The notes under the pieces were generated by a model. It ran no database searches. It saw nothing but the letters and a program-made list of their open reading frames with translations, and was not told the DNA's origin. This document shows, in pieces, positions 1-64,000 of a stretch of DNA of 64,000 nt. Numbering within the stretch: the stretch's first letter is position 1; every line of letters starts with the position of its first letter. The position numbers and the translations under genes were made by a program. This DNA comes from a virus, in IMG/VR virus record IMGVR_UViG_3300032116_000013, positions 1 through 64,000 of that record. The stretch is one strand, 5' to 3'.

Positions 1-13
1 CTGAGATTTTGTT

Positions 14-709
14 ATGATTATTGGACTTGTCGGTAATATCGGAAACGGTAAAGGTACAGTTGCAGACATTCTTGTTGATCGCCATTCTTTCATTAAAGAA
101 AGTTTTGCCAACAGTGTGAAGGATGCCTGCGCTGCGATCTTCGGTTGGAATCGCAGTATGCTTGAAGGCGATACAGCGGGTTCTAGATCTTGGCGCGAGC
201 AAGATGATCCATGGTGGTCTAGAAAACTTGGTCGTCCGTTCTCACCAAGACTGGCATTACAATTAATGGGCACAGAGGCAGGTCGTGGAGTATTTCACCC
301 TGATCTCTGGGTTCATACAGTAATGCGTCGTTGCGATCGAGCGCCTCAGAATAATTATGTCATTGCTGATGTTCGTTTCCCAAATGAAATTCAAGCAATT
401 CGAGACTCTGGTGGCAAAATCATTCGCGTCAAGCGTGGACCTGATCCTGAGTGGTATTCTTGCGCATTTACTCAAAACACTACTGATGAAAATGATCTAT
501 GGATGCTTCAAGATTCAGAAGAACTCATGGAGCAAAAGTATCCACACGTTCATATGAGCGAGTGGGCTTGGATCGGTTCACACTATGACGTAGTGCTAGA
601 CAATAATTGTGATTTAGATACTCTAAAAATTAGAGTTGATTCTGTGTTGGATTCGTTATATAATAATCGTGTTGAAGCAAATGAGGTTGTAAATTATGAA
701 ACTTTCTGA
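14..709 (+). CDS. gp1: deoxynucleoside monophosphate kinase (T4 gp1-like)
   Basis: N-terminal P-loop GNIGNGKGT, SFANSVKD, and VIADVRFPNE motif typical of phage dNMP kinases. Confidence 0.9.
   Translation: MIIGLVGNIGNGKGTVADILVDRHSFIKESFANSVKDACAAIFGWNRSMLEGDTAGSRSWREQDDPWWSRKLGRPFSPRLALQLMGTEAGRGVFHPDLWVHTVMRRCDRAPQNNYVIADVRFPNEIQAIRDSGGKIIRVKRGPDPEWYSCAFTQNTTDENDLWMLQDSEELMEQKYPHVHMSEWAWIGSHYDVVLDNNCDLDTLKIRVDSVLDSLYNNRVEANEVVNYETF
636..664 (+). promoter_or_regulatory. sigma70-type promoter upstream of gp45
   Basis: TTGATT(636-641)-17 nt-TATAAT(659-664). Confidence 0.6.
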
Positions 710-1385
710 TAATACTGTGCAAGTCTTGAAAAACTTTTCTGGCATCAACCAGAGCCTCTTGTTCAAGCAGGGCAATAAACTCCGCACCATTTCCCCATTG
801 AGCACTATCTTTGTTGAGGCAACTGTTTCTGAGTCATTCCCCAAGGAGTTCGCTCTTTATGATCTGAACAAGTTGCTTGCTAAGATTTCTCTGTACAAGG
901 ATGCTGATCTTTCTTTTGAAGATGATCGCATCGGAATCATTGATTCTGGCAAGAAGAAGTCTGACAATATCAAGTATTGTTCTTCAAAGGTGATCAAGAC
1001 TCCGCCTGAGAAGGCTATTGCGCTTGGTGATGCTGATTGCTCATTCTCTCTATCACAAGAAGATCTTGAGTGGATGAAGAAGTCGGCTGGCATTTCTGGT
1101 TCACCCAATTTCGTTTTTGAGAGCGATGGAACAACCATCAAATTCACCGCAACTGATGTAAAGGATGATTCGGCTGACCAGTCGACCATCGAAATTGGTG
1201 CTGGTGATGAAAAGACAACTTTCAAGGTTGTAATGAAGGTTGAGAATTTCAAGTTGATGGATGGTTCGTATGATGTTGAGATTGCGAAGAAAGGTCTTGC
1301 CAAGTTCAAGCATAAGGAAATTGACATCACCTACTTTATCGCTATCGAAGCCGCTAGTTCAACCTTCGGCGAAGTTGGAGAATAA
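696..1385 (+). CDS. gp45: DNA polymerase sliding clamp
   Basis: MKLSDNTVQVLKNFSGINQSLLFKQG...EFALYDLNKLL matches T4-like gp45; synteny with gp44/gp62/regA. Confidence 0.95.
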   Translation: MKLSDNTVQVLKNFSGINQSLLFKQGNKLRTISPLSTIFVEATVSESFPKEFALYDLNKLLAKISLYKDADLSFEDDRIGIIDSGKKKSDNIKYCSSKVIKTPPEKAIALGDADCSFSLSQEDLEWMKKSAGISGSPNFVFESDGTTIKFTATDVKDDSADQSTIEIGAGDEKTTFKVVMKVENFKLMDGSYDVEIAKKGLAKFKHKEIDITYFIAIEAASSTFGEVGE

Positions 1386-1387
1386 TT

Positions 1388-1624
1388 ATGAAGATCGACA
1401 AGGCAAAGGTTCTCGGCTGTCTCCAAGAAATCTCAAACTCACTCACTCGCATCGAGTCAGAACGCGATCTAATCAAGGACATTCTACAGAAGATGCAAGA
1501 TGAGCATGAGATCCCTAAGAAGTTGTCACGCAAGTTGGCAAAGACTTACCACAAGCGTAATTTTGACGAAGAAGTCGCTCAACAGAACGATTTTGTCGAA
1601 GTTTACGAAACGGTGGCTAAATAA
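1388..1624 (+). CDS. dsbA: DsbA-like double-stranded DNA binding protein
   Basis: 78 aa; LIKDI...KLAKTYHKRNFDEEVAQQNDFVEVYETV resembles T4 DsbA. Confidence 0.7.
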   Translation: MKIDKAKVLGCLQEISNSLTRIESERDLIKDILQKMQDEHEIPKKLSRKLAKTYHKRNFDEEVAQQNDFVEVYETVAK

Positions 1625-1630
1625 GTCTAT

Positions 1631-1702
1631 TGGGGTGCTCTTTCATAGAGACGGCACAATCCGCCAGACTGCTCGCCGTGGGAGTTCACCTTCTCCACCC
1701 CA
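1631..1702 (+). ncRNA. candidate structured RNA, perfect four-way junction (tRNA-like cloverleaf)
   Basis: Helices 1631-37/1696-1702, 1638-41/1647-50, 1651-55/1675-79 and 1680-84/1691-95 abut with no unpaired junction bases; GC-rich intergenic island. Confidence 0.5.
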
Positions 1703-1722
1703 TCTTCTTTTGAGGTTTTGTT

Positions 1723-1935
1723 ATGAATGAAACTGAACAAAAAATAGAAGAATTAAACGAAAAACTACAAGACTGCTTAGTCATATTGACTCAAATAAAA
1801 ATACTTGAATTGACTACTGAGTCATCTCCAGATAAAATGCATGAAATTATGCGAAGATCTCAGATAATTGAGTCTTTAGTTACAACAATTAGAAATTGTT
1901 CTTTGACGGCAAAAAGGTTTAAAGGTTTGTTATGA
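1723..1935 (+). CDS. hypothetical protein (coiled-coil)
   Basis: 70-aa ORF, GAGG SD, in co-oriented gene run. Confidence 0.6.
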   Translation: MNETEQKIEELNEKLQDCLVILTQIKILELTTESSPDKMHEIMRRSQIIESLVTTIRNCSLTAKRFKGLL

Positions 1936-2093
1936 ATGATGAATTGAGACTATTGATCTGTATGATCATATTCTTTGCGTTTACAATCGCGAACGCATAT
2001 TTCTTTTGGCTTCCGCAGTCAGCACCCGCAGTTATGTTGGTGTTGGTGGCGGCGTTTTACTCTGTTATGGAGAGTAAAAAGAATATTGTTTAA
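1932..2093 (+). CDS. small membrane protein
   Basis: 53 aa MNDELRLLICMIIFFAFTIANAYFFWLPQSAPAVMLVLVAAFYSVMESKKNIV; ATGA overlap with upstream stop; not in ORF track. Confidence 0.6.
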   Translation: MNDELRLLICMIIFFAFTIANAYFFWLPQSAPAVMLVLVAAFYSVMESKKNIV

Positions 2094-2111
2094 TTTATTG
2101 AGAATTATATT

Positions 2112-2471
2112 ATGAATACTGAGATTACTTACAAAAAAACGCCACATGCTGTTTGTAACACAATATATGGTACTACAGGCGTAGATGTTATTCATGCCTG
2201 GTGTTTTGAAAACGATGATATTAATGATCGATTAGTAAAGAAGTGGATATCAAAGGCTCAATGTTATGTACAATCTGGTTTACAAGAGTTACCAGATTAC
2301 CTTTTTAAAGAAGCATATATCAGAAAATATCATGTAGATGTCTGGAATCAAAAAGCAAAAAACTACAGAATTTACAATAAATTCTTAACTAATTATGAGT
2401 TACAAAAATATTTTCAGGAGGAAGAATCTAATAAAGTTGCTGCTGATATTTTGATCAATAGTTTTGAATAA
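2112..2471 (+). CDS. hypothetical protein
   Basis: 119-aa AT-rich ORF filling the gap before gp44. Confidence 0.6.
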   Translation: MNTEITYKKTPHAVCNTIYGTTGVDVIHAWCFENDDINDRLVKKWISKAQCYVQSGLQELPDYLFKEAYIRKYHVDVWNQKAKNYRIYNKFLTNYELQKYFQEEESNKVAADILINSFE

Positions 2472-2482
2472 GGAGTTATATT

Positions 2483-3421
2483 ATGAATGAAGTGCTCTGG
2501 GTCGAAAAATATCGTCCGCATACTATTGCCGACTGCATCCTTCCTGAAGAATACAAGACCACATTCCAGTCATACGTGGATCGCAAGGAGATTCCTCATC
2601 TCCTTCTCTGCGGTGGTCCAGGAACTGGCAAAACCACAGTCGCTCGTGCGCTGTGTGATGAAATTGGTTGCGACTATCTGATGATCAACGGTTCGGATGA
2701 GAGTGGTATTGATACGTTCCGCGTCAAGATCAAGAACTATGCAAGCGCAATGTCTCTTGGTGGTGGTAAGAAAGTTATTATTATTGATGAGGCAGATTAT
2801 CTAAATCCAAATAGTACGCAGCCTGCAATGCGTGCAGCGATGGAAGAGTTTGCTCATAACTGTACGTTCATCATGACTTGTAATTACAAGAATCGTATCA
2901 TTGAGCCGCTGCATTCACGATGCGCTGTGATTGAATTCAAACTTCGCAAAGAAGATCGTCCGAAGATGGCTGCAGCGTTCATGCGTCGTGCTGCTGAAAT
3001 TCTAGCGAATGAAAAGATTCCTTATGACAAGGCAGTGCTCGTTGAAGTTGTCAAGAAACACTTTCCTGACTATCGCCGAGTACTGAATGAACTGCAGCGT
3101 TATTCGGTCAGCGGTAAGATTGATGCTGGTATTCTTACAACCATTGCTGATGTTTCACTCAATGATCTAGTGACTTCACTCAAGGATCAAAACTTCAGTG
3201 CGATGCGCAAGTGGGTTGCGGACTTTGGTGGTGATGATCCTGCAAAGATCTATCGTAAGATCTATGATAGTCTGTATGATATCATGGATAAGTCTACGAT
3301 TCCAAACGCAGTCGTTATTCTAGCAAAGTATCAATACCAGGCTGCATTTGTTGCCGATCAGGAACTGAATCTCACCGCATGTTTGACCGAAATGATGGTT
3401 GAGTGCAAGTTCAATGGCTGA
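2483..3421 (+). CDS. gp44: clamp loader large subunit (AAA+)
   Basis: LWVEKYRP, Walker A GGPGTGKTT, Walker B IIIDEAD, SRC motif. Confidence 0.97.
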   Translation: MNEVLWVEKYRPHTIADCILPEEYKTTFQSYVDRKEIPHLLLCGGPGTGKTTVARALCDEIGCDYLMINGSDESGIDTFRVKIKNYASAMSLGGGKKVIIIDEADYLNPNSTQPAMRAAMEEFAHNCTFIMTCNYKNRIIEPLHSRCAVIEFKLRKEDRPKMAAAFMRRAAEILANEKIPYDKAVLVEVVKKHFPDYRRVLNELQRYSVSGKIDAGILTTIADVSLNDLVTSLKDQNFSAMRKWVADFGGDDPAKIYRKIYDSLYDIMDKSTIPNAVVILAKYQYQAAFVADQELNLTACLTEMMVECKFNG

Positions 3422-3794
3422 CCTATTCAAAGAGATCATTCCGTCTATCCTGCAGACGAAAGAATATGCTCTCCTGACCGAACAGGACGAGAAGTCATAT
3501 TCAGCGTTTATGGTCAATCGTGCTTTATCGTATCACCGCGATACGGTCCTTTTGGCTAATGAAATGAACCGATACTCGACCCTTGACAATAAACTCAAGT
3601 ATGACTTTCTTATAAATATTGTAAGAGCCTCTAAGCGTCCATACAGTAAATGGCACAAAAAGGCTTCTAGCAGTGATTTGATTGCTGTCAAGGAATATTA
3701 TGGCTACTCCGATGCGAAAGCCGAGGAAGCATTAAAAATTCTATCTGATACTCAAATCACCGAGATAAAAAAACAATTATACAAGGGTGATTGA
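3414..3794 (+). CDS. gp62: clamp loader small subunit
   Basis: YSAFMVNRALSY...YDFLINIVR...KEYYGYSDAKA; follows gp44. Confidence 0.93.
   Translation: MADLFKEIIPSILQTKEYALLTEQDEKSYSAFMVNRALSYHRDTVLLANEMNRYSTLDNKLKYDFLINIVRASKRPYSKWHKKASSSDLIAVKEYYGYSDAKAEEALKILSDTQITEIKKQLYKGD
3611..3618 (+). promoter_or_regulatory. T4-type late promoter (inside gp62, upstream of regA)
   Basis: exact TATAAATA. Confidence 0.45.
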
Positions 3795-3795
3795 G

Positions 3796-4194
3796 ATGAT
3801 TGATAAATTAGTAGAAGTTACATTATCCAAGCAGGATGACTTCCTTAAAGTCCGCGAGACGCTCACTCGTATCGGCGTCGCAGCCAAAAACGAAAACATT
3901 CTTTACCAGTCTTGCCATATCCTCCATAAACAAGGAAAGTATTATATCGTCCACTTCAAGGAACTCTTTGAACTGGATGGTAAGCCAAGCAATATGTCAG
4001 ACAACGACGTCCAGCGCCGAAATACCATCGCCAATCTAATGGCTGAGTGGGGATTGGTGACGTTGGTGAATCCAGAAAAGACCAAGGACAATGTTGCGCC
4101 ATTGAGCCAGATCAAGATCCTTCCGTTCAAGGAAAAGGCTGATTGGCAGTTGGTGTCCAAGTATACAATCGGGAAGAAAAAGAAAGAGGCATAA
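3796..4194 (+). CDS. regA: translational repressor RegA
   Basis: DDFLKVRETLTRIGVA...LYQSCHILHKQGKYYIVHFKELF. Confidence 0.97.
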   Translation: MIDKLVEVTLSKQDDFLKVRETLTRIGVAAKNENILYQSCHILHKQGKYYIVHFKELFELDGKPSNMSDNDVQRRNTIANLMAEWGLVTLVNPEKTKDNVAPLSQIKILPFKEKADWQLVSKYTIGKKKKEA

Positions 4195-4197
4195 TTT

Positions 4198-4761
4198 ATG
4201 ATTCAATTGGGTATGTATCGAATGAGTGATGATGTGATTGTTCCGAGTTATGGAACTTCAATGTCAACTTGTTTTGATTTGAGTTTTTTCCCACTAGATG
4301 CAACGGTCAAGGGCTACGATCAACATAATAATCCGATTTCACAATACGTCAATGGTCATGGTGAGATTTCCATTTATCCTGGCGATCGCCTTTTGATCCC
4401 GACTGGAATTATTCTCAAGGTTCTACGAAACATGACCATTGAGACGTATTCTGATATTTCTAGGCATGATGTTCCTTTGAAGCACTATAGCATTCGCTTG
4501 CATGCGCGCTCTGGGCTTGCTCTCAAGAAGGGATTGGTTCTAGCCAATTCTGAAGGCGTGGTTGACGTTGACTATCAAGAACAGATTTTTGTCATTCTCA
4601 CAAACATTTCGTCCATGGGAACAGTGTTGAAGAAAGGCGATCGAATTGCTCAGGCTGAAGTGGTTTGCAATGAGCCATTTGAGTTTGTAGAGTTTGGAGT
4701 TGCTCCAGAGAAATATTCCGAAAGAGAAGGTGGATTTGGCTCCACTGGTGTCTCTGTCTGA
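4198..4761 (+). CDS. dut: trimeric dUTPase
   Basis: motifs RSGLALK, GVVDVDY, GDRIAQ, REGGFGSTG. Confidence 0.93.
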   Translation: MIQLGMYRMSDDVIVPSYGTSMSTCFDLSFFPLDATVKGYDQHNNPISQYVNGHGEISIYPGDRLLIPTGIILKVLRNMTIETYSDISRHDVPLKHYSIRLHARSGLALKKGLVLANSEGVVDVDYQEQIFVILTNISSMGTVLKKGDRIAQAEVVCNEPFEFVEFGVAPEKYSEREGGFGSTGVSV

Positions 4762-4769
4762 TATAAATA
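4762..4769 (+). promoter_or_regulatory. T4-type late promoter for hsp20
   Basis: exact TATAAATA immediately after dut stop. Confidence 0.8.
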
Positions 4770-4773
4770 GAAG

Positions 4774-4824
4774 TGGAATGCCCGATTGGGGTTCCATAAC
4801 TATAAACTTGCTTATTTAAGGAGT
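4774..4824 (+). promoter_or_regulatory. hsp20 leader: two hairpins, the second sequestering the SD
   Basis: TGGAAT-G-CCC/GGG-GTTCCA (4774-4796); ACTT-G-CTT/AAGGAGT (4806-4824). Confidence 0.5.
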
Positions 4825-4831
4825 AAACAAA

Positions 4832-5296
4832 ATGACAAATCTAAACGCACTATCATCTGTAAATTATGAGCGTTATCTTCCATCCCTTCTCGGATTCGAA
4901 AGCGCATTCGCCGCACTCGATAACGCCTCTCATCTACTAACGTCTGGCGCTTCTGCTTTTCCACCTGTGAACGTCGTCAAGAAAGACGAATATAATTTTG
5001 TGGTTGAACTTGCAGTTGCTGGATACAAACTAGATGAAATTGACATTACTGCAGAAAAGAACTCACTCAAAGTGTCTGGTAAGAAAACAGAAACCGATGA
5101 TCGTCAATATCTTGTAAAGGGTATTGCTGGTCGTTCATTCTCACGCCAGTTTGTTCTTTCTGATACAGTAGTCGTTCGTGGTGCTGAACTTGCTGATGGC
5201 ATTCTTTCTATTCAATTAGAGAACGTCATTCCTGAAGAACAGAAACCTCGTAAGATTTCAATTCAAAAGCCTGCGCTAATTACAGCAAAGGAATAA
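4832..5296 (+). CDS. hsp20: small heat shock protein Hsp20
   Basis: FPPVNVVK...ELAVAGY...KGIAGRSFSRQF...ADGILSIQLE alpha-crystallin domain. Confidence 0.95.
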   Translation: MTNLNALSSVNYERYLPSLLGFESAFAALDNASHLLTSGASAFPPVNVVKKDEYNFVVELAVAGYKLDEIDITAEKNSLKVSGKKTETDDRQYLVKGIAGRSFSRQFVLSDTVVVRGAELADGILSIQLENVIPEEQKPRKISIQKPALITAKE

Positions 5297-5312
5297 CTGA
5301 GTAAACTATATT

Positions 5313-5795
5313 ATGAATTATGATGAACTCTCGTGGGATGAATTGTTTATCTTACAGGCTGCTCTGATTTCTCAGAAAAGCAAGGATCCGTCGACAAAGG
5401 TGGGGTGTGTAATCGTCAATGATGATAACGTCATCTTGTCGACGGGTTTTAATGGCTTTCCTCGTGGCATCGAAGAAGATTGGAAAGATCGCTGGAAGCG
5501 CCCAGAAAAGTATCACTGGGTAGAGCACGCTGAACGTAACGCAATCTTCAATGCCGCTCGCGTTGGAGTTTCTCTCAACAACTCCCGCGCATATCTAAAC
5601 TGGGAACCGAAACCCTGCGCTGATTGCACACGCGCATTGATTCAGGCTGGCATCAAGGAAGTCATCGGACCAAACCGAAAGTTTACTGGGGCTGGTGCAG
5701 GTAAGCATTACTCGATCGACCACGCCGAAACCATGCTCCGCGAGGCAGGAGTTAAGATACGTTATTATGATGTAAACATGCCGTTAGAACCATAG
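5313..5795 (+). CDS. cd: dCMP deaminase
   Basis: SKDPSTKVGCVI, GFNGFPRG, HAERNAI, PCADC zinc motifs. Confidence 0.92.
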   Translation: MNYDELSWDELFILQAALISQKSKDPSTKVGCVIVNDDNVILSTGFNGFPRGIEEDWKDRWKRPEKYHWVEHAERNAIFNAARVGVSLNNSRAYLNWEPKPCADCTRALIQAGIKEVIGPNRKFTGAGAGKHYSIDHAETMLREAGVKIRYYDVNMPLEP

Positions 5796-5802
5796 GTGAT
5801 AT

Positions 5803-6405
5803 ATGAAAGGTGAATGGTGTTATTGGAACTATGCGTTTACTGTAGAAGAATGTAATCAAATTATAGAACTTTGTAAAAATCTACCAGAACAGTTGGCAAC
5901 TATAGGAATAAATTCGCAGATACCGCAAGATCTACAAAAATTGACTGATGCATATAGGAAAAGTATTGTAAGATGGATTGATAATACAACAAATCCTGAG
6001 TTTGATTGGGTGTATGATAAAATTTGGAATGTGACAAATAGAACCAATAGAGACTGGTTTCACTTTAATATAACAACTCTACCGCCTATGCAATTTACTG
6101 AATATGATGAAAATTATAAAGGTGAATATAAAATGCATCAGGACGTATTTTGGTTAACAAATACTAATAGGCACCGCAAACTATCAACTATAATTCAGCT
6201 AACAGATGAATCGAGTTATGTTGGAGGCGATCTAAAATTTCATCAGTTAACTGGATCACTTCCTACAGAACAAGATTATGCAAATATGAGAAAAATCGGA
6301 ACAGCAATCACCTTCCCGTCATTTATAAATCACCAACTAGAACCTGTGACCAAAGGAACAAGATATAGCCTAGTTGCTTGGTTCGAAGGACCGAAGTTCC
6401 AATAG
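5803..6405 (+). CDS. 2OG-Fe(II) oxygenase (PKHD/prolyl hydroxylase-like)
   Basis: HQD...RKLSTIIQL...YVGGDL...FPSFINHQLEPVTKGTRYSLVAW. Confidence 0.88.
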   Translation: MKGEWCYWNYAFTVEECNQIIELCKNLPEQLATIGINSQIPQDLQKLTDAYRKSIVRWIDNTTNPEFDWVYDKIWNVTNRTNRDWFHFNITTLPPMQFTEYDENYKGEYKMHQDVFWLTNTNRHRKLSTIIQLTDESSYVGGDLKFHQLTGSLPTEQDYANMRKIGTAITFPSFINHQLEPVTKGTRYSLVAWFEGPKFQ

Positions 6406-6425
6406 AGCCATATTGGGCTTCTCTA

Positions 6426-6453
6426 CCCCAAACCCTATACCCTATCCCTACCC
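6426..6453 (-). other. canonical G-quadruplex motif on minus strand
   Basis: minus strand GGG-TA-GGG-ATA-GGG-TATA-GGG-TTT-GGGG. Confidence 0.6.
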
Positions 6454-6503
6454 GAAAACCGACCCGCTGCAAACCGATTGCAGGAGGTTTTACACACTTT
6501 GTG

Positions 6504-6569
6504 CAAGTTATTGATTCTATTAGAGTTTTTACTATTGTGTTTTTTCGTTCTATAGGCTATAATTGTCTT
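6504..6569 (+). promoter_or_regulatory. early promoter cassette 1 (IHF site + sigma70, leaderless)
   Basis: revcomp AATCAATAACTTG (6504-16) = WATCAANNNNTTR; TTGTGT(6535-40)-17-TATAAT(6558-63); ATG 6 nt later. Confidence 0.75.
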
Positions 6570-6839
6570 ATGAAATATGAAAACGCTGTGAAAATTGGTG
6601 ACGTGGTCAAGTCCCTGGACTTCGTTGGTATCAATGACTGCTACTATGTCGGTCTCGTTGTGGGCGTCAGCAAGATGGACGGTACGTTCCGCGCCAAGAC
6701 CATCAAGCGTGTGTGGCGCGGTGAGGTAGATTATAAGAAAATCTACAATGACTTCTTCGTTGCTCCGCTTCCTGGCAATCATCTTCTGGATGATCTGGAA
6801 GAAAATATTCGCGACCCTCGCATTCAGGTGGTTGCGTAA
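6570..6839 (+). CDS. early hypothetical protein
   Basis: MKYENAVKIGDVVKSLDF...; start set by leaderless promoter geometry rather than the track start at 6378. Confidence 0.75.
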   Translation: MKYENAVKIGDVVKSLDFVGINDCYYVGLVVGVSKMDGTFRAKTIKRVWRGEVDYKKIYNDFFVAPLPGNHLLDDLEENIRDPRIQVVA

Positions 6840-6902
6840 GTTATTGATTCTTAACGGTTTTTTACTATTGAGTTTTTTCGCTCTGTAGGCTATAATATTC
6901 TT
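6837..6902 (+). promoter_or_regulatory. early promoter cassette 2 (direct repeat of cassette 1)
   Basis: revcomp AATCAATAACTTA (6837-49); TTGAGT(6868-73)-17-TATAAT(6891-96); ATG 6 nt later. Confidence 0.75.
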
Positions 6903-7118
6903 ATGAAAATCGAAAACACCCCATATTACGAAATGTTCTCTGACGGCGGCAATGCTGCGGTTCATGAGGTTGTCGAAATTGCTCGGCTCCACGAAATTCC
7001 TTGGAATCAGGTTCAGCGAATGTTGAACGATCTTAGCAAAATCGAAATCTACAGCGAAGCGTCTGATACCGCAGTTCGCGAGGCAGTTTACTTTGCTCTT
7101 TTTGCGGAGGTTGCGTAA
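6903..7118 (+). CDS. early hypothetical protein
   Basis: 71 aa; leaderless start. Confidence 0.75.
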   Translation: MKIENTPYYEMFSDGGNAAVHEVVEIARLHEIPWNQVQRMLNDLSKIEIYSEASDTAVREAVYFALFAEVA

Positions 7119-7252
7119 TGAATTACACCGTTCTGTATTCTACTTTTCGCCGTCGGTCTGCCGAGCAGTATATGTCCGAGCGCAACATTCCCAACAGTGT
7201 GCTTTGGCTTAACGGCTCAGGCGAATGGCAAGTTCGCGTCTATTCGGAGTAA
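7118..7252 (+). CDS. small hypothetical protein
   Basis: 44 aa MNYTVLYSTFRRRSAEQYMSERNIP...; TAATG coupling, GGAGG SD. Confidence 0.6.
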   Translation: MNYTVLYSTFRRRSAEQYMSERNIPNSVLWLNGSGEWQVRVYSE

Positions 7253-7257
7253 CATAA

Positions 7258-7605
7258 ATGCCCAAGAAGATTGCAGTAAATCTAAACGAAATCGGCAATT
7301 CCTGCTACGCAGTATTGTGTCCGAGCGTTGGGTATCTTAAGATTGTGTGGGAGCAAGTTCAATTCGAAAAGAACATACCAAGAGCGAGCGGCATCTTCAA
7401 TACTGAAGCGGAGGCGCAAGTTGCTTTGACAAATGCAATTGAAAACGCCGACAAAGAATATAAAAAAGAACTCGAGAACGAAGAGCGCGACAAGCGATTT
7501 GGTCGTTGGGTTCCTGGACTTTCTTTTGTAAAACGAAGCAAGGAAACACTCGATAATGCCAAGAGGGCGATAATCGTGAAGATTGGTGTAACAGCAGTTT
7601 CTTGA
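7258..7605 (+). CDS. hypothetical protein
   Basis: 115-aa ORF, GGAG SD. Confidence 0.65.
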   Translation: MPKKIAVNLNEIGNSCYAVLCPSVGYLKIVWEQVQFEKNIPRASGIFNTEAEAQVALTNAIENADKEYKKELENEERDKRFGRWVPGLSFVKRSKETLDNAKRAIIVKIGVTAVS

Positions 7606-7619
7606 TGAGGGATGGTAGA

Positions 7620-7844
7620 ATGAAAAAGCATACCGAAACGATTCTTTCTGAAGCAATTGATCTTGTGAGTGGCGTTGATCATGTTCTTTGTAATACGCAG
7701 ACACATTTTCAACTTAACTCTAAAAATTGTTACGATTTCGCGGAACGTCTTGAGCGTGCACGAAATCTTCTACTGGTGATTGGTGATCGCAAGCATCAAG
7801 ATGAGTTGAACAAAATTTCCATGCCTGAAGGAGTACCGTTCTAA
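7620..7844 (+). CDS. hypothetical protein
   Basis: 74 aa from ATG 7620, GAGGG SD. Confidence 0.6.
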   Translation: MKKHTETILSEAIDLVSGVDHVLCNTQTHFQLNSKNCYDFAERLERARNLLLVIGDRKHQDELNKISMPEGVPF

Positions 7845-8065
7845 TGGGGTACTATAAAAATTTAGAATTTGATGTCATTCAAATGTACAAGGAAGATGGT
7901 CTACGCGAAGTTGAGATCGCAAAGGTCACTGGTCTTTCGTTGACACAGATTCACGAGGTTCTCTCAGCGTATGAGCGCCGAGAGATGGATTATGATGAGT
8001 CCGATGAGATCGTCAGTTACGACGATCTCTCATTTGAACCCTCGGAGCCTGAAGATTATGAATAA
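7844..8065 (+). CDS. hypothetical protein (possible HTH, acidic tail)
   Basis: GLREVEIAKVTGLSLTQIHEVL HTH-like segment; TAATG coupling. Confidence 0.6.
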   Translation: MGYYKNLEFDVIQMYKEDGLREVEIAKVTGLSLTQIHEVLSAYERREMDYDESDEIVSYDDLSFEPSEPEDYE

Positions 8066-8264
8066 TGAAGTTGTATATCACCTGAAGGCACTTCGCGATC
8101 TTGGTTTTGCTGTTGTTGCTTTCACGCCTGAAGAATTGCGTGGTGCGGAGCCTGATCATGTTGAAGATCGTCTAATCGAAATTGGCTGGGATGTGATTGA
8201 CGCTTTGGCAACTGAACATCCGCATGAGCCTCATCAAATGCATTTTGATGGAGCACACTACTAA
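8058..8264 (+). CDS. hypothetical protein
   Basis: 68 aa; overlaps upstream stop. Confidence 0.6.
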   Translation: MNNEVVYHLKALRDLGFAVVAFTPEELRGAEPDHVEDRLIEIGWDVIDALATEHPHEPHQMHFDGAHY

Positions 8265-8356
8265 TGCGTGACGCATACGATGCTGTTGTTTGGTTTGCTG
8301 CGGGATTTGTTTTTGCTTCTGTCCTGTGGTTTGTTTTTATTGAGTTTGGAGTTTAA
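8264..8356 (+). CDS. 30-aa membrane peptide
   Basis: MRDAYDAVVWFAAGFVFASVLWFVFIEFGV; TAATG coupling. Confidence 0.5.
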   Translation: MRDAYDAVVWFAAGFVFASVLWFVFIEFGV

Positions 8357-8361
8357 TTCAT

Positions 8362-8496
8362 ATGGAACTTTTTCTTTTTGGGTTTTTCATTTTTCTAATT
8401 GTAGTATTTGCAATTATTCATCTTGTTGTTGATATTATTTCGTTTCTTTGGGTTTGGTCGATTCCCATTTTGTTGTTTTTAATTTTTGTTCTTTAA
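8362..8496 (+). CDS. 44-aa hydrophobic membrane peptide
   Basis: MELFLFGFFIFLIVVFAIIHLVVDIISFLWVWSIPILLFLIFVL; GGAG SD. Confidence 0.55.
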   Translation: MELFLFGFFIFLIVVFAIIHLVVDIISFLWVWSIPILLFLIFVL

Positions 8497-8509
8497 GAGG
8501 GTTATAATT

Positions 8510-8599
8510 ATGACTGATCCACTTATTGCTTTTGCTCTTGGTTTTCTCATGGGTCTTGTGCTTGGCGTTCTGATTACGATTCGTCTTCCGAGGGTCTAA
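8510..8599 (+). CDS. 29-aa membrane peptide
   Basis: MTDPLIAFALGFLMGLVLGVLITIRLPRV; GAGG SD. Confidence 0.55.
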   Translation: MTDPLIAFALGFLMGLVLGVLITIRLPRV

Positions 8600-8600
8600 A

Positions 8601-8822
8601 ATGACAGTCACCTATCGCAGTTCAGTTCTTGCGCCGAAGCCGCGAGTAACTTTTGATCCTAGCAATAACAAGCACATGCTTGATTTTGCTCGGTTTGTCA
8701 AGTATAATAACTGGAAGAATGGTTGCGCATATTATCTTGAAGATCCATATGGTGATATTCCTTCGATGATCCGCGCAAAAATTGCTGACTACACTCTTTC
8801 TAAACTTGTAGAGAAGGTCTAA
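8601..8822 (+). CDS. hypothetical protein
   Basis: 73 aa, GAGG SD. Confidence 0.65.
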   Translation: MTVTYRSSVLAPKPRVTFDPSNNKHMLDFARFVKYNNWKNGCAYYLEDPYGDIPSMIRAKIADYTLSKLVEKV

Positions 8823-9142
8823 TGCTTGTATATTGTGCCTCGCGCTTCAAGCCCAAGAAGAAGCGCAAGCCCAAGGGTGTGATTGCGCAGAAGTATCGCA
8901 CTTCTAGCGCAATTCTTGGCGTTGAGAAACTGCCTTCGCTTTCCTACGGTCCTCGTGCTGGTGCTGATTCTGCTCGCAGCATTTCTTCTCTCAAGACAGA
9001 AGCATCATACACTGAGAAACGCGAAAGTCTCAAATACACTGGCACGTTGGTCAAGGGTATTGCCACAATGCATAAGAGCAACGCTGTTCCTGTGATTGAC
9101 GAAGAGCAGATGAAAGATATTTCACGGATGCGTCGAGGTTGA
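8822..9142 (+). CDS. conserved T4-like hypothetical protein
   Basis: basic; YTG..VKGIATMHKSNAVPV motif recalled from many T4-like phages. Confidence 0.75.
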   Translation: MLVYCASRFKPKKKRKPKGVIAQKYRTSSAILGVEKLPSLSYGPRAGADSARSISSLKTEASYTEKRESLKYTGTLVKGIATMHKSNAVPVIDEEQMKDISRMRRG

Positions 9143-9143
9143 T

Positions 9144-9296
9144 GTGAAAAATATTCTTGCGCATGTGTTGTATTATTTGGGTCACTTTGTCAGCAAGTTT
9201 CTTACAATTACAAGAGGTTATGCTTATCCTCTTTACTGTAAGTTAATGTTGTGGAGTTTTGATCTGGATACACAAGGTAAAATTTGGAAAAGATGA
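9144..9296 (+). CDS. small hypothetical protein
   Basis: 50 aa from GTG, GAGG SD. Confidence 0.5.
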   Translation: MKNILAHVLYYLGHFVSKFLTITRGYAYPLYCKLMLWSFDLDTQGKIWKR

Positions 9297-9297
9297 T

Positions 9298-9882
9298 ATG
9301 AATATGTTTATCAAGACTCCTGAAGATGGTTTTCATTTTAGCAGTGATGGAATTGCTATTATTGAGAAACAATATGGCGCCAAGTACATGGGATACTGGG
9401 CAATCCTACGGAAGTCTGGTTGGTCAGACACACCTGTTGATGTTTTCTATCAACCGAATGCCGATGCGAGCAAAGGTCATTCAAACTACTTTGGAATGTT
9501 TCGTCCCTACAAAGGACAAGTAATGATCACTGATGCTGCAAGTGCATTCAGCGAACCGATCACTGGTTTATTGACTGATGATGGTGAGGTGATTGTCAGT
9601 CGCTATCGTCATGATTGTGTTGTCAAAGGACAATACATGATTGATGGTGGTCGTGATTATTTGCGAACCAGTGGTAATGCTGATAGTGCGCTAGTGAAAA
9701 TTACTGTTGTGAATGGTGAATTCGTTTTTGATGAATACAAGTCGCAATCACAGGATCAACCGATTGGTGAGGCGTTGCGCGAGGTGTTGACTATTGACGC
9801 CAAAAACCAAAATGTCGGTTTGTTTGTTGAGCCTCCCAATAAGAAACTTGAAGTAGTATCGAAACAGGAGCAACCGAAATGA
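9298..9882 (+). CDS. phage hypothetical protein (IDGGRDY motif)
   Basis: VSRYRHDC...MIDGGRDYLR motif common in phage hypotheticals. Confidence 0.7.
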   Translation: MNMFIKTPEDGFHFSSDGIAIIEKQYGAKYMGYWAILRKSGWSDTPVDVFYQPNADASKGHSNYFGMFRPYKGQVMITDAASAFSEPITGLLTDDGEVIVSRYRHDCVVKGQYMIDGGRDYLRTSGNADSALVKITVVNGEFVFDEYKSQSQDQPIGEALREVLTIDAKNQNVGLFVEPPNKKLEVVSKQEQPK

Positions 9883-10280
9883 CAACTTTACGAGAAGCCG
9901 CACAGCAGGCGTTGGAGGCGTTACAGGCTCATGGTAGCCACGCTCCAAACTGTGATTATCTTGTGCTGCTGACATCATTGCCTCCGCAACGCAAACCGTG
10001 TTCGTGTGGGCTTGGTGCCAACATCACTGCCCTCCGCGCCGCGCTGGCAGAGCCAAACCACGACTACGAGCGTGGGTTCGTTGGTGGCATGAGTGAGCAA
10101 GTACGGCGCGACGTAGAAAGGGACGTAATGGCATCGCTTGAACGCTTCTACGCTATTGCCGTAACAACCGAGCGGGAGGCGTGTGCGAAGGTGTGCGAGG
10201 AAACCCGCTTTCCAGACAGTTACACAGCCATACGATGCGCCGCCGCGATTCGGGCAAGAGGCGAACAGAAGCAGCCGTGA
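9879..10280 (+). CDS. phage hypothetical protein (GC-rich)
   Basis: MTTLREAAQQALEAL...EREACAKVCE motifs. Confidence 0.7.
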   Translation: MTTLREAAQQALEALQAHGSHAPNCDYLVLLTSLPPQRKPCSCGLGANITALRAALAEPNHDYERGFVGGMSEQVRRDVERDVMASLERFYAIAVTTEREACAKVCEETRFPDSYTAIRCAAAIRARGEQKQP

Positions 10281-10405
10281 TGAGAAAGTTTAATGTATCG
10301 TGGGTGAAGCAATGGTCTTTTGGATCAACTGTACGATTCAACAATGGCAATCCTTATCGTGATATTCGCATCGGACCAATCATGATTCGATATTTTTGGA
10401 GTTAA
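10280..10405 (+). CDS. small hypothetical protein
   Basis: 41 aa MRKFNVSWVKQWSFG... Confidence 0.5.
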   Translation: MRKFNVSWVKQWSFGSTVRFNNGNPYRDIRIGPIMIRYFWS

Positions 10406-10408
10406 AAA

Positions 10409-10552
10409 ATTAGATTTTCAAAAGAAATAATTTGGCATTTCACCTGCGACCAATGTAAGAATTGGTGGAGCATTGCAGCATCTGATGATTGGCAACCGAA
10501 GAAACTTTTTTGCCCGCACTGTGGGCATGAACATCATTATGGAGTTGAGTGA
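10409..10552 (+). CDS. zinc-ribbon protein with probable AUU start
   Basis: IRFSKEIIWHFTCDQCKNWWSIA...FCPHCGH; no ATG/GTG/TTG after in-frame TAA at 10403; GGAG SD 7 nt before ATT. Confidence 0.6.
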   Translation: MRFSKEIIWHFTCDQCKNWWSIAASDDWQPKKLFCPHCGHEHHYGVE

Positions 10553-10845
10553 TGCCTATTCGTTACAGCACCAACTGGATGGGACCAATCAATATGGATT
10601 GGATAGAAAAGAACGGCAGTGATTGGGCTGGCGGTCGAATTGACATGCACGGCGGTGATTGGAGTTACCCAGAAGAAATTGGTTTGCCCATGATGAAGCA
10701 AGAAGATTTTAACAAATTCAGTAACTGGCTGGATACTATTGAGACTGATGATGTGTGGACATTACAGCAATTGGTTGAACAATACGAAAAAACAAATTCG
10801 AAAATCGTTTGGCATACAACACCAAAGTGGGAGATGGACAAATGA
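10552..10845 (+). CDS. hypothetical protein
   Basis: 97-aa ORF coupled to upstream stop. Confidence 0.65.
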   Translation: MPIRYSTNWMGPINMDWIEKNGSDWAGGRIDMHGGDWSYPEEIGLPMMKQEDFNKFSNWLDTIETDDVWTLQQLVEQYEKTNSKIVWHTTPKWEMDK

Positions 10846-11066
10846 ACAAGAAGATTACAGTTGAACTTGATTGGGATACAATTGACAAGATTACAACTTG
10901 TTCGATGAAAAGTCTTGTTGAGAGTCTTGAAGACGATCTCGAAAAACGCAAGGCTGGAATTGGCATGGCAATCTTTGATAAAAATAAAAAGAAAGACATT
11001 GCTGAGATTCAGCGACACATTGATGCATTCAAGACTGTGTTGAAGTATTATGGAGAAGATAGATGA
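10842..11066 (+). CDS. hypothetical protein
   Basis: 74 aa from ATG 10842. Confidence 0.6.
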   Translation: MNKKITVELDWDTIDKITTCSMKSLVESLEDDLEKRKAGIGMAIFDKNKKKDIAEIQRHIDAFKTVLKYYGEDR

Positions 11067-11416
11067 GTGAAGTAAAAGCATGTCGTGAAAAAGAATGGTG
11101 GGAACACTATCCGCTACACAAGTGGTGGTGCAATGATCTCTGTCCGTTAGTTCCAAGGTTTCATTATTGGGAAGGCGATGAGTATAATGCTAACAAATTC
11201 AGCACTCATTGGTTGTTCTTTCATGTTTGGTCGTTGGAGAATTTCTCTTTTGGCGTAGATGCTGAAATCTCTTTTAATGAAGTTTATGTCGGAGCACACG
11301 TGCCTTATCTCAGAATTACTATTGGCATTCGAAGTTATTATACTGGATGGACTTGGAAGTTGACGCGATTCTTTCAGCGAAAGCCAGCAATGATGAAGGA
11401 TCCAGATTATGAGTGA
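11063..11416 (+). CDS. hypothetical protein (Trp-rich)
   Basis: 117-aa coupled ORF. Confidence 0.6.
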   Translation: MSEVKACREKEWWEHYPLHKWWCNDLCPLVPRFHYWEGDEYNANKFSTHWLFFHVWSLENFSFGVDAEISFNEVYVGAHVPYLRITIGIRSYYTGWTWKLTRFFQRKPAMMKDPDYE

Positions 11417-11606
11417 AGAAGAATACGATGTTGTTCTTGATGTGCTGCAAAAGCATCATGACAAACTTTGGGAAATGACGAAACGAAACATGGAATCTGA
11501 GTTTCTTGGAATGGGCATCATGGATGACATTCGATTACAACAAATGGCTGAAATCAAGGAAGCGATTCGTTGGTGGAAGGAACGAAAGGAGATGCTTGGG
11601 AAATGA
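11409..11606 (+). CDS. hypothetical protein
   Basis: 65-aa coupled ORF. Confidence 0.6.
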   Translation: MSEEEYDVVLDVLQKHHDKLWEMTKRNMESEFLGMGIMDDIRLQQMAEIKEAIRWWKERKEMLGK

Positions 11607-11782
11607 AAGCAAAAGAATATAATCTAATTGCTCAGTGTGTTGAGACTGGCGTAATGGTTGGCTGGAATCGGGCACATGAACACACCGAAACCCCAGAGCC
11701 GTATTATATCCACAAACATATTCAAGAAGCAGTATTAAATCAGATTTGTCATTGGTTTGACTTTGAGGAAGTGAAAGAATGA
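11603..11782 (+). CDS. hypothetical protein
   Basis: 59 aa MKAKEYNLIAQCVETGVMVGWNRAH... Confidence 0.6.
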   Translation: MKAKEYNLIAQCVETGVMVGWNRAHEHTETPEPYYIHKHIQEAVLNQICHWFDFEEVKE

Positions 11783-11979
11783 CACTTATAGAAACATTTG
11801 TTCTTGCGACAATCGCATTGACAGCGATATCATCCGTTTACCTGTTCGTCTATCGCAAGGATCAGTTTATCCTTTATTCGTTCACTTGGACATACCTTTG
11901 GATGACCTTGACTTTTGCTATTAATTCACTTATAATACCCTTTGGCGTTGCTCTTTATATCTTGGAGAAATTTGTATGA
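11779..11979 (+). CDS. small membrane protein
   Basis: two hydrophobic segments. Confidence 0.6.
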   Translation: MTLIETFVLATIALTAISSVYLFVYRKDQFILYSFTWTYLWMTLTFAINSLIIPFGVALYILEKFV

Positions 11980-12278
11980 ACAACGAATTTGATGATATTG
12001 ATGACAAGTATGGTTTTGTCAAGAGTTCCTATGATCAGTTTGATTTTGAACAACAGATTATGGAATGCTGGCGCGTGACCAATGATCTTGAAGCCGTGTC
12101 TGAATACGTTATGGAAACCGATTCAAGTTTGCCTGAGTACAAGGACACCGTTGCTAACATGCTGATTGGTCTAGAAGCACTATATAATACAAAGTTCGAC
12201 AAATTGTTCCGCATGTTTGAATTGCAGAACCGCGAACGCTATGACTTGATGCGACGACTAAAGGATTTAGAACAGTGA
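11976..12278 (+). CDS. hypothetical protein
   Basis: DQFDFEQQIMECWRVTNDL motif; coupled ORF. Confidence 0.7.
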   Translation: MNNEFDDIDDKYGFVKSSYDQFDFEQQIMECWRVTNDLEAVSEYVMETDSSLPEYKDTVANMLIGLEALYNTKFDKLFRMFELQNRERYDLMRRLKDLEQ

Positions 12279-12769
12279 AGATTAGTATTGGCAATTATCC
12301 CAAAGATCCGAAAAAGACTCAAAAGAAGTCTATTCAGATTGACCCATGGGATACTTGGAACATGGCGCATACCCTTGCTGACATCATTCATCCGATGCTC
12401 AAGCAGTTGAAGAAAACGCAAATGGGCGCACCCTACACCGAAGATGAAGATGTTCCTGAGCATCTTCGTTCTACTGCAGCCAAGCCAAAGAAGAACGAAT
12501 GGGACACCGATGAATTTCACTTCAAGCGTTGGAACTGGATCCTTGGCGAAATGATTTGGGCATTCAACGAACTTGCCAAAGATCGTGATCCTGACTTTTG
12601 CATTGTCAAACCAAAATTCGAATGGCGAAAGGTAGAAGGTAAGGACTGGGCTGAAATGGTTACCATTCGCGAAGGTGTTTATGACATCGAAAAGCAGAAA
12701 GCATATCACGAGCGCAAAAAGAATGCCTTTCGTTTGTTTGGAAAATATTTTGAAAATCTCTGGGACTAA
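12275..12769 (+). CDS. hypothetical protein
   Basis: 164 aa from GTG; DPWDTWNM...LFGKYFENLWD. Confidence 0.7.
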   Translation: MKISIGNYPKDPKKTQKKSIQIDPWDTWNMAHTLADIIHPMLKQLKKTQMGAPYTEDEDVPEHLRSTAAKPKKNEWDTDEFHFKRWNWILGEMIWAFNELAKDRDPDFCIVKPKFEWRKVEGKDWAEMVTIREGVYDIEKQKAYHERKKNAFRLFGKYFENLWD

Positions 12770-12771
12770 TA

Positions 12772-13524
12772 ATGATAAGAAACCTAGATCTTGTTGGTTT
12801 GCGAGAGCAATTCAACTCAGCAAAACCATTTGATCACGTTGTCATTGATGACTTCTTCGAATTAGAAGTTGCGGAGGCGATCAAAAACGAATTCCCTTCG
12901 CATGAAGATCCCGTCTGGACTGTTTCCTATGACAATCCAGTAGAAAAGAAAAAAGCCTGTTCTCATTGGGATAGGTTCCCAAAGTCCATTTATAATGCAA
13001 TATTTTATCTTTGCAGTAATGCCTTTGTAGAAAAGATCAATAGGATTACTGGTAATGATGTGGTGTATGCAGACTACGGTTTACATGGCGGCGGAATGCA
13101 TTCACACTGCAATGGTGGATTGCTGAACGTCCATAAGGATTACTCAATACATCCTAAACTTGGTCTGATGAGAAATTACAATCTCATTATTTACATGACG
13201 CCTGATTGGGATTCTTCATGGGGTGGTGGACTAGAACTTTGGAGCCACGACGAAGAAACTAACTTGCCGAAAGAATGCATTACAAAAGTTGAAAACAAAT
13301 TCAACCGAGCAATTCTTTTTGACACCACACAGAATTCCTGGCATGGTCTGCCCGAGCAACTGACTTGTCCTGAAAATGTTTCGCGTTGCAGTTTGGCTAC
13401 ATACTATGTAAGTGATATTTCTAACATGGCTGAAGATAGAAATCGCGCCTTGTTTGTTCCAAACCAAAAACAAAAAGGCGATTCAGAAGTTATTGAATTT
13501 TGTAAAAAAAGAAGTGGATTATAA
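12772..13524 (+). CDS. 2OG-Fe(II) oxygenase
   Basis: GGGMH...LNVHKD...WGGGLELW...FNRAILF...SWHG...RCSLA. Confidence 0.85.
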   Translation: MIRNLDLVGLREQFNSAKPFDHVVIDDFFELEVAEAIKNEFPSHEDPVWTVSYDNPVEKKKACSHWDRFPKSIYNAIFYLCSNAFVEKINRITGNDVVYADYGLHGGGMHSHCNGGLLNVHKDYSIHPKLGLMRNYNLIIYMTPDWDSSWGGGLELWSHDEETNLPKECITKVENKFNRAILFDTTQNSWHGLPEQLTCPENVSRCSLATYYVSDISNMAEDRNRALFVPNQKQKGDSEVIEFCKKRSGL

Positions 13525-14237
13525 TGAAAGTTGCAGTAGTTACTCCAACAATAGGATCGCCTGATCTTAAAAAGTGTTTGTCTAGCGTACAAGAACAAAC
13601 ATATGAAAATCTAACTCATTACGTGTTTTTGGATGGACAAGAACACTATGATAAAATTCATCCGATGCTTTATGATGCAGCAGGCAAGCGAACAATTAAA
13701 ACTGTTCAGTTAGAAGATAACGTCGGCAAAGGCTGGTATGGTCATCGAGTATATGCTGCTTGTTCTTTCATTGTAAATGCCGATTTGATCATTTATCTAG
13801 ACCAAGATAACTGGATAGAACCTAATCATGTTGAGAGCCTAGTAGAATTAGTAGATAAAAATAATCTTTCTTGGGCATATAGCCTTCGCAAAATTTACGA
13901 TAAAGATGAGAATTTTATTTGTGAAGATAATTGCGAAAATTTAGGCAAGTGGCCAACTTGGTTTGATCACAGAGTTCATCACATAGATACCTCATGTTTT
14001 GCAGTAAAAACTGAAGTCGCAGTTCAAGTTGGACATTCTTGGTATGGAAAATGGGGAGCAGATAGAAAGTTTTTCTATACTCTTATGAATTACTTTAACA
14101 AATTTGAATGCAGTAAAAAGTACACCATGTGCTATAGATTGGGCGGAAATGAGGGATCTGTAAACAAAGAATTTTTCTTGGAAGGAAATGCCAAGATGAA
14201 TAAAATGTATAATGATAAGTTACCTTGGAGGGAATGA
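13524..14237 (+). CDS. glycosyltransferase family 2
   Basis: VAVVTPT...SVQEQTY...IYLDQDNW DxD region...IDTSC. Confidence 0.85.
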   Translation: MKVAVVTPTIGSPDLKKCLSSVQEQTYENLTHYVFLDGQEHYDKIHPMLYDAAGKRTIKTVQLEDNVGKGWYGHRVYAACSFIVNADLIIYLDQDNWIEPNHVESLVELVDKNNLSWAYSLRKIYDKDENFICEDNCENLGKWPTWFDHRVHHIDTSCFAVKTEVAVQVGHSWYGKWGADRKFFYTLMNYFNKFECSKKYTMCYRLGGNEGSVNKEFFLEGNAKMNKMYNDKLPWRE

Positions 14238-14983
14238 TGAAATTTTCTGTGATAGTTCCAACAATGTGGATGGCTAATGACTATTTTCTTCAGATGTTGA
14301 AGTTTATGGTCGGTAACGATGCAGTCGGCGAAATAATCATTATTGATAACAATTCTAAAGATAGACCGACAGATGAGAATTTAACAAATGAAAAAGTTAA
14401 AATTCTAGATTTCGGTAAGAATTTATTTTTCAATAAAAGTTTGAATGTTGGAGTAGAAAATTCTAAGTTTGAATTAATTTGTTTGTTAAATGACGATGTT
14501 ATTTTTGATCCTGCAATTTTTAGTTCTTTGGCTGACGCATATAAATCTGAACAATTTCCCAGAGAGTCAGTGGGTATGATCTACCCACATCCAGCATTTT
14601 TTAATAGAATGGAAGAAAATATAGAACTAATTCAAAAACTTGAAATGGTTCCCTGCCACGAGACTATAGATGGATATGGCTGCTGTATGTTTGTGCATAA
14701 AAATAATTATAAGCCTATCCCTGAAGAACTAGTGCAGCATTTTGGTGATGTTTGGTTCCATAAAAATCAAGAAATGAACGGCAGAACAAATTTTTGGCTA
14801 TACAATTGGGTAGTTATGACTGTAATGCGCGTTACAACTGAGAAGGTTCACGAGGCGCATCAAAAAATTATCGAAGATTGGAAAATAGCACAAGAAGTTT
14901 TTGCAAAACATGGAATTCAAATAGAAGATCATTCTAGAGATTTTCCAGTATTTAAAGCAGGTCTTCTAACAAGATTTAATTAA
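14234..14983 (+). CDS. glycosyltransferase family 2
   Basis: FSVIVPT...IIIDNNS...LNVGV...CLLNDDV. Confidence 0.8.
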   Translation: MMKFSVIVPTMWMANDYFLQMLKFMVGNDAVGEIIIIDNNSKDRPTDENLTNEKVKILDFGKNLFFNKSLNVGVENSKFELICLLNDDVIFDPAIFSSLADAYKSEQFPRESVGMIYPHPAFFNRMEENIELIQKLEMVPCHETIDGYGCCMFVHKNNYKPIPEELVQHFGDVWFHKNQEMNGRTNFWLYNWVVMTVMRVTTEKVHEAHQKIIEDWKIAQEVFAKHGIQIEDHSRDFPVFKAGLLTRFN

Positions 14984-14987
14984 TATC

Positions 14988-15713
14988 ATGAATGTTATAA
15001 TTCCAATGGCTGGCAGGGGCGTTAGATTCCAAAAAGAATACTCAACACCAAAGCCGCTGATAGATGTTAATGGGACTCCGATGGTTGTAAGAGCAATTAA
15101 TTCTCTTGGCATACCTCAATGTAATTACTTTTTTTTGATTCGTAAAGACGAGTATCAGCATGAAATAGAAAAGGTATTAAAATCAACTAAACCTGGCTGC
15201 GTTATAATTGCAATAGATTATGTGACTGAGGGACCAGCCATTTCTGCTCTTTTGTTTGAAGATTACATCAACAATGATGAAGAACTTATTGTTGCTAACT
15301 GCGATCAAATAATGGAATGGAATTCTTTTCAATTTTTGCACAATGCTCGCTGCGAAATTTATGATGGGCTAGTTGTAACATATTACTCAGATACTGATAA
15401 AAATAGTTACGCTAAACTAGATAGTAATGGTTATGTTTGCGAGATTCGTGAAAAAGAAGTTATAAGTAATATCAGCCTTAATGGTATTCATTATTGGAGG
15501 AAGGGTAAATACTTCGTCGAAAGTGCAAGGGATATGATTGTCGCTCAAGATAGAGCACCTAACGGCGAATTCTATATCGCTCCTTCATACAATTATATGA
15601 TTAAGCGTGGCTTAAAAGTTGGGATTCATCATATACCAAACGAACAACATCATGCAGTTGGTGTTCCAGTTGACTTGGATAGATTTTTAAGATATGATAA
15701 AGCGAAACATTAA
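14988..15713 (+). CDS. sugar-phosphate nucleotidyltransferase (NTP_transferase fold)
   Basis: IIPMAGRGVRF...PKPLIDV; ANCDQ; EKEVIS; NGEFY. Confidence 0.88.
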   Translation: MNVIIPMAGRGVRFQKEYSTPKPLIDVNGTPMVVRAINSLGIPQCNYFFLIRKDEYQHEIEKVLKSTKPGCVIIAIDYVTEGPAISALLFEDYINNDEELIVANCDQIMEWNSFQFLHNARCEIYDGLVVTYYSDTDKNSYAKLDSNGYVCEIREKEVISNISLNGIHYWRKGKYFVESARDMIVAQDRAPNGEFYIAPSYNYMIKRGLKVGIHHIPNEQHHAVGVPVDLDRFLRYDKAKH

Positions 15714-16017
15714 TGAATTTTGGCGTGGATGGTTCATTGGAAATTTTGAACCAAGCATATTAAAGACCTCAGAATTTGAGGTTGGTGTGTTGACTCATTT
15801 GAAAGGCGAAGTTTGGCCAAAACATTATCATGCAGTTGCAACTGAATATAATGTGCTGCTGTCAGGTAAGATGCGTATTTGTGGAGAAGTAATTGAATCT
15901 GGTGATGTTTTTGTGTTAGAGCCAAATGAAATTGCCAATCCAGAATTTTTAGAAGATTGTAAAGTATTGTGCGTTAAAACTCCTAGCGTGAAGGGTGATA
16001 AGTATGAAGTTTTTTAG
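15694..16017 (+). CDS. cupin-fold protein
   Basis: GWFIGNFEP...HYHAVATEYNVLLSGKM cupin metal motif. Confidence 0.8.
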   Translation: MIKRNINEFWRGWFIGNFEPSILKTSEFEVGVLTHLKGEVWPKHYHAVATEYNVLLSGKMRICGEVIESGDVFVLEPNEIANPEFLEDCKVLCVKTPSVKGDKYEVF

Positions 16018-17242
16018 AGAATTAACTCCAGCAGAACGAGATCGTTGTGTTGTAGTAACATACTACATTGAAACCTATAGCGAAATTGGCGATCTTAGAG
16101 ATGCCGCATGGAACCTTGCTATCGGACAGAGTGTGGGTAATCCCAAAGTCAGAAACCGTTGGGAAAGTGATGCGCTGTTTGAACTTGCTAGTTGTGTAAT
16201 CTATCATGATGAAAGTGAATTGGTTGGTAAACATTCTGGCGTAGTGCAGATTGGATTCCCCAAAGTAAATTCAGACTGGGAAGGCGACGGTATCAGCCAT
16301 CTCATGTGCCAGTTGATGGGCGGACAGATGGACATCGATGTATTCAAAGCCTGTCGCTTGAAGAAGATTGAATTCCCACCAGATGTAGAAGCCTACTTCC
16401 TTGGACCAAAGCGTGGTATCACAGGTATTAGAAAGTTTGTAAATCGTTATGACAAGCCTTTGTCAGGCGGCATTGTCAAACCCAAGACAGGTATTAGTCC
16501 TGCTACTTTGGCAGACATGGTTAAAGAACTACTGGATGGTGGTGTTGATTTTATCAAGGAAGATGAAATCCTTTCCAATCCCTCGTTCTGCCGTTTGGAA
16601 GATAGAGTTGAACTAATCAGCAATATCGTAAACAATTGCGGTCGTGGTGTAATCTACTGCTTCTGTATCAACGGTGATCATCACACTATTTTGGATCGCG
16701 CTAAGTTTGTAGCAGCCAACGGTGGTAATGGCATCCACATCAACTTCTGGAGTGGCTTGGGTGTATACAACTCAGTTCGCAAACTAGACTTGCCTTTGTT
16801 TGTACACTATCAAAAGAGTGGCGATAAGATTCTTACTGACAAGCGCAATCCTTTTGGTATTGATTGGGCTGTGCTCTGCGATCTCGCAGGACTATGTGGC
16901 GTGGATACAATCCATGCTGGAATGTGGGGTGGTTATCTCAGCGATGATATTGAGGAACTGCGAAATACGATGGAAGTGCTACACAAGCGCAACACTTTGC
17001 CAGCATTGAGTTGCGGTATGCATCCTGGAATTGTAAATCCAACTGCTGAGAAGTTTGGTACAGATTTTCTTGCTAACTGCGGTGGTGCCATTCACGGACA
17101 CCCAGGTGGTACACTAGCAGGTGCTCTTGCTATGCGTCAGGCTATTGACAAGACACCAGGACCAGAGTTTCGTGTTGCTATTGAAAAGTGGGGGTACAAG
17201 ACCGACGGTGGAAGTTTGCCTGAGTGGGTTTTAGAATTTTAA
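16004..17242 (+). CDS. RuBisCO-like protein (form IV-type, non-carboxylating)
   Basis: GGIVKPKTG, GGVDFIKEDE, DTIHAG, LSCGMHP, GGAIHGHPGG; several carboxylase residues substituted. Confidence 0.92.
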   Translation: MKFFRELTPAERDRCVVVTYYIETYSEIGDLRDAAWNLAIGQSVGNPKVRNRWESDALFELASCVIYHDESELVGKHSGVVQIGFPKVNSDWEGDGISHLMCQLMGGQMDIDVFKACRLKKIEFPPDVEAYFLGPKRGITGIRKFVNRYDKPLSGGIVKPKTGISPATLADMVKELLDGGVDFIKEDEILSNPSFCRLEDRVELISNIVNNCGRGVIYCFCINGDHHTILDRAKFVAANGGNGIHINFWSGLGVYNSVRKLDLPLFVHYQKSGDKILTDKRNPFGIDWAVLCDLAGLCGVDTIHAGMWGGYLSDDIEELRNTMEVLHKRNTLPALSCGMHPGIVNPTAEKFGTDFLANCGGAIHGHPGGTLAGALAMRQAIDKTPGPEFRVAIEKWGYKTDGGSLPEWVLEF

Positions 17243-17260
17243 TTTTCATCGGAGAATGCC

Positions 17261-17920
17261 ATGAGCACATATTACGAAAACAATAAACATGTAAAATGGA
17301 AATATGATCTAATCAAAGATATTACCGTTAATAGTCAAGTGCACGTGGATCAGGATAGCGCAATATACTCAGGTCCTTTAATTGCTAAAGAAATTTCTGA
17401 CTGCAATTTAGATGCTTTCAGAAAACTATTTTCTTCTAGAGTTAAATCAACTGATGCTATTCTTGAAATAGGTGTTAACAGAATAGAAAAAGATGGCGGC
17501 AGCACTAAAGAAGGTGAAAGTTTTAGTTCAATTATGTTGGAATTGAAGCGCAAAAAGACAAAATACTTTGGTATTGATGTGATTGATAAAACATATTTGA
17601 ATGATATCAGCAACAACGTTCACATCATTCATAATGATTCTTCTAATTACAATACCAATGTTTCTGTTTTGAAAAGTCACGGAGTTGAAATTATAGATTT
17701 ACTGTTTATTGATGGTTGGCACAGTATTATGCAAGTTATTAGAGATTGGGAATATACTAATCTATTGTCAGATCATGGTGTAGTTGTTTTTCATGACACC
17801 AATTATCACCCAGGACCAAGAGAGTTTTGCGCAGCACTCAACAGAGAAATGTGGAACGTAGACTATCACTGCACAAACAATGATGATTGGGGTATTGCAT
17901 TCGTAACTAAAAAACTATGA
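17261..17920 (+). CDS. class I SAM-dependent methyltransferase
   Basis: ILEIGV...FGID...DLLFIDGWH...VVVFHDT. Confidence 0.8.
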   Translation: MSTYYENNKHVKWKYDLIKDITVNSQVHVDQDSAIYSGPLIAKEISDCNLDAFRKLFSSRVKSTDAILEIGVNRIEKDGGSTKEGESFSSIMLELKRKKTKYFGIDVIDKTYLNDISNNVHIIHNDSSNYNTNVSVLKSHGVEIIDLLFIDGWHSIMQVIRDWEYTNLLSDHGVVVFHDTNYHPGPREFCAALNREMWNVDYHCTNNDDWGIAFVTKKL

Positions 17921-18372
17921 GAATAATATCACATCGAGGAAATGTTCAAGGACCAGATCCTGTTTCTGAAAACTCAATTTCTAGTATAGAATTGGCAGTC
18001 AGTCTTGGTTTTGATGTTGAAATAGATTTATGGTTTATAGATGGCAAATTTTTTCTAGGTCATGATGATCCTATCAATGAAGTCTCCGTAGATTTTTTGC
18101 AAAAACATAGCAAACAATTATGGATTCACTGTAAAAATGTTGATGCAGTAGTGGAACTACAAGAACTAAATACTTTGTATAACTACAATTACTTTTGGCA
18201 CGAATCAGATACGATTACTCTAACCAGTAATGGCTACATTTGGGCATATGTAGGCAAGCAGCCAATAAAAAATAGTATCGCAGTTATGCCTGAAAAATTC
18301 CCAGAGCAAGAAATTAAATCATGTTTTGGTATATGCACAGACTTTCCAATAAAATATAGAGAGGCAAATTAA
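17917..18372 (+). CDS. GDPD/PLC-like phosphodiesterase-fold protein
   Basis: IISHRGN...EN...GFDVEIDLW...LGHD...WIHCKN...GICTD. Confidence 0.82.
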   Translation: MRIISHRGNVQGPDPVSENSISSIELAVSLGFDVEIDLWFIDGKFFLGHDDPINEVSVDFLQKHSKQLWIHCKNVDAVVELQELNTLYNYNYFWHESDTITLTSNGYIWAYVGKQPIKNSIAVMPEKFPEQEIKSCFGICTDFPIKYREAN

Positions 18373-19055
18373 TGAACAGAAATCCTTGTATCATTTCAGT
18401 ATACATGCAAAATATTGATCAAAAGACTACTACTCTACAGAAAGCAGTAGTAGATAAATTCAATAAATCAAACATTACCTTTCATCAAGTTATAACTGGC
18501 GGGACTCATGGCGCCACTATGACTCTATTGATGCCTATGTTAGAGCAAATGGGTCATGATGCAGTATTATTTTTAGACGTTGACTGCGTTCCAGTTGATG
18601 ATTCTGCTATTGACTTTATGTTTGAAAACGTATATAACGGTAAACTGATCGGTGACGCGCAAAGAACCAATCATATTGACAATAATCAGCATGTTTTCTG
18701 TGGCGCTCATAATGTTGGATTCACTATGGATTTGTACTCAAGAATCGGTAAGCCATCATTTGAGCCAACTCCTAGAGGCGACGTTGCAGAAGAGTTGACT
18801 TATTTGGCTAGAGAGAATAATATAGACGTACATCTTCTAATGCCATTAAGTTACGATGCTCCTCCTTTAAGAATGGCATGGGAACCACAAAACCTACCAC
18901 CATATTGGTCTTTGGCTGATGGAATGCCTAATTTTGGTATTGGTACAACTTATGGAGAAGGTGATAAACCTTTGTTTTGGCATTGCTGGCAAATTTTCCA
19001 ACCTGGTCAGCAAGAACGTTTTTGGAATAAATGTGAGGAATTATTGAATGGCTAA
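18372..19055 (+). CDS. putative glycosyltransferase (DxD)
   Basis: VLFLDVDCVP; context in glycan operon. Confidence 0.55.
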   Translation: MNRNPCIISVYMQNIDQKTTTLQKAVVDKFNKSNITFHQVITGGTHGATMTLLMPMLEQMGHDAVLFLDVDCVPVDDSAIDFMFENVYNGKLIGDAQRTNHIDNNQHVFCGAHNVGFTMDLYSRIGKPSFEPTPRGDVAEELTYLARENNIDVHLLMPLSYDAPPLRMAWEPQNLPPYWSLADGMPNFGIGTTYGEGDKPLFWHCWQIFQPGQQERFWNKCEELLNG

Positions 19056-19254
19056 TAGATCAGATTTTTTTGGTGCAAAGTTGCCACGCGGATTCAAGCG
19101 CATGCTCGCTATGGAACAAGCGAATGGCTGGGTCAAAGACTCTCATGAGTATGGTAAGGTCAAAAAACTTTTTATTGATGCCCATGCCAGCCATGTGAGA
19201 CATAAACTCAAGCGCAACACTGAAAATAGAGATGCAAGCGAAGCAACTGAATAA
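19048..19254 (+). CDS. small basic hypothetical protein
   Basis: 68 aa, GAGG SD. Confidence 0.65.
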   Translation: MANRSDFFGAKLPRGFKRMLAMEQANGWVKDSHEYGKVKKLFIDAHASHVRHKLKRNTENRDASEATE

Positions 19255-19990
19255 TGTTCTTGGAGTAGATGTTGGTGGTACATTCACTAAAATAGGATTA
19301 GTTGATACTTCAACTGGTGAATGTGAAACGATCTTTAAAATTAAAACGCCCAAAAACGAACATCCTGATGTTTTGTTTAAAAGCATAAAAGAACAAATAT
19401 CAGATCAATATGACGTAATAGGTTTCGGGATACCTTGCATAGTCAAAGAAGGTATCACGAAAACTGCACCTAATATTGGTAAAGAATGGTATGGATTAAA
19501 CATCAAGCAGTTAGCAACAGAATATTTTGGTGTTAACTGCGAAGTGTTAAATGATGCTGATGCTGCCGCGATGGCTGAAATAAAATTTGGTGCTATTAAA
19601 AATCTTCCAGGAGTTACGGTATTTTTAACTTTTGGAACTGGGATAGGAACTGCAATCTATCACAATAATTCACTATTGTTAAACACTGAATTCGGAAGAA
19701 TGGCATTACCTAACGGAATAGATAATGCCGAACTAATTGCATCAGCACTTTTGATAGAAAAGATGAATTTAACTTGGGAAGAATACGCTGAAAGAGTTAA
19801 TTTGTATCTAGAAGAAATCAATAAATGCTTTTGGCCAGATAATATTGTAATTGGTGGAGGAATAAGCGACGCTTGGGATCAATGGCATAAGTATTTAATT
19901 TCTCCGAGTAAAATTTATAAAGCAAAATATGGAAACAGTGCAGGAGTAATAGGTTCTGCAATATACGCTAGGAGTTGTTTAGATGAATAG
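19232..19990 (+). CDS. ppgK: ROK-family kinase, polyphosphate glucokinase-like
   Basis: GVDVGGTFTK, GFGIP, NDADAAAMAE, TFGTGIG, NTEFG, IVIGGGIS, AGVIGSA; lacks ROK Cys cluster as PPGKs do. Confidence 0.75.
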   Translation: MQAKQLNNVLGVDVGGTFTKIGLVDTSTGECETIFKIKTPKNEHPDVLFKSIKEQISDQYDVIGFGIPCIVKEGITKTAPNIGKEWYGLNIKQLATEYFGVNCEVLNDADAAAMAEIKFGAIKNLPGVTVFLTFGTGIGTAIYHNNSLLLNTEFGRMALPNGIDNAELIASALLIEKMNLTWEEYAERVNLYLEEINKCFWPDNIVIGGGISDAWDQWHKYLISPSKIYKAKYGNSAGVIGSAIYARSCLDE

Positions 19991-20246
19991 TCTATCTGAA
20001 TTAAAAGAATTCTTAGTTTCAAAAGAAATTCATATTAAAGAGTTCAATGGTTGGAGTTTAAAAGTTGGTAAGGATGTATGGACAATGACAAGTGGTGAAT
20101 ATTATAAGAATGGAATTGTCCAAAACATGAAAGATAAAAATCTATTTAAATCATACGAGAGGATGAAACAAAATGTCGAACATCAAAGCACTAAAACTAG
20201 GAAGTGGCGAGGAATTAGTTGTAGAAGTAGTAGAGCAGACAGATGA
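19983..20246 (+). CDS. hypothetical protein
   Basis: 87 aa, GGAG SD; tail overlaps next gene. Confidence 0.6.
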   Translation: MNSLSELKEFLVSKEIHIKEFNGWSLKVGKDVWTMTSGEYYKNGIVQNMKDKNLFKSYERMKQNVEHQSTKTRKWRGISCRSSRADR

Positions 20247-20469
20247 ATATCTAGTCGTTAAGAACGCAGTTGCATGCATGATGCAGCGCAGCGAGAAGGG
20301 TCCAGTTCTTGGATTTATTCCTTGGATGCAAGCAGCAGACGGTGACTTGTCGATCAAGAATTCTTGTGTTGTTATCGTTGCAGAAGTTGCCCAAGAAGTG
20401 AAAAACGGGTATAATCAAATCTTTGGAGCAGGACTTGTAGTTCCTCCACAGCAATTGATTACGGGGTAA
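20173..20469 (+). CDS. Sm-like T4-family conserved protein
   Basis: IKALKLGSGEELVVEV...LGFIPW...YNQIFGAGLVVP; typical position before gp43. Confidence 0.7.
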   Translation: MSNIKALKLGSGEELVVEVVEQTDEYLVVKNAVACMMQRSEKGPVLGFIPWMQAADGDLSIKNSCVVIVAEVAQEVKNGYNQIFGAGLVVPPQQLITG

Positions 20470-20472
20470 TTC

Positions 20473-23013
20473 TTGGCAGACTTTTACACCAACGTCAGCG
20501 TTTCTGGTAAGTATATTCTTCTCAGAGGCGTTGAAAATGATAAGAGGGTCAGACGGAAGGTCGAATTCCGTCCGACCTTTTTTCTTTCCAGCCAGGAGAA
20601 GTCTGAATATACAACTCTTGCTGGAGAGTATGTAAAGCCCATTGAACCAGGAACCATTCCTGAGTGCCGCGAATTCTTGGAGAGGTACAAAAGTGTCGAC
20701 AATTTTCCTGTTTACGGGAATAATCGTTTTGAGTATTCTTATATTGCTGACGAGTATCCTGACGATATCCTTTGGGATATTAGTAAAATTTGCATTGCCT
20801 ATGTTGACATCGAAGTCGGATCTGAAAATGGATTCCCAGAACCCAGAGACGCTAACGAATCAATCACAGCAATCACTCTCAAGATCAAAGGTAATTATTT
20901 TGTGTTTGGTGTCGGCGATTATAGCAAGCACCGTGACGACGTGCACTATGCAAAGTGTCGAGATGAATCAGACCTTATACGAAGATTCCTTGACCTGTGG
21001 GCAAGATTCCACCCCGATATTGTAAGCGGATGGAACATCAAGACATTCGATATTCCATATCTTGTAAATCGAATCGTCAAGATCTTTGGTGAAGCAGAAG
21101 CCAAGAAGTTGTCTCCTTGGAATCGTATTTCAGAACGCAACGTCACGTTCATGGGTCGTGAACATCAGATCTTCGAGATTGATGGTGTTGCAACTCTAGA
21201 CTATCTGGAATTGTACAAGAAGTTTACATATTCGCAGCAAGAGTCATATCGCCTAGATCACATTGCAAATATTGAACTTGGCGAAAAGAAGTTAGATTAT
21301 TCTGAGTATGAAAATCTACATGAGTTGTACAAGCAAGATTATCAAAAGTTTATTGAGTATAACGTCAAGGACGTAGAACTTGTCGAGAAACTTGAAGACA
21401 AGATGAAACTTCTTGAGTTGGCATTGACTCTTGCGTATGATAACAAAGTAAATTATGATGACGTCTTCACGCAAGTGCGCATGTGGGATTCAATTGTCTA
21501 TAATCACCTAAAGAAAAAAAATATTGTAATCCCACAGATGAAGAAATCATCTAAAGAATCTGCATATGAAGGCGCATATGTAAAAGATCCAATTATGGGA
21601 ATGCATGAGTGGGTTGCTTCGTTTGACTTGAACAGTCTGTATCCGCATTTGATTATGCAATACAATATTTCGATGGAAACTCTCATTGAGCCAGCAAAAT
21701 ATAATGATAACATGCGTGGGTTTATTTCGAACAATGAAATCAATGTCGAAAACCTACTCAATCAAACTATTGATACGAGCATTTTAAAAGAACTGAACGT
21801 AAGCGCAACGCCAAATGGGCAATTGTTTACGAACAAGTTTCAGGGTGTCATGCCTGAGATTATGGATAGCATGTACAAAGATCGTACACGCTATAAGAAG
21901 TTGGCTATTGAAGCCAAAAAGAAAATTGAAACTGTTCTTGAGGATAAGAATCAAGTAGAATACTTGGAGAAACAAATTGCACGATATAATAATCTGCAGT
22001 TGGCGAAAAAGGTTACGCTGAATTCTGCTTACGGTGCGATGGGTAACCAATACTTCCGTTTCTTCGATACTCGGATGGCTGAGGGGATTACTACAGCAGG
22101 TCAGTTGTCGATTCGTTGGATTGAGAAGAAGATCAATGAGTATATGAACACTCTTCTCAAGACGCAAGATGGAGACTATGTCATCGCTTCTGATACTGAC
22201 TCGATCTATCTGAACATGGGTCCGCTGGTCAAGAAACTCTATCCAAATGTTTCTGAAACGAAGAAAGTCATTGACTTCATGGATAAGGTTTGCGATCAGA
22301 AGATTCAGCCATTCATTGACAAGTCTTATGGTGAACTTGCTGAATATTTGAATTGTTATCAACAGCGCATGGAAATGAAACGTGAGTCTTTGGCTGACAA
22401 GGCTATATGGGTCGCGAAAAAGAACTATGTGCTGAACGTGTACAACAGCGAAGGTGTTGCATACGCAAAACCCAAACTCAAGATGATGGGTATTTCCGCT
22501 ATTCGTTCTTCAACTCCTGCTATTTGCAGAGCGAAGATCAAAGAAGCAATCAATATCATCATCACAAAAGATGAGAGCACACTTCACAAGTTTATTGAAG
22601 AGTTCCGAGAAGAATTTAAAAAGTTGCCTGTAGAAGATATCTCATTTCCAAGAAGCGTCAATGGTCTTGTACAATACGCTGATGTTGCAAACATCTTTAA
22701 GTTCAAAACACCAATTCACACCAAAGGTGCTCTTGTATACAATCATTTCTTGCGAGAATTAAAATTAACAAAGAGATACCAATTGATCAAAGAAGGTGAA
22801 AAAATTAAATATGTGTATTTAAAGCAACCAAATATCTTCAACAATAACACTCTTGCGTTTCTTTCTGTTTTACCTAAACAATTTGACGCAGAACAGTACA
22901 TAGATTATGATTTGCAGTTCGAGAAGACATTCTTGGAGCCACTAGAGATCATTCTCAATCCTATCAATTGGACTTCACACCAAGTCGAAACACTTGATTG
23001 CTTTTTTTCATAA
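20473..23013 (+). CDS. gp43: family B DNA polymerase
   Basis: Exo DIEV, GWN...FDIPY; Pol SFDLNSLYP, KVTLNSAYG, SDTDS; TTG start; uninterrupted. Confidence 0.98.
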   Translation: MADFYTNVSVSGKYILLRGVENDKRVRRKVEFRPTFFLSSQEKSEYTTLAGEYVKPIEPGTIPECREFLERYKSVDNFPVYGNNRFEYSYIADEYPDDILWDISKICIAYVDIEVGSENGFPEPRDANESITAITLKIKGNYFVFGVGDYSKHRDDVHYAKCRDESDLIRRFLDLWARFHPDIVSGWNIKTFDIPYLVNRIVKIFGEAEAKKLSPWNRISERNVTFMGREHQIFEIDGVATLDYLELYKKFTYSQQESYRLDHIANIELGEKKLDYSEYENLHELYKQDYQKFIEYNVKDVELVEKLEDKMKLLELALTLAYDNKVNYDDVFTQVRMWDSIVYNHLKKKNIVIPQMKKSSKESAYEGAYVKDPIMGMHEWVASFDLNSLYPHLIMQYNISMETLIEPAKYNDNMRGFISNNEINVENLLNQTIDTSILKELNVSATPNGQLFTNKFQGVMPEIMDSMYKDRTRYKKLAIEAKKKIETVLEDKNQVEYLEKQIARYNNLQLAKKVTLNSAYGAMGNQYFRFFDTRMAEGITTAGQLSIRWIEKKINEYMNTLLKTQDGDYVIASDTDSIYLNMGPLVKKLYPNVSETKKVIDFMDKVCDQKIQPFIDKSYGELAEYLNCYQQRMEMKRESLADKAIWVAKKNYVLNVYNSEGVAYAKPKLKMMGISAIRSSTPAICRAKIKEAINIIITKDESTLHKFIEEFREEFKKLPVEDISFPRSVNGLVQYADVANIFKFKTPIHTKGALVYNHFLRELKLTKRYQLIKEGEKIKYVYLKQPNIFNNNTLAFLSVLPKQFDAEQYIDYDLQFEKTFLEPLEIILNPINWTSHQVETLDCFFS

Positions 23014-23026
23014 AATAATATACAAT
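22998..23026 (+). promoter_or_regulatory. sigma70-type promoter upstream of uvsX
   Basis: TTGCTT(22998-23003)-17-TACAAT(23021-26). Confidence 0.65.
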
Positions 23027-23054
23027 ATATACATCGCCAAACGGAGATACAAAT

Positions 23055-24110
23055 ATGAGCCTACTCGAAAAACTCAAGAAAAATTCTACGATCAAGGACA
23101 CCGCTATTCTTGCGAAGTCCAAGTTCTTTGCCGCCAAGGATATGATTCAGACCAGCATCCCTGTAGTGAATGTTGCGTTCTCTGGTGATCTTGACGGCGG
23201 TTTCACTCCTGGTCTTACGATGTGGGCTGGTCCGTCGAAGCACTTCAAGACCGCATTTAGTCTTTTGATGGCGAAAGCCTATCAAGACAAGTACCCTGAT
23301 TCAGTAGTTTTGTTCTATGACTCGGAGTTTGGTACTCCGCAAAACTATTTCACGTCATTCGGAATTGATACAGATCGCGTTGTTCATACGCCAATCACAG
23401 ACGTTGAACAATTAAAATTTGATATTATGTCGCAATTGAGCAATATTGAGCGTGGTGATCGTATTATGATCGTCGTTGACTCAATCGGCAATCTTGCGTC
23501 AAAGAAGGAAGTTGAAGATGCCCTTGAGCAAAAGTCAGTCGGTGACATGACTCGCGCCAAGCAAATAAAATCCCTGTTCCGTATGGTGACGCCTCACCTC
23601 ACCCTGAAGGACATTCCTATGGTTGTTGTAAATCATACCTATAAAGAGATCGGTATGTTTCCCAAGGATATTGTCGGTGGCGGAACAGGTTCCTATTACT
23701 CAGCCGATAACATCTACATTCTTGGACGTCAACAAGAAAAGGATGGTGCAGAACTAATCGGTTACAACTTTATTATCAATGTTGAGAAGTCGCGTTATGT
23801 CAGAGAAAAAGCCAAGATTCCTGTTACTGTACGTTTCGATGGTGGCATTTCTCGTTACAGTGGCTTACTTGATATGGCTCTTGAATCTGGTCATGTAACG
23901 AAGCCAAACGTTGGCTGGTATGCCAAGGTAAACACTACCACTGGTGAAGTTGATAGCAAGAAGTGGCGCATGGCTGATACTGAGTGCGCTGAATTCTGGG
24001 ATAGCATTCTTTCCAGCGAAAGTTTCAAGCAGTGGGTTCGCGATAATTACCAGTTCAGTTCAGCGATTGCTGGCAATGCAGTAAGCGTAGATAGTGACGA
24101 TGAAGAATAA
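23055..24110 (+). CDS. uvsX: RecA-like recombinase UvsX
   Basis: AGPSKHFKT, FYDSEFG, DSIGNLASKKEVED, VGGGTG. Confidence 0.97.
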   Translation: MSLLEKLKKNSTIKDTAILAKSKFFAAKDMIQTSIPVVNVAFSGDLDGGFTPGLTMWAGPSKHFKTAFSLLMAKAYQDKYPDSVVLFYDSEFGTPQNYFTSFGIDTDRVVHTPITDVEQLKFDIMSQLSNIERGDRIMIVVDSIGNLASKKEVEDALEQKSVGDMTRAKQIKSLFRMVTPHLTLKDIPMVVVNHTYKEIGMFPKDIVGGGTGSYYSADNIYILGRQQEKDGAELIGYNFIINVEKSRYVREKAKIPVTVRFDGGISRYSGLLDMALESGHVTKPNVGWYAKVNTTTGEVDSKKWRMADTECAEFWDSILSSESFKQWVRDNYQFSSAIAGNAVSVDSDDEE

Positions 24111-24609
24111 AATTTTAGATCTCATTGCTAAAATTGAATTTTGGTACGCAGTCAAGCGAATCAAACTCGACAAGCACTACACGTTTTTCTTTGATCTTGC
24201 TGGTGAACCTGGTACGTTCGCAGTCAAACTTCTCAGAAAATATGATGGTGTGATTGTCGAGTATTCAAATATTCGTGTTGGTGAAAATAATCTATTAACT
24301 TTTGACATTGATGTTATTTCAAATGTGAACAATTGTGATGTAAAGTCAAAGGCATTCAACCGATTTACTTCTAACATTATGCGTAATATAATTACTAACT
24401 CTATCGAAACAGCGAAAAGGGAAAAGAATGAAAACGGAAACACTGATCTTGTCGAATCTGATTCGGAACGAACAATTCATGAGGAAGTCGTTGCCGTTTC
24501 TGAAAAGCGAGTACCTGAGCGAAAGCCACGAAAGAAAACTGTTCGAAGAAATAAAGCAGTTCATTCTCAAGTACAACAGTCCGCCGCCGATAGCAGCACT
24601 GGAGATTAG
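24100..24609 (+). CDS. hypothetical protein at the gp40 position
   Basis: between uvsX and gp41; last ~60 codons overlap gp41 out of frame. Confidence 0.6.
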   Translation: MKNKILDLIAKIEFWYAVKRIKLDKHYTFFFDLAGEPGTFAVKLLRKYDGVIVEYSNIRVGENNLLTFDIDVISNVNNCDVKSKAFNRFTSNIMRNIITNSIETAKREKNENGNTDLVESDSERTIHEEVVAVSEKRVPERKPRKKTVRRNKAVHSQVQQSAADSSTGD

Positions 24610-25807
24610 TCTCAAGGAATCTACAAAACTTACTGAGACCGAAGTCACTAAATCGCTTGAGTTACTAAAGGAAGTTGCAGTTGACAAATCCGAACAAAAA
24701 CTCGAATGGCTTCTTGACACGACCGAAAAGTTTTGTCAAGAAAAGGCTATCTACAATGCTATCATGGATTCCATTCAGATCCTGGACGGAAAAGATCAAA
24801 ATCGCGGCAAAGGAAGCATTCCTACTTTGCTTTCTGATGCTTTGGGCGTTAGTTTCGATCCTAATATTGGTCACGACTTTTTGGATAATTACGCTGATCG
24901 GTACGATTTCTATCATCGCATCGAAAAAAGAATCCCGTTTGATCTTGAATACTTCAACAAGATCACTAAAGGAGGACTTCCGCAAAAGACCCTTAATATT
25001 GCTCTTGCAGGTACTGGCGTCGGTAAGTCTCTTTTCATGTGTCATGTGGCTGCTTCTTGCCTGACGCAAAATTATAATGTTCTATACATCACGCTAGAAA
25101 TGGCTGAAGAGAAGATCGCTGAACGTATTGACGCGAATCTTCTAAACGTATCCCTTGATGATCTAATGAACATGCCGAAAGACATGTATGAAAAGCGCAT
25201 GGGCAAACTGAAGGAGCGTGTAAAGGGTAAACTCATCATCAAAGAATATCCGACCGCTTCGGCAAATCCAGCACACTTCCGTGCATTGATCAATGAACTT
25301 GCGTTGAAAAAGAACTTCCGTCCAGATATTATTTTCATCGACTACCTAAATATTTGCGCATCCGCACGAATCAAGGCTGGCGCGAATGTCAATTCCTACA
25401 CTTACATCAAAGCGATCGCCGAAGAACTGCGCGGACTTGCCGTTGAAAACAACGTGCCGATTGTCTCCGCAACTCAAACGACACGTTCGGGCTTTTCGAA
25501 CTCAGATCCTGGTCTGGAAGATACTTCAGAGTCTTTTGGTTTGCCTGCTACTGCTGATTTTATGTTTGCATTGGTGAGCACAGAAGAACTGCAGCAGTTG
25601 AATCAGTTGCTCGTGAAGCAGTTGAAGAATCGTTACAATGATCCGAATTTGCATAAAAGGTTTACTATTGGAGTAGATCGCGGTAAAATGAAACTCTATG
25701 ATCTTGAACAAAAAGCGCAAGATGCAGTCATGAAGGAAGCGGAATCAAAGCCTGTGTTCGATCGCGGTCGCAGCAGCACAGATAAATTCAAGAATCTCAA
25801 AGTGTAA
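24428..25807 (+). CDS. gp41: replicative DnaB-like helicase
   Basis: AGTGVGKS, YITLEMAE, IDYLNI, ATQTTRSG, QLKNRY. Confidence 0.97.
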   Translation: MKTETLILSNLIRNEQFMRKSLPFLKSEYLSESHERKLFEEIKQFILKYNSPPPIAALEISLKESTKLTETEVTKSLELLKEVAVDKSEQKLEWLLDTTEKFCQEKAIYNAIMDSIQILDGKDQNRGKGSIPTLLSDALGVSFDPNIGHDFLDNYADRYDFYHRIEKRIPFDLEYFNKITKGGLPQKTLNIALAGTGVGKSLFMCHVAASCLTQNYNVLYITLEMAEEKIAERIDANLLNVSLDDLMNMPKDMYEKRMGKLKERVKGKLIIKEYPTASANPAHFRALINELALKKNFRPDIIFIDYLNICASARIKAGANVNSYTYIKAIAEELRGLAVENNVPIVSATQTTRSGFSNSDPGLEDTSESFGLPATADFMFALVSTEELQQLNQLLVKQLKNRYNDPNLHKRFTIGVDRGKMKLYDLEQKAQDAVMKEAESKPVFDRGRSSTDKFKNLKV

Positions 25808-26421
25808 TGCAACTTCAGCGAATTGAGAAGAAGGTCTATGCTCTTGCCGAAGATTGGGTTGGTGAAAAGAGCGTACCTTCTATCATTCGTAGTTTGAATC
25901 GAACATTCAATCGAAACATTGTTACTTTTGGCTCTGATAGATTTGACTCTGAGTATTATAAGGATCATAATATTATTGTCAGCGGTCATTATTGCAATCG
26001 TATTTCAGACTTTATTCCTGAGCACATCTTCATCAAGTTGAGTTTCCCGAAAGACTCTAAGAAGGCAATTATAACTGAGAAGGGTGCGGTGAATCTGGCT
26101 GTGAAGATCATTCGAGCCATTCATCATGAGTATCGGCACAAGTATCAGCAAAAAGGTCGTCCATTGCTTTTGCAAAAAGAATACAAGCCGAAGCCGAAGC
26201 AGAACAAGTTGAAGGCTATGTACTATGGCAATCCCGACGAACTGGATGCTCATGCATACGAAACACAGGCTGAGAAACTGAATATAAATAAATTACGAAA
26301 AGCGCATAAGATCAGTTGGCGCGAGTGTGAGGCGATCTTTATGTATCGCCAAACTTTTCGTAAACAGGACCCTAAAATTTGGAATAAATTTTTGAAGAAG
26401 GTTTATAAAAATAATTTATGA
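25807..26421 (+). CDS. hypothetical protein with HExxH zincin motif
   Basis: IHHEYRHKYQ and downstream DELDAHA. Confidence 0.6.
   Translation: MQLQRIEKKVYALAEDWVGEKSVPSIIRSLNRTFNRNIVTFGSDRFDSEYYKDHNIIVSGHYCNRISDFIPEHIFIKLSFPKDSKKAIITEKGAVNLAVKIIRAIHHEYRHKYQQKGRPLLLQKEYKPKPKQNKLKAMYYGNPDELDAHAYETQAEKLNINKLRKAHKISWRECEAIFMYRQTFRKQDPKIWNKFLKKVYKNNL
26283..26290 (+). promoter_or_regulatory. T4-type late promoter upstream of rml genes
   Basis: exact TATAAATA 128 nt before rmlB start. Confidence 0.55.
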
Positions 26422-27365
26422 CGACATTTGTGACTGGCGGTTTGGGATTTATTGGTTCTAATTTTGTAATCTCTCACCTGAAAAAATATCCTAGCGATGA
26501 GATTGTCGTTCTTGACAATCAGTCATACGCTGCTAACGGATCAAATCTAAACGGATACTACGACGATTGGCGACTTACCGTCAAGAAAGTCGACATTCGC
26601 AATCTAGATTCACTGGATGGGATCTATCACACCTATGAACCAGACATTACGTTTCATTTTGCTGCTGAGTCTCACGTTGACAATTCTATTCGTGGTGACG
26701 ATGATTTCCTCAGCACTAATATTAATGGCACTCACAACATTCTAAAGTGCATTCGCAAGTATGGCGGCAAGTTAGTCCATGTTTCGACTGATGAGGTCTA
26801 TGGAAGTCTTGGTCCTAATGATCCTGAGTTTAGTGAAACAACTCCATATGATCCTCGCAATCCATACTCAGCAACCAAAGCAGCCAGCGACCATTTGGTT
26901 CGTGCTTATGTAAACACACATAAGATTGACGCGGTTGTGACTAATTGTTCGAATAACTACGGTCCTCGTCAGCACAACGAAAAGTTTATTCCAACGATTA
27001 TTCGCCACATCAAAAACAATACACCAATCCCTGTTTATGGGCAGGGCATCAACGTTCGCGATTGGTTGTTTGTCGAAGATCACTGCGAGGCTTTGTTGAC
27101 GATCGGTCAGAATTTCAAATCTGGCGAGCGATACAATATCGGTGGTGGAGTTGAATTGACAAACATTCAAATGATCAAATTGATTCTTGAGATTATGGGT
27201 AAGGATGTCAATCGTTATACTGATTGGTTAAATTTCGTGACAGACAGAAAGGGTCACGATATGCGTTATGCTATGAATGCTGAAAAGATTTACAATGAAC
27301 TTGGATGGAAAGCGAAAACTAATATTATACATGGTCTTGAAAAGACAGTGGAGTGGTACTTATGA
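26418..27365 (+). CDS. rmlB: dTDP-glucose 4,6-dehydratase
   Basis: TGGLGFIGSN, HFAAESHVDNSI, VSTDEVYG, YSATK, NNYGP, RKGHDMRY. Confidence 0.95.
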   Translation: MTTFVTGGLGFIGSNFVISHLKKYPSDEIVVLDNQSYAANGSNLNGYYDDWRLTVKKVDIRNLDSLDGIYHTYEPDITFHFAAESHVDNSIRGDDDFLSTNINGTHNILKCIRKYGGKLVHVSTDEVYGSLGPNDPEFSETTPYDPRNPYSATKAASDHLVRAYVNTHKIDAVVTNCSNNYGPRQHNEKFIPTIIRHIKNNTPIPVYGQGINVRDWLFVEDHCEALLTIGQNFKSGERYNIGGGVELTNIQMIKLILEIMGKDVNRYTDWLNFVTDRKGHDMRYAMNAEKIYNELGWKAKTNIIHGLEKTVEWYL

Positions 27366-28234
27366 GAAAGGGAATTATATTGAGTGGTGGGTTGGGAACT
27401 CGTCTCTATCCATGCACGAAAGTTGTATCCAAGCAACTATTGCCAGTTTATGACAAGCCGCTGGTATATTATCCATTGTCGACGCTGATGCTTGCTGGCA
27501 TTCGTGATATTATGATTATCACTTCACCTGCTGATAGAGCACCATTCGAGAATCTAATCGGTAATGGAAATCAGTGGGGTTTACAAATATCTTACGAAAC
27601 TCAGTTACAACCTAATGGTATTGCTGAGTGTTTTCTAATTGCTGAAAAGTGGATTGGGAAGAGCGACGTTGCTTTGATTCTTGGCGATAACATTTTTTAT
27701 GGAAATGATCTAATCAATCGTTTCAATTTCGCACAGAGTAATCCTGGCTGTACATTGTTTGCCTATCATGTACATGATCCAGAACGATTCGGGGTTTTGA
27801 AACTTGATGAGAATGGCGACCCCGTAGACATTATTGAAAAGCCAGAAGTTGCTCCAAGTAACTATGCCGTTACTGGATTGTATTTCTATGACAACAAGGT
27901 TGTTGAGTATGCAAAACAACTCAAGCCATCTGCTCGTGGTGAGTTGGAAATTACTGATCTGAATCGAATGTATCTAGAACAGAATCAGGTCAACGTTGAG
28001 TATCTAAACCGTGGTATTGCTTGGATTGATACAGGTACGTTTGAATCATTGGCTGAGGCGTCAACGTTCGTCGGTTCAGTCCAGCGTAGAACTGGAACGA
28101 TGATTGCTTGCCCTGAAGAAATTGCATATCGTAATGAATGGATTTCTGCATGGGATCTTGAATATGCGGCGAATAAGTATAAGAAGTCGGATTATGGTAA
28201 GTATCTAAACAAAATTTTGACAATGAGGGTTTAA
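27362..28234 (+). CDS. rmlA: glucose-1-phosphate thymidylyltransferase
   Basis: GIILSGGLGTRLYP, KQLLPVYDKP, LGDNIFYG, PSARGELEIT, WIDTGT. Confidence 0.96.
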   Translation: MRKGIILSGGLGTRLYPCTKVVSKQLLPVYDKPLVYYPLSTLMLAGIRDIMIITSPADRAPFENLIGNGNQWGLQISYETQLQPNGIAECFLIAEKWIGKSDVALILGDNIFYGNDLINRFNFAQSNPGCTLFAYHVHDPERFGVLKLDENGDPVDIIEKPEVAPSNYAVTGLYFYDNKVVEYAKQLKPSARGELEITDLNRMYLEQNQVNVEYLNRGIAWIDTGTFESLAEASTFVGSVQRRTGTMIACPEEIAYRNEWISAWDLEYAANKYKKSDYGKYLNKILTMRV

Positions 28235-28236
28235 TT

Positions 28237-29028
28237 ATGATTATGCATTTTCTAGTAGTTGGTCGTGGTTGGACAGGTAAAAAGGTATTCGACAATTTGG
28301 TGGAGCGTGGATTTGTCGTAACAATGGCATCCCACAATTCTGCAATCAGTGCTTTACACAAAAACCGTTATGATTGGGTGGTAAATTGCGCTGGCGTAAC
28401 TGGAACTCCAAACGTGGATGCTTGTGAATTGGATAAGCAGAATACAGTTTACGGGAACGCAATTTATCCAGGACTTTTGTATGCCGCTGCTGAGGAAAAT
28501 GGCGTCAGAATGTCGCATTTTTCAAGCGGTTGTATCTATACAGGCGATATTCAAACCGTAGATGCCCCACCAAACTTCTTTGGCAGCACCTATTCAGTTG
28601 CAAAGGGCGTTTCAGACGTATACTTGGGCGATAAGGCTCAGGTCTATCGTATTCGTATGCCATTTACGGGTAAGGTTGAGCCAAAAAACTACCTATACAA
28701 GGTCTACAACTACGCCAAAAACGCAAAATTGATCGATGCAGGTCAAAATTCTTTGACAGATCTTGATGAAGCGGTCAATGTAGCCTGCGATTTGATGTTG
28801 GATGAGGCTCCAGATGGGTATTATAACCTAGTCAACAAGGGTTCTGTGAACATGCATGAACTCGCTGAGATTATGGGTATCCAGCCTCAGTGGTTTACGC
28901 CAGACGAATTCCGCGCTGCAACGGCGGCAGGTCGTTCTACTTGCACCATTCCAGCATATGACGCAATGTCAGATGTTCGTGATGCTCTTGTAAATGCTGT
29001 GAGTACAATGAAACCTAATCTATACTAA
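28237..29028 (+). CDS. NDP-4-keto-6-deoxyglucose 3,5-epimerase/4-reductase (RmlD-like, NRS/ER type)
   Basis: VGRGWTG, NCAGVTGTPNVDACE, SSGCIY, YSVAK, RIRMP. Confidence 0.8.
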   Translation: MIMHFLVVGRGWTGKKVFDNLVERGFVVTMASHNSAISALHKNRYDWVVNCAGVTGTPNVDACELDKQNTVYGNAIYPGLLYAAAEENGVRMSHFSSGCIYTGDIQTVDAPPNFFGSTYSVAKGVSDVYLGDKAQVYRIRMPFTGKVEPKNYLYKVYNYAKNAKLIDAGQNSLTDLDEAVNVACDLMLDEAPDGYYNLVNKGSVNMHELAEIMGIQPQWFTPDEFRAATAAGRSTCTIPAYDAMSDVRDALVNAVSTMKPNLY

Positions 29029-29031
29029 ATA
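29024..29031 (+). promoter_or_regulatory. late promoter
   Basis: ACTAAATA 30 nt before ORF 29062. Confidence 0.6.
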
Positions 29032-29061
29032 GATAATATTCTCCCACAGCGTGGAAGGGCA

Positions 29062-30201
29062 ATGCAACGATTTCGACTATTCGTAGAATCATTTCTATCA
29101 GAAGCCAAAGAAGCAGTTGGCATTCAGCACATAGAGCACCCTTCCGATCTGACGTTTGATGGTCCGAAACCCGCGCAACATGCTCTGACTACACTCAGGG
29201 GTGTTGCGATGGGTCGTACCCCAGCCACTCGTAAAATTGACGACAGAATGTCATTTCAAATCAAAAGAGATGACACAGGCAAAGTCGGAGTAAAGTATAA
29301 AGGCGCTGGTTCAAGTTATAATTATTCTAATGATGACATTGAACGTCAGCATGGACACAAGCCTTATCTAGCAAGTCCATTAAAGACTATTCTTGCACAC
29401 GCTCATAAAATTCTTCCTAATAGATCTGGAGAATGGCAGGGTGGGTTTATGTCCACACCTGAAACTCGTGAAGAAAAGGGTGGTCGTATTGGACACACAC
29501 CTAATACAGTCTCATATTCAGTCCCTAAAGATTCTTCAGAAGGCAAAAAACTTGCTAAATCTAGAGTCAGTATAGCACTTCATACTGAACTCAAAGGACC
29601 AAAGCGTAAGGCGACGCCTGTTATTGATCAGTCAGAATTCCGTTCTCACCCAGATGTGCATTTGGTTGATCACTCAGTTTCAAAAGAACAACAAAAAATT
29701 CCTGCTGCAGCAAAAAAGAAAGTCCTAGAACATATTTCTGCTGCTCAGTCTCTAATGAAAAACCATGACTATGGTCATTTAGCAGGTCATGAAACACACT
29801 TAAGAACTTATATAAACTCAACTCTTGATACTGGCGAAAAGCCAAGCGTCGAAGGTTATAAGAAACACCTCGGCGGAAGATTACAAAAAGAAATCGACAA
29901 AGTAAAAACTGAGAAGGCTAAGAATCAAAAAGCAGCGCAGCGCGATGCTCACATGGCTCACATTGATAATAACAAAGAAGCCTTCAATCGCTCATTTGAA
30001 ATTCATCACCACGTTCAGCAAGCAACTAACGCTCTTGCAGATGCTCTAAATAAAACTGCGCATGGCGGTGTCAAAACTGAAATCGCAGGAAAAGAATCAG
30101 GCGGCGAAGGGTTTGTTTCTAAGGGAATTAAACTTGTAAATCGCTTAGAATTTAGTAAAGCAAATCGTGCAAGAAGCGCACTATTAAGAGCAAAAATATG
30201 A
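29062..30201 (+). CDS. conserved T4-like protein (HIEHP motif) preceding cytidylyltransferase
   Basis: IQHIEHP..., KIDD, EGFV; same position as in aquatic T4-like phages. Confidence 0.7.
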   Translation: MQRFRLFVESFLSEAKEAVGIQHIEHPSDLTFDGPKPAQHALTTLRGVAMGRTPATRKIDDRMSFQIKRDDTGKVGVKYKGAGSSYNYSNDDIERQHGHKPYLASPLKTILAHAHKILPNRSGEWQGGFMSTPETREEKGGRIGHTPNTVSYSVPKDSSEGKKLAKSRVSIALHTELKGPKRKATPVIDQSEFRSHPDVHLVDHSVSKEQQKIPAAAKKKVLEHISAAQSLMKNHDYGHLAGHETHLRTYINSTLDTGEKPSVEGYKKHLGGRLQKEIDKVKTEKAKNQKAAQRDAHMAHIDNNKEAFNRSFEIHHHVQQATNALADALNKTAHGGVKTEIAGKESGGEGFVSKGIKLVNRLEFSKANRARSALLRAKI

Positions 30202-32804
30202 GTAAAGCAACATTTACCTTTGGCAGGTTCAATCCTCCTACCGAACAGGGTCATGGTAAACTGGTAAAGGCAGTTCAGGATCACGCCGAATCAACTGGTG
30301 GAACTCATTATATTTTTCCTACTCGTACGCAAGATCCTAAGAAAAATCCAATGTCGCATGAGGAAAAAGTGGGCGCTATGCGCAAATTGTTTCCTGAGGC
30401 AAATGTTATTTCTCACGAAAAAGTTAGAACAGCAATTGATGCGATGAAACACCTAGAATCAAAAGGTCATACTCATGTGACAATGATTGTTGGTTCTGAT
30501 CGCGTTGCTGAGTTTCAGGGATTGCTAACGAAATATCGTAAAAAAGAATTTCCTGGAATTAAAAAAGTGGAAGTTAAGTCAGCAGGACATCGCGATCCAG
30601 ATGCCGAAGGCGCAGAAGGAATGTCAGCATCTAAACTTCGCGGTCTAGTTGCTGCTGGAAAGAAAGATGAGTTCGTCTCACACTACAGTGATAAAAAACT
30701 TGGCAAACAAATACACGACACAGTAAAAGCGGGAATGCAAATGGAATCAATCAATCCTATTGGAATCTTCTTACTTGGTGCACCTGGTAGCGGAAAAGAC
30801 TATGTTTTGAATAACATCTTTTCACGCTTTGATCTCACAGAGGTACAGGCTGATCAAATTCTAAATCAATCAGCAAATGAATTGTATGAGAGCAAAACTA
30901 ATCTCGTCATTAATGGCGCATTAGATGAATCGCGAATTGCTAAGATTCAAGACATGTTGCATGAGCACGGATACACCTACGATTTCGTTTACGTTTCTGT
31001 TACCAATAAAGTCTCACGTCTACGCAATGAACAACGCGAGAATCCTATTCAAGAAAACAAGCGTATTGATAAATTCCTAAAGACAGAAAAACTTGCTGCG
31101 TTTGTTGAGGCACATGTATTCAATAACTCAATCAATCTAAACGAATCTTCAGAAATGGAGAAAGTTTTCTTTGCTAGCGAAATTCAGAAACTCCTAGAAA
31201 GAGTTATCTCTCTAGGTTTAGAAATGAAAGAAATTGAAAAAAAAGATGAACCTAGACCAAAATCGCTAACTGAAATTAAAAAGGCTACTGGCGATCTAAA
31301 AAATGCATGCTGGAAGGGTTATACCGCAATCGGCATGAAAACTAAGAATGGGAAAAAAGTTCCTAATTGCGTTCCAGTAAAAGAGGAAGAAGAACTTCAA
31401 GAAGAACTACCAAAAAAACTTCGCAGACTACCTAGAAAGGGTAATAGAACAAAAGTATTGGCAGCAAGAGAAAACAATATTTCTGAAATGCAATTAGTAG
31501 GAACTGATGAGTATAAAAAACATGCTATTGCTATGACTCCTGGTCAAGAGCAAGAAATTGAAACTCCATTAGAAACAGATTGCGGATGCGGCGGCGATTG
31601 TCAGTGTAATGAAACTGCTGCTTATGCCAAAAAAGATTTTAGAAGTTTAAGAAAAGAAACTGTTGATGGAGTAGATGTCACTCCGACGCTAAAACCAAAA
31701 AAAACAAAATCTAAGCCACCTTCTCCAGACAGATTAAACATGACAGTGGATGGATTGCCAATCACTTCTGTTTTTACGAGAGAAGAAAAACTTAGAGAAG
31801 CCGTTGAGTACCATCTCGAGAATAAGATTTCGTTCACTGAAAACGTCTTCCGTCCAGGATCAGATATGTTCTTTGAGATGATAAACGAAGCCAAGCGTCT
31901 ATATGCAGAAGGACAATATACTCCTGCTGATGAATGGGAAGCCGATATGCTCAATTCAGACATCGGTGAAACGGCAATCTACGAAGGTCGGGAAGTGATT
32001 CTTGACTATCCATTCGAAGAAGATATGGAACAAATTGATGAGGTGTTCAACACAGTTTATCCACACACATATCACGGGACTTTACGCCCAGAAGACCCTA
32101 AAAGCGAAAATGGACCTGAACACCTGTACACATTCCGAATCCCAGGAAAAGGAAATCTACAACATACTTATTCTGTCTCAATTAATCGCTTTCAAGGTAA
32201 AAAGGGCAGTTTATCGTTCGGGTATCACGGAAAAAAACCTGCAGATTTTGTCCCAGTAGGTAAACATGGAGACAGAAAATATTTTGAAGCAGGGGAACAT
32301 GAAATTACTGGCGAAGGTGGTGGAAAGGCTTCTTCAATCATCTCAACAGTTAAGTCTATTGCACAAAAACACGCGAAAAAACACGGTTTAAAAACAATGG
32401 TATTTGCTGGCAGCAGCGATGAGCCATCGAGATCTAAACTCTACAATAGAATTGTAAATCGAATGGGCGGTAAAGAACACAGATCTGACGATGATGAGTT
32501 TGATCCGTATAGAGAGTATTCGGTTCCTATGAAAGAAGAATCCGACCCAACAGATGGTAAAGGTATCGGCAAGCCATGGCGCGAAGGCGGCGGCGGTGCG
32601 GTTTATGTCCGTACAGGCGATGGTGGCGTAAAGAAGGTTCGCTTCAGTCAATCTGGAATGGCTAAGAAATTTAATGATCCAGCCAGAGTTCGTTCTTTCG
32701 TCGCTCGTCATCGCTGCTTGACCAACAAGGATAAGACCTCGGCTTCGTACTGGGCTTGCAGATGGCCAAGATTCTTTAGCAACTCTGGGAAGACTTGGTG
32801 GTAA
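30198..32804 (+). CDS. multidomain cytidylyltransferase-fold + P-loop kinase + accessory-domain protein
   Basis: TFGRFNPPTEQGH, VGSDRV, MSASKLR; GAPGSGKD; CWKGY...VPNCVP; C-terminal SFVARHRC...YWACRW. Confidence 0.8.
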   Translation: MSKATFTFGRFNPPTEQGHGKLVKAVQDHAESTGGTHYIFPTRTQDPKKNPMSHEEKVGAMRKLFPEANVISHEKVRTAIDAMKHLESKGHTHVTMIVGSDRVAEFQGLLTKYRKKEFPGIKKVEVKSAGHRDPDAEGAEGMSASKLRGLVAAGKKDEFVSHYSDKKLGKQIHDTVKAGMQMESINPIGIFLLGAPGSGKDYVLNNIFSRFDLTEVQADQILNQSANELYESKTNLVINGALDESRIAKIQDMLHEHGYTYDFVYVSVTNKVSRLRNEQRENPIQENKRIDKFLKTEKLAAFVEAHVFNNSINLNESSEMEKVFFASEIQKLLERVISLGLEMKEIEKKDEPRPKSLTEIKKATGDLKNACWKGYTAIGMKTKNGKKVPNCVPVKEEEELQEELPKKLRRLPRKGNRTKVLAARENNISEMQLVGTDEYKKHAIAMTPGQEQEIETPLETDCGCGGDCQCNETAAYAKKDFRSLRKETVDGVDVTPTLKPKKTKSKPPSPDRLNMTVDGLPITSVFTREEKLREAVEYHLENKISFTENVFRPGSDMFFEMINEAKRLYAEGQYTPADEWEADMLNSDIGETAIYEGREVILDYPFEEDMEQIDEVFNTVYPHTYHGTLRPEDPKSENGPEHLYTFRIPGKGNLQHTYSVSINRFQGKKGSLSFGYHGKKPADFVPVGKHGDRKYFEAGEHEITGEGGGKASSIISTVKSIAQKHAKKHGLKTMVFAGSSDEPSRSKLYNRIVNRMGGKEHRSDDDEFDPYREYSVPMKEESDPTDGKGIGKPWREGGGGAVYVRTGDGGVKKVRFSQSGMAKKFNDPARVRSFVARHRCLTNKDKTSASYWACRWPRFFSNSGKTWW

Positions 32805-33073
32805 TGGTGTCAGCATATACCGACGAAAAACTAAATAATAAAACGTTCTTCAGAACATTCTCGAAGGACGTTTTGAACGAAGAATTAGTATGGCATCGCG
32901 ATAAAAATAATAGAATTGTGACTGTTTTGGAAGGAGAAGGCTGGGAAATTCAGTTCGAAGATGACCTTCCAGAGCCTTTGATAGTTGGGAAAGAGTATGT
33001 GATTCCGTCATATACCTTCCATAGAATAAAGCGCGGAACAACGGATTTAAAACTACAGATTAGCGAGTATTAA
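32804..33073 (+). CDS. cupin-like T4-family hypothetical protein
   Basis: ELVWHRD...VLEGEGW...IP...FHRIKRG. Confidence 0.7.
   Translation: MVSAYTDEKLNNKTFFRTFSKDVLNEELVWHRDKNNRIVTVLEGEGWEIQFEDDLPEPLIVGKEYVIPSYTFHRIKRGTTDLKLQISEY
32830..32837 (+). promoter_or_regulatory. late promoter upstream of polyprotein gene
   Basis: ACTAAATA. Confidence 0.45.
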
Positions 33074-33074
33074 C

Positions 33075-35108
33075 ATGGCAGATCCAACAAAAGCATGGGA
33101 TAAAGCATTTACTTCTGGTTCAAAAGTAATGCAAGACAGACTAAAGAAAGTTCATGCTAAGAATCCAGCATTTCAATCATGGCTCAAGTCAAGCGGTCAT
33201 GGGGCTGGAGAAAGCGTCAAGCAAGCATCCAAAGAAGTCAAGCCAACTGTAAGAGCAAAGCAACTTGCAGCAGCAAGCGCAACTGCCTATGGTGCTACGA
33301 AGGGTCTTGCCGTTGGCGGAGAACATGGTGGTGCTGGAGTTTCTCAGAAAGCCGACAAGGGCAGAGTTTGGTCGCCAGATGAAGTTGCTGCATTGAACAA
33401 ACAACGCGGAACTGAGCCAGTTCAACTCACTCCTGCACAAATGAGAATGGCAGCAATCAAGGCTGCTGCTGAGAAGTCGGTTGCCAAAAAAGCAAAAAGT
33501 TTTGATGTTCCAACTCTACAGCGTCAACACGATGACTTGCGCGATGTCCATGACAGCCTACATTCCAAGGTGACCAGATCATCGATGGATGAAGAAGTCG
33601 AACTCGATGAAATGGATAAATCTCAACCATCTTCAAGTCGTGGTGCTGAAGGATTAGCATTAGGAAAAAAAGCGAATCCAGTTAAACGCGATAAAGTTAA
33701 ATCAGGTGCATTGAAAATATTGCAAAAACAATATAAAAAAGTAAAAGAAGAAGTCGAACAGATTGATGAATTAAAAAAGAAAACTCTGCAATCATACAAG
33801 TCAAAGGCTCAGAATGAAATTGAGTCTATGGCAAAAGATTTGAGAGGTAAAGAATATCAAACAGTAAACCCGCAAAAGATAAAAAACAGAGCATCGGGTA
33901 TAAAACTCGCGACAGCAAAACTTAAAAAAGAAGAAGTAGAACTCGAAGAAGGCAAAATTGCAAAGGCACTCGCAGTTGGTGCAATGTCATTGGCTTCAAT
34001 GGGAGCAAAAGCACACACTGATACAACAAAGTCAGTTGCTCAACTTGCCGCTGAACGTCCAGCATTGGCTCAGCGTCTACAGGACATTGGTGCAACGGGT
34101 CAAGTTCCAGCATCCGATGTTCGTGCTGCAGAGTTGCAAAGAAAACAAGATCAAGAAATGCCAGCATCAGAACGTCGTGCGAAAGAGTTGAAGAAAGAAG
34201 AAGTCGAGCAGATTGACGAAGCCAACATGCGCTTCGATTATGAAGCAGCCGCTCGCCCAAAATCATCTGATGTAAAAAACTTCTTAAATCGCAATAAAAA
34301 TCGTCGCGCGGCTGCTGCTACAAAAAAATATATTCGCCGCATGACAAAACTTGGCGGTCTTGGTCCAAATCAAACCAAGAAAGACACCGAAGCGCACATG
34401 AAGGCTTATTTTGAAGAAGTCGAGCAGATTGATGAAGTTACTAAACAGGAAGCCGAGGCAGCGCTCGGTGGTCCAGTCAAGGAGAAGCCAACTATGCCAC
34501 CAGGAAAACAACCAGCGGGTCATCGCTATGTCCGTAATCTTGCTAGAAGAGCAATGAAGGCTGGACTCAAAAAAGAAGAAGCCGAGCAGGTTGATGAACG
34601 TAATTTAGAAAATAAAAAGAAAAAAGACAATTGGGTTCGTGCTAAGGGCGTCGAAGCAGCAATCAAAGGCAAGGTGCCATTCGACAGAGGACATTCACCA
34701 TTGCGCTCTGGTCGCGAAGTTTTAGCCAGGGAAGATATAATGAACGAAGAACCAAAAGACGCTGCAGATGCAGGCGAGTATGACTACGAAGGTGATATGG
34801 CAAAGTCTCAACTTCGCAGCATTATGCATAACGCCAAGCGCATGCATGATATGCTAGAAGATAATACCAACCTTCCAGAATGGGTGCAGAGCAAGATTAC
34901 TCTAGCCGAAGATTACATCTCGACTACTGCAAATTATATGCAAGGCGAGATGAATGAAGAGTCTGAAATCTCAGAAGAAGGTAAAATTGCTGTGACACCT
35001 AGCGAAAAATCTCTCGCTAAATATCATGGCAACCCTAACAAAATTACTTATGGCGACGTGATTAAAGCCCGTATCAGATCTGCCGCTAAAAAAGCAATAG
35101 AAGGTTAA
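33075..35108 (+). CDS. modular polyprotein of basic units joined by acidic EEVEQIDE-type linkers (predicted internal head protein)
   Basis: eight acidic linkers ending in hydrophobic-X-E. Confidence 0.75.
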   Translation: MADPTKAWDKAFTSGSKVMQDRLKKVHAKNPAFQSWLKSSGHGAGESVKQASKEVKPTVRAKQLAAASATAYGATKGLAVGGEHGGAGVSQKADKGRVWSPDEVAALNKQRGTEPVQLTPAQMRMAAIKAAAEKSVAKKAKSFDVPTLQRQHDDLRDVHDSLHSKVTRSSMDEEVELDEMDKSQPSSSRGAEGLALGKKANPVKRDKVKSGALKILQKQYKKVKEEVEQIDELKKKTLQSYKSKAQNEIESMAKDLRGKEYQTVNPQKIKNRASGIKLATAKLKKEEVELEEGKIAKALAVGAMSLASMGAKAHTDTTKSVAQLAAERPALAQRLQDIGATGQVPASDVRAAELQRKQDQEMPASERRAKELKKEEVEQIDEANMRFDYEAAARPKSSDVKNFLNRNKNRRAAAATKKYIRRMTKLGGLGPNQTKKDTEAHMKAYFEEVEQIDEVTKQEAEAALGGPVKEKPTMPPGKQPAGHRYVRNLARRAMKAGLKKEEAEQVDERNLENKKKKDNWVRAKGVEAAIKGKVPFDRGHSPLRSGREVLAREDIMNEEPKDAADAGEYDYEGDMAKSQLRSIMHNAKRMHDMLEDNTNLPEWVQSKITLAEDYISTTANYMQGEMNEESEISEEGKIAVTPSEKSLAKYHGNPNKITYGDVIKARIRSAAKKAIEG

Positions 35109-35634
35109 TAAAATGAAGTATCAAGTACAAATCAAATATACAAACCCTGCTCATGAGCACGTTTCATTACGTCGTCGTGTTGATACAGTTACTCGTCTAG
35201 TAGAGGCTAAAAGCGAACAAGAAGCCTTGAATCGTGCTGCAAATCAGCAACGCGCTCTTGGCTTTATGATCAAAGAAGCCTCAGTTGTCAAGTCTAAGGT
35301 GATCAAAGAAGAAGCCGAGCAGATTGATGCAGCAAGTAACAAATACGAAGTCACAAAAACAAAGAGCCGCAAAATGCCAATGGAATTTGATTCAGAGGCA
35401 AAGATGCACCATTACGATGTGCATCATAATGATAAACGTGTTGGAACTTTAACGCATGACACCTATTTTGGTGGAACGAACGGAAAACTGCACGGAAAAG
35501 ATTTGCCTAATATTAGAAATTATGGTGATAATCCCCATAATCAACTGCATAATTTTTTGAAATCTAAAACTGGGCAAAAGTGGGCAGCCAATCTTCACAA
35601 ATATCAAAAAGAAGAAGTCGAGCAGGTAACTGAA
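33591..35634 (+). repeat. dispersed ~21-24 nt direct repeat GAAGAAGYCGARCAGRTTGAYGAA (8 copies)
   Basis: copies at 33591, 33747, 33930, 34197, 34413, 34575, 35308, 35611. Confidence 0.85.
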
Positions 35635-35940
35635 GCCGAACGCGAAGCAGGATACAAGATGTCACCTGCAGTTCGTAAGGCTCAGGCTGAATCTGACAAA
35701 CTTTCAAAAGTCGAAAAGCCAGCACAGGCTGGAACTCTTGCTGCGCAACGCGCTATACAACGTGCAATGGAACGCGAAATGAAACGTATGGGCGAAGAAA
35801 CCGTTAATACTAAAATAACAAAAGCAGTCAATCGAGTGGTAGAAGCAGCAAAAAATGCTCGTGGCAATAAACAACTAAACCCTAACAAGCCTGCAACTAA
35901 AATTAACACCAAACCTGAAATGGATGCAAACATAAAATGA
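35113..35940 (+). CDS. modular protein with EEAEQID/EEVEQVTE linkers
   Basis: same linker repeat as upstream gene. Confidence 0.7.
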   Translation: MKYQVQIKYTNPAHEHVSLRRRVDTVTRLVEAKSEQEALNRAANQQRALGFMIKEASVVKSKVIKEEAEQIDAASNKYEVTKTKSRKMPMEFDSEAKMHHYDVHHNDKRVGTLTHDTYFGGTNGKLHGKDLPNIRNYGDNPHNQLHNFLKSKTGQKWAANLHKYQKEEVEQVTEAEREAGYKMSPAVRKAQAESDKLSKVEKPAQAGTLAAQRAIQRAMEREMKRMGEETVNTKITKAVNRVVEAAKNARGNKQLNPNKPATKINTKPEMDANIK

Positions 35941-36392
35941 AAACATTTTTAGATTTTTTAAAAGAAGAGTCTATTGACGTTCCATTCAAGTTGAGCGATC
36001 AGAACGTTGATACTCTGAATTCTGAATTAGAAGTATTAACTGATAAACCATATCAGAATGCACCAATATTCTTAGCGCAACTCAGAGGCACATTTGAGCG
36101 TTATGGGGTATTGCTTCCAGCAACGATGACGGATCAATTCCTAAATCTAGATGCTGAGATAACCTATGCTCTTCCTCAAAACCCTGGTTTCTACATCTAT
36201 ATCGTGTACAATACTAATGATAGTGGATATGTTGATGGTTATGCTCAGGTTGTCAGTCAGGATGAATTGGCTGATCTAAAGAACATGAGCACAGAGGATT
36301 TATTGGGTGATGAAGATGAAGCACCAATGAAGCCAAGATATCTACCAGCAAGAAGAGACGACGATAGCGGAAATAGTAACGAATACGTCTAA
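35937..36392 (+). CDS. predicted internal head protein with capsid-targeting sequence
   Basis: MKTFLDFLKEE resembles T4 CTS MKTYQEFIAE. Confidence 0.7.
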   Translation: MKTFLDFLKEESIDVPFKLSDQNVDTLNSELEVLTDKPYQNAPIFLAQLRGTFERYGVLLPATMTDQFLNLDAEITYALPQNPGFYIYIVYNTNDSGYVDGYAQVVSQDELADLKNMSTEDLLGDEDEAPMKPRYLPARRDDDSGNSNEYV

Positions 36393-36395
36393 TTT

Positions 36396-36782
36396 ATGTT
36401 TGAAAATTTGACTGAACAAAATATAGCAATGTATGCAGTGAAGTGTTATGATAAACCTAACTGCGTAGAAAGCGAATTCGATGAAGATTATAAAAGAATT
36501 CGATATATAAAAAGGCTACTCTATAGATATAGAGTGACTGGTGACATAAAAGAACGATTGTTATTAAACCATTTGGTTGTGACACAGAATGTATTTGGTA
36601 TTGAAGCAAGTACAAGAATGTTATTCTTTCGCATAGATCCTAAAGACTATAGCGCATTGAAAACCTTTCTAGTCTACACTTCTGCTATGCCAAATATTGT
36701 AAAGGGTATTAGAGGGCAGAACATTATCTCAAGTGATATTAGTTTAGATAATAAACTTGTAGATATATTGAGAAAACTTTAG
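36396..36782 (+). CDS. conserved T4-like hypothetical protein
   Basis: YDKPNC...EFDEDYKRIRYIKRLL...ERLLLNH motif of aquatic T4-like phages. Confidence 0.8.
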   Translation: MFENLTEQNIAMYAVKCYDKPNCVESEFDEDYKRIRYIKRLLYRYRVTGDIKERLLLNHLVVTQNVFGIEASTRMLFFRIDPKDYSALKTFLVYTSAMPNIVKGIRGQNIISSDISLDNKLVDILRKL

Positions 36783-36808
36783 AATCATTCATTATGCCAG
36801 ACATAGTT

Positions 36809-36837
36809 ATTGTATCATAAAGTCAATTAAAAGTCAA
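36809..36837 (-). promoter_or_regulatory. antisense sigma70 promoter
   Basis: minus strand TTGACT-17-TACAAT with extended -10 TGn. Confidence 0.6.
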
Positions 36838-36854
36838 ACTCTTGGAGTTTTTAA

Positions 36855-37910
36855 ATGTTTAAGTTTAAGCAATATATTGAAGAAGCCTACTCGAATATTC
36901 TTGTAGAAGCAGTATCCAATGACGACAAGGGTAAATTATTTGAACTCTTGCATGCCAGACATATGCACCCAGAGAAAACATTTCCAACTCATTATCGTGA
37001 TGAGATCTCTGGTAAGTCTCCAGAAGAAACTCATAACGCTATTAAAGCAAGAATTACACCAGCAGAATATAAAACAATTGATTCTCATGCTAAGTCTTCT
37101 GCTGAACATATGACTGCGCATTTAACCGAACAAGGTCACAATCCTAAGCATATTACTCATGTTGCTTGGACTAGCAATGGCGCTAAAGACGTTGCCAAAT
37201 TTACAGGTAAAGACGATCCAAATAACGATTCAGACGTTATGTATAGATTTAAGCATCCAAAAACTGGTGCTACAAAACATGTTGGCGTTGGATTAAAATA
37301 TGGTTCTCAAAAAGAGCCAAATATTCGCAATCCAGGTTTAGAAAGCCTCCAGTCCATGACTGGAGCCAAGACTTTATTAAGTAGATTTGCAAGCCATAAA
37401 AAGAAACTTTCTGCTTTAGGCTATACTGGTAGTGGAGAAAAGAATCACGAGCAATGGAAAAAAGAGAAAACATCAACTCGCGGTAAAGCAGCAAATGAAA
37501 GTAAACTTCAAACAACTCGAGCAATGGCTAAAGATATGCACAAAGCACTTTCTCAAAAATCTTCTGATGAATTGAAAGACTATGTTCGTGGAGTCGTAGC
37601 AGCAAAAACTAAAAGTCCAGTTTATAGAATGCATGCTCGCACTTCTCACAATGAGGCAGGATCAAGTGTGACGCATCATATCGATGAGCCATCAAAAGAT
37701 ATTGATACTCATTTGTCTCAATTTTCAGAATTAAAAATGGATAAACAAGGTAGCGGAATATCTGTTACTATTAAAGGCGTACACAAAGAAACTGGAAAAA
37801 CAGTAAATGTTTTGACGCATGCTGTTAAAGGTATAAGTGGACCAATGAAAGGTCTTGCTGCAACAACTAAACTCCCAGGATATCGTTCTGGAAATAAAAA
37901 GAAAAAGTAA
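36855..37910 (+). CDS. CTS-bearing PD-(D/E)xK nuclease-like protein
   Basis: MFKFKQYIEE; KGKLFE...DSDV...GVGLK. Confidence 0.6.
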   Translation: MFKFKQYIEEAYSNILVEAVSNDDKGKLFELLHARHMHPEKTFPTHYRDEISGKSPEETHNAIKARITPAEYKTIDSHAKSSAEHMTAHLTEQGHNPKHITHVAWTSNGAKDVAKFTGKDDPNNDSDVMYRFKHPKTGATKHVGVGLKYGSQKEPNIRNPGLESLQSMTGAKTLLSRFASHKKKLSALGYTGSGEKNHEQWKKEKTSTRGKAANESKLQTTRAMAKDMHKALSQKSSDELKDYVRGVVAAKTKSPVYRMHARTSHNEAGSSVTHHIDEPSKDIDTHLSQFSELKMDKQGSGISVTIKGVHKETGKTVNVLTHAVKGISGPMKGLAATTKLPGYRSGNKKKK

Positions 37911-38275
37911 TGAAAACATTCAAAGAATTTCTGAGCGAAGAAGCGCCAGCAAATTCAGTTGGCGCTGGAATGCAAGGATTGGGTTCTGCTCAAGGACAAC
38001 CGATTGCGGGATATGACACAATCCTCGCAAAGAAAATATTGCGTAGAAAGCCTCATGATGTTTTTGGTGGAAAGCCAGTATTCAAAGTGAATTCTGAAGC
38101 CTTTAACAAGGCATTGCACGGAAAGAAACACAGAAAGCATTACTCCAGTTATGTTGGTAGGGATGAAGTTGGACAGGAGATCAAAGAGTATGCTCGACAA
38201 AATCCAAATTCTCCAATAATTGTCCAAGATGAAATAACTGGAGCGATGTATTACTTAAAACACGGAAAGAGGTAA
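37910..38275 (+). CDS. predicted internal head protein with CTS
   Basis: MKTFKEFLSEEAPANSVG. Confidence 0.7.
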   Translation: MKTFKEFLSEEAPANSVGAGMQGLGSAQGQPIAGYDTILAKKILRRKPHDVFGGKPVFKVNSEAFNKALHGKKHRKHYSSYVGRDEVGQEIKEYARQNPNSPIIVQDEITGAMYYLKHGKR

Positions 38276-38278
38276 ACA

Positions 38279-38530
38279 ATGAAAGCAGTATCACTAATTC
38301 TTGCTGCTTTGTTATTGGTAGGTTGTGAAGGTGGTTATAGATATCCTTGTCAGGATCCAGAAAATAAGGACAAAGAAGAATGCAATCGTCCTGCTTGCGA
38401 GGCTGATGGATATTGCTACGATACATTGAATGGATTGCCACCAGAGCAATCAGAAACACAGGTTGAACAAGTTGAAGAAACACCAGCAGCACCTGCTGCA
38501 GATTGTAATTGCGAACAGAAAGGAGAATGA
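38279..38530 (+). CDS. Cys-rich lipoprotein
   Basis: lipobox LVGC; RYPCQDP...EC...C...C. Confidence 0.75.
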   Translation: MKAVSLILAALLLVGCEGGYRYPCQDPENKDKEECNRPACEADGYCYDTLNGLPPEQSETQVEQVEETPAAPAADCNCEQKGE

Positions 38531-38532
38531 TT

Positions 38533-38865
38533 ATGTTTAAGGGTCCACGTTATACTGAAACTGAATTGATGGCTCGATTGAAGTTTACTGTCGGTCTATC
38601 ACTCGCATTCACGCTCACTGGAATTGTTTTTGTTGTTCTGTACTCACTTATCTTTGTGACACAGCCAATGACTCAGTCTCCAAATGATGCCAAGTTCTTT
38701 GAACTCATCACACCAATTGCTACGTTCCTAACTGGTATTCTATCAGGCATTATGCTTGGCAAGTCAGAAGATAAAAAGGAAGAGCCAAAGAAGGAAGAAC
38801 CAGAAGTTCTTGCTCCAGAGCCAATGAAAGACGTTGTTGATGAGGTCGATGATCATATCGCCTGA
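38533..38865 (+). CDS. two-TM membrane protein (holin candidate)
   Basis: two hydrophobic helices, charged tail, directly upstream of endolysin. Confidence 0.6.
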   Translation: MFKGPRYTETELMARLKFTVGLSLAFTLTGIVFVVLYSLIFVTQPMTQSPNDAKFFELITPIATFLTGILSGIMLGKSEDKKEEPKKEEPEVLAPEPMKDVVDEVDDHIA

Positions 38866-38874
38866 GGTTGAATC

Positions 38875-40026
38875 ATGAGTCTAGCAGCACTACAAAAGAA
38901 AATTGGAATTACAGCCGACGGTTCTTGGGGTCCAGGAACTTTCAAAGCAGCGATGGATTTTTACAAACTATCGCCTGTTCGCGCTGCACATTTCTTTGCT
39001 CAAACGGCTCATGAGACTGGCGGATTCAAAGCATTCGCTGAGAATCTGAATTATTCGGCAAAGGGTCTTCGTGGAATTTTTGGAAAATATTTTCCAACAG
39101 ATGCAATCGCAGCACAATATGAACGCAAACCAGAAAAAATTGCTAATCGAGTTTATGCATCGCGCATGGGCAACGGTCCTGAAGCGAGTGGCGATGGTTG
39201 GAGATATCGTGGTCGTGGTGCGCTTCAACTAACTGGCAAGGATAACTATAAAGCCTTCGCTGATTATTGCAAGCGTCCAGACGTCATGAGCAATCCAGAC
39301 ATCGTTGCAACTGAATTGGCTTTCGAGTCAGCAATGTTTTTCTTCGAGCGCAATAAACTTTGGGCAATCTGCGATCAAGGAGTAACCGATGCTGCGATTT
39401 TATCCCTTACTAAGAAAATTAATGGTGGCACACACGGCTTACAAGATCGCTCGGATAAGACGAAGAAATACATTGGCTGGGCAACATCAGCAACACCAGC
39501 GCCAGTAGCGAACGTCGTTGCAAGACCAGTCGCCGAGGCACTCACCGTAACGCCAGATATGCAGTTATCTACACATTTCAAATTGAATGAGTTTACGAAG
39601 TCCGAAACTGCAATTCGTAAGCGCATAGATAACACTCCTGGACCTGCCCATGCTGCAAATCTTAAAAAAGTCTGCGAAAAAATACTTGAACCTGTTCGCG
39701 CGCATTATAATAAGCCTGTCCGTATTAATAGTGGCTACCGTGGTGCTGCCCTTAATGCTGCTGTTGGTGGTTCTAGTAAGTCTCAACATTGTAATGGGGA
39801 GGCAGTGGACTTCGAAATCGACGGACTCCCAAATCCAGACCTTGCAAAGTGGGTCAGCGAAAATTGTGACTTTGATCAAATCATCCTAGAGTTCTATGAT
39901 CCGAAAGAAGGACCAAATAGCGGATGGGTGCATGCTTCCTATTCTGAAGGAAAGAATCGCAAACAAATTTTGACAGCAGTGACAGTCAACGGAAAAACAG
40001 TCTATAAACCTGGCTTCGTAGTGTGA
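38875..40026 (+). CDS. endolysin: PG-binding + GH19 + M15 peptidase
   Basis: ADGSWGPGT; AQTAHETGGF, YRGRGALQLTG; SGYR, SQH...AVD, WVHASY. Confidence 0.9.
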   Translation: MSLAALQKKIGITADGSWGPGTFKAAMDFYKLSPVRAAHFFAQTAHETGGFKAFAENLNYSAKGLRGIFGKYFPTDAIAAQYERKPEKIANRVYASRMGNGPEASGDGWRYRGRGALQLTGKDNYKAFADYCKRPDVMSNPDIVATELAFESAMFFFERNKLWAICDQGVTDAAILSLTKKINGGTHGLQDRSDKTKKYIGWATSATPAPVANVVARPVAEALTVTPDMQLSTHFKLNEFTKSETAIRKRIDNTPGPAHAANLKKVCEKILEPVRAHYNKPVRINSGYRGAALNAAVGGSSKSQHCNGEAVDFEIDGLPNPDLAKWVSENCDFDQIILEFYDPKEGPNSGWVHASYSEGKNRKQILTAVTVNGKTVYKPGFVV

Positions 40027-40030
40027 TATT

Positions 40031-40876
40031 ATGAAAACATTGGAGGAGAAAAAACTCCTAGTGAAAATGGCAAGAGCATTCGGTCAGCCAGTTGACCCTG
40101 CGCTCGTCGAGTCCATTCGTCGCGAAGAAGAACTCACAAAATTATTATTTAAAGAAGAAAAGAAGATAGTTGCCTACGAAGAAGGGACAACTTTTTTAAA
40201 TCGCAAACCTATTTTTGAAGAACCTCAAGTTTTAACAGAGATCGCTCCACTTGACGAACTTCCGCCGCAGCCAGCTAAACCAGCCGAAACTAATTTACAA
40301 CCTCCAAAAGAAGAATTGGTGCAGCAAGTCGTTAATGTTCTTGGTCCAAAAGCAAATACTGCCAATAACTTCTATAGAGACAAAGAGATCGAAGGCATTC
40401 GTAAAACTCTTGCTGAGATGATGCAGAAGATTTCCACTCTTTCTTGGGGTGGCGGTGGTACTGGTATTGTTCGCATTTATGATGCTGACGATTTTGCAAG
40501 ATCGACAATACAAGACCCAAAACAATTTGTAACGTGGCGTAATGGTTACTTTCAATTAGATTATATCAATCCAAATGAAATTGTAGCAAATACAGTTTAT
40601 CTAACTTCAAATACTTACCAGATAACAAACGATGATTATTATATTGGCGTCAACGTTGCATCAAACGTAGTTGTTACATTGCCACCATCTTCTGATATAT
40701 ACACTGGAAGAGAATTTTACGTCAAGGATGAATCTGGGACAGCGGGATATCCTTATCGCTATATCGACATTTATCCAACAGCGCCAGATAAAATAGATAA
40801 TAAGAGTTATGTTCGTTTAAATATTAACAACGGCGGATTGAAGTTTATTTACCGCGACGGCTGGAGAGTCATATAA
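40031..40876 (+). CDS. virion/tail-associated structural protein (putative)
   Basis: GGGG linker; C-terminal DYYIGVN...VTLP...YVKDESG fibre-like domain. Confidence 0.6.
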   Translation: MKTLEEKKLLVKMARAFGQPVDPALVESIRREEELTKLLFKEEKKIVAYEEGTTFLNRKPIFEEPQVLTEIAPLDELPPQPAKPAETNLQPPKEELVQQVVNVLGPKANTANNFYRDKEIEGIRKTLAEMMQKISTLSWGGGGTGIVRIYDADDFARSTIQDPKQFVTWRNGYFQLDYINPNEIVANTVYLTSNTYQITNDDYYIGVNVASNVVVTLPPSSDIYTGREFYVKDESGTAGYPYRYIDIYPTAPDKIDNKSYVRLNINNGGLKFIYRDGWRVI

Positions 40877-42093
40877 TGTCACATTTATACAATAGAGAAG
40901 TTGATTTTATCTATCAGAGAAAGGACGCATTCGGGCGTTTGCGCGTTTCAAATCCAGTCACTCTATTTGACAGTTTCAATCGTTACATCGTGAATGACAA
41001 ATTTCACACAGCCAACAGCGCCACTGGTTCAAGCACAAGTTTCAATGCAAACACCAGCATGATTTCGATGAACGTCAATACTACTAGCGGAAATTACGTT
41101 TACAGAGAATCAAAAAGAGTTTTTGCTTATCAGCCTGGTAAATCACTTTTGATTCTAAACACATTTGTGATGAATTCTGCAAAAACTGGACTTCGTCAAA
41201 GAGTGGGTTATTTCGGATCACAAAACGGAATATTTTTTGAATTGGACGGGACAACTCTCAATATTGTGAAAAGAACAAATATTACGTCAACGCCAACTGA
41301 TAATCCAATTGCTCGCAATGACTGGAATTACGATAAACTTGACGGTAATGGTCCTTCTGGAAAAACACTTGATATTACAAAAGCGCAGATTTTCTTCATA
41401 GACATTGAATGGCTTGGAGTGGGTTCCGTTCGAACGGGATTTGTCATTGACGGCGAATACTGTTTGTGTCACACGTTTGAACACGCCAATATTCTTGCAA
41501 GCACGTACATGACAACTGCATGTCTACCAATCCGTTATGAGATTGAGAACACTGCAGGAACTTCTGGTAGTTCTACGTTGAATCAAATCTGCTCTACCGT
41601 GATTTCAGAGGGCGGTTATCAAATTACAGGCAGACCAAGATCAGTCGGTCAAGAAATAAACGCACCATATAGCATGGCTACTGCAGGAACTGCATACCCA
41701 ATCGTAGCAATGCGACTAAAAGCCGCTACGTCAGACTGTATTGTAACTCCAAGAACATTCTCATTCTTGGGACTTTCGAATGGAAACTATAAAATAAAAA
41801 TTATGAAAGATGTAACTGTCTCAGGCGGAACTTGGGTTGATTATGGCTCAGATTCGAACATAGAATATAACATAACAGGAACTTCGTTCACAGGTGGAAC
41901 AGAATTATCCTCTGCCTTCCTTTCGACCACTAACCAAGGCACAGGCGTTTTGAACCCTGTTGCTGACATTTTCACTTTCCAATTAGAGCGTAATTCATTT
42001 ACTTCTACGCCTTCAGTGTTCGTCCTCGCAGCAATCGGAAGCACCGCGACTATGTCTGCTTGCGCTGCTATTGATTGGCAAGAAATCACCTAA
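40876..42093 (+). CDS. virion/tail-associated structural protein (putative)
   Basis: DAFGRLRVS, YQPGKS, EWLGVGSV; Thr/Ser/Gly-rich beta protein. Confidence 0.6.
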   Translation: MSHLYNREVDFIYQRKDAFGRLRVSNPVTLFDSFNRYIVNDKFHTANSATGSSTSFNANTSMISMNVNTTSGNYVYRESKRVFAYQPGKSLLILNTFVMNSAKTGLRQRVGYFGSQNGIFFELDGTTLNIVKRTNITSTPTDNPIARNDWNYDKLDGNGPSGKTLDITKAQIFFIDIEWLGVGSVRTGFVIDGEYCLCHTFEHANILASTYMTTACLPIRYEIENTAGTSGSSTLNQICSTVISEGGYQITGRPRSVGQEINAPYSMATAGTAYPIVAMRLKAATSDCIVTPRTFSFLGLSNGNYKIKIMKDVTVSGGTWVDYGSDSNIEYNITGTSFTGGTELSSAFLSTTNQGTGVLNPVADIFTFQLERNSFTSTPSVFVLAAIGSTATMSACAAIDWQEIT

Positions 42094-42118
42094 TCGGTAC
42101 AGTTTTAGCATGTATATT

Positions 42119-42147
42119 GAGGGGCGACGTAAAACCGTCGCTTCTTT
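42119..42147 (+). terminator. intrinsic terminator-like hairpin
   Basis: GAGGGGCGACG-TAAAAC-CGTCGCTTCTT then T; short U tract. Confidence 0.5.
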
Positions 42148-42165
42148 GACGTGCACCTTTCAATA

Positions 42166-42173
42166 CCTAAATA
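42166..42173 (+). promoter_or_regulatory. late promoter for exported-protein operon
   Basis: CCTAAATA 32 nt before ATG 42206. Confidence 0.6.
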
Positions 42174-42205
42174 TGAGAACTGTAATTATTTTTTAGGGTG
42201 TTACA

Positions 42206-42790
42206 ATGAAATTAGGGAAATTGATTTGCTTGATGGTGATTTTAGTTTCTTCGCTATCAATAGCACAGGCTCAGACGACCACTACGAATACGACTGATCC
42301 AGTGCCTATTGTGACGGAATCTACGACGACGAGTACGGTAACAACGAACTCTACGTCGGAAACGACGCTAAAATCACCGCCACCATCTGCAATTTCCCCT
42401 ACCATCAACACCTCTAACAGCGACTTATGTACATTTGGCGTTGCGGGTGCTGTCCAAACTCAAATTTTGGGTCTCTCAACAGGGACTCAAGTTCGGGATA
42501 TGAATTGCGAAATGTTGAAGAATGCCAAGACGCTATATGATATGGGAATGAAAGTCGCAGCAGTCTCCGTTATGTGTCAAGATAGAAGAGTGTTCGATGC
42601 AATGATGAATGCGGGCACTCCATGTCCATATGATGGAATGATTGGTAAAGATGCGAAGGCTGCATGGAATGATAATCCTCAAATGCAGCCTGGTGTAAAT
42701 CAGAAGAAGCGTGGAGGCATGTCGGATGAAACTAAAACATTATTGGGCACTGGCGGCGTCGCTAGTTTGCTCCTCTTACTCTTACTCTGA
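42206..42790 (+). CDS. exported protein: signal peptide, Thr-rich linker, 4-Cys domain, C-terminal anchor
   Basis: signal ...SIAQA; Cys in DLC, MNC, VMC, TPC; tail SLLLLLLL. Confidence 0.75.
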   Translation: MKLGKLICLMVILVSSLSIAQAQTTTTNTTDPVPIVTESTTTSTVTTNSTSETTLKSPPPSAISPTINTSNSDLCTFGVAGAVQTQILGLSTGTQVRDMNCEMLKNAKTLYDMGMKVAAVSVMCQDRRVFDAMMNAGTPCPYDGMIGKDAKAAWNDNPQMQPGVNQKKRGGMSDETKTLLGTGGVASLLLLLLL

Positions 42791-43604
42791 AGATCTAGTA
42801 TTCGGTCAGACGCAGAACGCAGCGTCTGCTGGATATAATTGGGTAATGAAGAATATTCTGCCTCAAGTGGCAGGATTGCAAATCAATGGCGTGGTGTATC
42901 GTTACACGGCTGAGAAGAAGCCTGAAGACGATATGCTCGTTCACATTTCAAATTTAAACGCGAAAGGCGATGGCTATATCTTTCGCAATACTGACAACTG
43001 GTCTAAATTGCCAGGAAACACGATTCAGAAGTCCGTTCCAGTTCCTATTGTTTTTGCCGATAACTGGGGCGATGGATCTATCGACGTTGAAGGAAACGGT
43101 AGAGTTCTAGACGCTTCTGTCATTTACACTTTTCAATATGATCCTTGCTTTGATCCGCAAAGCAGCCCAGCATGTCCTGGATACAAGAATCCAGAATATA
43201 ATGTTGAGACCACTGAAATTGACGATCCACTGAACGATGAATACATTCGTAAAGAGTTTGAGCGTAAAGCCTCTTTAGATGAAGAAGATGAAAAGGAAAA
43301 GCAACGCGCAAGAGCAGCGGCGAATGCCGAGCGAAGACAGAATCGTATGGAAGCAGCATTGAGTGCTGTGAATACTGCTTTACTTACCGCTGACGCCGCA
43401 GTCGCTGCACAAAACTTTTTTACTCTTGCTGAAATTCCAAGTAGTTATGAAATTACAATTCCAGGTGGAGAATATAAAGACGCAATTCGTCTAGTTGATG
43501 CAAAGTTGCCTGATAACACCAGAGCACTTCGTAACAACTTGGCGCAACAGTTACTTCATGAGCAAATGGTTGACCTTCAGTATGCTAATCTAGAAACCGA
43601 ATAG
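42726..43604 (+). CDS. exported protein, 2-Cys, acidic helical C-terminus
   Basis: signal MKLKHYWALAASLVCSSYSYS; DPCFDPQSSPACPGY. Confidence 0.75.
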   Translation: MKLKHYWALAASLVCSSYSYSEDLVFGQTQNAASAGYNWVMKNILPQVAGLQINGVVYRYTAEKKPEDDMLVHISNLNAKGDGYIFRNTDNWSKLPGNTIQKSVPVPIVFADNWGDGSIDVEGNGRVLDASVIYTFQYDPCFDPQSSPACPGYKNPEYNVETTEIDDPLNDEYIRKEFERKASLDEEDEKEKQRARAAANAERRQNRMEAALSAVNTALLTADAAVAAQNFFTLAEIPSSYEITIPGGEYKDAIRLVDAKLPDNTRALRNNLAQQLLHEQMVDLQYANLETE

Positions 43605-43614
43605 GAGTAATTTA

Positions 43615-44121
43615 ATGTTCAAGAAATCACTAGCAATAGGATTTGTAATTGCTTTGTCTATGGTTACAAGGGCTTCTGCTGTAGAAGTTCCTATTGTTGG
43701 TAATGTTGCTGCGAAGTGCGTGATCGTTTCAGACACCTCAGGTGTTTATGGAAACCCAACCCCAGATAAACTCAGCACAGCAGCGGCAGATGGTGGCGTG
43801 CAACCAGTTGTACGTTTTGATGTATTACAGGCTAATTTTTTCAAGGCTGTAATCTCAACACCAAGAACATTCTCATCCAGCCCAGCGTTATCAGACGTTG
43901 TAAACTGGACAGGAAGCGTTTCTACTGCTCGTGTTTCTGATCCATTGATGTCAGCCTATGATACAAACAAGGTTGTATTCGATAACGTGACTGAGTTTGA
44001 TCTAACCGTTGCAGGAACCACCTGGTTCAAGGCAAGTTCAACTGCTGAATACGGTTATGATAAGGCACTTCCATCTGGAACATATCGCGCTGTGATCAAC
44101 GCAGAGTGCATCGCTAAGTAA
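43615..44121 (+). CDS. exported fimbrial/pilin-like protein
   Basis: signal ...RASA; VEVPIVGNVAAKC N-terminus; PSGTYRAVINAEC C-terminus. Confidence 0.55.
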   Translation: MFKKSLAIGFVIALSMVTRASAVEVPIVGNVAAKCVIVSDTSGVYGNPTPDKLSTAAADGGVQPVVRFDVLQANFFKAVISTPRTFSSSPALSDVVNWTGSVSTARVSDPLMSAYDTNKVVFDNVTEFDLTVAGTTWFKASSTAEYGYDKALPSGTYRAVINAECIAK

Positions 44122-44125
44122 TTAT

Positions 44126-44500
44126 ATGAAATATTTGTTATTTTTATTGTTCGGGTTTATGGGTATGCAGGCAGAGGGACACCAGTTCACCCCTGCATAC
44201 CCTAAACTCGAAGTATCCTATATAGATGATATACTCGTTGCTAAAATGGAGTTGTTCAACAGTAGAAACGACGTGACGTTCTACGAATTATCCGTGTTTG
44301 ATGGAAATTGGAATCCGATGCCATTCGCAACTACAGACAAAATAATTGAAGTTGGATATTTACAACGCAAGAACATTGAAATTTACGTTCGTGCTAAAGA
44401 CAAAGATAAAATTGTTTATATTTGCTCCAAATCTAAACTCAGTCCCGTTGGGGATCAGATTACGGTAATATCTTCGAGAATATGTTCGAAGGTAAAATGA
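44126..44500 (+). CDS. exported Ig-like protein (chaperone-like)
   Basis: signal ...QAEG; FTP...ELFN...YELSVFD; 2 Cys. Confidence 0.55.
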   Translation: MKYLLFLLFGFMGMQAEGHQFTPAYPKLEVSYIDDILVAKMELFNSRNDVTFYELSVFDGNWNPMPFATTDKIIEVGYLQRKNIEIYVRAKDKDKIVYICSKSKLSPVGDQITVISSRICSKVK

Positions 44501-44506
44501 GGATGT

Positions 44507-44941
44507 TTGATGAAAAATGTGATTTTATTTCTCATCATGTTCGTTATTTGCAGCGTTGGATTTGCGCAAACAAGTTCATTAAATTTGGCAATCCCTAACG
44601 CTCCGCAAAACTTTCAGTCCGATCGAATTCGTGCTGGTGAACTTGAATGTGATGCTGCAATTGGTTCGGCGACCAACGTTGAATTCGGCGTTGTTGGAAT
44701 TATCAATAATGGAAGTCCATATGATAATCTATCAAACAATGTGATCGTGAATCCGAATATGTCGAGCCAGTTAGTAAAAGACGTCGGTGTGTACGCAAGA
44801 ATTACCATTCCCATCGGCGCACCAAAGCAGCGATTAAATTGTAATATTCTTTATGAGTTGGAATTAGAAAAGAAACGATTGGAAGTTTTCAAATTGAGAC
44901 AAGAAGTTGAAAGGCTAAAAAATCTAAAGTTTGAGAACTAA
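44507..44941 (+). CDS. exported protein with C-terminal coiled coil
   Basis: signal ...VGFA; 2 Cys; ELEKKRLEVFKLRQEVERLK. Confidence 0.7.
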   Translation: MMKNVILFLIMFVICSVGFAQTSSLNLAIPNAPQNFQSDRIRAGELECDAAIGSATNVEFGVVGIINNGSPYDNLSNNVIVNPNMSSQLVKDVGVYARITIPIGAPKQRLNCNILYELELEKKRLEVFKLRQEVERLKNLKFEN

Positions 44942-44942
44942 A

Positions 44943-45452
44943 ATGGCAAAAAACCTAGACGAAAAAGTAGATGAGTTAGAAGCCGCTGTTGATCCGAACA
45001 CGGTCATTAGTATTGGCGGTTACAGTTTCACTCCAGCCAAACTCACGATCGCCGCTGGTATCGTTTCATCTGTCTTGGGTGGTCTTTACGGCATTTTTGA
45101 GTTTTACAAAGACTACATGGACATGAAACAGCAGATTCAAGAATACGTCGCCCCAGACCTATCTGGCATTCAAGAACGCCTGACCGAACTCGAAACAAGA
45201 ATCGAGAATACCGAAACGCTAGTCGCCGAGACCAACGATTACGTCGGTGAAATCCGCACCGATCTAAAGAACGATATCCGAGATATTCAAGCGACCGTAG
45301 ACCTAGCAGACCGTCGAAACAGAGAACTCGAAAGAGAGGTTCTGACGTCAATTCGCTCCATCGACAAGGAAAACGACGCCAATCTGAAGGCGTTGGAAAA
45401 GAAGGTCGATGAGAAGATTCAGAAGGCTCTGGACAATCCTTTAGCCAATTGA
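44943..45452 (+). CDS. single-TM coiled-coil protein
   Basis: TM LTIAAGIVSSVLGGLYGIF then heptad-rich region. Confidence 0.7.
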   Translation: MAKNLDEKVDELEAAVDPNTVISIGGYSFTPAKLTIAAGIVSSVLGGLYGIFEFYKDYMDMKQQIQEYVAPDLSGIQERLTELETRIENTETLVAETNDYVGEIRTDLKNDIRDIQATVDLADRRNRELEREVLTSIRSIDKENDANLKALEKKVDEKIQKALDNPLAN

Positions 45453-45455
45453 AAA

Positions 45456-45463
45456 CCTAAATA
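45456..45463 (+). promoter_or_regulatory. late promoter for lysis/membrane genes
   Basis: CCTAAATA. Confidence 0.6.
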
Positions 45464-45522
45464 AAAGAAGATAATGTCTCTGTAATGGATAGTTGATTTA
45501 TTGGCTTTCCCAGGAGACAACT

Positions 45523-45747
45523 ATGAGTTTATTAGCAGGTCTACGATCAATGGTCGCTGACGGGTGTGACGGTTCCGTTTCATCCAAGCGTGTTATTACT
45601 GCATTGGCAACCTTTCTAGTTGCCCTAGCGTTTTTGTTAAATATGTTTTTTGGATTGACTGTAGATAAGAATATGTACGATTCTATGATGATGATTGTTA
45701 TTGCTGGTTTGGGTACTACTGTTGCAGAGAAATTTGCTAAAAAATAA
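45523..45747 (+). CDS. holin-like two-TM protein
   Basis: SSKRV then two TM helices, basic C-terminus; AGGAG SD. Confidence 0.6.
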   Translation: MSLLAGLRSMVADGCDGSVSSKRVITALATFLVALAFLLNMFFGLTVDKNMYDSMMMIVIAGLGTTVAEKFAKK

Positions 45748-45764
45748 TATATTAGGAGTTTAAA

Positions 45765-46019
45765 ATGGGTACATTACTTGTTGTAGTATTGGTTGCTGTT
45801 GCTGCTTGGGTTGTCTGGAAACTATGGAAGAAGCCTGATCTCAATAACGATGGCGCATTCGATTCCAAGGACGTGGTTGCTGCTGTCAAGGAAGTCGCCG
45901 CTGAAGCCAAGGAAGAAGCCGTTGCCGTTGTCGCAAAGACAGAAGAAGCGGTAACTGAAGTGGTTGAAAAGGCTAAGAAGGCTCGTAAGCCACGCGCACC
46001 AAAGAAGAAAGCAGAGTAA
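45765..46019 (+). CDS. membrane-anchored protein with EF-hand-like motif and Lys/Ala tail
   Basis: N-terminal TM; DLNNDGAFDSKD; ARKPRAPKKK. Confidence 0.65.
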   Translation: MGTLLVVVLVAVAAWVVWKLWKKPDLNNDGAFDSKDVVAAVKEVAAEAKEEAVAVVAKTEEAVTEVVEKAKKARKPRAPKKKAE

Positions 46020-46438
46020 TGCGTTACTTTATTGCATCCACACTTCTAGCGTTCTCAAGTGTAGCAAACGCCAATCCTTACGATTGGAAAATCATCAAAG
46101 TAGCCGATGGCGATACAGTGGTGTTCGAAGCACCATTTATGCCAGCACCACTCAAACCGCAACTCAGTTTGCGCGTTCTTGGTGTTGACACTCCAGAAAA
46201 AGGTGCACGTGCTGGATGCCCATCGGAAGCCGCTGCCGCTGAAAAGGCAAGCGCATTTACCAAAAATCTTGTCGCTAATGCTAAAAAGATTCAAATTGAA
46301 TTGAAAGAGCATGACAAGTTTGGCGGTCGTGTGTTGGGTGACGTGATTATTGATGGTCAGAAACTTTCTGAACTATTGATTAAAAATGGTCACGCTCGTG
46401 CATACTTTGGCGAAAAGAAAGCCAGTTGGTGCGAATAA
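46019..46438 (+). CDS. secreted thermonuclease (SNase family)
   Basis: signal ...VANA; VADGDT, RVLGVDTPE, GRVLG, LIKNGHA. Confidence 0.9.
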   Translation: MRYFIASTLLAFSSVANANPYDWKIIKVADGDTVVFEAPFMPAPLKPQLSLRVLGVDTPEKGARAGCPSEAAAAEKASAFTKNLVANAKKIQIELKEHDKFGGRVLGDVIIDGQKLSELLIKNGHARAYFGEKKASWCE

Positions 46439-46605
46439 TGTACATCTTCGCGCAAGTTGCGGTTCCGTTCATTTGGATTCTTCGTTTACTTGCGGAATTG
46501 TTCCGAGGGTTATCAAATGGCTTTTTCTGGCTGTATGATAAATTCCTCGGAGCAAGCATTTGGCTGAATGATATCACTGAGGCTGAAGTCTGGCCAAAGG
46601 ATTAA
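46438..46605 (+). CDS. small hypothetical membrane-associated protein
   Basis: 55 aa, TAATG coupling. Confidence 0.5.
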   Translation: MYIFAQVAVPFIWILRLLAELFRGLSNGFFWLYDKFLGASIWLNDITEAEVWPKD

Positions 46606-46608
46606 TCT

Positions 46609-47160
46609 ATGTTGATTCCATTACCTTATAAGATCCTCGCAGTCGTTCTTATCGTTGGCGGCGCATTTGCCGCTGGATACAAAAAAGGCATTGCTCAAGG
46701 TGAAGTGGAAATTCAAAGAGCGGCAAACGAAGCAGAAGAACTTTCTATCGCTCTAAAGAAAGAGCAAGCAATGATTCGTGAAGTTGTCAAGGTCGAATAC
46801 GTCGACCGCATCACGAAGATAAAAGAAAAAGAAACGAAGATCATCGAAGCAGCAACCGACACCGTTCCTGGACAGTATGACTTGTCGAACGGTTGGGTTC
46901 ACACGCATAACGCAGCAGCATCACCATCGCTTGAACTTGATCTAAATCTTGCCGCTGATGCAAGCAGTTCATTTGTAAGAGACAACTCAGCACTTATAAC
47001 TGTAACGCAAAACTATGCAATTTGCTTACAAAACGCGCAGCAATTAACTTCACTTCAGAAGTATATCATCGAAGTAAATAATAAGATTGACGAAGAGAAC
47101 GAAAAGCGCGGAATAAATATTAAACTTCCTGATTTACCATGGAAGAAGAAGGAGGGATGA
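46609..47160 (+). CDS. i-spanin (Rz-like)
   Basis: N-terminal TM, coiled coil, GWVHTHNAAA. Confidence 0.75.
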   Translation: MLIPLPYKILAVVLIVGGAFAAGYKKGIAQGEVEIQRAANEAEELSIALKKEQAMIREVVKVEYVDRITKIKEKETKIIEAATDTVPGQYDLSNGWVHTHNAAASPSLELDLNLAADASSSFVRDNSALITVTQNYAICLQNAQQLTSLQKYIIEVNNKIDEENEKRGINIKLPDLPWKKKEG

Positions 47161-47336
47161 TGAAATACCTTCTAGTGATTTTACTTTCATTCAGCCTCGC
47201 TGGTTGTGCAAAACAACTCACGAGATTGATGCCAAAACTTGAAAAATTGGAACCGCCAGCAGAATTGATGGTTCCACCGAAAGATTTGAAAATTATAGAA
47301 AAACCTACGGAGAAACCAAATGGCGACAACTTATAA
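47157..47336 (+). CDS. o-spanin lipoprotein (Rz1-like)
   Basis: lipobox LAGC; Pro-rich PPAELMVPP; follows i-spanin. Confidence 0.75.
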   Translation: MMKYLLVILLSFSLAGCAKQLTRLMPKLEKLEPPAELMVPPKDLKIIEKPTEKPNGDNL

Positions 47337-47649
47337 ATGGGATTTTTATGCATTTGATGTTGCACCTTCAGAAAATGGATATACTGATTTGATTAAATCT
47401 ATAAGTTGGAAGATGATAGCCAATAACGGAACTCATCAGTGCGAAATGCATTCTAAGTTGCCACTAGAATACCCTAATCCTGAAAATTTTATTGCATTTG
47501 AAAATTTAACTGAAGAACAAGTTATTTCTTGGGCAGAAAGTAAAGTTAATGTTGCAGATTTTAAATCTTCTTTGGATTATAGTTTAGAATTGCTCACTAA
47601 TCCTCCGATAGTAACAAAACAAGCACCATGGAATTCTACTTCACCATAA
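47320..47649 (+). CDS. phage hypothetical protein (tail-associated family)
   Basis: YKW...W...FIAFENLTEEQVISW motif. Confidence 0.65.
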   Translation: MATTYKWDFYAFDVAPSENGYTDLIKSISWKMIANNGTHQCEMHSKLPLEYPNPENFIAFENLTEEQVISWAESKVNVADFKSSLDYSLELLTNPPIVTKQAPWNSTSP

Positions 47650-47655
47650 TCTAAA

Positions 47656-47856
47656 ATGTCGCATCTGAGTAATAGCGGCTGTAATTATTTCACGCACCTA
47701 TTCCGTGCGTGGAAGTGGGCATTCATTTTGATTGTTCATGGCTTGTTTCCTTTTATTTGGGAAACAAAGGCGAGTGATGAGATTTGCAAAGATAAAAATA
47801 AAAGAGCGAGAGCATATCTCCTAAAAAATCACTACGGGATAGAAGAAAATGATTGA
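47656..47856 (+). CDS. small hypothetical protein
   Basis: HL...YFTHL...LIVHGLFPF. Confidence 0.6.
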   Translation: MSHLSNSGCNYFTHLFRAWKWAFILIVHGLFPFIWETKASDEICKDKNKRARAYLLKNHYGIEEND

Positions 47857-48193
47857 TTTCGAGGCAAGACTATTGAAAATAGAATCAGATATGGCTGCAA
47901 TGAAAGAGAAGGTTTCTTTCTTCACAGTCATTTATGATAAGTTTGACAAAACTTTAGACAAGTTAGATCAAAGAACTATTGAAGATAAAAAAGAACTTCA
48001 TGATATGATGGACGAATTGCGTTCAGATATTATGACTGAAATAAAAGCAATGCGCGCTGAAGTTGCTGATCAACATCTAGCGCAAGCGAAGAAGATAGAA
48101 GATTTAAACAAGTGGCGTTGGGTTGTAATGGGCGGTGCAGTTGTAGTTGGTTGGGTCCTATCAAAATTAGGGTTGCCTTTTCCTATCAAATAG
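47849..48193 (+). CDS. coiled-coil protein with C-terminal TM
   Basis: LNKWRWVVMGGAVVVGWVL. Confidence 0.7.
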   Translation: MIDFEARLLKIESDMAAMKEKVSFFTVIYDKFDKTLDKLDQRTIEDKKELHDMMDELRSDIMTEIKAMRAEVADQHLAQAKKIEDLNKWRWVVMGGAVVVGWVLSKLGLPFPIK

Positions 48194-48201
48194 TGTATAA
48201 T
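48173..48201 (+). promoter_or_regulatory. sigma70-type promoter upstream of primase
   Basis: TTGCCT(48173-78)-17-TATAAT(48196-201). Confidence 0.7.
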
Positions 48202-48235
48202 ATAAATCCGTTGGTGTCATTATGATTTTATCTAT

Positions 48236-49297
48236 ATGTCTGTTTATATTGATCGCAAGTATTTGTCTTTTGTATCCACGCGATTAGAGCAGTTCAAGCA
48301 AAAGCAAACTGACCTGTATAATTTCCGTTGCCCATATTGCGGTGATTCCAAGAAGAACAAACTGAAGGCGCGTGGCTATGTTTATCGCAAGTCCAACGAC
48401 TATTTCTTCGTCTGTCACAATTGCAGCAAGTCAACAACTTTTGGAAAATTCCTCGAAAGTATTGATGGCGCAACCTACAAGCAATATGCCCTCGAAAGAT
48501 ACAGCAACGGGGAAACAAAACAGCACAACTACAAGAAGCCCGATTTTGCCGAACTCAAAGGCAATGCGTTCAGCCACTTCCAGTCCACAAGAAGTGGAGA
48601 GGCAACTGAGAAATTGGCGAAAAAATGGAACGAAACTTCACTTGATAGTGTAGAAAAACTACCCTCCGACCACTACGCCAGAGCCTATATAGAAAAGAGG
48701 CGAATTCCTAGCAAGTTTTGGAACGAGATATTTTTCGTTTCAAAATTCAAGGATTTTCTCGACTCTGAATTCCCAAATCACGGCAAAGACGAGGTCCCAA
48801 ACGACGATCGTATTGTACTCTTTTACACTAACGAAAAGGGTGAGATTACAAACGTCGCTGGCAGAGCCTTGTCTGACACCAAGATTCGGTATGTTACGAT
48901 AAAGGTTTCAGATGAGAAGAAGGTGTTTGGATTGCATCGCTTGCGCAAGCAAGAACGTATCTACGTCTTGGAAGGACAGTTTGATTCTTATTTTGTTGAG
49001 AATAGCGTTGCCAGCGGCGATAGTAATTTGGGCGGCGTGGCAGCAGTTCTTCCAGAGTTAGATGTTGTTCTTGTTTATGATAATGAGCCACGAAATCGTG
49101 ACATCGTAAAACAAATTGAAAAATCTGTTGATCTTGGTCACGCGGTTTGTCTTTTTCCTGAGAGTGTAAAAGGAAAAGACGTCAATGAAATGATACAGAA
49201 TGGCTTTACTTCAGACGAAATAAAAAGTATAATAGATACAAATACGGTCAAAGGTTTAGTAGCCAAATTGAGGCTATCGAGTTGGAGAAGGTGCTGA
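48236..49297 (+). CDS. gp61: DNA primase
   Basis: NFRCPYCGDS...CHNC zinc finger; TOPRIM VLEGQFDS, YDNEPRN, KDVNEM. Confidence 0.95.
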   Translation: MSVYIDRKYLSFVSTRLEQFKQKQTDLYNFRCPYCGDSKKNKLKARGYVYRKSNDYFFVCHNCSKSTTFGKFLESIDGATYKQYALERYSNGETKQHNYKKPDFAELKGNAFSHFQSTRSGEATEKLAKKWNETSLDSVEKLPSDHYARAYIEKRRIPSKFWNEIFFVSKFKDFLDSEFPNHGKDEVPNDDRIVLFYTNEKGEITNVAGRALSDTKIRYVTIKVSDEKKVFGLHRLRKQERIYVLEGQFDSYFVENSVASGDSNLGGVAAVLPELDVVLVYDNEPRNRDIVKQIEKSVDLGHAVCLFPESVKGKDVNEMIQNGFTSDEIKSIIDTNTVKGLVAKLRLSSWRRC

Positions 49298-49298
49298 A

Positions 49299-49553
49299 AT
49301 GAGTAACAATCTATCAGATTTGGGAATGGAGATCGTCAATCATCCTATTCTAAAAGTAAGATTACAATTTCACGCAGGTAAGTGGTACGTTGAGTATCAG
49401 CGCAAGCCAAAATATTTTTTTGACAAGTGGTGGTGGTTCGATGACAGCACGTTCACCGAATACAATGATGCATTTGTCAGAGCACAAACATTAGCAGCAC
49501 AAGGTGCAGTAAAAGAATTACAGCATAAGAAGCCAACAATATTTTTGACGTAA
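49299..49553 (+). CDS. hypothetical protein
   Basis: 84-aa ORF between primase and thyX. Confidence 0.65.
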   Translation: MSNNLSDLGMEIVNHPILKVRLQFHAGKWYVEYQRKPKYFFDKWWWFDDSTFTEYNDAFVRAQTLAAQGAVKELQHKKPTIFLT

Positions 49554-49562
49554 GGATTTATT

Positions 49563-50225
49563 ATGAAAGTAAAATTGATTTCGTATTCTAAACCAGTTTT
49601 AGAGGGATTGGAGACACCAACGGACCTTGTTGCTTTTTGCGCAAGAGTTTCCAATCCCTCTAATCAATTTAATAATGAGACCGCAGAAAAACTCATCAAG
49701 TATTTGATCAAGCATCAGCATTGGTCACCACTTGAACTCTGCAACGTTGTTCTTGAAATTGAAACGACACGCGACATTGCTCGCCAAATTTTGCGTCATC
49801 GCAGTTTTTCGTTTCAAGAATTTTCTCAGCGTTATGCTGATCCGACAAACGATCTAAAATTTGTAACACGTCAAGCACGTTTACAAGATCCGAAGAATCG
49901 ACAGAACTCTATTGCTGATGGTGTTGATATCATGTTGCAATATGAATGGGATGCACGTCAACGTGATCTGATTGCACTCGCAGAAACCACTTACCGTTGG
50001 GCTGTAAGAAACGGTATTGCAAAAGAACAAGCACGCGCTGTTCTTCCAGAAGGATTAATTATGTCTCGGATGTACATGAACGGAACATTAAGATCCTGGA
50101 TTCACTATATACAACTCCGTAGTGCTAACGGCACTCAACTGGAACACATGGAAATTGCTAAAGAATGCGCGAAAGTGATTGCTGAGGTATTTCCGCTATC
50201 GAACGAATTTATCGCACAAGAATAA
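49563..50225 (+). CDS. thyX: flavin-dependent thymidylate synthase
   Basis: HWSPLE, RQILRHRSFSFQEFSQRY, KEQARAVLP, NGTLRSW. Confidence 0.96.
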   Translation: MKVKLISYSKPVLEGLETPTDLVAFCARVSNPSNQFNNETAEKLIKYLIKHQHWSPLELCNVVLEIETTRDIARQILRHRSFSFQEFSQRYADPTNDLKFVTRQARLQDPKNRQNSIADGVDIMLQYEWDARQRDLIALAETTYRWAVRNGIAKEQARAVLPEGLIMSRMYMNGTLRSWIHYIQLRSANGTQLEHMEIAKECAKVIAEVFPLSNEFIAQE

Positions 50226-50235
50226 GGAGAAAGAG

Positions 50236-52125
50236 ATGACGACCAGACTTCCCAGCATTTATCAAGATTTTATTCACATTTCACGTTACGCAAGATTCAA
50301 CGATGAATTTGGTCGTCGCGAAACGTGGGATGAGACCGTTGATCGTTACATTAGTTATTTTAAAAATAAGACAAACAATAATAAGAACGTTCCATGGGAT
50401 GAGTTGCGTTCAGCAATTCTAAATCTTGAAGTCATGCCATCAATGCGTTGCTTGATGACTGCTGGTCCTGCTCTAGAAAAAGATCAAGTTGCTGGTTATA
50501 ATTGCTCTTACGTTGCCATTGATACGCCAAAGGCATTTGATGAAGTCATGTACATTCTTATGTGCGGCACTGGCGTTGGATTCTCTGTTGAATCAAAATA
50601 CACGAACAAACTTCCTGAAGTGCCAGAAGAACTTCATGATACTGCCACGACTGTTGTCGTTGCTGACTCCAAGATTGGTTGGGCTTCAGCATATCGCGAA
50701 TTTATTTCGCTTTTGTATTCTGGAAAAGTTGCCAAGTGGGATGTGAGCAAAGTGCGTCCTGCTGGTGAGCGTCTCAAGACTTTCGGTGGTCGTGCAAGTG
50801 GTCCAGAGCCACTCGTCGATCTTCTCAAATTTACCCTTAACATCTTTCAAAAGGCACGTGGTAGGAAACTATCCACGTTGGAGTGTCATGACATCGTCTG
50901 TAAAATTGCTGATATTGTCGTTTGCGGTGGCGTTCGCCGTTCTGCTCTCATTTCTCTTACCGACCTCAACGATGACCACTTGCGTCACGCAAAGTCAGGT
51001 GAATGGTGGACAGCGAACGGTCAAAGAGCGTTGGCAAATATATCAGCGGTGTATGATAAAAAGGTAGACATGGATACATTCATGAACGAATGGCATGCTC
51101 TATACATGTCACGTTCAGGTGAGCGTGGTATTTTCTCACGCGCTGCTTCACAGGCTGTTGCTGCCAAGTACGGTCGTCGCGATCCAAAGCATGACTTTGG
51201 AACCAATCCATGTTCCGAAATTATTTTGCGTCCATTTGAATTCTGTAATCTTTCAGAAATTGTTGTGCGCGCAGAAGATGATGTCGATTCATTGAAGCGT
51301 AAGGCACGTCTTGCCACAATCATTGGCACACTTCAGTCAATGCTTACTGACTTCCGTTACATCAACAAGCGTTGGAAGAATAACTGTGACGAAGAGCGTT
51401 TGCTTGGTGTTTCACTCACAGGCATTTGCGATAACAAGTTGCTCAACAAGCCATCACAGAAACTTGCTGACGCGCTCGATTCAATTCGTGAACATTGCGT
51501 TGCTGTAAACAAGGAGTTTGCTGATGAACTTGGTATTCCACAATCTGCTTCAATCACTTGCGTCAAGCCTTCTGGTACTGTTTCACAGTTGGTTGATTCA
51601 GCCTCAGGCATTCACCCTCGTTATTCTCAATACTATATTCGTCGCGTCCGCGCTGACATGAAGGATCCGCTTGCTCAGTTTATGATTAACAAAGGATACG
51701 TTGCTGAAGAAGATTTCTACAGCAAGAGCAACTGGGTGTTCTCATTCCCAATGAAGGCGCCAAAGAACTGCGTCACTCGTCACGATATGACTGCGATTGA
51801 ACAGTTGGAACTTTGGAAGGTCTATCAGGATCACTGGTGCGAACACAAGCCTTCGATCACCGTATACGTCGGTGATGATGAGTGGATGGATGTTGGTGCA
51901 TGGGTGTTTAAGAACATCGCATCGTTGTCTGGCGTTTCATTCTTGCCACGTGACAATGGTTCTTATCGCCAAGCACCATACGAAGAAATTGATGAAGCGA
52001 AGTATAAGGAACTTCTTGCAACTCAGAATGTTGACATCAACTGGATTGAGTTCATGGAAGAAACCGATACGACGACTTCAGCAAAGGAACTTGCTTGCAC
52101 GGCTGCAGGCGGGTGTGAAATTTAA
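50236..52125 (+). CDS. nrdJ: class II (AdoCbl-dependent) ribonucleotide reductase
   Basis: GGVRRSA, GTNPCSEI, CNLSE, TCVKPSGTVSQL, EHKPS, C-terminal CTAAGGC; no nrdB nearby. Confidence 0.9.
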   Translation: MTTRLPSIYQDFIHISRYARFNDEFGRRETWDETVDRYISYFKNKTNNNKNVPWDELRSAILNLEVMPSMRCLMTAGPALEKDQVAGYNCSYVAIDTPKAFDEVMYILMCGTGVGFSVESKYTNKLPEVPEELHDTATTVVVADSKIGWASAYREFISLLYSGKVAKWDVSKVRPAGERLKTFGGRASGPEPLVDLLKFTLNIFQKARGRKLSTLECHDIVCKIADIVVCGGVRRSALISLTDLNDDHLRHAKSGEWWTANGQRALANISAVYDKKVDMDTFMNEWHALYMSRSGERGIFSRAASQAVAAKYGRRDPKHDFGTNPCSEIILRPFEFCNLSEIVVRAEDDVDSLKRKARLATIIGTLQSMLTDFRYINKRWKNNCDEERLLGVSLTGICDNKLLNKPSQKLADALDSIREHCVAVNKEFADELGIPQSASITCVKPSGTVSQLVDSASGIHPRYSQYYIRRVRADMKDPLAQFMINKGYVAEEDFYSKSNWVFSFPMKAPKNCVTRHDMTAIEQLELWKVYQDHWCEHKPSITVYVGDDEWMDVGAWVFKNIASLSGVSFLPRDNGSYRQAPYEEIDEAKYKELLATQNVDINWIEFMEETDTTTSAKELACTAAGGCEI

Positions 52126-52142
52126 TTTTTGGGTGTATCTTT

Positions 52143-52976
52143 ATGGACTATAGCGAAAAGTTAAAGAATTTTCCATCAATAAATTTTCCGAGCCTAAAAA
52201 CATCTGAGGCTCGTAGAGACAATATGGTTAATCAGTTTATGAAATATGGGCTTACTAAAAGTAATTGTCTAATAACTGAACCATATGAGAAAATTAAACA
52301 AAACTATAAAATTCATTGCTGGTTTACAGATAGCGGATTTTCTGATTATTGTTCGCATGGAATTAATATAGCATTTTTAACTTTAATCAAACATTGGTAT
52401 GATATGGCTGAAGAAGAATATGCTATTTTCGTTGATGATGATACTGATATTTCTACTATTGATTATTGGTCTTTTACCTGGGATGAATTTGTTGCTAATT
52501 TACCTAAAGATTGGGAATGTGTTCAACTTCTAAGAGAAAATCATTGGGATGGAGATACATACATCAAATATGGGATAGAGGAAATTCCATCATTGTCTTT
52601 AAAACTAAAAAGATGGGACGACTTTGGATCATTTTTTATGATGAAAAGAAGTCACGCTAAAAAAATTCTTGACAGACACTATATTTCTAGAACCGAATTA
52701 GTTATGGATATTGTGCCACCAGATAGACCTGACGTGAGACTTTTTCCAATTGTTGAAAATATGCTATTTACTAATCACGGTACAATTTATAATTTTCCTT
52801 TATTTTTAGAGGCAGTTCAATTTTTAGATTCTTCTTTAAATATGAATAATGCTCCAAAAAATAGCGATGTTTACCAAAAATATTATAACTATCACATAAA
52901 ATCATATCAGTATTTTAAAAAATTGTGGGTTGAAACAGGATTAAACACTCCAATACAAAATATGATGAAACTCTAA
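52143..52976 (+). CDS. glycosyltransferase (GT25-like, cyanophage type)
   Basis: SLK.SEARR...EEYAIFVDDD...WSFTW...LPKDWECVQL. Confidence 0.7.
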   Translation: MDYSEKLKNFPSINFPSLKTSEARRDNMVNQFMKYGLTKSNCLITEPYEKIKQNYKIHCWFTDSGFSDYCSHGINIAFLTLIKHWYDMAEEEYAIFVDDDTDISTIDYWSFTWDEFVANLPKDWECVQLLRENHWDGDTYIKYGIEEIPSLSLKLKRWDDFGSFFMMKRSHAKKILDRHYISRTELVMDIVPPDRPDVRLFPIVENMLFTNHGTIYNFPLFLEAVQFLDSSLNMNNAPKNSDVYQKYYNYHIKSYQYFKKLWVETGLNTPIQNMMKL

Positions 52977-52981
52977 CAAAC

Positions 52982-53758
52982 ATGAATTTTTTAGATAAAT
53001 TGAAAAATTTTCCATCGGTCTATGCAATTAATTTACAAGAAAGCATAGATCGAAGGAAATACATGCTAGATCAATTTATAAAATACAATATAAAATATCA
53101 TATCTATGTAACTCCTAGGTTTTCTAGTTTTAAAGATAAAATTGATGTTGTAATTAATTCTCCAAGATTAGAAATCCCAAATCTACACATAGGGGCTACT
53201 ATCTCATTCATAAATGCAATAAAAGCGTGGTACGATAGTTCAGACGAAGAATATGCAATTTTTTGCGAAGATGATATCTCTTTCGAGAGTATAGAATATT
53301 GGAATTTTACTTGGGAAGAATTTTATAGTAAACTACCTTCTGATTGGGAGTGCCTTCAGTTAGTAAGAATGCATTCTGAAATTAACACCAAAACTTTAAG
53401 CGATTTACAGTTAGACTTTAGATGGGGAAGATGGTGGGGTTCTTCTCTCATGATTAAAAGGTCGCACGCTAAAAAATTGTTAGACATTATGTATGTTGGT
53501 CCTGGTAAATATAAAATATCCTCTCAAGATGGGCTATATGATCCTTGTGTTGAAAATTGTTTGATGTTTAATTATAATACTGTATGCAACTTTCCATTGC
53601 TTTTCGAAAATAACTTTGATCACGATCCAGTAGATGGAATAAACGATTCTAATTGGGTTGTTGCTGAAAGTAGAATGATTAGTAACTATATAATACGTCA
53701 TCAATGGAAAACTAAAGGAAAAAGTTTAAATCTTGATGAAATGATGATACTAAAATGA
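52982..53758 (+). CDS. glycosyltransferase (GT25-like), tandem paralog
   Basis: INLQESIDRR...EEYAIFCEDD...WNFTW...LPSDWECLQL. Confidence 0.72.
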   Translation: MNFLDKLKNFPSVYAINLQESIDRRKYMLDQFIKYNIKYHIYVTPRFSSFKDKIDVVINSPRLEIPNLHIGATISFINAIKAWYDSSDEEYAIFCEDDISFESIEYWNFTWEEFYSKLPSDWECLQLVRMHSEINTKTLSDLQLDFRWGRWWGSSLMIKRSHAKKLLDIMYVGPGKYKISSQDGLYDPCVENCLMFNYNTVCNFPLLFENNFDHDPVDGINDSNWVVAESRMISNYIIRHQWKTKGKSLNLDEMMILK

Positions 53759-53782
53759 TGGTTATAATATAGGAGATACGAA

Positions 53783-53968
53783 ATGAAGAAGTTTATTCTA
53801 GTTAGTTTAATTGCTCTTGGTCTTGTTGCTTGTGGTGGAGAGGCTCCGGCACCTGCTGAAGCACCTGCTGCTGATGCTCCAGTGGTAGAGGCTCCTGCCG
53901 AAGAAGTTCCTGCTGAAGGCATTTCTGCTACAGCAACTCCAGCAGAACCAGCCGTTGCTGCTGAGTAA
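53783..53968 (+). CDS. small Ala/Pro/Glu-rich lipoprotein
   Basis: lipobox LVAC; EAPA repeats; AGGAG SD. Confidence 0.75.
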   Translation: MKKFILVSLIALGLVACGGEAPAPAEAPAADAPVVEAPAEEVPAEGISATATPAEPAVAAE

Positions 53969-53978
53969 TAGGTGATTT

Positions 53979-54389
53979 ATGCGTAAATGGCTCTGGAGAA
54001 GTCTTGGACTGTTATTTGTAGGTTGTGCTTATATTGGCGCAATCGTTCCTGGCATTCCAATGACAACTTTTGCGGTATTAGCACTTTGGTGTTTCGCTAA
54101 AAGTTCTCCAGAACTCCATGACTGGCTGTACAATCATCCAAAATTTGGACCTTACCTGCAAGATTGGAAGTCTAAAAAGATTTATCCAACTCGCGTGAAG
54201 TTTATTATGTTGGGTTGTTGTGCAGCCAGTTACGCATGGCTGATATATATTAGTATGAAGCCAATTGCGTTAGTTTCTATTGGCTTGTTTATGTTATTCT
54301 GGTTAGTTTGGGCGTGGCGTTATCCAGGCAGTCACGAAGAATATGATCGTAGAGTAGCAGCAGGAAAGCGAATTGGTTGGTTAAAATAA
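53979..54389 (+). CDS. ybaN: YbaN/DUF454 inner-membrane protein
   Basis: IGAIVPGIPMTTF...CFAKSSP..HDWL.NHPKFGPY. Confidence 0.8.
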   Translation: MRKWLWRSLGLLFVGCAYIGAIVPGIPMTTFAVLALWCFAKSSPELHDWLYNHPKFGPYLQDWKSKKIYPTRVKFIMLGCCAASYAWLIYISMKPIALVSIGLFMLFWLVWAWRYPGSHEEYDRRVAAGKRIGWLK

Positions 54390-54407
54390 TATTATTCGGT
54401 GGTAATT

Positions 54408-55397
54408 ATGCAAAATTTTGTAAAATATGTATTAGATAATGGTGGTAAAATATCCCCTCTGGTCATTCCAGCCACATTTACAAATGGGACTGGGCTGTTT
54501 AACCCATCAATATACAAAGATGATACGACAAATTCATTGCTCTTAAATCTAAGACACTGTCAATATACGTTGTATCACTCTGAAAAAAATATCTATGAGC
54601 ATGAGTATGGTCCTCTAGTATACTTAAATCCAGAAAATGATATCACTCTAACTACAACGAATTACTTTTGTACTGTAAATAAAGATACACTTTTAATTGA
54701 ATCATTTTCCCCAATTAATACTAAAGCACTAGACGTAAAACCAATATGGGAATTTGTTGGTTTAGAGGATTGCCGTGTAGTAAGATGGGATAATAAACTT
54801 TACGTCAGCGGTGTTAGAAGAGATACGACGACTAATGGTCAGGGTCGTATGGAATTGTCTGAACTTGCCATACTTGACGGTGAAGTTAAGGAAGTTTCTA
54901 GATTTCGAATTCCTGCCCCAAAGAAAGATGATAGTTATTGCGAAAAGAACTGGATGCCAGTCACAGATATGCCATATCATTATGTGAAGTGGTCTAATCC
55001 AACTGAAGTTGTCAAGGTTGATCCAGTCACTAAAACTTGCACAACAGTTTATTTGGACGAGAGCAAGTTTGTAAAACTTCCTTACGATTACAGAGGAGGA
55101 AGTCAAGTTATTCCTTATGGCGAACACAGAATTGCTCTTGCTCATACAGTAAACTTGTTTAAAAGTGCAGCAGGAAGAAAGAACGCCACATACAGACATG
55201 CATTTATTGTTTGGGATAAAGATTGGAATGTGGTGAAGTATGGGAATCAGTTTGACTTTATGAGAGGAGAAGTCGAATTTTGTGCAGGTATGACAGAATT
55301 CGAAGATAATATTTTGATTTCTTTCGGGTTCCAAGATAACGCTGCATATCTTCTACAAGTTCCAAAGAAAATTTTTGAGGATTTTATCTATGAATAA
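54408..55397 (+). CDS. GH130-like beta-propeller glycosidase/phosphorylase fold
   Basis: FNPSI, GLEDCRV, EKNWMP, EFCAG. Confidence 0.65.
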   Translation: MQNFVKYVLDNGGKISPLVIPATFTNGTGLFNPSIYKDDTTNSLLLNLRHCQYTLYHSEKNIYEHEYGPLVYLNPENDITLTTTNYFCTVNKDTLLIESFSPINTKALDVKPIWEFVGLEDCRVVRWDNKLYVSGVRRDTTTNGQGRMELSELAILDGEVKEVSRFRIPAPKKDDSYCEKNWMPVTDMPYHYVKWSNPTEVVKVDPVTKTCTTVYLDESKFVKLPYDYRGGSQVIPYGEHRIALAHTVNLFKSAAGRKNATYRHAFIVWDKDWNVVKYGNQFDFMRGEVEFCAGMTEFEDNILISFGFQDNAAYLLQVPKKIFEDFIYE

Positions 55398-55992
55398 TTT
55401 GACCAAAAAAGTTGTACAATTTGCTAACGATACAGAAAACGATGAAAGTAATTATGCGTTAGCAAATGAATATTACAATATAGGGCACACTGCTTCCGCT
55501 CTTTCTTATTATTTGAGATGTGCAGAGAGAACAACAAATAAACTTTTGGCGTATGAATGTATGCTAAGAGTGGGGTTGTGTTTTGAAGTTCAAGGTAATA
55601 GAGTTAACAGTGTGCGTGGAGCATACAAACACGCTATCAATATTCTACCTAAAAGACCAGAAGCATATTATCTTTTGAGTAGAATTAATGAGAGAACTAA
55701 TTGGTACATTGAATCTTATATGTATGCTGAAATAGGATTAAACACTATTGATTTTAGTGATGATGCTCAACTAAGAACTGATGTTGGCTATCCAGGAAAA
55801 TATGGATTAATTTTCGAGAAAGCAGTTTCTGCTTGGTGGTGGGGTAAAATTGAAGAGTGCAAGCAACTGTTTACAGATTTGAAATATAATTATGTTTTGG
55901 ATAAGATCCATCTAGATGCAGTAAACAATAATGTGGCAAGACTTGGAATCGACGAATCAATGTATTTGAAGCCTAAATTTGCTTTGACTTGA
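55390..55992 (+). CDS. TPR-repeat protein
   Basis: LANEYY...ALSYYLR; AINILPKRPEAYYLL. Confidence 0.7.
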   Translation: MNNLTKKVVQFANDTENDESNYALANEYYNIGHTASALSYYLRCAERTTNKLLAYECMLRVGLCFEVQGNRVNSVRGAYKHAINILPKRPEAYYLLSRINERTNWYIESYMYAEIGLNTIDFSDDAQLRTDVGYPGKYGLIFEKAVSAWWWGKIEECKQLFTDLKYNYVLDKIHLDAVNNNVARLGIDESMYLKPKFALT

Positions 55993-56001
55993 GGTTAATT
56001 T

Positions 56002-56802
56002 ATGGGTGACATGGCAACAGTAGTTATTCAAGGACCGTTTAAAGAATACTCGAACAAAGTAGTTAAATCGTTTTTGAATGCACCATTTATTCAAGAAGTG
56101 ATTGTTTCTTGTTGGGATGAGGATAATACTGACTCTTTATCTTCTATTGAAGATTCACGCATAAAATTAGTCAAAACTCAAAAACCAAGCAATCCAGGAA
56201 CTGATAATAGAAATCTACAGATAGTTTCTTCTATAGAAGGAATAAAGAGATCAACTAGTAAAGTAACAATTAAAACTAGAAGCGATCAAGTGTACACAGA
56301 TGAAAGTCTTGTACTGATGGATCAATACTACAAACAAACTAAAGTTGCTGGTGATAAGAGAATATTTGTTTCTGGAATTTATGCTAATCTTTTATATCAT
56401 CCATGTGATCATATCTTCTGGGGTGAAACTGCAGATTTGATTCACCTATTTGATATACCACTAGAAACAAATGGATTGATCGACAAGATAAGAGTAGATA
56501 AGTCAATTCTTCATGAGTATTATCCATTTTTTGTTAGAACTGAAACTTATATCTGCGCAAGATATTGTGCTCAATTTGAGCAGATAATTAACAAATATGT
56601 TTTGCAGCCAGAATTATATCTTTATGATAATTCTCCTAGATGGAACGAGGCACATCATTTTAGCAAAAATGTGATGCCTAAATGTTTTAAATCATTTCCA
56701 AGAACTGGTTTAAGTATGTATTGGGAAGGAAAAAATACAGAATACAAATATAGTTATCAAAGAAAACATAACAATCAATATTGGGCTGAAGAAGGCTATT
56801 AA
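56002..56802 (+). CDS. WavE-like LPS biosynthesis protein
   Basis: VVIQGP, IVSCW, NRNLQIVSS..GI, KTRSDQ, DHIFWG. Confidence 0.75.
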   Translation: MGDMATVVIQGPFKEYSNKVVKSFLNAPFIQEVIVSCWDEDNTDSLSSIEDSRIKLVKTQKPSNPGTDNRNLQIVSSIEGIKRSTSKVTIKTRSDQVYTDESLVLMDQYYKQTKVAGDKRIFVSGIYANLLYHPCDHIFWGETADLIHLFDIPLETNGLIDKIRVDKSILHEYYPFFVRTETYICARYCAQFEQIINKYVLQPELYLYDNSPRWNEAHHFSKNVMPKCFKSFPRTGLSMYWEGKNTEYKYSYQRKHNNQYWAEEGY

Positions 56803-56805
56803 AAT

Positions 56806-58182
56806 ATGAATGAAGCAATTACACAATTAAACACAGACTCTATCCCCCAAACAATTAATCCGAACTTACTAGATGAAATGAATTGGGGTCCTAATGAACC
56901 AAATTTTGTAAATCTACTGAAGTCTGAGATTTTAATTGAAAAAATATATGAGAAATATTTTGAGGTTAGAGAAGGTGATACAGTAGTAGATGTTGGCGCC
57001 AATGTTGGCGCATTTGCAGCCTCTATTCTACACAAAAAACCTAAACATGTTTATTGCGTAGAGCCATCTAATGTCTTGGTAAAGTGCATACAAGAAAATG
57101 TTCTGAAATACTCAGAAAAGAATCCAGTTCCAGTTACAATTGTAAACGCTGCTATTTCTAATGAGAATAAACTCGCAACTGAAATCCCAGATAATGACGG
57201 AGTTTTTGTATATTATAATGAAGGTAATTTATACAATAAAATAACTTTCAAAGAACTATTATCTGTAACAAATATCAAAAAGATAGATTTCTTAAAATTC
57301 GACTGTGAGGGCGGCGAATACGACATCTTTACTAAAGAAAATTATGATTTTATTTCTAACAACGTAAAGCATATGGTCGGTGAGTGGCATATCAATGACC
57401 ATAAAAACGCTGTGGAAAGGTTTATAGAATTTAGAGATTTGTATTTAAAAAATCATAAGAATTTTAAAGTCTTGGAAAGAGACGGTAAGGATGTAACTTT
57501 TGAGATTTTTGATAACAATTTTTTATACAGATTCCAGGAATGGTATCGAGAAACTCAACACGGACAATTTTTTATCTATATGAACAACGACAAACCAGAA
57601 GAAGCATTTCTAATTAATAAAAACTCTAACTCTAAAATTTGGGTTGTAGAAGATTTTTATGTGAATCCATTCATGGTAAGAGACTTTGCTTTAAAGCAGC
57701 AGTACATGGAAGGTGGATTCGGTAGAGGATTCATAGGTAAGAGAACATATCTACAGTTTCTATTCCCAGGTCTGAAAGAGCGTTTCGAAGAAATTATGGG
57801 AGTTAAGATTACTAGATGGGAAGATCATGGAATGAATGGCAGATTCCAGTTGTCTTATGCTGGAGAGCCATTAGTATATCACTGCGACGAACAGAGATGG
57901 GCTGCTATGCTGTTTTTGACTCCAGATGCTCCATTTGAAGCAGGAACAACAATGCACGCGCACAAGAAAACTAGAATGCGCCACAAAGATCACCCTGAAG
58001 TTTATTCTGTATTCACAGGGCATACAACTCTAGATAAAACACCATACGAAGAAGTTGATGTTATCGGGAATGTCTTTAATAGATTAGTTATATTTGACGC
58101 TGGAAACATACACTCTGCTTCTCAGTATTTCGGATACAATAATGATAACTGCAGATTGTGGCAAATGTTTTTCTTCGACTAA
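56806..58182 (+). CDS. FkbM methyltransferase fused to 2OG-Fe(II)-oxygenase-like domain
   Basis: DVGANVGAF, EPS, KFDCEGGE; C-terminal VEDFY.NP...HCD...NVFNRLVIFD...HSA. Confidence 0.8.
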   Translation: MNEAITQLNTDSIPQTINPNLLDEMNWGPNEPNFVNLLKSEILIEKIYEKYFEVREGDTVVDVGANVGAFAASILHKKPKHVYCVEPSNVLVKCIQENVLKYSEKNPVPVTIVNAAISNENKLATEIPDNDGVFVYYNEGNLYNKITFKELLSVTNIKKIDFLKFDCEGGEYDIFTKENYDFISNNVKHMVGEWHINDHKNAVERFIEFRDLYLKNHKNFKVLERDGKDVTFEIFDNNFLYRFQEWYRETQHGQFFIYMNNDKPEEAFLINKNSNSKIWVVEDFYVNPFMVRDFALKQQYMEGGFGRGFIGKRTYLQFLFPGLKERFEEIMGVKITRWEDHGMNGRFQLSYAGEPLVYHCDEQRWAAMLFLTPDAPFEAGTTMHAHKKTRMRHKDHPEVYSVFTGHTTLDKTPYEEVDVIGNVFNRLVIFDAGNIHSASQYFGYNNDNCRLWQMFFFD

Positions 58183-58184
58183 AA

Positions 58185-58192
58185 ACTAAATA
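58185..58192 (+). promoter_or_regulatory. late promoter
   Basis: ACTAAATA. Confidence 0.55.
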
Positions 58193-58221
58193 GGGTTTTC
58201 GTATCATGGAAATTTATTCCC

Positions 58222-58383
58222 ATGAAAAATCCATTTCGTGTTATCAAATCAAAAATTTTAAAACTGAAAACTCTGTTCACATACTTCTCAATAGTAAAAG
58301 AACAGAAAGGGTTCACTGCAGCCGTAAAATTTATTCCTAAAGCATACAGAAGAATAAACAGAAAAAATACCTATATAAAATAG
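58222..58383 (+). CDS. small basic hypothetical protein
   Basis: 53 aa MKNPFRVIKSKILKLK...; follows late promoter; weak SD. Confidence 0.4.
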   Translation: MKNPFRVIKSKILKLKTLFTYFSIVKEQKGFTAAVKFIPKAYRRINRKNTYIK

Positions 58384-58532
58384 ATGTCTGCCGTGGTGCG
58401 CACGGAGTGGCTGAGAGGAAGCTGGAGGGGCACAATAATAACCCTGCATATCTAAGGCAATTTCCGCCTCAGTGGTAAGGAGTCTGATACTGGCTCACTG
58501 CGGCACCCCGAGAGGACGAGCCTCTACATCTA
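58381..58532 (+). ncRNA. candidate ~150-nt multi-stem structured RNA
   Basis: closing stem TAGATGT/ACATCTA, 10-bp stem 58389-98/58496-505, further nested stems; GC-rich island. Confidence 0.6.
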
Positions 58533-58550
58533 TTGTATGGAGATATTTTT

Positions 58551-58892
58551 ATGTCAACTCTACCGAATGATGACTATGATTTCGGATTCAGTTTTGCTGA
58601 TGAAGAAACACTGCCATCTGCACCAGTTAAGAATAACAGCAATGATGAAATTGCTGTGCTCCAGGCTAAAATTGACTCTCTATTAGACTCGCAAGAAAAA
58701 GTTATTCAGTCAGCCATGAGTGCTGCTATAGAAGAAAAATATAAGTCTAAACTGCGAGAAGTAGAAGGTTTAATTATGCCGCTACTTTTAAATCTAAAAA
58801 AGAATCCAGACAAAGCGTATATAAATTGGCCAAATAGAGTGCCAGTAATTGATAAGCAAATAGAAAAAATTACTGCAGTAACAAGGAGTTGA
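58551..58892 (+). CDS. conserved T4-like hypothetical protein
   Basis: DYDFGF...PLLLNLKKNPDKAYINWPNR. Confidence 0.75.
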   Translation: MSTLPNDDYDFGFSFADEETLPSAPVKNNSNDEIAVLQAKIDSLLDSQEKVIQSAMSAAIEEKYKSKLREVEGLIMPLLLNLKKNPDKAYINWPNRVPVIDKQIEKITAVTRS

Positions 58893-58894
58893 GT

Positions 58895-59110
58895 ATGCCA
58901 GATCTAAAACTAACATGTGATAATTGCGGTTCTATGTTCGTGTTGTCTTATGACAACGACGAAGTTAGTTATTCGCCTAGCCATTGCCCATTCTGCGGCG
59001 ATTTCTATGATAATGAGAATGAAGAATTGGATTTTAATGATGATGGTGAATATGATGACGACATTCTTGAAGATCCTTTAGATGATGAAGACGATTTACG
59101 TCGTCATTAA
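58895..59110 (+). CDS. zinc-ribbon protein with acidic tail
   Basis: CDNC...CPFCG. Confidence 0.75.
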   Translation: MPDLKLTCDNCGSMFVLSYDNDEVSYSPSHCPFCGDFYDNENEELDFNDDGEYDDDILEDPLDDEDDLRRH

Positions 59111-59134
59111 CATTAAAAATACAGGAGTTATACT

Positions 59135-59845
59135 ATGAGTGGTTCAGCATTTTTTGATTGGGGGTGGATGCATATCAATGATGTGACTCTAATCACAAAA
59201 GAAATTTTTGTGGATAGGATTTATGAGAGATATAGAGAAGTTAAAGAAAATGATATTGTTATGGATATTGGTGCAAACGTCGGTGCATTTACGGCTTCTA
59301 TCTTAAAAAAGAAACCTAAAAGAATTTTTGCAATTGAACCTTCTAATACTCTAATTAATTCTCTTTGGACTAACACCCGATCAGAATATGTAACCTACAT
59401 AAATGCTGCTATAGAAGATGAAAAAAGAGAAAATGTTGATTCAACTGGAAGAGATACATTTGTTTATAATAACAATGGAAATTATTATAATGCAACAACT
59501 TTTAAGTCTATAATTGATGCGCATGATATCAAAACCATAGACTTTATGAAGGTTGACTGCGAAGGTGGAGAATATTCAGTCTTTAATGAAGAAAACAGAG
59601 AATTTATTTTAAACAATGTTAAATACATTGCTGGAGAATGGCATTTTGCTCCGAGCATACCTCAATTTGCACAAAAATTTAGATTGTTCAGAGACTTGTA
59701 TCTTGCAAATCACAAAAATTTCCACATATTCAATAATTCTAATATAGAAGTAACCGAGCATATTTTTAATGAATATTTTATGGATCTTTACGATTCGCAA
59801 CTTAAAGAAGACGCGCAACTAATGGTATACATTATTAACGAATAA
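59135..59845 (+). CDS. FkbM-family methyltransferase (paralog of 56806 N-terminus)
   Basis: DIGANVGAF, EPSN, KVDCEGGEY, GEWH. Confidence 0.85.
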   Translation: MSGSAFFDWGWMHINDVTLITKEIFVDRIYERYREVKENDIVMDIGANVGAFTASILKKKPKRIFAIEPSNTLINSLWTNTRSEYVTYINAAIEDEKRENVDSTGRDTFVYNNNGNYYNATTFKSIIDAHDIKTIDFMKVDCEGGEYSVFNEENREFILNNVKYIAGEWHFAPSIPQFAQKFRLFRDLYLANHKNFHIFNNSNIEVTEHIFNEYFMDLYDSQLKEDAQLMVYIINE

Positions 59846-60402
59846 TGATTTACGTTGGCATAGACTACAGTTTAACTTCGCCTTGCGTTTGTATCTCCAG
59901 AGACAAAACATTCTCAAATAGTTTCTTCTACTTTCTGAATGATCGTAAAACAGTTCTAGGAAAATTTCACAATATTCTTGGCGAACAACACGAAGAATAC
60001 CTAACGGACCAGGAGCGATATGAAAATATTGCTTCCTGGGTTCTAGGAATTCTTGCCGATTTTAAGAAAGAAGAAGTGATGGTCTTGATTGAAGATTATT
60101 CTTTTGGTTCCAAAGGCAGAGTTTTCAACCTTGCCGAAAATTGTGGAATTCTAAAGTACATGCTTTACAAGCAAGGATATAAATTCTTTACAGTTGCACC
60201 AACAGTTATCAAGAAGTATGCAACTGGCAAGGGTAATGCTACGAAAGAAAAAATGTATGATGCGTTTTTAAACGATACTTTTGTAGATTTACATAGTATA
60301 ATAAGTCCTACGACAAAACTGGGCTCACCGACAACTGACATCGTTGACGCTTGGTACATTGCAAGATATATGATAGACAAGACGGAAAAAGAAAAAGTAT
60401 AA
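59845..60402 (+). CDS. RuvC-like nuclease
   Basis: GIDYSLTSP, IEDYSF, IKKYATGKGNA, DIVDA. Confidence 0.85.
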   Translation: MIYVGIDYSLTSPCVCISRDKTFSNSFFYFLNDRKTVLGKFHNILGEQHEEYLTDQERYENIASWVLGILADFKKEEVMVLIEDYSFGSKGRVFNLAENCGILKYMLYKQGYKFFTVAPTVIKKYATGKGNATKEKMYDAFLNDTFVDLHSIISPTTKLGSPTTDIVDAWYIARYMIDKTEKEKV

Positions 60403-60424
60403 CACATAAAAGAGGAGCGTTACT

Positions 60425-60805
60425 ATGACCGAAAAGGAAATAAACGAAATAGATGGCGCTTTATGGGGACTTACACTTTCCCCTGATGGACAAGAAATTG
60501 AGTGTGACACTACAGTATACAAGTTTAACGACAAAGAAACTCCAATGAATGAGGATATTGGTTCACACAAATATAATATTTTCACGTTCAAGCCTAATGA
60601 GCCAGCAAACACTGCAGAGTTTATGAAGGCTCATATTGGCGATGTGCGTAGATTTATTGACAATTATGCGAAAGCAGGGTATAATGGTCTTATGGTAAAG
60701 GAAGGTTGTATACCAAAAAAGACAATCAAAGACATGATTAAAGTTACTTGTAAGAATTTTGATATTCCACAAAAAACATTGAAACCAATTTTAGCGCAGG
60801 TGTGA
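60425..60805 (+). CDS. hypothetical protein
   Basis: 126 aa, GAGGAG SD. Confidence 0.7.
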   Translation: MTEKEINEIDGALWGLTLSPDGQEIECDTTVYKFNDKETPMNEDIGSHKYNIFTFKPNEPANTAEFMKAHIGDVRRFIDNYAKAGYNGLMVKEGCIPKKTIKDMIKVTCKNFDIPQKTLKPILAQV

Positions 60806-60810
60806 TACTT

Positions 60811-61071
60811 ATGACTATGTTTACTCGTGATGGTTTAGTTGATATGCTCAAGAACAACGTCGTGGTTGTTACGTTCACCAAGGTCAATGGTGAAGAGCGA
60901 GTGATGACTTGCACACTTCAAGCAAGTCACATTCCAAATGCTCCGACGCAAAAGGGTGAACTTGTGGTTGAAAAGAAAAGCAATAGCAATACTGTTTCAG
61001 CATGGGATGTAAATGCGAATGGCTGGCGTTCTTTCCGAGTGGAAAACGTCAAGTCAATTTCAATGGGATGA
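60811..61071 (+). CDS. WYL-like SH3-fold protein (DUF2693-like)
   Basis: VTFTKVNGEERVMTCTL...WDV...GWRSFR. Confidence 0.8.
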   Translation: MTMFTRDGLVDMLKNNVVVVTFTKVNGEERVMTCTLQASHIPNAPTQKGELVVEKKSNSNTVSAWDVNANGWRSFRVENVKSISMG

Positions 61072-61074
61072 AAT

Positions 61075-61082
61075 ACTAAATA
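61075..61082 (+). promoter_or_regulatory. late promoter
   Basis: ACTAAATA. Confidence 0.6.
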
Positions 61083-61088
61083 ACGAAC

Positions 61089-61186
61089 CAGCCGCACAAC
61101 CTTTCGGTGTAGTGTTTGTCGCACAGCGATGGCTGCTTTTGTAAAAGAGGAATCTAGGACGCATTGCGCAGTGCGTGACGATAGAT
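61089..61186 (+). ncRNA. candidate structured RNA/leader
   Basis: three-way junction closed by CAGCC/GGCTG, plus ATCTA/TAGAT and ACGCATT/AGTGCGT stems. Confidence 0.45.
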
Positions 61187-61200
61187 GAACCGAAACCTTT

Positions 61201-61398
61201 ATGATTCTACAACCAAAAACAAAATACGGACTGCAGTTCTTGCAGATGTACGGAAGCGAATGGTTTCTCATTCGCAAAATGGACTCTCACTATTCTTCAA
61301 AACGTCCAGGACCATGGGGTTATGTTCAGCAAGTTGATGGGCTGAAAACTTTTTTCGTACATTTACAAGATGACCCCCATTTCGTAATACAACGGTAA
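61201..61398 (+). CDS. hypothetical protein
   Basis: 65 aa; no clear SD. Confidence 0.5.
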   Translation: MILQPKTKYGLQFLQMYGSEWFLIRKMDSHYSSKRPGPWGYVQQVDGLKTFFVHLQDDPHFVIQR

Positions 61399-61411
61399 TA
61401 TCTTTTCTCTA

Positions 61412-61433
61412 TATAATGACTCCATCAGGAGTC
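61412..61433 (+). promoter_or_regulatory. -10 box followed by SD-sequestering hairpin
   Basis: TATAAT(61412-17) GACTCC-ATCA-GGAGTC. Confidence 0.55.
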
Positions 61434-61437
61434 TCTA

Positions 61438-62211
61438 ATGCAATACAAATCAATCTTTATCTCCGATGTCCATCTCGGCTCCAAGGGATGCAAGGCTGAA
61501 TTACTTTCTGATTTTCTAAAAGAAAATACTTGCGAAAATCTATTCCTAGTCGGTGACATTATTGATGGCTGGCGACTCAAGAGAAAATTCTTTTGGTTGC
61601 AATCACACACTGATGTGATTCGTAAAATTCTCAAAGCAGCAAAAAATGGAACGAAGGTTATCTATGTTGTAGGCAATCACGATGATTCTTTCCGCGATCT
61701 TCTGCCGTACGATATTCATTTTGGTAATATCGAACTAGTCAATCAATGCCGCTATAATGCAATCAATGGCAAGAGATATATGGTAATTCATGGCGATTTA
61801 TTTGATGCTGCTCTTGCAACAAAACTTTCTTGGTTGTATCATGTTGGCGATTGGTTTTATGATATACTTTTGAGCATCAATCATGGATTGAATAAACTCC
61901 GCACTAAACTCAATATGCCATATTGGAGTTTGAGTGCATATCTAAAAAATAAAACAAAAGAAGCAGTTGCATTTATGTCTGATTTTGAAGTTCTCATCAC
62001 AGACTACTGCAGGAAATATAATACACAGGGTGTTATTTGCGGACACGTTCACAAAGCAGCAATCAAGGAAATCAATGGTATTGAATACATGAACGATGGT
62101 GACTGGGTTGAATCATGCACAGCATTGGTCGAGAATCATGATGGATCTTGGGAGATTGTGAATTATCTTCACAATATCGATAAGCGTAAAAAAATTGAAA
62201 AATTTTTGTAA
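61438..62211 (+). CDS. calcineurin-like metallophosphoesterase (LpxH-like family)
   Basis: SDVHLG, GDIIDG, GNHD, HGD, CGHVH, NDGDWVES. Confidence 0.9.
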   Translation: MQYKSIFISDVHLGSKGCKAELLSDFLKENTCENLFLVGDIIDGWRLKRKFFWLQSHTDVIRKILKAAKNGTKVIYVVGNHDDSFRDLLPYDIHFGNIELVNQCRYNAINGKRYMVIHGDLFDAALATKLSWLYHVGDWFYDILLSINHGLNKLRTKLNMPYWSLSAYLKNKTKEAVAFMSDFEVLITDYCRKYNTQGVICGHVHKAAIKEINGIEYMNDGDWVESCTALVENHDGSWEIVNYLHNIDKRKKIEKFL

Positions 62212-62236
62212 TATAATCTAAACGAAGGAGTCAGAA

Positions 62237-63271
62237 ATGAAAAAATTATTAGCAGTTATTGCATTGTCAACATTATCTGTTGCATCATATGCGCAAGGCA
62301 GAGATCAAATCGCAGTAGTCGGATCATCAACAGTTTATCCATTTACAACAACAGTCGCTGAGCAGTTCGGTCGTGCTGGAAAGTTCAAGTCACCTAAAGT
62401 TGAATCAACAGGCACAGGTGGTGGCATCAAGTTGTTCTGTAACGGTGTTGGTCCACAGTTTCCAGATGCTGTCAATGCATCACGCCGCATGAAGGCTGGT
62501 GAATTTGTTACATGCTCACAGAATGGTGTGAAAGATATTATTGAGATCAAGATTGGTTTCGATGGTCTTACGATTTCAGAATCAAAGAAAGGCAAACTCA
62601 GTGCGCTTACTCGCAAGGATGTTTACCTTGCTCTCGCAAAGCAGATTCCAAATCCATCAAATCCAACTGAATTGATTGCCAATCCAAACAAAACATGGAA
62701 GGATGTAAATCCTGCACTTCCAGCAATGAAGATTGAAGTTCTTGGACCACCGCCAACTTCTGGCACACGCGATTCATTTGCTGAATTGTTTATGGAAGCA
62801 GGATGCCAGCAATTCTCTTGGATCAAGTCACTCAAAGATATTGATGAAAAAAGATACAAGAGAGTTTGCCACACTATCCGCGAAGATGGTGCTTATATTG
62901 AAGCAGGTGAAAATGATAATTTGATTGCGCAAAAACTTGCAACCAATTCAAACGCTGTTGGTATTTTCGGTTTCTCATTCTTGGAAGAGAACGCAGATAA
63001 ACTAAAGGGTTTGAAGATTGATGGGATTGAGCCTACTTTCGAAACAATCGCCTCCGCTAAATATCCTACATCTCGACCATTGTTCGTTTATGTCAAGAAA
63101 GCACACATCGGTGTGATTCCTGGTTTGAAAGAATTCATGGCTGAGTATGTGAGTGATAAGGCAATCGGTGAGGAAGGTTATCTAACTGACCGTGGTCTTG
63201 TTGCTCTTGAAAAGTCAGCACTTACGAAAGTGCGTGCTGATGTCAATAATATGAAAAACTTTAAGCCATAA
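62237..63271 (+). CDS. pstS: phosphate ABC transporter substrate-binding protein
   Basis: signal peptide; VGSSTVYPF, ESTGTGGG, SGTRDSF, YPTSRPLFVY. Confidence 0.95.
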   Translation: MKKLLAVIALSTLSVASYAQGRDQIAVVGSSTVYPFTTTVAEQFGRAGKFKSPKVESTGTGGGIKLFCNGVGPQFPDAVNASRRMKAGEFVTCSQNGVKDIIEIKIGFDGLTISESKKGKLSALTRKDVYLALAKQIPNPSNPTELIANPNKTWKDVNPALPAMKIEVLGPPPTSGTRDSFAELFMEAGCQQFSWIKSLKDIDEKRYKRVCHTIREDGAYIEAGENDNLIAQKLATNSNAVGIFGFSFLEENADKLKGLKIDGIEPTFETIASAKYPTSRPLFVYVKKAHIGVIPGLKEFMAEYVSDKAIGEEGYLTDRGLVALEKSALTKVRADVNNMKNFKP

Positions 63272-63297
63272 TTTCGTGGCGCAACAAGGAGAAAGAT

Positions 63298-64000
63298 ATG
63301 CGTAAAGCAATTCAATCATTAGTTATTTTGGGATCATTACTCGTCGGAAGCGTGACACATGCTGCAGACTCTGCTGAAATTCAACAAGCAGTAGATGGTT
63401 TGTCAGATGCGTTCGCTAAAGACATTGCACTTCGCTGGAAGTGGAAAGGTGATTTTCGTGTAAGAAACGAGAACATCGATCAAGCACTTGCAGTTGAGCG
63501 CAATCGTAGTCGTGTTCGTGTTCGTCTTGGTTTTGATGCTGAAGTAAATCCAACTGTAAGAGCAGGTTTTCAATTTGCTACAACAGAAAATGGAGATGCT
63601 CGTTCAAGCAATCAAACACTTGGTGATGTCAATTCACGAAAGGCACTTGATCTCGATCTAGCATATGTTGAGTGGGCACCAAACGCAGTATCCAAGGTTA
63701 CACTTGGTAAGATGAAGCAACCTCTTGTTACAACGACATCTTATTTCGTTGACAAGGATATTAATCCAGAGGGTGCTGCTCTTGCGTTTAATCACGCACC
63801 AACAGGCGCATTTGTAAATGCTGCAATGTTTGATCTCGTTGAGCGTGGCTCAGCAGTTGATTCAACAGCAGTTGCAATGCAAGTTGGTCTACGTGGAAAA
63901 CTCAATGACGAAACTGCTTATGTTGTTGCCGTTGGTCAAACAAACCATCGCGCAGTGAAGAATCAAGCAGTTGTGCAGTCAGGTGCTGCAGGTGGTTTCT
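63298..64000 (+). CDS. putative outer-membrane porin (Porin_5-like), truncated by window end
   Basis: signal peptide; KGDFRVRNE...RSRVRVRLG...SSNQTLG...LDLDLAYVEW; absent from ORF track because it has no stop in the window. Confidence 0.75.
   Translation, partial: MRKAIQSLVILGSLLVGSVTHAADSAEIQQAVDGLSDAFAKDIALRWKWKGDFRVRNENIDQALAVERNRSRVRVRLGFDAEVNPTVRAGFQFATTENGDARSSNQTLGDVNSRKALDLDLAYVEWAPNAVSKVTLGKMKQPLVTTTSYFVDKDINPEGAALAFNHAPTGAFVNAAMFDLVERGSAVDSTAVAMQVGLRGKLNDETAYVVAVGQTNHRAVKNQAVVQSGAAGGF

Follow-up and report, generated by a model that had tools for sequence, protein, structure and literature searches.

Polyproteins of small, mostly basic modules separated by a conserved acidic joint in uncultured T4-like aquatic phages

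Introduction

The prohead protease of phage T4, gp21, recognizes I/LxE and cuts behind the Glu. Its substrates gp22, gp67 and gp68 are broken down to small peptides, and the internal proteins and Alt are trimmed. The internal-protein locus of T-even phages is variable, the capsid targeting sequence (CTS) alone being conserved. In phiKZ-like giant phages (201phi2-1, SPN3US), the inner-body/ejection proteins are processed by a gp21-related protease. Polyvalent proteins, described from phages and conjugative elements by Iyer, Burroughs, Anand, de Souza and Aravind (2017), carry large enzymatic domains in shuffled combinations. The proposal is that the capsid carries them, that they are delivered together with the DNA and that they are split into units, a step thought to be performed by an embedded MPTase or other peptidase (PMC5512222).

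Here, two adjacent genes of an uncultured T4-like water phage, encoding polyproteins 1 and 2, are analyzed within a 64,000-nucleotide stretch of its DNA (the window). From the sequence, the chains are probably cargo of the prohead core that gp21 separates into pieces, and the joints probably serve in addition as points of in-frame recombination.

Architecture of the two polyproteins and their locus

Eight acidic joints divide polyprotein 1 into nine segments of 179, 53, 60, 90, 72, 54, 51, 76 and 42 aa (Table 1). All eight linkers named in a preliminary description of this DNA were located, and four have the canonical form KEE[V/A]EQ[I/V]DE. The modules had been described as mostly 45-80 aa long and Lys/Arg-rich. 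The first segment is longer, spanning 179 aa and comprising two conserved blocks. The basic character holds for eight of the nine segment cores (pI 10.0-11.0) and fails for one (residues 560-627), which has a pI of 4.5. This acidic module i is the most widespread of all. It is present in cultured cyanophages, and in other phages it forms a stand-alone protein with an MKTFKQILEA leader. In polyprotein 2, whose head type carries modules e and f in relatives, both linkers previously attributed to the gene are present, EEAEQIDA without the final Glu.

Table 1. Coordinates of the polyprotein genes, their joints and neighboring genes in the window
Feature	Position (nt)	Strand	Description
DUF6267 protein	29062..30201	+	First gene of tight operon; N-terminus MQRFRLFVESFLSE
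868-aa fusion	30198..32804	+	Cytidylyltransferase-family enzyme and P-loop kinase, then small modules
92-aa ORF	32795..33073	+	Conserved; directly 5' of polyprotein 1 throughout the close relatives and in phage Melnitz
Polyprotein 1	33075..35108	+	677 aa; N-terminal head made of blocks a and b (residues 1-172), then modules c-i and cap j (636-677)
Joint 1	33591..33611	+	EEVELDE, residues 173-179; non-canonical; Met directly after
Joint 2	33747..33770	+	EEVEQIDE, residues 225-232; canonical
Joint 3	33930..33950	+	EEVELEE, residues 286-292
Joint 4	34197..34220	+	EEVEQIDE, residues 375-382; canonical
Joint 5	34413..34436	+	EEVEQIDE, residues 447-454; canonical; matches 24-nt consensus exactly
Joint 6	34575..34598	+	EEAEQVDE, residues 501-508; canonical
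Joint 7	34731..34751	+	EDIMNEE, residues 553-559; degenerate; precedes acidic module i
Module i	34752..34955	+	Residues 560-627; acidic helical hairpin
Joint 8	34956..34979	+	EESEISEE, residues 628-635; precedes C-terminal cap j
Polyprotein 2	35113..35940	+	275 aa; head of the MKYQ type, a single middle module and a tail module at the C-terminus
Polyprotein 2 joint	35308..35331	+	EEAEQIDA; Ala in place of last Glu
Polyprotein 2 joint	35611..35634	+	EEVEQVTE
151-aa protein	35937..36392	+	T4 CTS-like N-terminus MKTFLDFLKE|E
DUF7207 protein	36396..36782	+	Conserved locus marker; also in S-H9-1 and as S-CREM2 gp159
351-aa protein	36855..37910	+	Leader MFKFKQYIEE|A
121-aa protein	37910..38275	+	N-terminus MKTFKEFLSE|E; 6/10 residues identical to T4 CTS MKTYQEFIAE

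The joint is a specific element. All eight joints of polyprotein 1 end in I/L/V/M-x-E, a match at the sequence level to the (I/L)-x-E cleavage motif, and the consensus over 276 unique instances, [K/N]EEVEQ[V/I]DE, closes with Q-[V/I]-D-E. Joint variants include EEVESVNE, EETEVVAE and EEIEIDE. The linkers noted earlier are real. At the DNA level, a search for the 24-nt pattern GAAGAAGYCGAGCAGRTTGATGAA that allowed up to 3 mismatches gave 6 hits in the window, far above chance, since 100 shuffles predict 0.00. Genome-wide (197 kb), there are 10 copies of the amino-acid motif, confined to 5 proteins: three in this locus, one 183-aa gp67-like protein and gp22, which has a weak copy.

Small modules in the 868-aa fusion (a Cys-knuckle at residues about 368-402) are accompanied by EEDMEQIDE at nt 32019-32042, which resembles the joint. 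Starts resembling the T4 CTS are found on neighbors and on the Alt-like ADP-ribosyltransferase of this phage (MKTFKEFLSE, MKTFLDFLKE, MKSFKEFLFE), and relatives' DUF6267 homologues also begin with CTS-like N-termini such as MFGFKQYI and MLQFSAFLTE. The N-terminus of polyprotein 1, MADPTKAWDKAF (MADPTKAW...), has no likeness to the T4 CTS, and the start of polyprotein 2, MKYQVQIKYT, does not match the T4-type CTS. The T4 late promoter TATAAATA was not found near the locus. CTAAATA lies 5' of the operon and of the gp67-like gene, with a genome-wide frequency not above chance; late-promoter evidence for the operon is weak.

A large family with a shuffled module repertoire

Polyprotein 1 has more than 2,000 metagenomic homologues of similar length and 657 shorter ones, and a narrower search for longer homologues yielded 14 longer chains. 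Pfam and PHROG scans of both polyproteins, which covered scaffold and prohead-core families, returned zero matches. In the cultured-phage collection, tblastn matched module i alone, in cyanophages, and the full chain in none. A relative (P0078) searched in the same way against cultured phages matched solely through its DUF5824 module, and megablast of 25 kb around the locus matched solely a helicase fragment. Literature searches returned no description of such polyproteins. Polyproteins 1 and 2 are members of a large family, undescribed so far, whose proteins are built like beads on a string and come from uncultured T4-like aquatic phages.

Across the family, modules are small (median 78 aa), helical and mostly basic, with a pI above 9 in 87.5% of 208 unique inter-joint segments. 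Module orders were obtained by mapping the modules of polyprotein 1 onto homologues; single-linkage clustering of joint-delimited segments gave one cluster. Homologues carry the same modules in many different orders, and individual modules remain 90-97% identical across different contexts. In relatives, recognizable domains are also bracketed by joints, namely HicA, DUF5824, DUF6321 and an EF-hand match. Because content and order vary this widely among relatives, the module content is not invariant, which supports the reshufflable character proposed from this sequence. In some modules a Met is kept directly after the joint, as expected of once-independent units.

Links to the prohead core and the virion

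Joint and modules are connected with the prohead core and with virions by several separate lines of evidence. The earlier interpretation of the sequence as a whole is partly supported. The genome encodes a gp21-family protease (Peptidase_S77; PF03420, 105 bits, G000 178562-179017), whose gene lies between those of the gp67-like protein and gp22/gp23. The 183-aa gp67-like protein, encoded between portal and gp21 (the gp67 slot), contains two canonical joints, and at its N-terminus there is a weak match to the 'prohead' family phrog_1064. In the protease itself, KQKQIDE|IS is found close to the C-terminus and EEVKVITE|E close to the N-terminus. The probable maturation site of gp23, NLWE|A, lacks the extended joint motif, so the minimal specificity of the protease does not account for a joint consensus of 8-9 residues.

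Joint and modules are associated with prohead-core genes and T4-CTS-like leaders in relatives as well. Among 80 contigs found solely via the 24-nt joint DNA, 14 carry head genes, and in these the joint-bearing chains lie between portal and protease (305-782 aa, up to 4 joints, four of the chains containing module i). Chains occupy the same slot in two further relatives (L084, L085); joints are absent from the gp67-like protein of L088, the closest complete relative. One chain (P0174) and the stand-alone module i proteins start with MKTFKQILEA or MKTFKNFLGE, resembling the T4 CTS. Polyproteins 1 and 2 lie outside the portal (gp20)-to-gp23 region, at 33-36 kb as against 175-182 kb for the head genes, about 140 kb apart.

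Virion data are available for a locus syntenic with the one in the window. Mass spectrometry of CsCl-purified virions of cyanophage S-CREM2 detected gp154, gp155, gp156 and gp160, as protein presence rather than as neo-termini or peptides (PMC10665884). In this set, gp154 is a cytidylyltransferase with an MKNFSSFLTE leader and a homologue of the 868-aa fusion. The gp160 protein is a chain that has one module in common with W868 and one with P0163, which carries module e of the window as well; its KKEETEISE|G resembles joint 8.

A location in the prohead would also suit chains that serve as accessory scaffold filler like gp67, gp68 and gp22, degraded by gp21 at the joints into peptides that leave or act as counter-ions rather than as injected effectors. 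The position of chains in the gp67/68 slot, seen in 14 of the 80 contigs, the joints in the gp67-like protein of this genome and the fate of the T4 counterparts as small peptides all point this way, as do the high pI of most segments and helical modules that form no global fold. A scaffold, however, would need no changing repertoire of unrelated modules, each individually conserved at 90-97% identity, and the chains of relatives hold HicA, DUF5824, DUF6321 and EF-hand-matching units between joints. The CTS-led stand-alone module i, moreover, has the format of the T4 internal proteins, which remain in the head. Filler is an unlikely explanation, and cargo cut apart by gp21 is preferred.

Structural models and the question of cleavage

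An AlphaFold2 model of polyprotein 1 built from a 40-sequence alignment (pTM 0.27) consists of helical beads without a global fold, and the ESM Atlas model is as poor (pTM 0.18). Joint 1 lies within a stretch of pLDDT below 50. The canonical joints are modelled within continuous helices, one at pLDDT of about 90, and not within plainly exposed loops.

These predictions leave some room for a chain that works uncleaved, for instance as a basic nucleic-acid-binding or coiled-coil protein whose joints serve as structural helices or as a recurrent binding motif. In favor of this are the helical continuity of the joints with their flanks, the lack of a CTS on polyprotein 1 and a consensus that exceeds the length required by a gp21 site. 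Against this, modules follow no set order and are also found on their own, so that a fixed quaternary arrangement is not needed. Every joint, furthermore, has the hydrophobic-x-Glu end, the same joint recurs in proteins of the prohead core and close to the two ends of gp21, and the Met retained after some joints fits units that once stood alone. An uncleaved chain is considered improbable, more so than scaffold filler, and gp21 processing of a cargo chain remains the favored reading.

The joint as a site of recombination

The joint DNA is conserved and is the site of recombination breakpoints, a feature absent from the preliminary description. Within joints, codon choice is biased by position: GTC is used in 59% of cases against a background of 16%, GAG at position 4 in 68% against 21%, and CAG in 74% against 26%. 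Third-codon identity reaches 75% in joints compared with 56% in modules. Blastn homology blocks start and stop in the joints, 51 of 66 distinct ends falling within 12 nt of one, where 21% would be expected. In one relative (L004), 94% identity extends through to joint 2 and is followed by another module; in another (L016), modules c and f are joined via one shared joint.

The synonymous bias, the block ends and the shared joint of L016 could be read as signs that the joint is mainly a DNA-level recombination element, its translation a tolerated by-product and processing left to another protease or none. This reading is about as improbable as an uncleaved chain. Amino acids are kept despite codon change (Val is encoded by GTC, GTT or GTA), and the joints take the form EEIEIDE and EEVELDE in relatives that have been cultured. 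The contigs seeded by DNA alone contained 92 joint copies, and 92/92 were in frame, on one strand and in the single frame that gives EEVEQ[IV]DE, with none intergenic or in another frame; because all share one coding frame, a free-standing DNA element is rejected. Processing of the polyvalent type is likewise rejected because the genome has no MPTase: PF18818 is absent from the whole genome, and Pfam found no peptidase domain in either ORF.

A model for the polyprotein locus

The modular build, the joint consensus in protein and DNA, the shuffling with breakpoints in joints, and the occurrence of joint and modules together with prohead-core genes and T4-CTS-like leaders are direct observations. 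Since the joint resembles a head-protease site and is a DNA crossover point, the modules are probably a reshufflable set of capsid-loaded proteins. In the model that we favor, the chains would be made late and co-assemble with the prohead scaffolding core. The gp21-type protease would cut after the final Glu of every joint, which fits the (I/L/V)-x-E rule, and the freed modules would remain with the DNA as internal proteins or peptides. That gp21 cuts the joints, that the pieces are kept in the head and that they are injected are inferences. The 24-nt joint DNA would provide short homology, and recombination inside it could exchange, insert or delete modules without loss of frame, in crosses between phages as well as from one of the adjacent genes to the other. 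Charge neutralization or DNA condensation is a likely role for most modules, and an effector role is likely for some, such as the HicA modules of relatives.

A more far-reaching form of this model is offered tentatively, as somewhat less than an even prospect. The joint may carry a dual code, being at once a site of prohead-core docking and gp21 cutting and a portable 24-nt crossover site. It would then give T4-like phages an in-frame cassette system for capsid-delivered mini-proteins, some of them host-takeover or anti-defense effectors (HicA), and form a protein-level counterpart of the integron array. It would also be a natural case of one short sequence under selection as both protease site and recombination joint.

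If the head protease does cut the joints, a rapidly exchangeable set of small proteins would be packed into the capsid from one or two genes, and the T4 internal-protein paradigm would be widened from single genes to polyproteins. Thousands of 'hypothetical' proteins in abundant aquatic phages would acquire a role under the model, as would the domains of unknown function DUF5824, DUF6321 and DUF6267. The model also suggests a possible design rule for loading multiple proteins into T4-type capsids. It is directly testable in the cultured relatives Melnitz, HTVC008M and S-CREM2.

Comparison with known systems

An analogy is found in MARTX toxins and in the multipeptide antimicrobial precursors of insects and amphibians, which have acidic spacers. 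In these systems, effectors are released by site-specific cutting, several cationic or effector units are made per product, cut spacers are conserved and recombination varies the number and content of the units. The proteins, proteases and biology are unrelated to those described here, with zero sequence relationship.

The chains resemble the phiKZ-like case, in which cutting after Glu takes place at short motifs in many proteins of the head interior and propeptides have multiple sites; the phiKZ-like substrates, however, are separate proteins that lose propeptides and not chains of exchangeable modules. Polyvalent proteins likewise combine many unrelated domains per polypeptide with shuffled content, and the present chains hold 9-10 unrelated modules, with HicA, DUF5824 and DUF6321 in relatives. 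They differ in that their modules are mini-domains and their separator is a single conserved joint that fits the prohead protease rule.

The T4 scaffold proteins gp67, gp68 and gp22, cut by gp21 at multiple sites, are matched by the joint-bearing chains in the gp67/68 slot of many relatives and by the gp67-like protein of this phage with its two joints. In contrast, the window genes form a separate locus, have no scaffold-family match and show a variable module repertoire.

The internal proteins of T4 (IPI, IPII, IPIII), together with Alt, are similar in being small basic proteins tied to the prohead core with an (I/L)-x-E cut motif. The likeness extends to the gp21 homologue, the T4-like leaders on neighbors, the Alt-like enzyme and the stand-alone module i, and the window locus is variable, as is the T-even internal-protein locus. 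T4 internal proteins, however, are encoded by separate genes, each with one N-terminal CTS and a single cut, whereas here up to about ten modules share a chain, and polyprotein 1 has no N-terminal CTS. The conserved element is instead internal: an acidic joint of 8-9 residues, C-terminal to each module.

A T4-like phage with two adjacent chain genes

The virus record, whose first 64 kb make up the window, is 197,424 bp long (40% GC, rated complete) and is T4-like, as judged from its set of portal, Peptidase_S77 (gp21) protease, gp22 scaffold and gp23. Its gp23 shares at most 54% identity with any cultured phage, the nearest being cyanomyoviruses and one pelagimyovirus. The eight acidic linkers that a preliminary description had read as prohead-protease-type sites in the 677-aa ORF are all present, four of them in the canonical form KEE[V/A]EQ[I/V]DE, and the next gene carries two further joints. 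Segments between joints of the 677-aa ORF measure 179, 53, 60, 90, 72, 54, 51, 76 and 42 aa, with cores of pI 10-11 in eight and pI 4.5 in one. The ORF has no match in Pfam or PHROG, and its N-terminus has no capsid targeting sequence (CTS; MKTYQEFIAE in T4).

Coordinates of the features discussed (window positions, unless marked as whole record, G000, or a relative's contig, L089)
Feature	Coordinates	Strand	Length
Operon start	29062		
868-aa protein	30198-32804		868 aa
Small ORF	32795-33073		92 aa
Polyprotein 1	33075..35108	+	677 aa
Polyprotein 2	35113..35940	+	275 aa
Lipoprotein-like ORF, membrane protein, endolysin	38279-40026		
ADP-ribosyltransferase	G000:C1:170264-171049 (L089:264-1046)		261 aa
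Portal, gp21, gp22, gp23	175-182 kb of record		
gp21	G000:C1:178517-179161		

Module shuffling and recombination

The chain family has a modular, shuffled architecture. Metagenomic homologues of the 677-aa ORF comprise more than 2,000 of similar length, 657 shorter and 14 longer (up to 1,431 aa); their best local alignments cover 12-50% of the query, yet score very highly. Ten query blocks (a-j) were placed on 120 homologues, and module orders and combinations differed, in agreement with the variability that the preliminary description expected: the window reads abcdefghij, and relatives read hgef..j, abeih, gecf, abiej, gifj or ecf. Modules e and f retain 90-97% identity in many architectures. 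Three head modules (MADPTKAW/MSEAAW, MADVKVP and MKH/MKYxV) are always N-terminal, and j caps the C-terminus of the first gene's product. Modules also shift between the two adjacent genes, e.g. e lies in the second gene of the relative L012. At least one canonical joint is found in 194 of 254 homologues, and 53 carry four or more. Unique inter-joint segments number 208; their median length is 78 aa, and 87.5% of them have a pI >9. HicA_toxin, DUF5824 and DUF6321 occur in relatives as small domains exactly bracketed by joints. The joint-linked 1431-aa metagenomic chain P0242 also has a HicA module, and holds an intein-like insert (VYP/CVPLDS...ITGN/SAYANGW; slashes here and below mark putative cut points) within a PSAYANGW-type module.

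Blastn blocks between the window and relatives begin and end in joints, with 51 of 66 distinct block ends no more than 12 nt from one (21% expected). In relative L016, modules c and f are linked via one shared joint where the window has d and e between them, and relative L004 matches the window at 94% identity across the upstream gene and a-b-c, and carries another module from joint 2 on. This indicates that module turnover, via the joints, is fast relative to point divergence.

Conservation of the joint

The 24-nt joint pattern occurs six times in the window (0.00 expected), and the amino-acid motif ten times genome-wide, confined to five proteins. The consensus of 276 unique instances is [K/N]-E-E-V-E-Q-[V/I]-D-E, then A, K, G or V; the search pattern had left its Val (80%), Gln (84%) and Asp (68%) free. 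Conservation extends to the DNA of the joint. In 124 joints from 81 loci, GTC encodes Val in 59% (background 16%), GAG the fourth-position Glu in 68% (21%), CAG Gln in 74% (26%) and GAA the first two Glu in 98%, and in alignments below 93% identity the third codon position is identical in 75% of joint codons versus 56% of module codons, all with related loci being non-independent and alignment ends favouring matches. Selection acts at the protein level as well: joint residues are kept even where codons differ, and a search of IMG/VR by DNA alone gave 92 copies, every one of them in the single frame reading EEVEQ[IV]DE and within ORFs (median length 431 aa).

Association with gp21 and the capsid

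T4 gp21 cleaves after Glu in I/LxE. Five lines of evidence connect the joints and modules to the gp21/capsid system. First, beyond the window the only canonical joints in the genome are in a 183-aa protein encoded between portal and gp21, with a gp67-like acidic run and an N-terminus weakly matching a 'prohead' PHROG; gp22 has a weak joint copy, and gp21 has QIDE/IS near its C-terminus and the joint-like EEVKVITE/E near its N-terminus. Second, 80 contigs retrieved by joint DNA alone include 55 with a window-type locus and 14 with head genes; in these 14, the region between portal and protease holds chains of 305-782 aa with as many as four joints, and module i is present in four of the chains; the relatives L084 and L085 likewise have joint-bearing chains there. 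Third, stand-alone module i proteins start with MKTFKQILEA, and P0174, a metagenomic chain holding module c, with MKTFKNFLGE. Fourth, the window's neighbouring genes start with MKTFLDFLKE, MFKFKQYIEE and MKTFKEFLSE, relatives keep the gene order with CTS-like leaders throughout, and the phage's Alt-like ADP-ribosyltransferase has the leader MKSFKEFLFE. Fifth, mass spectrometry of CsCl-purified virions of S-CREM2, a cultured cyanophage with a syntenic locus, detected gp154, gp155, gp156 and gp160 (PMC10665884). Of these, gp154, a homologue of the 868-aa protein, is a cytidylyltransferase whose leader reads MKNFSSFLTE. The small chain gp160 combines a Cys-knuckle module (49% identity to residues 368-402 of the 868-aa protein) with a KKEETEISE/G joint and a further module that shares 81% identity with one of P0163, a metagenomic homologue that also has module e. 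The cultured phages Melnitz and HTVC008M carry weaker joint versions (KKEEIEIDE/M, NKEEVELDE/G, PKEEFQLDE/K), which makes the chain idea testable at the bench.

Other features of these genes were noted. The gp21 homologues of this phage and of relatives L084-L088, L105 and L166 have a joint-like EEVKVITE, EEVEYITE or EEIEYITE near the N-terminus. Some 14 residues before the C-terminus they have an (I/L)-[DE]-E site, after which comes a CTS-like tail (KIFENFLSKL). Such elements may function in autoprocessing and in docking to the core. The ADP-ribosyltransferase (MKSFKEFLFEE) has matches to ADP-ribosyltransferase PHROGs, among them the T4 Alt-type 'RNA polymerase ADP-ribosylase', and is likely a capsid-packaged Alt analogue. 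The 868-aa protein, a cytidylyltransferase-family nucleotidyltransferase fused to a P-loop (zeta/AAA_33-like) kinase, also has small modules, including a CWxGY...NCVP Cys-knuckle; longer relatives carry the JGI name 'nicotinic acid mononucleotide adenylyltransferase' and a CTS-like start (MKAYSQFLKE), and the protein may be a capsid-delivered nucleotide or NAD-related enzyme. The small ORF that overlaps the end of the 868-aa gene is conserved immediately before polyprotein 1, in every close relative as well as in Melnitz. Downstream of the locus, the order of lipoprotein-like ORF, membrane protein and endolysin (glycoside hydrolase 19 and peptidase M15 domains) is kept in relatives. The heptamer ATAAATA is depleted in the whole window (4 copies, 17 expected), and [A/C]TAAATA[G/A] lies upstream of gp19, the gp67-like gene, gp22 and the operon, a pattern compatible with a T4-type late promoter avoided elsewhere.

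Interpretation and comparison with known systems

We consider it fairly probable, from these sequence comparisons, that the chains are prohead-core cargo that gp21 would cut at joints doubling as recombination points. This estimate applies to the premise of gp21 cutting the chains in the prohead core, which is common to one alternative, that the chains are filler of the core, broken down as gp67 and gp68 are; the two differ only in the later fate of the pieces. Against the cargo reading stand the missing CTS, the prediction of canonical joints as helical, and the probable gp23 site, NLWE/A, which shows that the extended motif is dispensable for the protease. Less probably, the chain is an intact multi-domain protein, in line with the AF2 prediction (40-sequence alignment) of canonical joints within helices. 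The same model has degenerate joints in low-confidence stretches, and it shows helical beads that lack a global fold (pTM 0.27). That the joint is mainly a DNA-level element would fit its codon conservation, but less readily the protein-level selection. An anti-defence role of the modules is a conjecture drawn from the T4 IPI precedent, locus variability and the HicA modules.

In the literature, we found no description of mini-module chains with a conserved protease-type joint. Polyvalent proteins are alike in concept, but their peptidase is absent here. The proposed working is partly like that of gp67 and gp68, from which the window ORF differs in location and homology. Although the 677-aa ORF lacks the CTS that defines T4 internal proteins, its proposed way of working is like theirs.

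Follow-up and report, generated by a model that had tools for sequence, protein, structure and literature searches.

A conserved operon of marine phages with two separable sub-modules and putative envelope-directed products

A marine T4-like phage (IMG/VR record IMGVR_UViG_3300032116_000013) carries six ORFs, here named A to F, at positions 42206-45452 of the window, the 64,000-nucleotide stretch of DNA that was analysed. The cassette joins two separable sub-modules, A-B-F and C-D-E, and its sequence suggests that it is expressed late in infection and that its products are sent to the host envelope. This undescribed gene set is very frequent in ocean phages; our full-text literature searches found no paper describing it. 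We tentatively favour the explanation that the proteins build a periplasmic, inner-membrane-anchored assembly which, at the exit step, acts on the envelope.

All six ORFs are present, run in one direction, and are tightly packed as a single operon. The intergenic gaps are 1-10 nt, except that A and B overlap by 65 nt. The overlap is 65-71 nt in 34 of 40 loci, and the leader of B is encoded within the tail of gene A. The most likely start of B is ATG 42726, which is preceded by GGAGG, rather than GTG 42711; ATG 44510 and ATG 44943 are the most likely starts of E and F. The block lies directly downstream of two virion-structural-type genes (phrog_1645, 6.5e-119), and a terminator-like hairpin (42119-42146, plus strand) is found downstream of the virion structural gene that precedes the operon. 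Its G+C-rich stem of 11 bp is followed by the T-rich stretch TTCTTTGA, and the RNA fold of 42110-42160 is −19.5 kcal/mol. An earlier note on this DNA described two late promoters bracketing the operon. The motif CTAAATA does occur at both ends on the plus strand, at 42167-42173, 39 nt before the start of gene A (42206), and at 45457-45463, 36 nt before the next gene start at 45493. However, its sequence differs from the T4 TATAAATA, and we regard it as late-promoter-like. The strand bias of CTAAATA is strong in the whole genome (26 plus versus 2 minus). Among orthologous loci, 14 of 30 distinct upstream regions have [ACT]TAAATA at a distance of 34-51 nt from gene A.

The order A-F is kept in 44 of 44 loci as far as the contigs extend, with variable flanks. 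Of another 58 loci whose flanking DNA is long enough, 55 have A-F, and the three exceptions are contigs with A-B-F only, which hold true B and F homologues. The genes are thus conserved as a unit. A-B-F without C-D-E is also found in the Pelagibacter and Roseobacter phages HTVC115P, HTVC202P, Mosig, and CRP-810. F homologues are present in HTVC115P (6.4e-36) and CRP-810, and the B counterparts of the cultured pelagiphages are assigned only by architecture and a 10-bit terminal motif. Conversely, the Vibrio siphophage 51E28.1 has C-D-E without A-B-F, with HMM E-values of 2.9e-11, 7e-3, and, for the counterpart of E, 1.7e-11. The gene order in the divergent contig L045 is A-B-x-F-C-D-E. The cassette is present in T4-like contigs as well as in others that differ in terminase and gene context, and genes of the module are found across podo-, sipho-, and myovirus-type contigs.

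Proteins A to E appear to be exported. Our simple leader rule asks for a basic n-region, a hydrophobic core, and small residues at −3 and −1, and it was passed by nearly all orthologues (A 22/22, B 21/22, C 24/24, D 27/30, E 23/23), in agreement with the five consecutive Sec-type signal peptides read previously from the single sequence. The leaders of A-E diverge in sequence among orthologues, and the mature regions are conserved. Under a stricter rule, 14 of the 247 ORFs of the genome look exported, and 8 of those lie within 38.2-47.4 kb. Outside the leaders, A has four cysteines, B, C, D, and E have two each, and F has none. Our recount matches the even numbers given in the earlier note, and the mature cysteines of A-E are invariant or nearly so across 22-30 orthologues per protein. 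Leaders and invariant cysteine pairs together point to exported proteins of the disulfide type. There is no lipobox in A-E of this phage; among orthologues, 3 of 23 for E and 1 of 22 for A have a lipobox-like leader, so E is not generally a lipoprotein.

In the A-B-F sub-module, gene A (42206-42790, plus strand) encodes 194 aa, with an ordinary leader (..SIAQA followed by QT), a Thr/Ser-rich linker, the motif SPPPSAI, a domain with four invariant cysteines that includes a Gly/Ala-rich hydrophobic stretch, and a C-terminal GG plus poly-Leu tail. The linker and the hydrophobic tail correspond to the Thr-rich stalk and the membrane anchor predicted earlier. A is the best conserved member, with a mean column identity of 63%, and its identity is 60-80% versus 26-45% for the remaining proteins. 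It is matched by phrog_20531 at 1.5e-13, its domain also occurs in Pelagibacter, Roseobacter, and Ralstonia phages, and its metagenomic clusters at 90% identity number at least 8000, Tara Oceans included, none of them named. The C-terminal membrane tail of A is like that of the unimolecular spanin T1 gp11. We rejected A as a unimolecular spanin, its leader being an ordinary one instead of a lipoprotein signal in all but the one lipobox-like orthologue. We also rejected it as a substrate of the GlyGly-CTERM/rhombosortase type: A ends in ..G.GGVASLLLLLLL, no basic residues follow the helix in 22/22 orthologues, and A has no NCBIfam match to a sorting-signal model.

Gene B (42726-43604, plus strand; 292 aa) encodes, after the leader, a beta-rich N-domain, a small Cys loop, an acidic linker that varies in length, and H..MVD.QY as a conserved C-terminal motif. 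B is 550-559 aa long in the contigs with A-B-F only, and it has no sequence match in Pfam, NCBIfam, or PDB. Gene F (44943-45452, plus strand; 169 aa) encodes no leader. It has one predicted TM segment at about residues 27-50, with basic residues ahead that place the N-terminus inside, a periplasmic coiled coil that varies in length (about 110-170 residues), and an invariant C-terminal LDNPLA[DN]. This predicted topology agrees with the earlier view of the sixth protein as a TM-anchored coiled coil. With its N-terminal TM segment, long periplasmic coiled coil, and conserved C-terminus, F matches the i-spanin layout of two-component spanins (lambda Rz/Rz1, T4 PseT.3/PseT.2) in topology, not in homology; the match to an Rz-like spanin PHROG is weak (1.7e-4) and confined to the coiled coil. 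Unlike two-component spanins, F is without an o-spanin lipoprotein partner, as A-D have no lipobox and E has a lipobox-like leader in the few orthologues given above.

In the C-D-E sub-module, gene C (43615-44121, plus strand) encodes 168 aa, with a leader, a conserved N-terminal extension of 9-12 residues (x-E-x-P-I-x-G-x-V), and a beta-sandwich closed by Cys35-Cys165. The AlphaFold2 model is a confident beta-sandwich (pLDDT 91.5) whose first core strand begins at residue 35, and the extension sits outside the folded core. The N- and C-terminal strands are disulfide-linked neighbours in the model, which resembles a complete sandwich. The C family is small: clustering at 50% identity leaves 112 representatives, of which many are fragmentary. 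The conserved extension and the GxY..V..C last strand would suit the pilin-like subunit that the earlier note saw in this ORF; however, Foldseek matches C to chaperone-usher pilins only weakly (E 1e-3 to 1e-2, TM 0.3-0.45), and they are absent from the VIA-align top 50, in which the best Z of 7.6 comes from generic Ig-like and carbohydrate-binding domains. From its model, C would be a generic beta-sandwich, and its identity as a pilin is not established. C also resembles donor-strand polymers made without an usher (Pyrodictium cannulae CanA, archaeal bundling pili, TasA) in having a free conserved N-terminal strand, and it aligns over most of CanA (TM 0.51/0.56; Z 5.7-6.4), but these scores are within the chance range for beta-sandwiches, and there is no sequence similarity.

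Gene D (44126-44500, plus strand; 124 aa) encodes a leader and a mature protein of ~105 aa with an invariant His as the first residue. The model (pLDDT 89.1) is a single PapD-like/MSP-type Ig domain with a Cys100-Cys120 pair. DraB was the top Foldseek match (E 2e-4), followed by FaeE, FimC, Caf1M, PapD, SafB, CsuC, and MSP domains; the chaperone matches had E-values of 2e-4 to 3e-3 and TM of about 0.6. VIA-align, with a usual background Z of 7-8, gave Z 11.0 for SafB (105 residues, 3.0 Å), 10.6 for FimC, and 9.6 for PapD. The model aligns to residues ~1-125 alone of SafB, FimC, and PapD. D has no PF00345 match. Of the conserved Arg/Lys pair by which pilus chaperones anchor the C-terminus of a subunit, D may have the Lys, as a near-invariant Lys follows its last strand (..ICSK.K), but its first strand is without an invariant Arg. 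A longer, two-domain form was not found among the relatives searched, which is weak evidence. The small Ig-fold chaperone proposed earlier for this ORF holds for the predicted domain-1 fold, but D has one domain, not two. D matches single-domain members of the MSP/PapD-like superfamily (VAP MSP, CEP192 ASH; Z 9.4-9.8) as well as it matches chaperones, and as a stand-alone seven-strand Ig domain it resembles MSP-type domains, which bind peptides or strands. Those are cytoplasmic and eukaryotic, whereas D is phage-encoded and predicted to be exported and disulfide-bonded. Gene E (44510-44941, plus strand; 143 aa) encodes a leader and then a conserved start, SSLNL..P. Two amphipathic beta stretches and a C-terminal coiled coil that ends in FEN follow, and E has a Cys47-Cys111 pair (numbered from ATG 44510).

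The nearest known arrangement for C and D is the chaperone-usher pathway (SafB-SafA, Caf1M-Caf1, FimC-FimA, PapD-PapK, and the archaic CsuC-CsuA/B). D shares the chaperone domain 1 fold, its gene adjoins that of a secreted beta-sandwich, both proteins have leaders and disulfides, and C has the extension and last strand described above. In contrast, chaperones have two domains (PapD_N and PapD_C) and D has one, without a PapD_N sequence match; C is not clearly of the pilin fold; and C-D travel with E and mostly with A-B-F, which have no counterparts in chaperone-usher systems. The usher, an outer-membrane beta-barrel of about 800 aa, is also missing. The usher profile PF00577 had no match at E<=1 in the 197,424-bp genome (CheckV 100% complete), in a search that detected the E. 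coli control, and there is no usher-sized ORF beside the operon or in the complete genome. The earlier statement that no usher-sized beta-barrel is present therefore extends to the complete genome.

The module adjoins holin, endolysin, spanin, and exported-nuclease genes often, not always. In this phage, a GH19+M15 endolysin gene (38875), the gene of a holin-like two-TM protein next after the operon (45493-45747), an exported SNase gene (46019), and an Rz/Rz1-like pair (46609 and 47157) are found. The Rz1-like lipobox gene (47157-47336) has Rz1-like PHROG matches and adjoins its own i-spanin gene, which sets F apart from the spanins, and L010-type loci have their own spanin pair too. The genes after F in those loci encode a multi-TM protein, an i/o-spanin pair that overlaps and has a lipobox, an SNase, and a GH19 endolysin. 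Mosig has a PF11351 holin directly upstream of the module, and holin-like genes also directly adjoin the module in L131/L140. The flanks of 124 loci contain an endolysin in 14 and spanins in 12; with the queries used, a recognisable lysis neighbour is absent at most of these loci. In HTVC115P, HTVC202P, and Vibrio phage 51E28.1 the sub-modules are ~8-27 kb from a recognisable endolysin.

In the periplasmic assembly that we favour, A would be held in the inner membrane by its C-terminal hydrophobic tail and F by its N-terminal TM segment, and F would extend its coiled coil of 110-170 residues into the periplasm. B would be a soluble beta domain tethered by the variable-length acidic linker, and E a small beta-plus-coiled-coil protein. 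D probably binds C through strand pairing, in the manner of a pilus chaperone with its subunit, and A-B-F and C-D-E may form a joint complex. The module would act beside holin, endolysin, and spanin in an accessory exit role, loosening or detaching the outer envelope layers or timing their opening. The two separable sub-modules and the frequent lysis-gene setting indicate work inside the envelope. Because no outer-membrane pore is encoded, the assembly most likely remains periplasmic, and a cell-surface structure becomes less likely without an encoded route across the outer membrane. What stands of the phage-built, late envelope apparatus suggested earlier is that the proteins appear to be exported, are conserved, and are encoded behind a late-type motif; its placement on the surface has lost ground. 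Against the exit role, the holin, endolysin, and spanin set of this phage is already full, leaving no obvious lysis gap, and adjacency among phage late genes is weak evidence.

A possible but rather unlikely reading is usher-independent use of a chaperone-subunit pair. The half-chaperone D would pass the Ig-like C to a scaffold of A-B-F with E, anchored in the inner membrane and spanning the periplasm. The structure so formed would operate within the envelope as infection ends.

It is unlikely, though still worth weighing, that the module serves superinfection exclusion or the masking of receptors or debris. The exported proteins would then occupy or modify a component of the envelope, and other phages could not inject or progeny would be spared from adsorbing to lysed-cell debris. 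Every part is located in the envelope, and the conservation of A, far above the rest, would be expected if A binds a conserved host part. The genes come after virion or tail-type genes in this phage and in Vibrio phage 51E28.1, the position that receptor-blocking genes such as cor and llp take in coliphages. In the pelagiphage B counterparts, moreover, the N-terminus weakly resembles a carbohydrate-binding domain, at a sub-threshold score (CBM_4_9, E 0.02). However, known exclusion genes are mostly early or prophage-expressed, in contrast to the late-type motif here, six proteins are many for such a task, and the flanking genes vary so widely by locus that there is no steady link to a receptor-binding gene.

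We consider a lysis-timing sensor improbable. In that case an antiholin-like device in the periplasm would couple signals there to a membrane protein, either F or the holin-like proteins encoded nearby, much as T4 RI acts with holin T. The topology of F is that of holin T (short cytoplasmic N-terminus, one TM, large periplasmic part), holin-like genes adjoin the module in the three settings named above, and the motif suggests late expression. Yet neither sequence nor fold connects the module to RI, RIII, or holin T, and there is no evident need for a chaperone-like/subunit-like pair, and no sign of lysis inhibition in the carrier phages.

The surface fibre or pilus of the earlier note is very doubtful. 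C would polymerise by donor-strand exchange with D as its chaperone, and export would use a host usher or secretin, or an E oligomer. The domain 1 fold of D agrees with this, as do the alternating hydrophobics and invariant Gly of the extension of C outside its folded core, the chaperone-usher pilins and CanA among its weak Foldseek matches (CanA monomer versus C, Z 6.4 over 114 residues), and the two amphipathic beta stretches of E, which could in principle oligomerise. However, the complete genome is without an usher, the sandwich of the C model seems complete, pilins match C no better than generic Ig-like folds do, and D lacks domain 2, which contacts the usher in chaperone-usher systems. 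A fibre built minutes before lysis would also have no obvious use. That the six are virion or virion-assembly proteins with hydrophobic N-termini that are not export signals is hardly credible: the two preceding virion-structural-type genes and the late-type motif would suit it, but T4-type virions are assembled in the cytoplasm, and five successive leaders with conserved cleavage-type sites, invariant cysteines in even numbers, the membrane tail of A and TM segment of F, and the spread over podo-, sipho-, and myovirus-type contigs all argue against it.

With at least 8000 clusters of A, the cassette is one of the commoner nameless gene sets of marine phages, and its parts can be tested at the bench since they occur in cultured Pelagibacter, Roseobacter, and Vibrio phages. 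The split into A-B-F and C-D-E provides two smaller, simpler experimental targets. If C and D dock in a chaperone-subunit manner without an usher, that assembly principle would have a wider use. To our knowledge, the lysis genes of SAR11 and Roseobacter phages are largely unidentified. If the usher-independent reading given above is true, the A-B-F core would constitute a new class of device by which these phages breach or control the envelope. A role of the module at the exit step, if real, would bear on the lysis of the most abundant marine bacteria, and hence on the release of ocean carbon.

The six-gene cassette of the window phage (genes A to F, 42206-45452) is composed of two modules, A-B-F and C-D-E, and this is the main new point of our analysis. 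The A domain is present in Pelagibacter podophages, the Pelagibacter myophage Mosig, Roseobacter phages, and the Ralstonia phage RSP15. In the Pelagibacter phage HTVC115P, A corresponds to gp54 (HMM E 1e-51) and F to gp49 (6.4e-36), and the 466-aa gp53 overlaps the A tail and has the C-terminal end ..H.ELVDMQYR. The same A-B-F trio was recognized by its architecture in HTVC202P, Mosig, and the roseophage CRP-810. The pelagiphage middle proteins match the B profile weakly (10 bits) and are counterparts of B at the level of architecture only. Two viral contigs, L131 and L140, encode a true A, a long B of 550-559 aa, and F, with no genes between them. The other module is found in the Vibrio crassostreae siphophage 51E28.1, where p0041-p0043 are C-, D-, and E-like genes in a row (HMM E 2.9e-11, 7e-3, and 1.7e-11) and neighbouring copies of A, B, and F are lacking; the D-like protein of this phage is a member of phrog_25455, which D of the window matches weakly. 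Four genomic contexts of distant C relatives were examined, three of them on contigs too short for use. The fourth (P0204) lies on the divergent contig L045, whose order A-B-(51 aa)-F-C-D-E places the two blocks next to each other rather than one inside the other. The database names of two CRP-810 proteins (L047, OR671924.1) look wrong: the "lysozyme" gp51 is a homologue of F with a transmembrane segment and coiled coil ending in NKNPLGR, and the "OmpA family protein" gp53 is a homologue of A without an OmpA match.

The window is the initial 64 kb of a complete T4-like phage record of 197,424 bp. Among cultured phages, only cyanophage and Pelagibacter myoviruses are related to it at the DNA level, and their match is limited to the structural gene upstream of the cassette; in tblastn, B, C, and D matched no cultured phage. 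A search of IMG/VR with C and B returned 44 loci, all of which keep the order A-B-C-D-E-F to the contig limits with mostly different flanking genes. A second search with A returned 80 loci; among the 58 with enough downstream DNA, 55 carry A-F and three A-B-F only. Conservation of the genes as a unit, which the earlier note had made a point to be checked, is thus borne out. Since the terminase and neighbouring genes in several loci differ from those of the window phage, the module moves between phage backgrounds. Conservation is by far the highest in A (60-80% identity vs 26-33% for F). The A family comprises at least 8000 clusters at 90% identity, every one labelled "hypothetical" and lacking Pfam domains. 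Full-text literature searching found no paper describing the cassette. The close relatives of E in the genome collection are short contigs in metagenome bins of unrelated taxa, several in one bin. Five different copies of gene C occur on five contigs of the Rhodobacteraceae bin Water_Bin34 (G001; loci L062-L064, L067, L147-L151), and other carriers are bins labelled Melainabacteria, Bathyarchaeia, Aquiluna, and others. We read these matches as binned phage contigs rather than cellular copies. C was not found in a sample of 400 other Alphaproteobacteria, and as far as the genomes searched go, the module is not cellular.

All six genes are co-directional (A, 42206-42790; B, 42726-43604; C, 43615-44121; D, 44126-44500; E, 44510-44941; F, 44943-45452), with gaps of 1-10 nt except where A and B overlap. 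The final 65 nt of gene A are the first codons of gene B in another frame, so that positions 42726-42790 encode both the poly-Leu tail of A and the signal peptide of B. This overlap measures 65-71 nt in 34 of 40 loci. The dual coding is probably why the leader of B is the most conserved of the five leaders. A strong hairpin (42119-42146, -19.5 kcal/mol) lies upstream of gene A, with a CTAAATA motif at 42167 between the two; a second copy, at 45457, directly follows F and precedes the next gene by 36 nt. Across the genome, the plus strand has 26 copies of CTAAATA and the minus strand two, and [ACT]TAAATA is found 34-51 nt upstream of gene A in 14 of 30 distinct orthologous loci. For TATAAATA, the T4 consensus, no enrichment was seen within the window, and it was set aside as the late-promoter motif in favor of CTAAATA. 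The bracketing of the operon by candidate late promoters, as first proposed, stands with regard to the motif at both ends, although the motif differs from the T4 consensus. With the upstream hairpin and a CTAAATA copy at each end, A-F can be fairly read as one late transcription unit.

The N-termini of A-E have one or two basic residues, a hydrophobic core, and small amino acids at positions -3 and -1. Nearly all orthologues satisfy a simple leader rule (A, 22/22; B, 21/22; C, 24/24; D, 27/30; E, 23/23), with conservation in the mature proteins and divergence in the leader sequences. A stricter rule is passed by only 14 of the 247 ORFs in the genome, eight of them within 38.2-47.4 kb. The mature proteins A-E contain 4, 2, 2, 2, and 2 cysteines, and these residues are invariant or nearly so across orthologues. 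From the sequences we strongly infer that A-E are exported through Sec-type signals, in agreement with the early proposal of exported proteins with even cysteine numbers. In A, the invariant motif SPPPSAI is accompanied by a Thr/Ser-rich linker and by a domain with four cysteines that includes a Gly/Ala-rich hydrophobic stretch; the protein ends with G.GG and the poly-Leu tail without basic residues beyond it. The beta-rich domain of B is followed by a short Cys loop and by an acidic linker whose length differs greatly; B ends with an invariant H..MVD.QY motif. F lacks a leader and has a single transmembrane segment with basic residues ahead of it, a long coiled coil that varies in length through insertions, and an invariant C-terminal LDNPLA[DN]. 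A and F thus have membrane-anchor topology. Longer forms of A (350-390 aa) exist without informative domains, and three odd long-A entries carry unrelated families of enzymes or transporters and appear to be chimeras from gene calling or assembly. Correlations in length between the six proteins, also calculated, were not taken as evidence, as they are uncorrected for relatedness.

No informative family for A-F emerged from Pfam, NCBIfam, or PHROGs, the matches being limited to unnamed PHROGs and coiled-coil noise. Profile searches of PDB sequences with the A, B, C, D, and E alignments found nothing below E 0.1, and the ESM Atlas held no usable match for A or B. The model of D, built from 30 sequences (pLDDT 89.1), is predicted to be a seven-strand Ig domain of the PapD-like/MSP type. 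Its best Foldseek matches are DraB, FaeE, FimC, Caf1M, PapD, SafB, CsuC, and MSP domains (E 2e-4 to 3e-3, TM ~0.6). An independent all-against-all alignment gave Z 11.0 with SafB (105 residues, 3.0 Å), 10.6 with FimC, 9.9 with CfaA, and 9.6 with PapD, against a usual background of 7-8, and was confined to chaperone domain 1. This supports the initial view of D as an Ig-fold chaperone-like protein; no PapD_N sequence match and no longer relatives of D were found. His19 of D (44180-44182) is the first mature residue (AHEFTPTYP) and is invariant in all 30 aligned sequences; the Vibrio-phage D-like protein begins with LTLSP instead. An N-terminal His is able to bind copper in other protein families, but D has no second invariant His.

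The model of C (35 sequences, pLDDT 91.5) is predicted to be a beta-sandwich of about ten strands, the first beginning at Cys35 and the last holding Cys165, with a conserved N-terminal extension (x-E-x-P-I-x-G-x-V) outside this core. Foldseek matched it weakly (E 1e-3 to 1e-2) to CfaB, the PapG pilin domain, CsuA/B, FimG, and the cannula protein CanA. The best VIA-align matches were MSCRAMM N3 domains, integrin calf domains, and carbohydrate-binding modules (Z ≤7.6), with CanA at Z 5.7-6.4 and no chaperone-usher pilin in the top 50. A profile search of 1.8 billion representatives recovered only the small family of C itself, with no sequence bridge to pilins or any larger family. The pilin-like subunit of the earlier note is therefore no more than a possible reading of the model, since the pilin matches are weak in Foldseek and absent from the VIA-align top 50.

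The module is situated inside a lysis region in the window phage. An endolysin-type gene with GH19 and peptidase M15_3 domains (38875-40026; Pfam 6.1e-8 and 2.9e-19, PHROG endolysin 2.5e-63) precedes it, with two virion-type genes between. A two-TM holin-like gene (45493), an SNase with its own signal peptide (46019-46438; Pfam 1.9e-12), and an overlapping Rz/Rz1-like pair (46609-47160 and 47157-47336) follow; the second member of the pair has a lipobox LAGC and Rz1-like PHROG matches (best 4.2e-5). Canonical spanins are thus present in addition to the cassette, and the module is not simply a spanin substitute. Loci of the L010 type encode, after F, a multi-TM protein, two overlapping spanins that include a lipobox, an SNase with an export signal, and a GH19 endolysin. 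Nuclease homologues recur beside the cassette, with a signal in L010 and L011 and without a leader in L045, and in Mosig a PF11351 holin lies immediately 5' of A. The linkage is not universal: endolysins occur in the flanks of 14 of 124 loci and spanins in 12, and in HTVC115P, HTVC202P, and 51E28.1 the recognizable endolysin is ~8-27 kb from the sub-modules. In 43 of 124 loci, a small protein near the cassette combines an EF-hand-like loop (DxNxDG) at its N-terminus with 2-3 TM segments (L010:7781-8095) and could be of the holin type; an 84-aa gene of the window (45765-46019) has a similar loop after a TM segment. A DUF7936 protein is encoded at 47320-47649 (Pfam 2.5e-17); related genes are found immediately upstream of the cassette in L009-L011, L014, L022, and L045, and in L003 the cassette is followed by a DUF7936-like ORF.

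Because of the late motif, the recurrent lysis neighbours, and the spanin-like layout of F, we tentatively favor an accessory role at the exit step. The F layout is the one topology common to the module and spanins, but the module has no lipoprotein partner and for this reason does not qualify as a spanin system. Superinfection exclusion or masking, which would also make use of exported proteins, is unlikely. A sensor of lysis timing is rather less likely still. A true surface fibre is a doubtful reading: the fold of D is common to the module and the chaperone-usher pathway, but the module is outside that pathway because it has no usher and its chaperone-like protein is single-domain, and the phage encodes no outer-membrane pore. 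Virion proteins are hardly credible beside five Sec-type leaders.

For the favored accessory role at exit, D would hold C through strand pairing; the D gene adjoins the C gene, and C is a secreted beta-sandwich whose conserved N-terminal strand is free. The C-D-E set may act on or with the A-B-F scaffold, and the assembly would remain in the periplasm and act during the last minutes of infection. In 51E28.1, the E-like gene (L055:4941-5330) has no leader at its annotated start, and an upstream in-frame ATG would add a lipobox-like leader (..VLAAC). If this upstream ATG is real, E would be an outer-membrane lipoprotein in this Vibrio phage.

Follow-up and report, generated by a model that had tools for sequence, protein, structure and literature searches.

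The window analyzed in this study is a 64,000-nt stretch from the start of the IMG/VR virus record IMGVR_UViG_3300032116_000013, which is 197 kb long, and it contains a GC-rich intergenic island that an initial annotation had described as a structured phage ncRNA of unknown class. This locus raises the questions of whether the island specifies a genuine RNA and what such an RNA would do for the phage. The record encodes T4-type replication genes (a gp43-like polymerase, a gp41-like helicase, a primase, and RNR), and its nearest isolates are cyanomyoviruses, with a polymerase identity of only approximately 51%. The sequence of the island, its extent (58381-58532), and its end 18 nt before the next ATG (58551) were as annotated; its GC content is 49-52% versus approximately 27-36% in the flanks.

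Conservation and fold of the element

The element was delimited to positions 58383-58530 of the + strand (approximately 150 nt), with a terminal helix, P1, that can be extended to 58381 and 58532. This helix forms the base of a junction that branches into P2, P3 (a long arm), P4, and P5 (Table 1). Folding of the single sequence yielded a minimum free energy of -54.9 kcal/mol on the + strand (z = -1.31), and 23 of 200 shuffled sequences were as stable; the opposite strand yielded z = -1.46. Because single-sequence folding performed no better than chance, the support for the fold is comparative and comes from homologues.

Table 1. Layout of the structured element and its immediate surroundings (window coordinates)
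Feature	Position	Strand	Remarks
TATA-rich box CTATATAAAATA	58371-58382	+	abuts P1; candidate T4-type late promoter (putative function)
P1 5' strand, GAUGU	58383-58387	+	partner 58526-58530; extendable to 58381
J1/2, part of invariant GUCUG	58388-58390	+	conservation of at least 97% over 71 distinct sequences
P2 hairpin, CCGUG, loop GUGCG, CACGG	58391-58405	+	99.7% paired; central pairs GC/CG/AU/UA; loop UGCG invariant
J2/3, AGUG	58406-58409	+	AG conserved family-wide
P3 arm	58410-58473	+	58410-58415 with 58468-58473; 58417-58424 with 58458-58465; covariation
Conserved CUGGA in P3 arm	58422-58426	+	
P3b, A-rich loop	58427-58430 with 58442-58445	+	covariation
Conserved P3 bulge, ..AUCUAAGG	58446-58457	+	
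J3/4, GGUA of GUGGUAAG	58474-58477	+	invariant in T4-like group; ACACAG in non-T4 group
P4 hairpin, AGGAGUC, loop UGAUACU, GGCUC-A-CU	58478-58499	+	double changes in 6/7 pairs; 96.3% of cells paired
J4/5, CGG-N4/5-CCG, here GCGGCACCCCG	58500-58510	+	highly conserved; CGCGGCCUCCCG in non-T4 group
P5 hairpin, AGAGG, loop ACGAG, CCUCU	58511-58525	+	4/6 pairs covary
P1 3' strand, ACAUC	58526-58530	+	extendable to 58532
Shine-Dalgarno GGAG (58539-58542) and ATG (58551) of first gene	58539-58553	+	
113-aa gene, N-terminal DYDFGFSF motif	58551-58892	+	first gene behind element
Zn-ribbon (71 aa), FkbM-type methyltransferase, RuvC-like resolvase	58895-60402	+	rest of syntenic block

The homologue search recommended by the initial annotation was conducted. 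Among 80 loci collected as relatives of the downstream gene, a single contig (listed as both L018 and L019) carried a homologue, and its pairwise alignment with the window copy revealed compensatory changes in P1, P2, P3, P3b, and P4. Pattern scans on invariant stretches, the covariance models R1 and R2, and close relatives of the 113-aa protein provided further copies. In total, at least 78 copies were found, at least 71 of them distinct (alignment A7, 78/71), and the record's own 197-kb genome contained exactly one.

In A7, standard pairs filled 93.7% of the paired cells, compared with 78.6% in shuffled alignments and 31-43% when the partners were slid. Cells changed on both sides numbered 429 against an expectation of 127, and the covariation score was 0.404 compared with 0.145 in the control, a value that none of 500 shuffles reached. 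Every helix exhibited several pair types, including three positions of P1 (AU:37/GC:32, AU:57/GC:11, and CG:37/UA:31) and compensated variants of P5 such as AUUGG/CCAAU, GCAGG/CCUGC, and CAAGG/CCUUG. In J4/5, a mini-helix of three pairs was predicted without covariation. When copies from phages other than the T4-like ones were analyzed alone, the eight column pairs with the highest mutual information were all predicted base pairs; the signal is therefore not merely a split between the T4-like and non-T4 groups. G-U pairs were frequent (GU:42, GU:34, and UG:23 at three pairs), and since the opposite strand would have A-C mismatches at these sites, the + strand is the folded one. On these comparative grounds, the element is a member of a real, widespread phage RNA family with five covarying helices, and the annotation as a structured ncRNA is sustained by abundant compensatory changes. 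A protein-coding reading of the element was rejected, with the internal ATG lost in L082 and length differences that are not multiples of three.

The covariation also distinguished among the helices initially proposed. Of the seven stems read from the single sequence, six recurred as covarying helices: TAGATGT/ACATCTA as P1, CTGAG/CTCAG and GGAAG/TTTCC as P3, AGGG/CCCT as P3b, GAGTC/GGCTC as P4, and AGAGG/CCTCT as P5. The seventh, the 10-bp stem TGCCGTGGTG/CACTGCGGCA, is part of the single-sequence minimum-energy fold but is unconserved, being broken in L082 and most other copies. The CCGTG/CACGG hairpin, proposed as an alternative, proved to be the genuine P2, and its central positions show four Watson-Crick pair types; the hairpin thus stands and its alternative status does not. 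The suggested GGGG/CCCC pseudoknot was not upheld: the G run has a local partner, CCCU, with which it covaries, and the CCCC run varies without compensation (AACCA in L101, CUCC in L093, and GCCUCCC in the non-T4 group). A further candidate pseudoknot, between GGUGC in the P2 loop and GCACC, was likewise rejected, since G and A interchange freely in the loop and the other group has GCC in place of the partner. A mutual-information scan revealed no convincing pairs beyond these helices, apart from a possible one-column register shift in P3.

Copies ranged from 148 to 215 nt. Insertions and deletions were confined to helix tips, the 215-nt forms carrying extra hairpins, and the distal P3 arm was variable: the L152 type carries an insertion there, and L148 is truncated. 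Approximately 45-50 unpaired nucleotides in junctions and loops were nearly invariant: GUCUG in J1/2, RUGCG in the P2 loop, and AG in J2/3; CUGRA and the bulge AUCUAAGGCA in P3; and, toward the 3' end, GUGGUAAG or ACACAG in J3/4, CGCGGCCUCCCG or CUGCGGCACCCCG in J4/5, and AC preceding the 3' strand of P1.

Genomic settings of the copies

The T4-like copies (the window, L082, L083, L093, L097, L101, L103, L112, L113-L122, and L125/L126) head a block consisting of an optional 2OG-Fe(II) oxygenase, the 113-aa gene, the Zn-ribbon gene, an optional FkbM methyltransferase, and the RuvC-like resolvase. The gene order of the window recurs in L082, L083, L097, L112, and L113-L122. The gene directly behind these copies varies among the 113-aa gene, the 2OG oxygenase, and the Zn-ribbon gene, and none of the copies is near terminase genes. 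The 113-aa protein matched no Pfam or PHROG family, and its homologues are all labeled hypothetical, save for two evidently spurious labels. In the window, FkbM-type methyltransferase paralogues flank the element (56806-58182 and 59135-59845, both +); the upstream paralogue is fused to a DUF6445/2OG-like C-terminal domain (phrog_1644), and a WavE-like gene precedes the pair.

The element is optional among close relatives. The empty site in L123 reads ...CTATATAAAAAATAG/TTCTTTTATAGG..., and L125 carries the element at precisely the point of the slash; the empty L002 and the filled L083 exhibited the same clean presence and absence, and three complete related genomes of 162-170 kb contained no copy. 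The copies in L085 and L098 are approximately 89% identical to that in the window, yet are situated among an endolysin, a nuclease, the element, and a lipoprotein gene in that order, whereas the syntenic copy in L082 is only 66% identical. This contrast between sequence identity and context suggests that the RNA has been exchanged horizontally between phages.

Outside the T4-like phages, the element occurs in contigs of 52-58% GC. In approximately 50 of 58 non-T4 copies among the matches listed, it is followed by an ORF of 150-190 aa at the terS position and then by terL. This ORF is annotated as a small terminase in one group and in the GenBank phage DSL-LC05; the terminase large subunit belongs to phrog_2 or phrog_38, and the operon continues from terS and terL to the portal gene and onward. 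In L195, a Dps-like gene comes first, followed by terL. The nearest GenBank records are freshwater phages of approximately 38 kb that themselves lack the element, and one, deposited as Podoviridae sp., has a P22-like portal. Across the family, the first genes behind the conserved core thus comprise the 113-aa, 2OG oxygenase, Zn-ribbon, lipoprotein, terS, and Dps-like genes. The alignments and loci compared here establish the family, its fold, the folded strand, the position of the element, and its portability.

Two side observations concern the upstream regions of the non-T4 copies. Contigs L205, L136, L182, L206, L252, L227, L232, and L231 end approximately 1-525 nt upstream of the element, and these ends could be the termini of the genomes or could reflect breaks in the assembly at a hypervariable region that directly precedes the packaging operon. 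In L226, L222, L213, and similar loci, conserved repeats surround a putative promoter 15-60 nt upstream of the element, comprising the inverted repeat GCTAATAAA-N16-TTTATTAGC and the direct repeat CCTTTACTTRC; they are candidate operators for a late-gene regulator.

An element placed directly before terS, a common location of cos and pac sites, could also be a DNA-level site, either a cos/pac or protein-binding site or a small mobile DNA with terminal inverted repeats. P1 does resemble terminal inverted repeats of 5-7 bp, the insertion and deletion boundaries are clean, and several contigs end within approximately 30-500 nt upstream of the element. However, the strand-specific G-U pairs and the compensation in five internal helices indicate selection on a folded + strand RNA, no target-site duplication of the MITE kind was found in the comparison of filled L125 with empty L123, and the T4-like copies are far from terminase genes. 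We thus consider a DNA-level site very improbable.

In L140 and L151, the element is located after lysis genes and faces convergent genes, with no downstream gene on the same strand, and in L151 it is followed by a hairpin and a U tail. These two loci bear on an alternative in which the element would be a stand-alone, stable trans-acting RNA or a ribozyme, that is, a small-RNA "moron" with its own promoter and with paired ends that define a discrete molecule; it could serve as a decoy or anti-defense RNA, a packaging-associated RNA, or a self-cleaving or processing RNA. P1 joins both ends and a promoter-like box abuts it, the sporadic distribution and the apparent horizontal exchange are consistent with such a molecule, the complexity of the fold equals that of ribozymes, and the invariant UGCG of the P2 loop, self-complementary on inspection, could mediate loop-loop dimers. 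Most copies, however, lack a terminator and have the next start codon 3-45 nt away, and a discrete 3' end would thus need processing. The element is present in one copy per genome, and no ribozyme family of Rfam matched, either in positions 58250-58650 (E<=10) or in eight loci searched at E<=5. Taken jointly, the forms of this trans-acting alternative appear unlikely.

Promoter, terminator, and translation signals

T4-type late promoters have a TATAAATA box approximately 6 nt upstream of the transcript start, and the initial annotation had placed the element downstream of a late promoter. The window box TATATAAA matches TATAAATA at six of eight positions; the box is an exact TATAAATA in L098 and reads AATAAATA in L112. 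In the empty-site relatives L123 and L002, the same box directly precedes the gene at late-promoter distance. The exact TATAAATA motif was not enriched in the window, and in the T4-like copies the TATA box is only 2-6 nt from P1, so that a T4-type start would fall at or inside P1. A TATA-rich box does abut P1, and a late promoter of the T4 type is plausible there, with the ATAAATA boxes elsewhere in the genome (see below) in its favor and the motif frequency and the spacing against it. In nearly all non-T4 copies, a TAnnnT hexamer (for example TATGAT, TATCTT, TAACAT, or TATTCT) ends 10-12 nt before GUCUG, a spacing that predicts a sigma-70-type start 1-2 nt before P1.

Several other sequences in the record resemble coding or promoter features. 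A basic ORF of 53 aa (58222-58383, +) ends exactly at the TAG abutting P1, and the relative L113 has a called gene of equal size at the corresponding position; should this ORF be genuine, part of the "TATA box" would be coding. Downstream of the COG2908 RNA described below, the CTATATAA box at 61409 precedes the next gene by 29 nt. Between approximately 79 and 190 kb of the same genome, ATAAATA boxes occur 30-40 nt before gene starts (79863, 82548, 84963, 88798, 156745, 174772, 179167, and 181826) and fit T4/cyanophage-type late promoters. In addition, intergenic regions across the whole 197-kb genome show a 5-11-fold enrichment of 8-mers derived from a motif resembling CGTAAGTTATTGATTCTATTAG; this motif is a candidate operator repeat or a candidate promoter of early or middle genes.

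The predicted transcript start at P1 would leave the 5' end of the mRNA base-paired, and the element might then be a mere 5'-terminal stabilizer or insulator that shields the late mRNA from 5'-end-dependent decay. The optional presence of the element among close relatives fits such a modulatory rather than essential role. Nevertheless, a single hairpin would be enough for that job, and the approximately 45-50 unpaired nucleotides that remain invariant across phages whose copies are 50-60% identical point to a tertiary fold or a binding site. A role confined to stabilization is, in our estimation, quite improbable.

Terminators were rare both before and after the element. A terminator-like hairpin was located behind it in 6 of 63 copies, and in four of these within approximately 16 nt. 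A clear terminator-like feature accompanied the family in one subgroup only (L263, L247, L255, and L227), where the hairpin UUGGGCGUAGCCCAA followed by UUUGCUCUU lies approximately 15 nt behind the element and before terS.

A hairpin and U-run between the element and terS in these four loci, and the similar arrangement in L151, would suit a promoter-proximal processive antiterminator of the HK022 put, EAR, or Tn916 canT type, in which the leader would modify the host RNA polymerase to read through the late or packaging operon. The put RNA consists of two hairpins, and the five-helix junction of 150-215 nt is unlike it. Cis-acting antiterminator RNAs are an established mechanism class (HK022 putL/putR, Bacillus subtilis EAR, and Tn916 canT; PMC11658703), and by analogy the element resembles them in being promoter-proximal, in its apparent action on the operon that it heads, in having no fixed distance to the ORF, and in being portable. 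It is located directly behind a predicted promoter at the head of long operons, its variable distance to the first ORF needs no platform linked to a Shine-Dalgarno sequence, and movement between myovirus-like and podovirus-like phages would be expected of an RNA acting on the host polymerase. The size and fold of the element differ from those of the known antiterminators, put and canT being set apart by description; moreover, terminator-like hairpins follow few copies only, L140 and L151 have no downstream operon, and the blocks headed by the T4-like copies are short. These differences lead us to doubt an antitermination role, which we consider improbable.

The translation signals were similarly heterogeneous. 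The start codon lies 3-45 nt behind P1 in the non-T4 copies, which mostly lack a Shine-Dalgarno sequence. We found no conserved sequestration of the Shine-Dalgarno sequence, and the accessibility of this sequence and of the AUG was inconsistent across members.

Candidate function and relation to known RNAs

Complex, widely conserved folds with many invariant unpaired nucleotides are mostly riboswitches, ribozymes, or binders of core cellular complexes. We tentatively favor the possibility that the element is a portable, cis-acting sensor of the riboswitch type in the 5' leader, acting on translation of the first gene. The RNA would be transcribed from the abutting promoter, with its 5' end at or a few nucleotides from P1, and would act in cis on the operon that it heads, which would be the terS/terL packaging operon in most other phages found and the 113-aa/Zn-ribbon/RuvC-like block in the present one. 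The core, once folded, would recognize either a universal component of the host or a small molecule and, through P1 and P5 at 3-45 nt from the start codon, would set translation of the first gene. We infer the transcription start, the cis action, the sensing, and the translational output in this scheme.

Two generic riboswitch features were found in the family, namely a covariation-supported fold with invariant junction nucleotides and a location in the 5' UTR in nearly all copies (L140 and L151 excepted). Because the core stays invariant while the first gene varies, the RNA probably does not have the downstream protein as its partner; a universal component of the host or a small molecule is more likely, and a riboswitch-type cis sensor is therefore favored. 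Varied first genes behind one conserved core would, by analogy, be expected of aptamer domains, and the complexity of the fold and its invariant junction nucleotides exceed the need of a stabilizing hairpin. The short distance from P1 to the AUG makes steric control possible. Against the sensor reading, no conserved expression platform was found in Shine-Dalgarno accessibility or terminators, L140 and L151 lack a downstream gene on the same strand, the associated genes are packaging or late genes with no metabolic theme that hints at a ligand, and the box of the T4-like copies is so near P1 that a T4-type start would fall inside the helix.

In a broader form, the family could represent a regulatory RNA class, carried by phages, that is new. 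It would be a riboswitch responding to an infection signal or to a metabolite of the host, or else an RNA that reprograms the ribosome or the RNA polymerase of the host; in either case it would control when the DNA-packaging or late operon is expressed and would pass horizontally between small podovirus-like phages and T4-like myoviruses. This proposal is a possibility that we hold with some doubt. The family comprises at least 71 distinct sequences, is not in Rfam, and ties two very different phage types together; in most of the copies found, the element is located where the phage decides to begin making its packaging machinery. Ligand sensing or polymerase modification, if true, would constitute a new control point of the phage late program as well as a compact, portable regulatory part, and a trans-acting RNA, if true, would be a new kind of RNA "moron."

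The Rfam comparison proposed in the initial annotation matched no family to any member at the element. With Rfam 15, nothing was detected on the element in positions 58250-58650 at E<=10, fifteen divergent loci yielded no match at the gathering thresholds, and eight loci yielded none on the element at E<=5. The loose resemblance to cobalamin riboswitches initially noted was not substantiated: length and multi-helix junction are similar, but RF00174, RF01482, and RF01689 did not match even at E<=10, and the family consensus has no B12-box-like core. BLAST searches of GenBank phages with the window, L151, and L152 versions returned no match, and a pattern scan of GTDB species genomes returned three chance matches, none confirmed by a covariance model. 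Covariance-model searches found no copy in DSL-LC05 and the Manatee Spring podovirus, the closest GenBank relatives of the associated terminase. This RNA was described nowhere in the literature that we searched, and the staphylococcal cabRNA, which is transcribed from within terminase genes, was rejected as its identity (PMC10686824).

Among small phage RNAs, rnaC and rnaD (species 1 and 2) of T4 are also structured and occur in T4-type phages. They are sited in a tRNA cluster, however, and our reading of the T4 sequence revealed a tRNA-like T arm in rnaC and a terminal CCA in rnaD; model R2 had no match in this region (NC_000866, 68000-75000, E<=0.001). The phi29 pRNA is approximately 120-170 nt in length, pairs its two ends with each other in a single helix, and has its own promoter. 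The element resembles it in size, in its paired ends, in its apparent own promoter, and in its linkage to packaging ATPase genes in most phages found. No homology was detected, the intermolecular loop pairs that form the pRNA ring are unsupported here, and the T4-like copies are far from terminase; we thus treat the likeness as resemblance only.

Close parallels exist among phage orphan RNA motifs. The manA and wcaG motifs are orphan riboswitch candidates or cis-regulatory RNAs in cyanophages (Weinberg 2010, PMC2864571), and together with COG2908 they share with the element a multi-helix junction, invariant junction nucleotides, a 5' UTR position directly before a gene, and a sporadic distribution in uncultivated aquatic phages. 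Unlike these motifs, the element matches no Rfam 15 model and no expression platform was found for it; moreover, manA and wcaG are associated with sugar or photosynthesis genes, whereas the present family is associated with packaging and late operons. The family is new in being absent from Rfam 15, although its kind, a conserved structured phage leader, is familiar; its link with packaging genes and its occurrence in different types of phage are notable. Fremin et al. (2023) cataloged 10,006 unnamed candidate structured RNAs from IMG/VR that covary and are located within 25 nt upstream of phage genes (PMC10690425), a collection drawn from the data source used here and made up of comparable objects. 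The text of that paper discusses leaders of GP20 and GP32, not of terS. The present family may be among the 10,006 candidates.

At the gathering thresholds, Rfam 15 identified only COG2908 and ROSE_3 in the window, both away from the element. A full-length COG2908 RNA (RF02939, 72.7 bits compared with a gathering threshold of 58.7) is located at 61090-61134 (+), approximately 2.5 kb downstream of the element; it follows a WYL_2-like gene (60802-61071) and overlaps a terminator-like hairpin at 61116-61132. At 4762-4837 (+), an exact TATAAATA (4762-4769) is followed by a borderline match to the ROSE_3 thermometer (44.2 bits compared with 43); this match could be spurious, or it could mark a further structured leader that follows a late promoter.
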